DNA of 64,000 nt, from positions 21,514,001-21,578,000 of the forward strand of contig OZ024761.1 in the NCBI GenBank assembly GCA_964016885.1. Reading direction: 5' to 3'. The stretch is from Eledone cirrhosa (taxonomy: Eukaryota). Made by a program: the position numbers and the translations under genes. Within the stretch, counting starts at the first letter, position 1, and every line of letters starts with the position of its first letter. Under the pieces are notes generated by a model. The model had not been told where the DNA came from, searched no databases, and saw only the letters and a program-made list of their open reading frames with translations. This document shows positions 1-64,000 of the stretch, piece after piece.

Positions 1-269
1 TAAAAAAAAATCATTTCTCAATTCCTGCACGAAGTCTGACTCTTAGATAAATGTAAAGGTGTAATATAATCAGTTTCTGTTTGCAATTAAGGTTTGGTCG
101 ATCTCACCTGTCCAGGGGGCCTCTGAATGGCCACAGGGAGGGCGGTGTCCAAAGACCACGCCGGCACCTCCCAAAGACCACGACCTCTCACATGATTCTC
201 TCCAATACCATCCACCCCTCTCAACTCTCCAAAATACCATCCACTCCTTTAATGCTCTACAACACCACC

Positions 270-1303
270 CACCCGTCTCACGAGCCCTCCCCCTTCTTAC
301 CATCGCTATCCACCCGTCTCACGACCCCCCCCTCTCTCTCTCCATCACTATCCACCCGTCTCACGACCCCCCCCTCCTCTCTCTCCATCACTATCCACCC
401 GTCTCACGACCCCCCCCTCTCTCCATCACTATCCACCCGTCTCACGACCCCCCCTCTCTCTCCATCGCTATCCACCCGTCTCACGACCCCCCCCTCTCTC
501 CATCACTATCCACCCGTCTCACGACCCCCCTCTCTCTCTCCATCACTATCCACCCGTCTCACGACCCCCCCTCCTCTCTCTCCATCACTATCCACCCGTC
601 TCACGACCCCCCCTCTCTCTCCATCACTATCCACCCGTCTCACGACCCCCCCTCCTCTCTCTCCATCACTATCCACCCGTCTCACGACCCCCCCCCCCCC
701 CTCCTCTCTCTCCATCACTATCCACCCGTCTCACGACCCCCCCTCTCTCCATCACTATCCACCCGTCTCACGACCCCCCTCTCTCTCCTTCGCTATCCAC
801 CCGTCTCACGACCACCCCCCCTCTCTCCATCACTATCCACCCGTCTCACGACCCCCCTCTCTCTCTCCATCACTATCCACCCGTCTCACGACCCCCCCTC
901 CTCTCTCTCCATCACTATCCACCCGTCTCACGACCCCCCTCTCTCTCCATCACTATCCACCCGTCTCACGACCCCCCCTCCTCTCTCTCCATCACTATCC
1001 ACCCGTCTCACGACCCCCCCCCCCCCCCCCCTCCTCTCTCTCCATCACTATCCACCCGTCTCACGACCCCCCTCTCTCTCCATCACTATCCACCCGTCTC
1101 ACGACCCCCCTCCTCTCTCTCCATCACTATCCACCCGTCTCACGACCCCCCCCTCTCTCTCTCCATCACTATCCACCCGTCTCACGACCCCCCCTCCTCT
1201 CTCTCCATCACTATCCACCCGTCTCACGACCCCCCCTCCTCTCTCTCCATCACTATCCACCCGTCTCACGACCCCCTCCTCTCTCTCCATCACTATCCAC
1301 CCT
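270..1303. repeat. Minisatellite with constant core CCATCACTATCCACCCGTCTCACGACC and variable (C)n(CT)n linker, about 36-50 bp period
   Basis: Core repeated about 25 times. The 408-aa ORF here is just the translation of the repeat. Confidence 0.95.
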
Positions 1304-1910
1304 TTAAAGATCTTCCCAAACAAGTTTATTTTCATCGCGAAACTGTTTTTCTTCAACAATTATCTCCCTTACATTTGTATGTCTCACACGACTCACCGCC
1401 ACCCTGCACTCCCACTCCACCCTGCTCCCCTCACCGCCACCCTGCACTACCTCCTCCACCCTGCTCCCCTCACCGCCTCCACTCACCGCCACCACCGATG
1501 GAGTGGGTGGAGGGGGGGGGGGGGGACATTAGCTAGTTAGGAACAAAAGAAGGTAGGAAGAGAGGAAAGACAGCATACATACATATACACACACACACAC
1601 ACACATATATACATACACACATATACATACATACATACATATATACATACATACATACATACACACATATACATACATACATAGATACATATATACATAC
1701 ATGCACACATATATACCTGTGTACATACACTCGTATATGCACATATATATACACGGATACAAATACATACATGCATACATACACACACACATATACATGC
1801 ATACACACACACACACACACGCATACACACACATATATATATACAGGAGATAGCATGTTGGTGGTTGAATCACTGCCAGTTCAGAGATTTTCTTCTGGAT
1901 GTGGTTGAAC

Positions 1911-3020
1911 ATGTGTGTGTTTATGTGGCAAAATGTGTGTGTGTTTATGTGGCAAAATGTGTGTGTGTTTATGTGGCAAAATGTGTGTGTGTTTGTGTGG
2001 CAAAATGTGTGTGTGTTTATGTGGCAAAATGTGTGTGTGTTTGTGTGGCAAAATGTGTGTGTGTTTATGTGGCAAAATGTGTGTGTGTTTATGTGGCAAA
2101 ATGTGTGTGTGTTTGTGTGGCAAAATGTGTGTGTGTTTATGTGGCAAAATGTGTGTGTGTTTATGTGGCAAAATGTGTGTGTGTTTGTGTGGCAAAATGT
2201 GTGTGTGTTTATGTGGCAAAATGTGTGTGTGTTTATGTGGCAAAATGTGTGTGTGTTTGTGTGGCAAAATGTGTGTGTGTTTATGTGGCAAAATGTGTGT
2301 GTGTTTATGTTGCAAAATGTGTGTGTGTTTGTGTGGCAAAATGTGTGTGTGTTTGTGTGGCAAAATGTGTGTGTTTATGTGGCAAAATGTGTTTGTGTGG
2401 CAAAATGTGTGTATGTTTATGTAACAAAATGTGTGTGTGTTTATGTGGCAAAATGTGTGTGTGTTTATGTAACAAAATGTGTGTGTGTTTGTGTGGCAAA
2501 ATGTGTGTGTGTTTATGTGGCAAAATGTGTGTGTGTTTATGTGGCAAAATGTGTGTGTTTGTGTGGCAAAATGTGTGTGTGTTTATGTGGCAAAATGTGT
2601 GTGTGTTTATGTGGCAAAATGTGTGTGTGTTTGTGTGGCAAAATGTGTGTGTGTTTATGTGGCAAAATGTGTGTGTGTTTATGTTGCAAAATGTGTGTGT
2701 GTTTGTGTGGCAAAATGTGTGTGTTTATGTGGCAAAATGTGTGTGTGTTTGTGTGGCAAAATGTGTGTGTGTTTATGTAACAAAATGTGTGTGTTTATGT
2801 GGCAAAATGTGTGTGTGTTTATGTAACAAAATGTGTGTGTGTTTGTGTGGCAAAATGTGTGTGTGTTTATGTGGCAAAATGTGTGTGTGTTTATGTGGCA
2901 AAATGTGTGTGTTTGTGTGGCAAAATGTGTGTGTGTTTATGTGGCAAAATGTGTGTGTGTTTGTGTGGCAAAATGTGTGTGTGTTTATGTGGCAAAATGT
3001 GTGTGTGTTTGTGTGGCAAA
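1911..3020. repeat. About 24-bp minisatellite GTGTGTGTGTTTATGTGGCAAAAT
   Basis: Direct tandem units with A/G variants and TG-number variants. Confidence 0.95.
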
Positions 3021-3067
3021 AGAAAACTCATTTTCAAAATCAAGAGCCAAGGAATCCCCCTCCTCCC

Positions 3068-4340
3068 CACACCACTACCACCAACACTAACACAAACACC
3101 ACCACCAACACCACTAATACTAACACAAGCACCACCACCACTAACACCACCACCAACACCACCAATACTAACACCACTACCAACACTAACACAAACACCA
3201 CCACCACTAACACCACTACCAACACTACCAACACTAACACAAACACCACCACCAACACCACTAATACTAACACAAGCACCACCACCACTAACACCACCAC
3301 CAACACCACCAATACTAACACCACTACCAACACTAACACAAACACCACCACCACTAACACCACTACCAACACTACCAACACTAACACAAACACCACCACC
3401 ACTAACACCACTACCAACACTAACACAAACACCACCACCACTAACACCACTACCAACACCACCAATACTAACACCACTACCAACACCACCAATACTAACA
3501 CCACTACCAACACTAACACAAACACCACCACCACTAACACCACTACCAACACCACCAATACTAACACCATTACCACCACCACCAATACTAACACCACTAC
3601 CAACACTAACACAAACACCACCACCACTAACACCACTACCAACACCACCAATACTAACACCACTACCAACACTAACACAAACACCACCACCAACACCACC
3701 AATACTAACACCACTACCAACACTAACACAAACACCACCACCAACACCACCAATACTAACACCACTACCAACACCACCAATACTAACACCACTACCAACA
3801 CCACCAATACTAACACCACTACCAACACTAACACAAACACCACCACCACTAACACCACTACCAACACCACCAATACTAACACCACTACCAACACCACCAA
3901 TACTAACACCACTACCAACACCACCAATACTAACACCACTACCAACACCACCAATACTAACACCACTACCAACACCACCAATACTAACACCACTACCAAC
4001 ACTAACACAAACACCACCACCACTAACACCACTACCAACACCACCAATACTAACACCACTACCAACACCACCAATACTAACACCACTACCAACACCACCA
4101 ATACTAACACCACTACCAACACCACCAATACTAACACCACTACCAACACTAACACCACCACCACCACTACCACCAATACTAACACCACTACCAACACCAC
4201 CACCACTACCACCAATACTAACACCACCACCACCAACACAAACACCACCACCACCACCACCAATACTAACACCACTACCAACACTAACACAAACACCACC
4301 ACCAATACTAACACCACCACCACCACCACTAATACCACCT
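3068..4340. repeat. Complex ACC/ACT/AAC trinucleotide-derived repeat
   Basis: Low-complexity tract. The poly-Thr/Asn ORF is repeat-derived. Confidence 0.9.
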
Positions 4341-4593
4341 TAAGAGTTAAAATTGAGCCAGGTACAGCTGAGAGGGGGAGGAGGACTATATGACTACAAT
4401 GACTGCCAATAAGATGTCGGAGGTGGAGTGTAGACCAGGAAATATGTTTGTAGTAAATAAAGGAAGTGCCAAAGTAAATTAGTTGGTTTCTGAGGTCCCC
4501 ATAGAAACCACATATCCCTCTCTCTCTTTCTCTCTCTCTCTCACACACAGACGAACAAACAGACAGACACACAGAGACATAGAACAGACAGAT

Positions 4594-4631
<38 letters not shown>

Positions 4632-4972
4632 ACACACACACACACACACTCCATTGGGAAGAGATATCAGGGTGTGAATTTAGTTGAAATTATTATGAAG
4701 ATCAAAATGCCACACAACATACACAGTTAGAAACTCCCACAAACACACACACAACCCTCCACACAACCCTCCACACAAAAACAAACACCCCACCCCCCGT
4801 ACAAACCTCCGCAGTCACACACAAACAAAGACACACACACAAACATGCAAGCCCACACAATCACCCCCACACTCCCCACAATGTTATTTTAGTAACAAAG
4901 ATAGAGATAGATAGAGGGAAAGGTAGAGAGATAGATAGGTAGAGAGAGAGGTAGAGATAGACAGATAGATAT

Positions 4973-5725
4973 GTTTCTTTATTAGCCACAGGGGCACAAA
5001 AGAAGGGGACAAATACAAAGGGGGAAGTTTACATACAATAAAAACGTGTAAAATACTATCACAAATGTAATTTAAAAGTTAATCGATTTTCCCCAATAGG
5101 GGGAGACATTACATATGGGTAACACATACCCCCGAAAAAATGTGCAACCCTCATCTCCAGGAGTACGAAGATTTTGTACTCCTTTCCTCTCTCTTTTTCC
5201 TCCACCTACAGGTTGATATAGAGAGAAGGCCCATTCACTCGAGCCACCCTCGCCACTTTCACCCACCTTTCATAAAACTTGCTGGGGTACAGCACCTCTC
5301 TCTCCCTCCTGACTCTTCTTCCAAAATGGTATTTGAAAAAAAGAATCAGTTGTTGGCCGGAGAGAAAGGTGTCTGACCTCAGCCCTTTCAACCTTGTCCA
5401 CCATACAACCTCTTTCGCCATAGCTATCACACAAAGGAAAACCGCCTCTCCTTCGTTTTTCAAGGAGGGTGGCGGTTTGATCATGACAATGGACTCGGTG
5501 GTCAACTGGATTGGTCCCACCCGCGACAATAGTTGTTCTACATAGCCCCACAGTTCAGTAACGCCCGGGCAGTGTATGAATGCGTGCGCGACGGTTTCTT
5601 CGTCTCGCACGCATCTCGGACAGATCTTTTTCGAAGGGTGCCTACTCGGGCGCCCGTGTCTGGTAGAGCTCTTCGGTAGCACTGCCAGGCCAGGGACTTT
5701 TGGAAGTTGTCCATCGGTCCCAGAA
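4973..5725 (-). mobile_element. 5'-truncated Tx1/L1-clade non-LTR retrotransposon, copy A (C-terminal zinc finger plus 3' UTR, frameshifted)
   Basis: ORF 5206-5682 contains CPRCVRDEETVAHAFIHC (CCHC, zf-RVT-like). The 3' end reads GTGGCTAATAAAGAAAC followed by (ATCT)n-like repeats. There is a short deletion relative to copies B and C near 5660. Confidence 0.85.
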
Positions 5726-5826
5726 AGGTAGATAGATAGGTAGAGAGAGAGATAGGTAGATAGAGAGGTAGATAGATAGATAGAGAGGTAGATAGAGAGG
5801 TAGATAGATAGAGAGGTAGATAGATA

Positions 5827-7285
5827 AGTTTCTTTTATTTGCCACTAGGGCATCAAAAGTGGGACAAGTACAAAGGGGGGAGTTTACACAAAAAGGCGTC
5901 CTCAATAAGGAGGAGGCAATAACAAAATATAAAAATAAAATAAGATATAACAAAAAATAAAATTTTTAACAAAATCCTCAATAGAGAGGAGGCGCCTTGG
6001 GGGGTCGCACACACCCCCGAAAAAAGTGTGCAACCCTTTTCCTCAGGAGCACAGAGAGGGGGTGCTCCCTCGTTCCTTCCTCTTTTCCACCTACAGGCTT
6101 ATGTAAAGAGAAGGCCCATTCACACGGGCCATTCTCGCCACTTTCACCCACCTTTCATAAAAACGACTGGGGTGCAGCACCTCTCTCTCCATCCTGATCC
6201 TTCTTCCGAAATGATATCGGAAGAAACGGACCAGTTGTTGGCCAGAGAGAAAGGTGCCTGACCTCAGTCCTTTCAGACGCGTCCACCATACAACCTCTTT
6301 CGCCATGGCTATTACGCACAGAAACACCGCCTCTGCTTCATCTTTGAAGGGGGGAGGCGGCTTGATCATTACAATAGACTCGGTGGTCAACCGGATCGGT
6401 CCCACCCTTGACAGCAGTTGTTCGACATAGCCCCACAGATCGGCTACGCCCGAGCAGTGTACCAATGCGTGTGCAACGGTTTCCTCGTCGCACACGCATC
6501 TGGGACAGGTCTTTTTGGCGGGGTCCCTACCCGGGCGCCCGTGTCTGTAGAGCCTTTCTCGAACGGGTAAAGCCCCTCGGTAGCACTGCCAGGCCAGGGA
6601 CTTCTGGAAGTTGTCCATAGGTCCCGGGCTGAATGTCCTACCGAACAGGCTGGCCAGTTCGTCCTCCTCCATGTCTAGGGCTTCTCCGAGGGCGTCGTCG
6701 CACCTGCTGCGTACCAGCCCTCTATAGAATGTTGCGGTGGAGTCTCCACTGATAACCGGATCCGCCTGCCAGAGGGCGGTGAGCGCCTGGGCACACTCAG
6801 TGTGCCAGGCGCCCAGTTTTCTCGGTCTTTGCTTGACCCAGGATTGCAGCTCGGTGAGTGAGACGAGTCTGGGAAAGGTTCGTCTCACAAACGAGGCCCA
6901 CACCGGTTGTCCGGTGAGGAATACGTAGAGGTGCCGTAGCCTTAATGCGTGTTTACGCATCATTAGCCACGGCATCCCCAGCCCTCCTTTCGAAGGGTGT
7001 TGACAGCAGATGGATCTCCTCACCATAGGAGCCCGCCCCTTCCAAAGGAATTGGAAGAGCGCGCGCTCCATCTTGGTGAGGGTTTCCCTTGGGCAGGGCA
7101 CTACGGTCAGGCGGTAGTAGATGACGGACGCTATATAAGTGTTCGCCACCTCCGCCCGACCTTTCAGGGATAGTTTGCAACTGGCCCACTTCTGGGTCAG
7201 TGCAAACACCCTGTTCGTAACCTCCGCCCAGTTTTTCTCCACCTGGAGGTCCGGTCCGAACCAGACCCCGAGCAACTTCACCGGG
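5827..7285 (-). mobile_element. 5'-truncated Tx1/L1-clade retrotransposon, copy B (end of RT, thumb, zinc finger, 3' UTR); about 398 uninterrupted codons
   Basis: PVKLLGVWFG (final RT motif), LSLKGRAEV, FLWKG, GGLGMP and CPRCVCDEETVAHALVHC. Stop at 6091. AATAAA at the 3' end. Confidence 0.9.
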
Positions 7286-7451
7286 ATAGAGAGGTAGATA
7301 GATAGAGAGGTAGATAGATAAGATAGATAGATAGGTAGATAGAGAGATAGGTAGAGAGATAGGTAGATAGAGAGGTAGATAGAGAGGTAGATAGGTAGAT
7401 AGAGAGATAGGTAGAGAGATAGGTAGATAGAGAGGTAGATAGGTAGATAGA

Positions 7452-8468
7452 TTTCTTTATTAGCCACAAGGGCGCAACAAGAAAGGGGACAATACAAAGA
7501 CATGCCGGGGATTTTACATACAGTCGTGTAAAAAATATAAAAACAAACAATTACAACAATCGAAATCCCCAATAGGGGGGAGGCGCCACAAATGGGTTGT
7601 TTAATACCCCGTCGATAGAACAACCCTCAACTCCAGGAGCGTGTTGTGCAAGTGCTCCTTTCTTCCTTTTGCTCTCTTCCTCAACCTACAGGCTTATAAA
7701 CAGAGAAGGCCCAATCACTCGGGCCATTTTCGCTTCATTCACCCACCTTTCAGTAAATTTACTGGGGTGCAGTGCCTCTCTCTCCACCCTGATTCTCCTT
7801 CTAAAGTGATACTTAAAGAATGGAATCAATTGTTGTCCGGAGAGAAAGGCATCTGTCCTCAGTCCTCTCAACCTCGTCCACCATATAACTTCTTTCACCA
7901 TAGCCACCGTACAGAGGAAAACCACCTCTCTTTCGTTTTTGAAAGAGTCTGGCGGTTTGATCCTTACTATGGATCCGGCAGTCAACTGGATTTGTCCCAT
8001 ACGCGACAGCAGTTGTTCTGCATAGTTCCACAGGTCGCTTACGCCCGGGCAGTGTACAATTGCGTGCAGAACTGTTTCAATGTCCTGCGCACATCTTGGA
8101 CACGTCCTCTTGGAAGGATCCCTGCCAGGGCGTCCGTGCCTGTAGATCTTGTCACGAACCGGTAGAGCTCCTCGGTAGCACTGCCAGGCCAGGGACCTCT
8201 GGAAGTTGTCCATAGGTCCCGGGCGGAAAGTCCTACCAAACATACTGGTGAGCTCATCGTCTTCGACGCCCAGAGTCTCTCCGAGCACGTCGTCGCCCTT
8301 GTGACGTACAATCCCTCTATAGAATGTTGAAGTGGAGTCTCCACTGATTGCTGCGCCCGCTTGCCAGAGGACTGTGAGCGCCTGAGCGCATTCAATGTGC
8401 CAGGCGCCCATCGTTTTCGGTCTTTTCTTCACCCAGGACTGCAGCTCCGTTAGCGAGACGAGCTGTGG
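7452..8468 (-). mobile_element. 5'-truncated Tx1/L1-clade retrotransposon, copy C
   Basis: Open frame to the stop at 7686, colinear with copy B (MDNFQRSLAWQCYRGALPVR; CPRCAQDIETVLHAIVHC). Same 3' terminal motif as A and B. Confidence 0.9.
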
Positions 8469-9392
8469 GTAGGTAGATAGATAGAAGTAATAAACAATTC
8501 ACTTAAGAAACAACATCACATTCTAAAACTCAGATTTCTAAATATCCTCCAGGAAGCAGAAAGAATGTATATACACACACACATGTATATATAACGTATA
8601 TATGTGTGCATATATATATACACACACATATAGTGATAATGTATGTGAGTGTGTGTATATATACATATGTATACACACACATACACATATATATGTATAC
8701 ACACACATACATATATATGTATACACACACGTACATATTTGTGTATATATATATATATATATACACATACACTTATATATGTATACACACACACATACAC
8801 ACATACATATATATATATATATACACACACAAAGGTGTGTTCGTTTCTCTTGTTCACTGTTTCAATGTTAACGAACTACAGCAGACTGACTAGTTATTCC
8901 TTCCTTCCCCCACCCCCTGTATCACCTCACCCTTCTTCCTCCTTCCCCCCCCCACCCTGTTTACCCCACCCTTCCTCCTAATTTCCTTCCACTAAGTCAT
9001 TCACTATTTTCTTCCATTGCGTCTTCCATCCTTATTTCCTCACCATCTGATGAAAAATTTTATACATTTATAAAACTCCTCTCAGACCCACCTTTTTTCT
9101 CCTACCTGTATTCCTTTCATCTAGTCATCCAACCAAGTCACCCTTTTTTCCCCTACCTGTATTCCTTTCATCTAGTCAGCCAACCAACTAGGGCTGGGCT
9201 TTCACCTGTTGAGGCCCAAAACTATATGAATTTGAGGCTCTTCTCTTAAAAAAATTACATAATTACACATCAAAATGCCACACGCCATACACAGAAACTT
9301 CCACAGGCACCCACACACAAACCCACACCCACCCCATACAAACTTCCACAGACACATACATGATTTTTTTTTATATTAATGTTAATAATAAA

Positions 9393-9423
<31 letters not shown>

Positions 9424-9591
9424 TTTTGGTACCCTTGAAATATATATAATAGAATAAATATGGTTTTATAAATATAGTTTCCATTTATTTAATATCATTG
9501 AATATTATACTCCAGAAACTTGTTGAGTGCTTCGAATCAGTTATAAACATTTATATTTGTTGAATTACCAACAAATTAAATATCCCTTTTG

Positions 9592-9644
<53 letters not shown>

Positions 9645-9975
9645 AAGACCCCCTTCGGAAAAAATGACCATGAGATTTGCACCTAGAAAGTTCTGCACCG
9701 AGGCACAAGTGCAGGCAAAGTTGTTGGTGGAAGACCAACAGTCGCCCATGCATACCAGCCTCTCCCCTCTCCATGCCACTGATGTAGTCCAAGGGTAAGG
9801 CTATGACTGATACAGCTTGGCACCAGTGACATCACAACTCATTTCTACAGCTGAGTAAACTGGAGCAACGTGAAATAAGTTGTCTTGCTCAAGGACACAA
9901 CACATCACCCAGTCCGAGAATCAAACTCACAACCTTCTGATTGCAAGCCCAATGCCCTAACCATTAAGCCAGGGC
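9645..9975 (-). mobile_element. tRNA-derived SINE with CORE-like domain
   Basis: Minus strand has a tRNA-like head followed by GTGTCCTTGAGCAAGACA...TTTCACGTTGCTCCAGT, shared with the copies at 37.9 and 51.7 kb. Its tail is shared with 63180-63280. Confidence 0.7.
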
Positions 9976-10370
9976 ATATATATATATATATATAGTAATA
10001 ATAATAAATGTGAAGACTAAAATCCAAAGAGGACTCGATAAGGATAAATATATATCAAATATATAAGAACCGTAGAGCAAATATTTATTAAAATAACTGA
10101 TTAATGTTTAAGCAAAGAATCGGTGCTTTCACCCTTAACGGGATCTTCTGAAAAGTTAAGGATGAAAGCAGCGATCCTTTGTTTAAACTTTAATCTGTTA
10201 TTTCAATATATATATAAAGATATATATAGTGTAGGTGATTCAGTGAATCACTGGCGTTGCTACCAAAGCAAGCACTCTATTCATAGGCAGAGTGTATATA
10301 GTAGAAAAAAAAAACGTTCAAGTTTCGTTTACATGTATATGATACAAAAATATATTTATTTTGTCACATT

Positions 10371-10462
10371 GCCAGTCTGAAGAGCAGATCAACACTGGGG
10401 TAGGATCCATAACTCCTGTGAGTGACCTTGAGCCAATCCTCTGTGAAACATGCGTAACAGGT
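10371..10462 (+). ncRNA. Putative type I hammerhead ribozyme with long stem II insertion
   Basis: gccagt CTGAAGA GCAGA...TCTGT GAAA catgcg TA acaggt. Complete core, 5-bp stem II base, near-palindromic stem III, GUA site, stem I 5/6 pairs. Confidence 0.6.
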
Positions 10463-10568
10463 CGATATACAATATCATATACATGTAATCGAAACTTCCT
10501 TGTTTTTTTATAATATATATATGGTGCCCCAGCATGGCCTCAGGCAGATGGCTGGAACAGATAAAAGA

Positions 10569-10618
<50 letters not shown>

Positions 10619-11353
10619 AAAATAATAAATTTGAAGAGTGAAATCCAAAGAGGGCTCGATAAGGATAAATACAGAAGATCCCATTAAGGGTGAAAGCACC
10701 GATTCTTTGCTTAAACTTTAATCTGTTAATAAATATATATATATATTTTAATAAATATATATATATATGTGTGTATATAAAGTTGTTTATACCTGCTGTA
10801 GAGGTGAAGTAGTACAGTCTGCCTTATGATGAGCCAGATACCATGTGGCCCACCTTAATATGAGCCATATTCTAAGGGGCCCACCTTATCATGATCCATA
10901 ACCTATGTAGCCCAATATTCAAAAAAGGTTGTACCATGTGTGTGTGTGACATGAGAGAGAAAGATGGGATAATCTACATGAGTGTGTATGATGAAGAGAC
11001 AAAGATGAGATCGGCTACATGGAGATATCAGCCACATGTGGAGAAGGGGGTGTATGGCTAGAAGAACAAAGATGGGGACCAGCTACATGTGCGAGAGATT
11101 GCTCACCTCACATATGAAGGTTACCTTGGTAATATAGCAAAAGCAATTGACAAGAAACATTAACAAACCCATCCAACCTACCAATACTTCATTAGTAGCA
11201 ACTAAAACACCACATAAACAGGTAAATCTCTGAAATATACTTCATTAGACGAGAAATATTGTTTAATCCTCTCAACCTGTTTTAATACGGGGTTTACAGG
11301 AAGAAGAGGGAGAACAGAGAGAGAGCTAAAGGTATTCAATGTGTGTGTGGGTA

Positions 11354-11390
<37 letters not shown>

Positions 11391-11429
11391 CATATATATA
11401 ATTTAATGGATTGTAACCTTATATATATC

Positions 11430-11474
<45 letters not shown>

Positions 11475-12154
11475 CATATATATATAATTTAATGGATTGT
11501 AACCTTATATATATCTCTGTGTGTATATATATATTACATATATATATATATATATATGTGTGCATATGTGTGTACATATGCATATATATATGCATGTGTG
11601 CATATATATATGCATGTGTGCATAGATACATGCATATACAAGCATATATGTTTGTGTGTATATATATATATGTATATATGTGTGTGCATGTCCACACGTG
11701 TATATGTATATGCATGTGTAGATACACACATATACATACACACACACACATTATATATACATACATAGATGCCAGATTATCTGCAATGTGATTAGTCCTA
11801 ATCCCTATAGTGTTTTAATCTTTGACTTGTCACTTGGCTGTTTAATCCCTCTAAAGCAGATTAACTCATACACAACAGATGAGCTTTTGACACCTTGAAA
11901 AATATTTTCAAAAATTCACAGAAACAATAAATAAGGGGAAAAAATAAGTAAAAAGTAAAATAAGGTAAAAGAATAGGAAAATAAAGAAAATAATTTTAAA
12001 AAAAACAAGGAAAAAAACTAAGGGAAAAAATTGAAAGAGAAAAAAAGAGAAGGCCAGCAGATTCATAGTTTTGTTGGTTTTTTAAACAAAACATTGTAAG
12101 TACTTGAGAGGAGGGAGGGGGGAGAAGAGAAAGAAGGAGTGTGTAGTTAGTTGT

Positions 12155-12500
12155 GGCCCTTTACATTCTGAGTTCAAATCCCGTCGAGGTTAGCTTTGCC
12201 TTTCGTCCTTACGGTGTCGATAAAATAAAGTACCAGTAATACACTGGGGTTGATTTAATTGACTTTGCCCTCTCCCAAAATTGTTGGCCTTGTGCTTAAA
12301 TCAAAAAACACCCTGTATGGTGGTCATGCAGGTGACATGACAAAAAGTATCCAGTCCATGCTGTAATGTGATTGCTATTAGGAAGGGCACCCAGCCATAA
12401 AACAGATCTATATAAGCATGACCTGATCCCCTGACTTGTCTCATAACAAAACACATGCAAACTTGGAAGACAGATGTTTAACGATGATGATGATGGTGGT
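12155..12500 (+). mobile_element. SINE (GTCGATAAAATAAAGTACCAG family) followed by a second dispersed element ending in (GAT)n
   Basis: B-box-like GAGTTCAAATCC and the family core. AGGAAGGGCACCCAGCC motif is shared with 19.2, 20.5, 25.8 and 28.7 kb. Confidence 0.7.
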
Positions 12501-13119
12501 GGTGATGATACTGATGATCATGATGAATTCAAAAGTCAAACTCTATCAGGGTTGACTCTGCTTTTCATTGCTATGGCTTCAATAAAAGCCACTATAAGAC
12601 AAATTGAATCAAGGATGCCCTTCAACAACGTTTATGGCTTTGGGCTAACGTAATAAAGTCATTACTGACCTTCTGTCTATATTTGAAACCATTTTACCTT
12701 GAAATAAAACAGAGCGTATCAAGCAGGCAGAAGTAATTATGTGTATAAAGGTCAAAAAGCAATCAGTATTCATTTAAAATAAGCTATTGTATAAAAATAT
12801 ATACTCCAGAGATCCATCAGCCCCTTTTTACCGTCAATAGGGGATATTTTACCAGAATTTCTAAGCTATTATTTATAGTGATTGACTGTTGTTACAGTTA
12901 TTTTCTTCATTTGAGGTTTCCTCCATTTACTAAGAAGTTCAATTCACTTGATGCTCCGACGGTTTATTTACAAATGTTGTTAGATTTAAAAACTGATTCT
13001 TTAGCTTACATCTAGACAATAATTTATTGTCAGGGGTCATTTAGCTCAATGGTACAGAGTGGCCAGAAACAACAATTTTTGTTCATTTAGCCTCCAAATC
13101 ATTTCAAAACCATAGACAA

Positions 13120-13560
13120 GTGTCTTCTTTTTCGTCCACTTATTCTTGAGAGGGTCGTGGGGGGCAGAGTCCTCAAACACTCCTTCCAGTGGGTCCTGTC
13201 AGAAGCAACCATCTCCAACTGATCCGGCTGGATCCCTAAAGCAAGACCAGCCAAGCTCATCGATGTTATCCAACCATCTTGCTCGGGGTCTACTCTTGGG
13301 TCTTTTAACTGTTGGTTTTGCCCGTAAAATCTGTCCAGCGATTCTTTCCTGAGACATTCTAACCATATCTCCTTAGTATCAGAACTGTGATCTCTCAATT
13401 CAGACTAGTGGATCTACCTGGAGTGACTGTCTGATCTCTGATCTACAAATCTGTCCAGCGATTCTTTCCTGAGACATTCTAACCACATGTCTGTAATATC
13501 AGAGCTGTGATCTCTCAATTCAGAGAAGTAGCAGCTCTACCTGGAGTGACTCTCTGATCT
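13120..13560 (-). mobile_element. Degenerate RTE-clade LINE 3' fragment with internal duplication
   Basis: Translates to RPKSRPRARWLDNI...DRTHWKECL-like segments. 13330-13440 is duplicated at 13448-13560. Confidence 0.6.
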
Positions 13561-27400: not shown

Positions 27401-28949
27401 CAGCAGCTTGTCTATATATGTAAAGCACAATAGCTGTAATAGTAATCTTAGTAGTCTAGCTACTTAACTATATGTTAATTCTTGCTTAGTACTAACTAAT
27501 AGTTAACGAAAAAAAATGAAGGAAAAAAAATTGGAGAAAGAAATGGGGCAAAAAATAGGGGGAAATGAAAAAGAAGTTTGTGAGAAAATGAATAAAAATA
27601 AAATAAAATAGAATTTTAAAAGATTCTAAATGAGAATGAAAAAAGATATGGGTGGGAATGTGCAACGTTCTGGTCAAGACACAAAACACATTAGATACAG
27701 AAGCATTGAAAATAGCAGCTGTAGCTAGCTATCATGTTGCAGCTTAATGTGTCATCATCACCATCACTATCATTACCACTATCATTACCATCACCATCAC
27801 CACTATCATCACTACTATCATTACCATCATCATCACCATCACCACTATCATTACCATCATCATCACCATCACCATCACCACTATCATTACCATCATCATC
27901 ACCATCACCACTATCATTACCATTATCACTACCATCACCATCACCACTATCATTACCATCACCACTATCATTATCATTACCATCATCATCATCACCTTTA
28001 CCATGATCACTATTACCATCGTTACCATCACCACCATCACCACCACCACCACCCCACCCCCCGCCAAAAAAAAAAAACATTACCACCACCATTTCCACTG
28101 ACACCACCACAATTACCATATCACCACACCATTATAACCACACCACACCACCACCACAACCCCACCACCACCACATCAGTACAACCCCACCACCACCACC
28201 ACACCAGTACAACCCCACCACCACCACCACACCAGTACAACCCCACCACCAAGTGTGTCAGTATATATGTTGAAATAAGTGTGAAGTACTACTTCAAAGT
28301 TATATTATTCACAGTTGTGAGGAGGACTTAGTCACTTCTTAAGTTTATCAGTTTTTATTGTATTAAATTTACACAATTTACTTTTTGAAGGAAGCCAATT
28401 CACTGTTTTATACACGCACACACACACACACATATATATACACATATACATACATACAGACACACACCACATACATATATACATATATATATACACATAT
28501 ACATACACACACACATATACATACACACACACACACATATACATACACACACACATGTATATATGCCCCAGTAAATGCTGTATGGTGGTTGGTGACAGGA
28601 AGGACATCCAACTGTAGAAAGCTTGCTAAACAAAGAGTTAGAAGGACCCTTCTATCATGTCAAGGACCTGACAACCTCCCTAGTGTTGGTGACCTACACA
28701 ATAAACACACCCAGTACATGCTGTAAAATGGTTGGTGGTTAGGAAGGGCATCCAGCCATAGGAATCTTGCCAAATAATGAGTTAGAAGGACCCTCAGTTG
28801 TGACAAAGGCATGACAACCTCTCCTGTACACTCGGTGGAACATGAGACCTTACATAAGCGAGACACGGATCTCTGGCCTACTTGCCAGGGGGATCAGTGG
28901 CTCCGCTTCAGTACTGACTTGGTTTATATGGACCTGTCTTGTATATATT

Positions 28950-29210
28950 GTAAAAAAGACGCAAATTGAGATGGTATGGGCACATGACAAGATCTTCAGG
29001 GTTTGCCAGAACTGTCCTGCAGGGAACAGTAGAAGGAGGGAGGCAGACAGAAAAAGAGATGGGAGGACAACATCCCGGAATTGACAGGAATAAGGCTGGG
29101 TACATCTATGAGGAAGATGGAGAGGTGAAAGGAATGGAAGGAGGAGCTGGTTACCAGGTCATCTGTGGCACCTCAACAGTCCACCAGATATGAGACAGGT
29201 GAGATGAGAT
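28950..29210 (+). mobile_element. Degenerate RTE-clade LINE 3' fragment
   Basis: KRKLRWYGHMTRSSGFARTVLQGTVEGGR...KKRWEDNI. Confidence 0.8.
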
Positions 29211-29702
29211 AGATATTACAATTAGCTGTCATTGTTGACGGCACGGGACCAACAGAGGGTCGGACGCCATGCTTTGCAACAAAGAGTTACGTCCCTTTGT
29301 CGACTGAGTTCAAATCCCGCCGAGGTTAACTTTGCCTTTCATCCTTACGGGGTCGATAAAATAAAGTACCAGTAATGTACTGGGTAATTGCTGGCCTTGT
29401 GCCAAAAGTAGAAACAATTATTTGTGTATTACATGTGTCTGGGTATATGGTAACATTACTATCATCATCATCATCAGTAACATTAATGTCCTAACAGATT
29501 TACCTCTGTTGGTAAGAGATGGGTGTATCTTTAGTCCACCATAGCTGTAAGGCCTGGCCTTCTCTTGGACTAGAGGTTACCCACCACACAGTGTCAATGG
29601 CTACTCTCCACCTCATCACCCAATGCTTCCTCTTCCACACTAGTAGAGCAAGATTTGAACATAAAAGGGTGAGAGAATTCTGGCCAGATACGGCTAGTTT
29701 AA

Positions 29703-29896
29703 CCCATTACCCTTTAAACCGACCATATCCGGACACAATTCTTTCACCTCTTTCTCTTCAAACCAGTTGTTCATGCTTATGTTAAGACATTGTCCTCAAA
29801 ATAAATATCAAAATCTCATAGATCTGATATTATGTGAGATAAAGTGTTTACCATGAAATACAATAGTAAATATAGAGTAATGTAAATACTAAAGGG
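29703..29896. mobile_element. piggyBac-like MITE flanked by inverted partial copies
   Basis: TTAA|CCC...CTAAAGGG|TTAA, homologous to the copies at 26167, 46787 and 62639. Confidence 0.75.
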
Positions 29897-30188
29897 TTAA
29901 CAACAGTATAAGCAGCTAGTTACAGCTGGTTTGAACAGAAAGAAGTGAGAGAATTCTGGTCGGATACAACCGGTTTAACAGAATTTCACAGCAAGATGTT
30001 ATGAGCAATGCAATGAACCAGAAGAACCTAGAGTAGAATCTATGTTAGCAAAAATGTATTCTTACAATTGAATTCCTCAGAAACGGAATCACAAAGTGTG
30101 AGGAACTCTTGAATTAGTTTACTGAGAATTATCCTGACTGTCTGAAGCAGCATGACAAAGAAAGGTTTTTTTTTGTAGACATAATATC

Positions 30189-30374
30189 CAGGGTTGGACT
30201 TTCATCTGCTCAGGCCCTAAGCTATAGGAAATTTTGGTAAAAAAAAATTTAAATAATTATACATGATTATTTATTAATGATTACAAATTTAATATATATA
30301 AATATATATCAAACAAAGTTATTTGTAGCTGCTGTACTGAAAATCTCACATAGTTAACTTTGTAAAGGTTATTC

Positions 30375-30435
<61 letters not shown>

Positions 30436-31428
30436 AGGGAGTGTAACTTGGAGTTACTGTAAGTTCACCTGGGTGAGCACTCAATGTTTAGGTTCACTTC
30501 AGTGTAGAGCTACACAGAGTGTATTAGAGTGAAATAAATATATATATCATCATCGTCGTCGTTTAACGTCCATCTTCTACGCTAGCATGGGTTTATATAA
30601 TGTATATATAATTTTTTATGATTTAGTGTCAAAGAATAAAAACTAATGATAAAATAAAAATATATTTTAAAAAATTAGTTACCACCTCATCCCAACCGAG
30701 GGTGTGTGGCTCTAAACTATAGTTTATTTAGCCTATAGGTCAGTCTAGCACTGGATACACTGAGGCCCACCCAAGGATGTGTGAACGTAAGCTATAACTT
30801 ATTTAGCCTATAGGTCAGTCTAGTACTGGATACACTGAGGCCCACCCAAGGATGTGTGAACGTAAGCTATAACTTATTTAGCCTATAGGTCAGTCTAGCA
30901 CTGGATACACTGAGGCCCACCCAAGGATGTGTGAACGTAAGCTATAACTTATTTAGCCTATAGGTCAGTCTAGCACTGGATACACTGAGGCCCACCCAAG
31001 GATGTGTGAACGTAAGCTATAACTTATTTAGCCTATAGGTCAGTCTAGCACTGGATACACTGAGGCCCACCCAAGGATGTGTGAGCCTAAGCTATAACTT
31101 ATTTAGCCTATAGGTCAGTCTAGCACTGGATACACTGAGGCCCACCCAAGGATGTGTGAACGTAAGCTATAACTTATTTAGCCTATAGGTCAGTCTAGCA
31201 CTGGATACACTGAGGCCCACCCAAGGATGTGTGAGCCTAAGCTATAACTTATTTAGCCTATAGGTCAGTCTAGCACTGGATACACTGAGGCCCACCCAAG
31301 GATGTGTGAGCCTAAGCTATAACTTATTTAGCCTATAGGTCAGTCTAGCACTGGATACACTGAGGCCCACCCAAGGATGTGTAAGCCTAAGCTATAACTT
31401 ATTTAGCCTATAGGTCAGTCTAGTACTG
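30189..31428. mobile_element. hAT-like non-autonomous element with perfect 8-bp TSD; right terminus tandemly amplified
   Basis: ATAATATC at 30181-30188 and 31429-31436. Termini CAGGGTTGGACT and AGTCTAGTACTG match at 8/12 positions as inverted repeats. Confidence 0.75.
30715..31428. repeat. 75-bp minisatellite, about 10 copies
   Basis: GGTCAGTCTAG recurs at 30738, 30813 ... 31413, a period of 75. Confidence 0.95.
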
Positions 31429-31554
31429 ATAATATCTTGCTACCATGACTCACATATTAGATGCATTCTTTGAAAATGAACCAATAATCAATGAAGACAA
31501 AAGACAGCCTGGTCACTCTTCTTAGATATTTTATTTTCTCTCTACTCTCAGGTC

Positions 31555-31760
31555 TTAAATCATCATCCAGCAGCCTCAGCCGAAATCGACTCAACAATCG
31601 ATCTCCACGTGGGTCTGTCGTACATTGCCGCTGCCAAGTCCTGGATTTCAATACCAGAATCTCTAGAGATGACATCGGGATAGGAGAGCTTGTGCCCCCT
31701 GTTATTAGTGACTGCTTCTGGTTTCCAAAGCCCTAATGGGGGACACAGCCTCATAGGTCT
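31555..31760 (-). mobile_element. RTE-like LINE 3' end
   Basis: LWKP...RGHKLSYPDVISRDSG...AMYDRPTWRSIV, then a stop and a short TGA-type tail. Confidence 0.65.
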
Positions 31761-31770
31761 CAAATAATCA

Positions 31771-31814
<44 letters not shown>

Positions 31815-31947
31815 CTTATTAAACTTTGCTAATCTATCTCCAGCGAAATTATATTTTAAGTGGTAACATTCCTGCAAAATTAACTTTCTTCAGACATTAA
31901 AGAACATTATACAGGACAACAAAGTACATTGCTAGAAATCTCATGTT

Positions 31948-32103
31948 ATAAGATAGGATGAGTTGGGGTCTCCATAAGATAGGATGAGTTGGGGTCTCCA
32001 TAAGATAGGATGAGTTGGGGTCTCCATAAGATAGGATGAGATGGGGTCTCCATAAGATAGGATGAGATGGGGTCTCCATAAGATAGGATGAGATGGGGTC
32101 TCC
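31948..32103. repeat. 26-bp tandem repeat, about 6 copies
   Basis: ATAAGATAGGATGAG(T/A)TGGGGTCTCC. Confidence 0.9.
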
Positions 32104-32228
32104 AGATGTAAACTAAACGACTAATTCTGGGTCTTTTTTTTTTAAAATCAATTAGCGATTTTTCAACCCACTTCCCCTATTATTTGGGACCTGAGAGTAT
32201 TTCTCACTGTTGCATTTTAAACCTATAT

Positions 32229-33678
32229 GAGTGTACACATCCTCTAGGAGTGTACCCAAGGTGCAGAAGGACTCCTATGCAAGTGTACACATCCTCTAGG
32301 AGTGTACCCAAGGTGCAGAAGGACTCCTATGCAAGTGTACACATCCTCTAGGAGTGTACCCAAGGTGCAGAAGGACTCCTATGCAAGTGTACACATCCTC
32401 TAGGAGTGTACCCAAGGTGCAGAAGGACTCCTATACAAGTGTACACATCCTCTAGGAGTGTACCCAAGGTGCAGAAGGACTCCTATGCAAGTGTACACAT
32501 CCTCTAGGAGTGTACCCAAGGTGCAGAAGGACTCCTATGCAAGTGTACACATCCTCTAGGAGTGTACCCAAGGTGCAGAAGGACTCCTATGCAAGTGTAC
32601 ACATCCTCTAGGAGTGTACCCAAGGTGCAGAAGGACTCCTATGCAAGTGTACACATCCTCTAGGAGTGTACCCAAGGTGCAGAAGGACTCCTATACAAGT
32701 GTACACATCCTCTAGGAGTGTACCCAAGGTGCAGAAGGACTCCTATGCAAGTGTACACATCCTCTAGGAGTGTACCCAAGGTGCAGAAGGACTCCTATGC
32801 AAGTGTACACATCCTCTAGGAGTGTACCCAAGGTGCAGAAGGACTCCTATGCAAGTGTACACATCCTCTAGGAGTGTACCTAAGGTGCAGAAGGACTCCT
32901 ATGCAAGTGTACACATCCTCTAGGAGTGTACCCAAGGTGCAGAAGGACTCCTATGCAAGTGTACACATCCTCTAGGAGTGTACCCAAGGTGCAGAAGGAC
33001 TCCTATGCAAGTGTACACATCCTCTAGGAGTGTACCCAAGGTGCAGAAGGACTCCTATGCAAGTGTACACATCCTCTAGGAGTGTACCCAAGGTGCAGAA
33101 GGACTCCTATGCAAGTGTACACATCCTCTAGGAGTGTACCCAAGGTGCAGAAGGACTCCTATGCAAGTGTACACATCCTCTAGGAGTGTACCCAAGGTGC
33201 AGAAGGACTCCTATGCAAGTGTACACATCCTCTAGGAGTGTACCCAAGGTGCAGAAGGACTCCTATGCAAGTGTACACATCCTCTAGGAGTGTACCCAAG
33301 GTGCAGAAGGACTCCTATGCAAGTGTACACATCCTCTAGGAGTGTACCCAAGGTGCAGAAGGACTCCTATGCAAGTGTACACATCCTCTAGGAGTGTACC
33401 CAAGGTGCAGAAGGACTCCTATGCAAGTGTACACATCCTCTAGGAGTGTACCCAAGGTGCAGAAGGACTCCTATGCAAGTGTACACATCCTCTAGGAGTG
33501 TACCCAAGGTGCAGAAGGACTCCTATGCAAGTGTACACATCCTCTAGGAGTGTACCCAAGGTGCAGAAGGACTCCTATGCAAGTGTACACATCCTCTAGG
33601 AGTGTACCCAAGGTGCAGAAGGACTCCTATGCAAGTGTACACATCCTCTAGGAGTGTACCCAAGGTGCAGAGGGACTC
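32229..33678. repeat. 52-bp minisatellite, about 28 nearly identical copies
   Basis: AAGTGTACACATCCTCTAGGAGTGTACCCAAGGTGCAGAAGGACTCCTATGC. Confidence 0.95.
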
Positions 33679-34521
33679 TGCAATGAGTGCACTCATCAAG
33701 CAGAGTTGGAGCATAAGTTGTTAAAAAGGGGGGCATTAAATTAATCTACGGGCCCCCGTTTTGACTGTGAAACAGATCGAAGGCAGAGTTAGTCAAGGGA
33801 TCAGTCCTCACGTCGGTTGTAACACACACCCTCCTCACCATATTGGCCCAAGTTGTCGACCACCTCGCAGTAGGCCCTGGGGACCAATCTCTATCAGGTG
33901 AACGACAACCTAAGACCAACTCATATGCAACAAGAACAACTATATGAATAATTTTTAATCTTGTTATAAAGATATGTTACCTTTTGTGGTCCCTAGATCT
34001 TGATCCCTGATCAGGGATCAGACAGACAACCTAAGACCAACTCATACACAGGAAGAAGATTTACTTGAGTATTTAATCTTTCATCCTTCTAATGGGTCGA
34101 TAAAATAAAGTACCAGTAATGCATTGGGGTAGATTTAATTGACATATCCCCCCTTCCTCACCTTCAAATTGTTGGCCTTATGTTCAAAGTGGAAATAATT
34201 ACTATTATTAGTTTTACTAATCATTATTGATTATAATAATCAATTATCATTAGAGAGAGAGCGAGGGGTGGGGGGCAGTAAACGAAAGGGTTAGGAAGGA
34301 AAAGGAGAGAGAGAGAGGGCGTGGGAATATTAGAGAGGGGGGAGTAGGCGTGAGAAAATGAAGAGAAAAGCTTTATCAGCAATGAGCTGTGAGAAAACAA
34401 AGGGCTGGGCTGAGAGGAGAGAGTTATTATGAAATAGGGGACAGTGGATAATGTAGAGTTTTAACAAAGAGACTCCTTGTATGTCGATAGATTAATAGAT
34501 TAACAGATACACAGATAGACC

Positions 34522-34558
<37 letters not shown>

Positions 34559-34713
34559 TATATGTGTGTGTGTGTATGTATGTACGTGTATATATATATA
34601 TATACATATGTATATGTATATGGCAAATAGAACCAAGGATTTAGGAAGGTTTATAAGACCTTATTTGTTTTCGTTTGTTTTTAACAGAGAGAGAGAGAGT
34701 GTGTGTGAAATGA

Positions 34714-34744
<31 letters not shown>

Positions 34745-35206
34745 TGAACGAAGAGATGAGCGAAATGAGAGAGACATATGCGAGAGAGAGAGAGGAGAGA
34801 TGTGTGTGAAGGGAGGAAGGAAGTCTAGATAGGTGTGTGTGTGTGGTGTGTGTGTGTGTGGTGTGTGTGTGTGTGGTGTGTGTGTGTGTGTGTGTGTGGT
34901 AGATGTATGTGTGTGTGTGTGTGTTATGGTGGTTGGACAATCCCTAGTCACGACTAAAATCCAATAGATGTTTTGTTAATTTCATTATCACACACCTCAC
35001 ATATACACACACACCTCATATACATCACACACACACACGCACACACCTTAAATATAGCTGTGTGTGTGTGTGTGTGTTTATATACATATATATATTCACA
35101 CACACATATATATAGATACATATATATACATATAGACACACACACACACATATATACATACAAATGTATATGTATTTTAAATATGTATACACACATATAT
35201 AGAGAA

Positions 35207-35237
<31 letters not shown>

Positions 35238-35350
35238 TGGATGGAGACAGACAGACAGACAGATGGATGGAGATAGTCAGACAGACAGACAGACAGACAG
35301 ATGGATGGAGATAGTCAGACAGACAGACAGACAGATGGATGGAGATAGTC

Positions 35351-35381
<31 letters not shown>

Positions 35382-37900
35382 TGGGATGAAGTACCAGCAC
35401 CATGCACACACAAGTATTACATGCAAGGTTTTTACAGTGAAGAGACGGGGGAGAACAGGCATGTTACTTCGCATAATAATTATCCCGGTTTTAATTTTAA
35501 GCAGTGTAGCATTTTTTTTTTTTTTTTTTTTAACAAAACGTGTGGGGGGGGGGGGGGTGCTTGATTTAAGATAGCAACTGTGTTGTATAGAAGTCTTCCT
35601 CCTTGGCTCATAGAGAAACATGTAAATAATTAGTTAAAAAGTATCTCACAGCATCATGCTACATGCTAGATCGGTGTCGTTCGACCTGCTAGAAACACCA
35701 GCTAACTCTCCATCGTATCGTTGTCTATTGTCAGAAATAAGAAAATAAAGACACATTGGATAAGGTAGTTTTTTGACACATTACATTTTGATACGTACAA
35801 GGATTGTCTTTGATTTAAAAGAAAAGAAGGGGTTTGTTGACGACAGCTTACACGTGAATGTGTTTAATGAACAAACATGAATATATATATATATATATTC
35901 ATGTTTGTTCATATTGTATATATTATATATATATATATATATATTCATGTTTGTTCATATTGTATATATATATATATATATATACAATACATAAACAGAG
36001 AAAGCCTTAAGCGATACTCCGACCAACTCACTATATATATATATATATACATGTATTTTATTATACCAACACGCGTAGTTGAAATACAGAGTGCACACGA
36101 CACTGTATTGTACATATATACACATATACCATAGATATAATACACGAGAGAGACACACGGCACTAGAATCTAACTAGCTACTAATGCCTGTCTTATACGC
36201 CATACACATATAATTCAGTACTAGATCTGAATTAGAGGGAATGAAAACGACTTCATATCATTGTCTTTTGTATTGGTCCCCTATATGTAGGCCCGTGTGG
36301 CCAATAGAGAAAGAATTATTATTAGTATTTATTATTATCAAATCCCGCCGAGCTTAACTTTGCCTTTCATCCTTACGGGGTCGATAAAATAAAGTACCAG
36401 TAATATACTGGAGTCGATATAATTGCCCCCCTCTCCCTCTCCGTAAAATTGCTGGCCTTGCGCCTATAGTAGAAACAATTATCATCATCACCAAATCCCG
36501 CCAAGGTTAACTTTACCTTTCATCCCTACGGGGTCGATAAAACAAAGTACCAGTAATGCACTAGGGTCGATTTAATCGGCTACCCCTCCCCTGAAATTTC
36601 TGGCCTTGTGTCTAAATCAGAAACAATCATTAATTATTATTATAAATACTATCAGAGCGTGCCTGTCACTAATAAAAATATAGAAGATATAGAATTCGTA
36701 TAGTTGTGTGTGAATGAGTAGAGTGTATTAAAAACAGCCTTCCACATTCACTGAGTTATATTCTATTTGTTATGTGGTCACCGAAAACTGGGTTTTCGGA
36801 TACATTTACATCGCATTATGAGGAATGACGTCTCTCCAGGTTCTTTCTCTTTTTAAACTCTTATTAATTACTTCAGACAGTAAAAATGTGTCTGTGAGGG
36901 GGATTTGATTTTATATTCAAAAATATTTTGTACTGGTAGAACATTAATTAGACAAGCACACACACACATATACATATACACACATATACATATATATACA
37001 TACATACATACATACATACATACATACATACATACATACATACATACACACATATACATATACATATATATATATACATACATACATACACACATATATA
37101 TATACATACACACATACATATATATATATACATACACACATACATATATATATATACATACACACATATATATATATATATACATACATACACACACACA
37201 TACATATATATATATATACATACACACACACATATATATATATACATACACACATATATATATATATACATACACACATATACATATATATACATACATA
37301 CACATATATATATACATACATACATACACACATATACATATATATATATATATATACATACATACACACATATACATATATATATATACATACATACACA
37401 CATATACATATATATATACATACATACATACACACATATACATATATATATACATACATACATATACATATATATACATACATACATATACATATATATA
37501 CATACATACATATACATATATATACATACATACATACACACATACATATATACATACATACATACATACACACATATACATATATATATATATATACATA
37601 CATACATACACACATCTATATACATTTCAAATGTTCTACTTTTGTCTACGATATAAAATGTACAATATATATATTAATTAGTAACCATATTTCTAAATAA
37701 TTTTTTCTGATTTAGAGATAAGGCCAGCAATTTTGGCGGGAGGGGAAAGCCGATTAAATCGACCCCAGTGCGTGACTGGTACTTTATTTTATCGACCCCC
37801 GTAAGGATGAAAGGCAAAGCTATAAACCTCGGTGAAATAATTCCTACATAAACAGCCATACTTAGAAGTGTATTGACAACTATACAGATGATGTCTCATT

Positions 37901-38503
37901 GAGGCGTGGCTTTGAGGTTAGGGTATTCAGCTCAATGAAAGGACGGGAGTTCGATTCCCAGACCCGGCGGCAATGTGTTGTGTCCTTGAGCAAGACACTT
38001 TATTTCAGGTTGCTCCAGTGTCCACTCAGCTGGCAATAGATCAGTTGTACCTGTAATTCAAAGGGCCAACCTTGTCGCGTTCTGTGTCATGCTGAATCTC
38101 CCTGAGAACTAAGTAAAGGGTACACGTGTTTGTGAAATGCTCAGCCGTTTGCACTTTAACTTGAGGAGCAGGGCTGTTCTGCTGAATCTCCCTGAGAACT
38201 ACATAAAGGGTGCACGTGTTTGTGAAATGCTCAGCCGTTTGCACTTTAATTTGAGGAGCAAGGCTGTTCTGCTGAATCTCCCTGAGAACTACGTAAAGGG
38301 TGCACGTGTCTGTGGAATGCACAGCCGCTTGCACGTTAATTTGAGGAGCAGGGCTGTTCTGCTGAATCTCCCTGAGAACTACGTAAAGGGTGCACGTGTC
38401 TGTGGAATGCTCAGCCGCTTGCACGTTAATTTCAAGAGCAGGGCTGTTCAGTTGATGGGATCAATTGGACACTGGCACTCCGTCGCAACCGACGGAGTGC
38501 CAG
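37901..38503 (+). mobile_element. tRNA-derived CORE-like SINE with an internal 90-bp segment repeated 4 times
   Basis: A-box-like GGCGTGGCTTTGAGGTTAG, B-box GAGTTCGATTCC, then GTGTCCTTGAGCAAGACACTT. An unexpanded relative lies at 51649-51962. Confidence 0.8.
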
Positions 38504-38619
38504 TAAGCTATATGTTTATTAATGCCATATACAGATTTGTGACAAATGTTTGAAGAAACACAAAAACATGAAGGCAGATCTTTACTAAATACTAATGTAA
38601 AAATCATCGTCGCCGGTGA

Positions 38620-38835
38620 GGGCGAGAGTGGATTGGCAGAAATCGGTAGAGCGTCGGACATAATGCTTTGCTGTATATAGTTATGGCCCTTTACGTTCTG
38701 AGTTCAAATCCCGCTGAGGTTATAGCTTTGCCTTTCATCCTTACCGGGTCGATAAAATAAAGTACCAGTAATACACTGGTTTCGATTTAATGACTTTACT
38801 CTTCCTTTCCCTTCAAATTGCTGGCCGCCTTGTGC
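38620..38835 (+). mobile_element. Near full-length tRNA-derived SINE
   Basis: A-box TGGCAGAAATCGG, B-box GAGTTCAAATCC, and the family core GTCGATAAAATAAAGTACCAG. Confidence 0.8.
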
Positions 38836-38916
38836 TATATAAACGTCGCCTCAAATAGCATATTCATTCACATATAACAAAGTATATAGATATATAGTGT
38901 GTGGATATACACCCTG

Positions 38917-38954
<38 letters not shown>

Positions 38955-39092
38955 CAATAATAAATATGGTTTTATAAATATAGTTTTCCATTTATTTAAT
39001 ATTGTAAATATACTCCAAATATTTGTCGAGTGCTTTTATATCAGTTATAAATATTTACTAGTTGTAACCCAACAATTTTAAATATAACTTTC

Positions 39093-39124
<32 letters not shown>

Positions 39125-39649
39125 ATATCTAGCTCTGTAACTTACATAGAGCACTCTTCATTCCTCTGACTTTTTCAATTTTCAACGGAAACTTCAATAC
39201 ATATACATATATATAGATAGATATGTTTATCCCGGGTTCAATCGGCTTTCCTGATGATTTCCTCTGAATGAAACAGTTCTAGTCCTGTAGAAACCTTTTC
39301 CATATTAAATGTGTGTGTGTGTGTGTGTGTACATATACAGGGTCCCCCCCCCACCACCACCACCACCACAAAAAAATGTATACACACTTCAACAGCATTC
39401 TAATCAAAGCGTGTATATATTTTTTGGGACACCGTGTGTGTGTATAATATATATATATATACATTATAAACACAGGTTTTATCGACAGTTGCAGTCAATG
39501 ACTATATAGAGGAAAGTGAGCAGAGCAAGACACATAATTGAGTCTTTTTAGAAAATATTTAAAACTTAACAGAAACAACCTATGGTGCATAAAAAATCGA
39601 GTGGTTGGCTGCTTATATACGAGAACAACTATATATATATATTATTTAA

Positions 39650-40902
39650 AGTGGTGTGAGGTGGTATTTAATAGGGGACAGTTACATAGAGATTGTATTT
39701 CGTGGTGTGAAGCAATATTTATTAAGGGATCGTCACAAAGATTGTATTTCGTGGTGTGAGGTGATATTTGTTAAAGGATCGTCAGATGTATTTCGTGGTA
39801 TAAAACGATATTTAATAGGGGACAGTCACAAAGATTGTATTTCTATGTATGAGGTGATATTTATAAAGGGACAGTGGCTTAAATGATAGTATTTTGTTGT
39901 GAGACGGTAATTATTAAGTGACAGTCACATAGATGTTGTATTTCGTGGTATCAGGCGATATTTAAAAGGGGACAGTCACATAGGTGTTGTATTTCATGGT
40001 ATAAGACGATATTTAAAAGGGGACAGTCACATAGGTGTTGTATTTCGTGGTATCAGGCGATATTTAAAAGGGGACAGTCACATAGGTGTTGTATTTCGTG
40101 GTATCAGGCGATATTTAAAAGGGGACAGTCACATAGGTGTTGTATTTCGTGGTATCAGGCGATATTTAAAAGGGGACAGTCACATAGGTGTTGTATTTCG
40201 TGGTATCAGGCGATATTTAAAAGGGGACAGTCACATAGGTGTTGTATTTCGTGGTATCAGGCGATATTTAAAAGGGGACAGTCACATAGGTGTTGTATTT
40301 CATGGTATAAGACGATATTTAAAAGGGGACAGTCACATAGAGATTGTATTTCGTGGTACAAGGCGACATCTAAAAGGGGACAGTCACATAGATGTATTTC
40401 GTGGTATAAGGCGATATCTAAAAGGGGACAGTCACATAGAGATTGTATTTCGTGGTACAAGGCGATATCTAAAAGGGGACAGTCACATAGATGTATTTCG
40501 TGGTATAAGGCGATATCTAAAAGGGGACAGTCACATAGATGTATTTCGTGGTATAAGGCGATATCTAAAAGGGGACAGTCACATAGAGATTGTATTTCGT
40601 GGTACAAGGCGATATCTAAAAGGGGACAGTCACATAGATGTATTTCGTGGTATAAGGCGATATCTAAAAGGGGACAGTCACATAGATGTATTTCGTGGTA
40701 TAAGGCGATATTTATTAAGAGACAATAAGGAAATAATGTTGAATTTCGATGTGTGAGGCGGTATTTATTAAGGGACTGAGAAAATGGTTGTATTTCGGGG
40801 TGTGAGGTAATATTTTATAGGGGACGATCACAAAGATTGTATTTCAAGATGTGAGGTAATATTTAATAAGAATCGGTTATATAAAGATTGTATTTCGTGG
40901 TA
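39650..40902. repeat. 48/51-bp minisatellite with degenerate edges
   Basis: AGGCGATATTTAAAAGGGGACAGTCACATAGGTGTTGTATTTCGTGGTATC. The centre is homogeneous and the flanks are diverged. Confidence 0.9.
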
Positions 40903-41485
40903 TATGATCTGTAGAGAAAATTAATCTGGGTTGCAATAAAGCTGGTGCATTCTACATAATACTAGCATGGCCAGTGCCCGATCACAATTAAAAAATGTTG
41001 ATTAATATCAATTAATAGCAATCAGGGTATAATGAAAGTACTTATTTTAGTTTTATATTTTTTTTCTTCTTACAGAAATACACACAACAAAAAAAAAAAC
41101 TATTTTATAAATGACAATCTTTAAGTTATATCTAGAAACCATTTTAAAAGGGTTTTAAACGAGATCTTACACCCCACTTTCATATAATTAAAAAACAAAG
41201 TGATTTATGTAACTGATGAAAAAAAAATATTTACAAAAAAGTTATCAGAAATTTTATTAGAAGTTCTTATATAAATATATAATATGTACTTTAATAAAAT
41301 GCCGGGTGACTTTTAAGGTTAGATTTGTGGTTCATAAGTTTTAAAAAATATTACTCTTGGAAGAGAGATATTTTCTTAATTTACATTCCATTCTTTCTAC
41401 TCGATCTAAATTTTCTTTTTTTCCTTTTCCTATTAAACTGTATTTACATGATATATTCCATAAACAAATTATATAAAAGTATTTA

Positions 41486-41782
<297 letters not shown>

Positions 41783-41827
41783 CTATGTGCCAGATCTATT
41801 CGAGTGACTATATATATATATATGTAT

Positions 41828-41890
<63 letters not shown>

Positions 41891-64000: not shown

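Follow-up and report, generated by a model that had tools for sequence, protein, structure and literature searches.

Tx1-like retrotransposons of Eledone cirrhosa that insert at TATC motifs and a marked sub-lineage that uses AATAT

Several Tx1 families insert into microsatellites. Kibi uses (TC)n, Koshi uses (TTC)n, and crocodilian Tx1 families use (TTCC)n or (TTTC)n (PMC4494074, PMC3812793). Kojima (2015) recognized targeting where one sequence type made up more than 20% of the flanks (PMC4494074), and a review called the mechanism poorly understood (PMC3812793). TATC was not found among the targets given for these families; the supplement of PMC4494074 may add others. Thirteen recently active L1-Tx1 families are described from Octopus vulgaris in a paper whose accessible text does not use the word "target" (PMC13282606). 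Neither a TATC- or GATA-targeting Tx1 nor a tail-driven switch in an autonomous Tx1 was found in a literature search that had most subscription papers and Repbase Reports outside its scope.

Target change in sequence-specific LINEs is usually ascribed to evolution of the endonuclease. In the RTE clade, near-identical elements with different tails have target-site duplications that start differently, and elephant SINEs with different tails do the same (PMC6007223). For L1, as few as 4 matching bases suffice for priming (PMC3649969).

The window analyzed here is a stretch of 64,000 nt from Eledone cirrhosa (contig OZ024761.1, positions 21,514,001 to 21,578,000). It contains the three 5'-truncated LINE copies of one orientation that a preliminary description had reported. 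All are on the minus strand, and their ends are refined here. Repeats lie between and around them as described, in impure tracts of TAGA, TAGG, and GAGA. The copies are as diverged as had been thought, with pairwise identities of 73 to 79% in DNA and 70 to 83% in protein over the shared C terminus. They are also rich in CpG, with an observed/expected ratio of 0.70 to 0.76 versus 0.40 for the window.

Copy A belongs to an older subfamily and lies at 4972..5727. It terminates in AATAAAGAAA-CA. A deletion of 19 nt near 5662 puts it out of frame, and the sequences most closely related to it are 95 to 96% identical. Its 3' flank is an impure (TAGA)n tract at 4899..4971, in which the minus-strand target begins with TATC at 4971. 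An impure (TAGA)n spacer at 5728..5826 separates it from copy B.

Copy B belongs to the youngest subfamily and lies at 5827..7285. It terminates in AATAAAAGAAA-CT. It retains a C-terminal ORF2 open frame of 397 amino acids with a Pfam zf-RVT domain (6091..7284, minus strand). It was 100% identical over 504 nt to 40 of 40 scored matches, out of 1,306 candidates. Its two flanks share an exact match of 36 nt, in which the repeat phase is ambiguous.

Copy C belongs to the TATC-targeting branch of its subfamily. It lies at 7450..8468, beyond an impure (TAGA)n spacer at 7286..7449, and terminates in AATAAAGAAA-TC. Its C-terminal ORF2 open frame of 260 amino acids (7686..8468, minus strand) was, like that of B, anticipated from inspection of the sequence. 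It was 99% identical to 39 of 39 other scored matches, out of 4,093 candidates. It has a 10-nt duplication, TATCTACCTA, whose upstream copy is carried by the short (TAGA)n flank at its 5' junction (8469..8485). A fourth, A-like copy of 240 nt lies at 60419..60659 on the minus strand, with TATCTATCTA at both sides.

All three stacked copies had been taken to be young. This holds for B and C, which are very young, and not for A, since A is frameshifted and its relatives are 95 to 96% identical. The middle copy, B, was probably the latest to arrive, to judge from divergence. The stack exceeds chance, because TATC runs of at least 2 units occurred in 1.1% of 20,000 random control windows. As part of the joint explanation that we favor, the stack probably arose by three separate insertions into a TATC tract that was already present.

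Natural full-length copies of B and C were recovered from upstream stretches and are about 5.8 kb long. ORF1 is about 600 to 620 amino acids with a CCHC knuckle. ORF2 is 1,145 to 1,148 amino acids and encodes APE, RT, and zf-RVT domains. In the full-length copy L051, ORF2 matched Exo_endo_phos (6.9e-07), RVT_1 (5.3e-26), and zf-RVT (2.8e-05). The zf-CCHC match in ORF1 (E = 0.0035) was under Pfam's cut-off, and CX2CX4HX4C is present in the ORF1 of both B and C. A CCHC knuckle in ORF1 is a feature of the Tx1 clade. ORF2 is 77% identical between B and C overall and 70% in the endonuclease. Its best PDB match is human L1 ORF2 (166 bits), and the nearest named protein, from Argonauta hians, is 67% identical.

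The group is an APE-type non-LTR retrotransposon of the L1 group, with the APE, the RT, and the C-terminal zinc region all present. It also has the 5' truncation, fixed 3' end, and target-site duplications of such elements. It likely belongs to the Tx1 clade. The RT region scored 227 to 251 bits against four TX1/YTX2-labelled proteins and 106 to 151 bits against plant and Dictyostelium proteins. In a quick RT tree, built from 42 proteins without Kibi, Koshi, Keno, Xenopus Tx1L, and vertebrate L1 sequences, the group formed a clade of its own whose sister was made up of unnamed ENA proteins; the tree lacked resolution at its base.

Every one of the 121 top-scoring copies ends in AATAAA(A)GAAA and a dinucleotide. 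The dinucleotide is CT in 41/41 B copies, TC in 40/40 C copies, and CA in 33/40 A copies. No poly(A) tail was found in any of 242 copies. A 3' hairpin was predicted in A, B, and C and was rejected as a candidate feature, being no more stable than in shuffled sequences (z = -0.4 to -1.6). In an alignment of 28 ends, the register was too poor for covariation, and the columns without variation owe this to the search pattern.

The four letters that follow the end are TATC in 30/40 A, 34/41 B, and 27/40 C top-scoring copies, which agrees with the proposal that several subfamilies share a TATC (GATA) target. Exact 3'-end patterns occurred genome-wide 10,974 times in A/C-type form and 3,725 times in B-type form. 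TATCTA stood at a fixed position after 8,348 of the A/C-type ends (76%), well above Kojima's 20%. In 160 kb of control sequence (16 stretches of 10 kb, both strands), TATCTA accounted for 0.085% of positions, and TATATA was far commoner.

The 5' junctions were classified for 158 deduplicated TAT-type copies with the junction in view; L049, a tandem duplicate with no boundary, was left out. A TATC run was present in 95, and 20 had an exact duplication 7 nt or more in length, so that 115 of the 158 had one or the other. The remainder had a TA run (1), another element (11), or nothing (31). Among 50 TAT copies chosen by position alone, the counts were 26 runs, 8 duplications, 1 TA run, 7 elements, and 8 with nothing. 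The boundaries were set automatically and are imprecise in old copies. Neither repeat nor duplication was seen at the 5' junction of 31/158 TAT and 23/58 AAT copies (the latter are described below). Duplications in non-repeat DNA were found in 19 of the 158 TAT copies versus a shuffled mean of 2.1. Across the group, about 8 to 20 nt of flank are duplicated.

The TATC repeat is very probably the target and not a tail. That it pre-exists insertion follows from the runs and duplications at the 5' junctions, from non-repeat duplications above shuffled expectation, and from the lack of poly(A) in the 242 copies. The preliminary description had proposed a (GATA)n microsatellite as the target. The pre-existence stands. 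The target itself is short, TATCTA or also TATATA, and is used in non-repeat DNA as well; (TATC)n presents this motif many times over. The suggested building of arrays agrees with the spacing of copies: 60/104 TATC-type copies had a family neighbor within a few hundred bases, versus 1/13 AAT-type copies. Arrays grow because every insertion retains the target at both ends, and this accounts for the concentration of more than 14,000 copies in GATA tracts. No clean empty allele was obtained from contigs and reads aligned to the stack and to one AAT insertion, where repeats swamp the signal. TATA-type B copies were not found to form their own sub-lineage among the 7 of 9 that could be mapped; at the 95% filter, 2/9 TATA-type and 5/37 TATC-type rows were unmapped.

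One branch of subfamily C uses another site. AATAT insertions make up about 9% of the subfamily, with 129 TCAAT versus 1,271 TCTAT ends genome-wide. AAT replaces TAT in 13 of the top 40 C copies. The link to a lineage was first seen in these copies, without selection: a pair of SNPs was present in 13/13 AAT copies versus 1 and 2 of the 27 others. Extended typing covered 73 copies (at least 800 aligned nt, 96% identity, 14 duplicates dropped), the AAT loci being 30 loci plus longer stretches for 38 listed places, some of them overlapping. The two SNPs were found in 27/32 AAT versus 1/40 TAT copies and in 29/33 versus 2/40. The TATC and AATAT branches are about 99.5% identical.

The AAT copies also carry duplications. 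Non-repeat duplications of 8 to 20 nt, microhomology included, were present in 30/58 copies (one duplicate pair counted) versus an average of 2.65 after shuffling. In 23/29 AAT cases the upstream copy of the duplication reads AATAT, against a background of 0.36%. For AAT copies picked by pattern, letters +1 to +3 are fixed by selection, and +4 and +5 are free. At these free positions, A was found at +4 in 56/58 and T at +5 in 51/58. C-TAT copies had C at +4 in 56/56, despite the greater abundance of TATATA over TATCTA in the control DNA. The base that precedes the duplication is a pyrimidine at 28/29 AAT and 17/19 TAT sites.

Four copies reading TC AATCTA (L198, L206, L298, and L307) were considered for the AAT lineage and rejected. 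Three were typable and lacked its SNPs, and all four look like mutated TATC sites. L307 was too short for typing and was kept among the TAT rows of the duplication and 5'-junction counts. A second AAT group (L286, L306, and L314) has different SNPs and none of those of the main group. It shares 4709T with three main-group copies, so that the two groups may not be independent. The AATAT copies are a marked sub-lineage of C in which AATAT has taken the place of TATCT. The change of target happened once or twice in evolution and does not amount to 30 independent changes. The AATAT branch is new, and so is TATC as a target of elements of this otherwise known kind.

A candidate founder was found. 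The full-length AAT copies L154 and L280 lie inside a 59-bp minisatellite on C1 and have one 5' junction between them. At the insertion point the unit has the sequence AATATTAACC, and neighboring units are empty sites. Just upstream, the occupied unit reads TATCTAT, whereas TATCAA(C/T) stands there in most other units. The lineage profile agrees with the candidate source flank as far as +6 but not at +7, where the 58 copies have T (36), A (21), or G (1). An off-register landing next to this TATC-like variant may have given a source copy its new flank.

Same endonuclease with two targets is a natural experiment that separates protein from RNA. Eight AAT copies cover the endonuclease. L141 and L282 are identical there to TATC copies L129 and L148, and the remaining six have private differences only, so that no change was common to AAT copies among these eight. 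The stretch aligned to the L1 hairpin loop, which has been implicated in specificity (PMC1950540), is the same in 7/8. The main AAT group has N252N, E1053E, D932Y, and ORF1 Q449R in common.

We suggest that this likely Tx1-clade APE-type LINE with two ORFs chooses its site in two steps, and we consider this probable. The endonuclease would first nick the bottom strand, with loose specificity, opposite a pyrimidine/WAT step, as the pyrimidines before the duplications indicate. The transcript would extend beyond the element by a few bases, into the flank of its source copy. Such read-through is suggested by the AATAAA, which stands 6 to 7 nt before the flank, since cleavage usually falls 10 to 30 nt past this hexamer. 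The nicked strand would then pair with about 4 to 5 flank-derived bases of the RNA to prime synthesis. That the RNA tail decides between TATC and AATAT is, on these sequence comparisons, somewhat more likely than not. A source copy that landed off target could then start a lineage with a new target. More tentatively, and with slightly less than even confidence, the target may be a heritable, RNA-programmed one, in which flank bases in the transcript act as a guide and off-target source landings found new lineages (TATC, AATAT, and perhaps ATT).

Some observations count against a deciding role of the tail. RNA letters that overwrite the target are rare: 3/51 informative duplications are off-register, one of them in a degenerate repeat. 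A strict version might predict a sub-lineage of TATA-type B copies, and the 7 of 9 that mapped do not form one. The AAT profile and the candidate source flank part at +7. The copies that show neither repeat nor duplication at the 5' junction, and a switch that happened once or twice, weigh on the same side. Domain swaps between SART1 and TRAS1 identified the endonuclease as the main determinant (PMC7265360).

Instead, the target may have been moved by a protein change that lies elsewhere than in the endonuclease: D932Y of ORF2, Q449R of ORF1, or, for the second AAT group, M858I/A1052S. Control of targets by the endonuclease or protein is the standard model (PMC4494074, PMC7265360), and D932Y, the only ORF2 replacement common to the main AAT group, marks 27/32 AAT copies. 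It is missing from five, however (L286, L306, L314, L214, and L316), and present in TATC copy L132. No ORF replacement common to all AAT copies was found, and the protein would have had to arrive at this one new target in two separate ways. We consider this explanation unlikely.

Less likely still, and improbable in our view, is mobilization in trans, in which the protein of another subfamily, with an endonuclease that prefers AAT/ATT, copies the RNA of the AAT lineage. Sister subfamilies that share the terminal motif appear to target (ATT)n, with 323 ends followed by YY-ATYATTA, and ORF2 is now broken in candidate sources, L154 among them. These sisters are old, however; those reaching ORF2, among 30 loci, are at most 61 to 70% identical to B. 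Moreover, the target reads AATAT and not ATTATT, and there is no reason why this RNA alone would borrow another protein. The evidence for (ATT)n targeting by the sisters is itself weaker, because informative duplications were found in only 2 of 26 copies with the junction in view, versus 0.75 shuffled; exact duplications of any kind were found in 8/26.

A tail made by the element, with TATC added at unique or random sites, after which recombination would build the arrays, is largely refuted and very improbable: a run or duplication lies upstream in 74 of the 94 copies with at least 2 TATC units at the 3' end (of the other 20, 5 adjoin another element and 15 are bare at the 5' end, where a minority of tails or target deletions may occur), diverse 3' flanks match letter for letter upstream in non-repeat DNA, and empty sites exist in neighboring minisatellite units.

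If the target is indeed heritable and RNA-programmed, it could move while the endonuclease stays the same, and it could be reset by rewriting 4 to 5 bases of RNA. The AATAT branch allows a direct test, with a single protein and two different RNA tails, of what the RNA contributes to the choice of target. The finding is relevant to the retargeting of retrotransposons for gene insertion.

Like Kibi, Koshi, and the crocodilian Tx1 families (PMC4494074, PMC3812793), this group is an APE-type LINE with two ORFs that inserts into pyrimidine-rich microsatellites and is prone to form arrays. Unlike them, it has an invertebrate host and several targets inside one group. It falls outside the vertebrate TX1/YTX2-labelled clade, in its own clade, in the quick RT tree. 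As in human L1, a loose endonuclease and a 4-base priming match may set the insertion spectrum, and the ORF2 proteins are homologous (PMC3649969, PMC1950540). Human L1 primes in poly(A), whereas the 242 copies here are without it.

As proposed for RTE-clade LINEs and SINEs, the first letters of the duplication would follow the 3' end of the RNA (PMC6007223). RTE-clade tails are element-encoded repeats with a match of 1 to 2 bases in animals (PMC6007223). In contrast, the copies here keep no tail, the lineages differ at 4 to 5 bases, and the element is autonomous. As in R1Bm, SART1, R2Ol, and the I factor, letters at the 3' end of the RNA that resemble the target may anneal to the nick (PMC7265360, PMC6007223). 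In those elements the endonuclease fixes the site and the pairing makes insertion there more accurate (PMC7265360, PMC6007223), whereas here the pairing would change the site, and the change would be inherited through the flank of the source copy.

Among genomic copies of the LINE group recovered outside the stack, those of subfamily B with near-identical ORF2 carry two distinct 5' UTR/ORF1 types, one in L037, L040, L044, L046, and L052 and the other in L051 and L063. This pairing suggests that 5' ends are swapped between subfamilies. The full-length elements (copies L033-L065 and L128-L154) begin with a leader resembling TATC, the usual landing target of the group. The leader is present even where the upstream duplication is not TATC, as in the full-length C copies L154 and L280. 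Bases resembling the target may therefore belong to the element at its 5' end as well.

Another copy, L061, encodes an in-frame ORF1-ORF2 fusion of 1,532 aa (2642-7240, element orientation). The internal deletion that joins the two frames has removed the start of the endonuclease.

The window contains a fourth copy, which is A-like. It spans 240 nt on the minus strand (60419-60659), is 92% identical to A, and is flanked on either side by TATCTATCTA. Near-perfect minisatellites with periods of 48-52 bp are numerous across the window (for example, 16964-17853, 21818-22880, 24787-25792, and 32230-33678). Elsewhere, a long 59-bp minisatellite (G000:C1, ~35.25 and 36.18 Mb) contains several C copies, L278, L279, and L280, all at one unit position.

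Contigs from two organisms, designated B and C independently of the LINE copies, contain pieces 99-100% identical to LINE copies B or C (runs X4, X6, and X21 against window 4660-8570). Despite these contig pieces, the organism C raw reads yielded one matching read from 1.9 Gb against the same interval. The sister clade of the LINE group consists of unnamed ENA and JGI proteins (P0002-P0080), mostly 38-55% identical. Some occur in clusters of hundreds, on contigs of up to 1.1 Mb.
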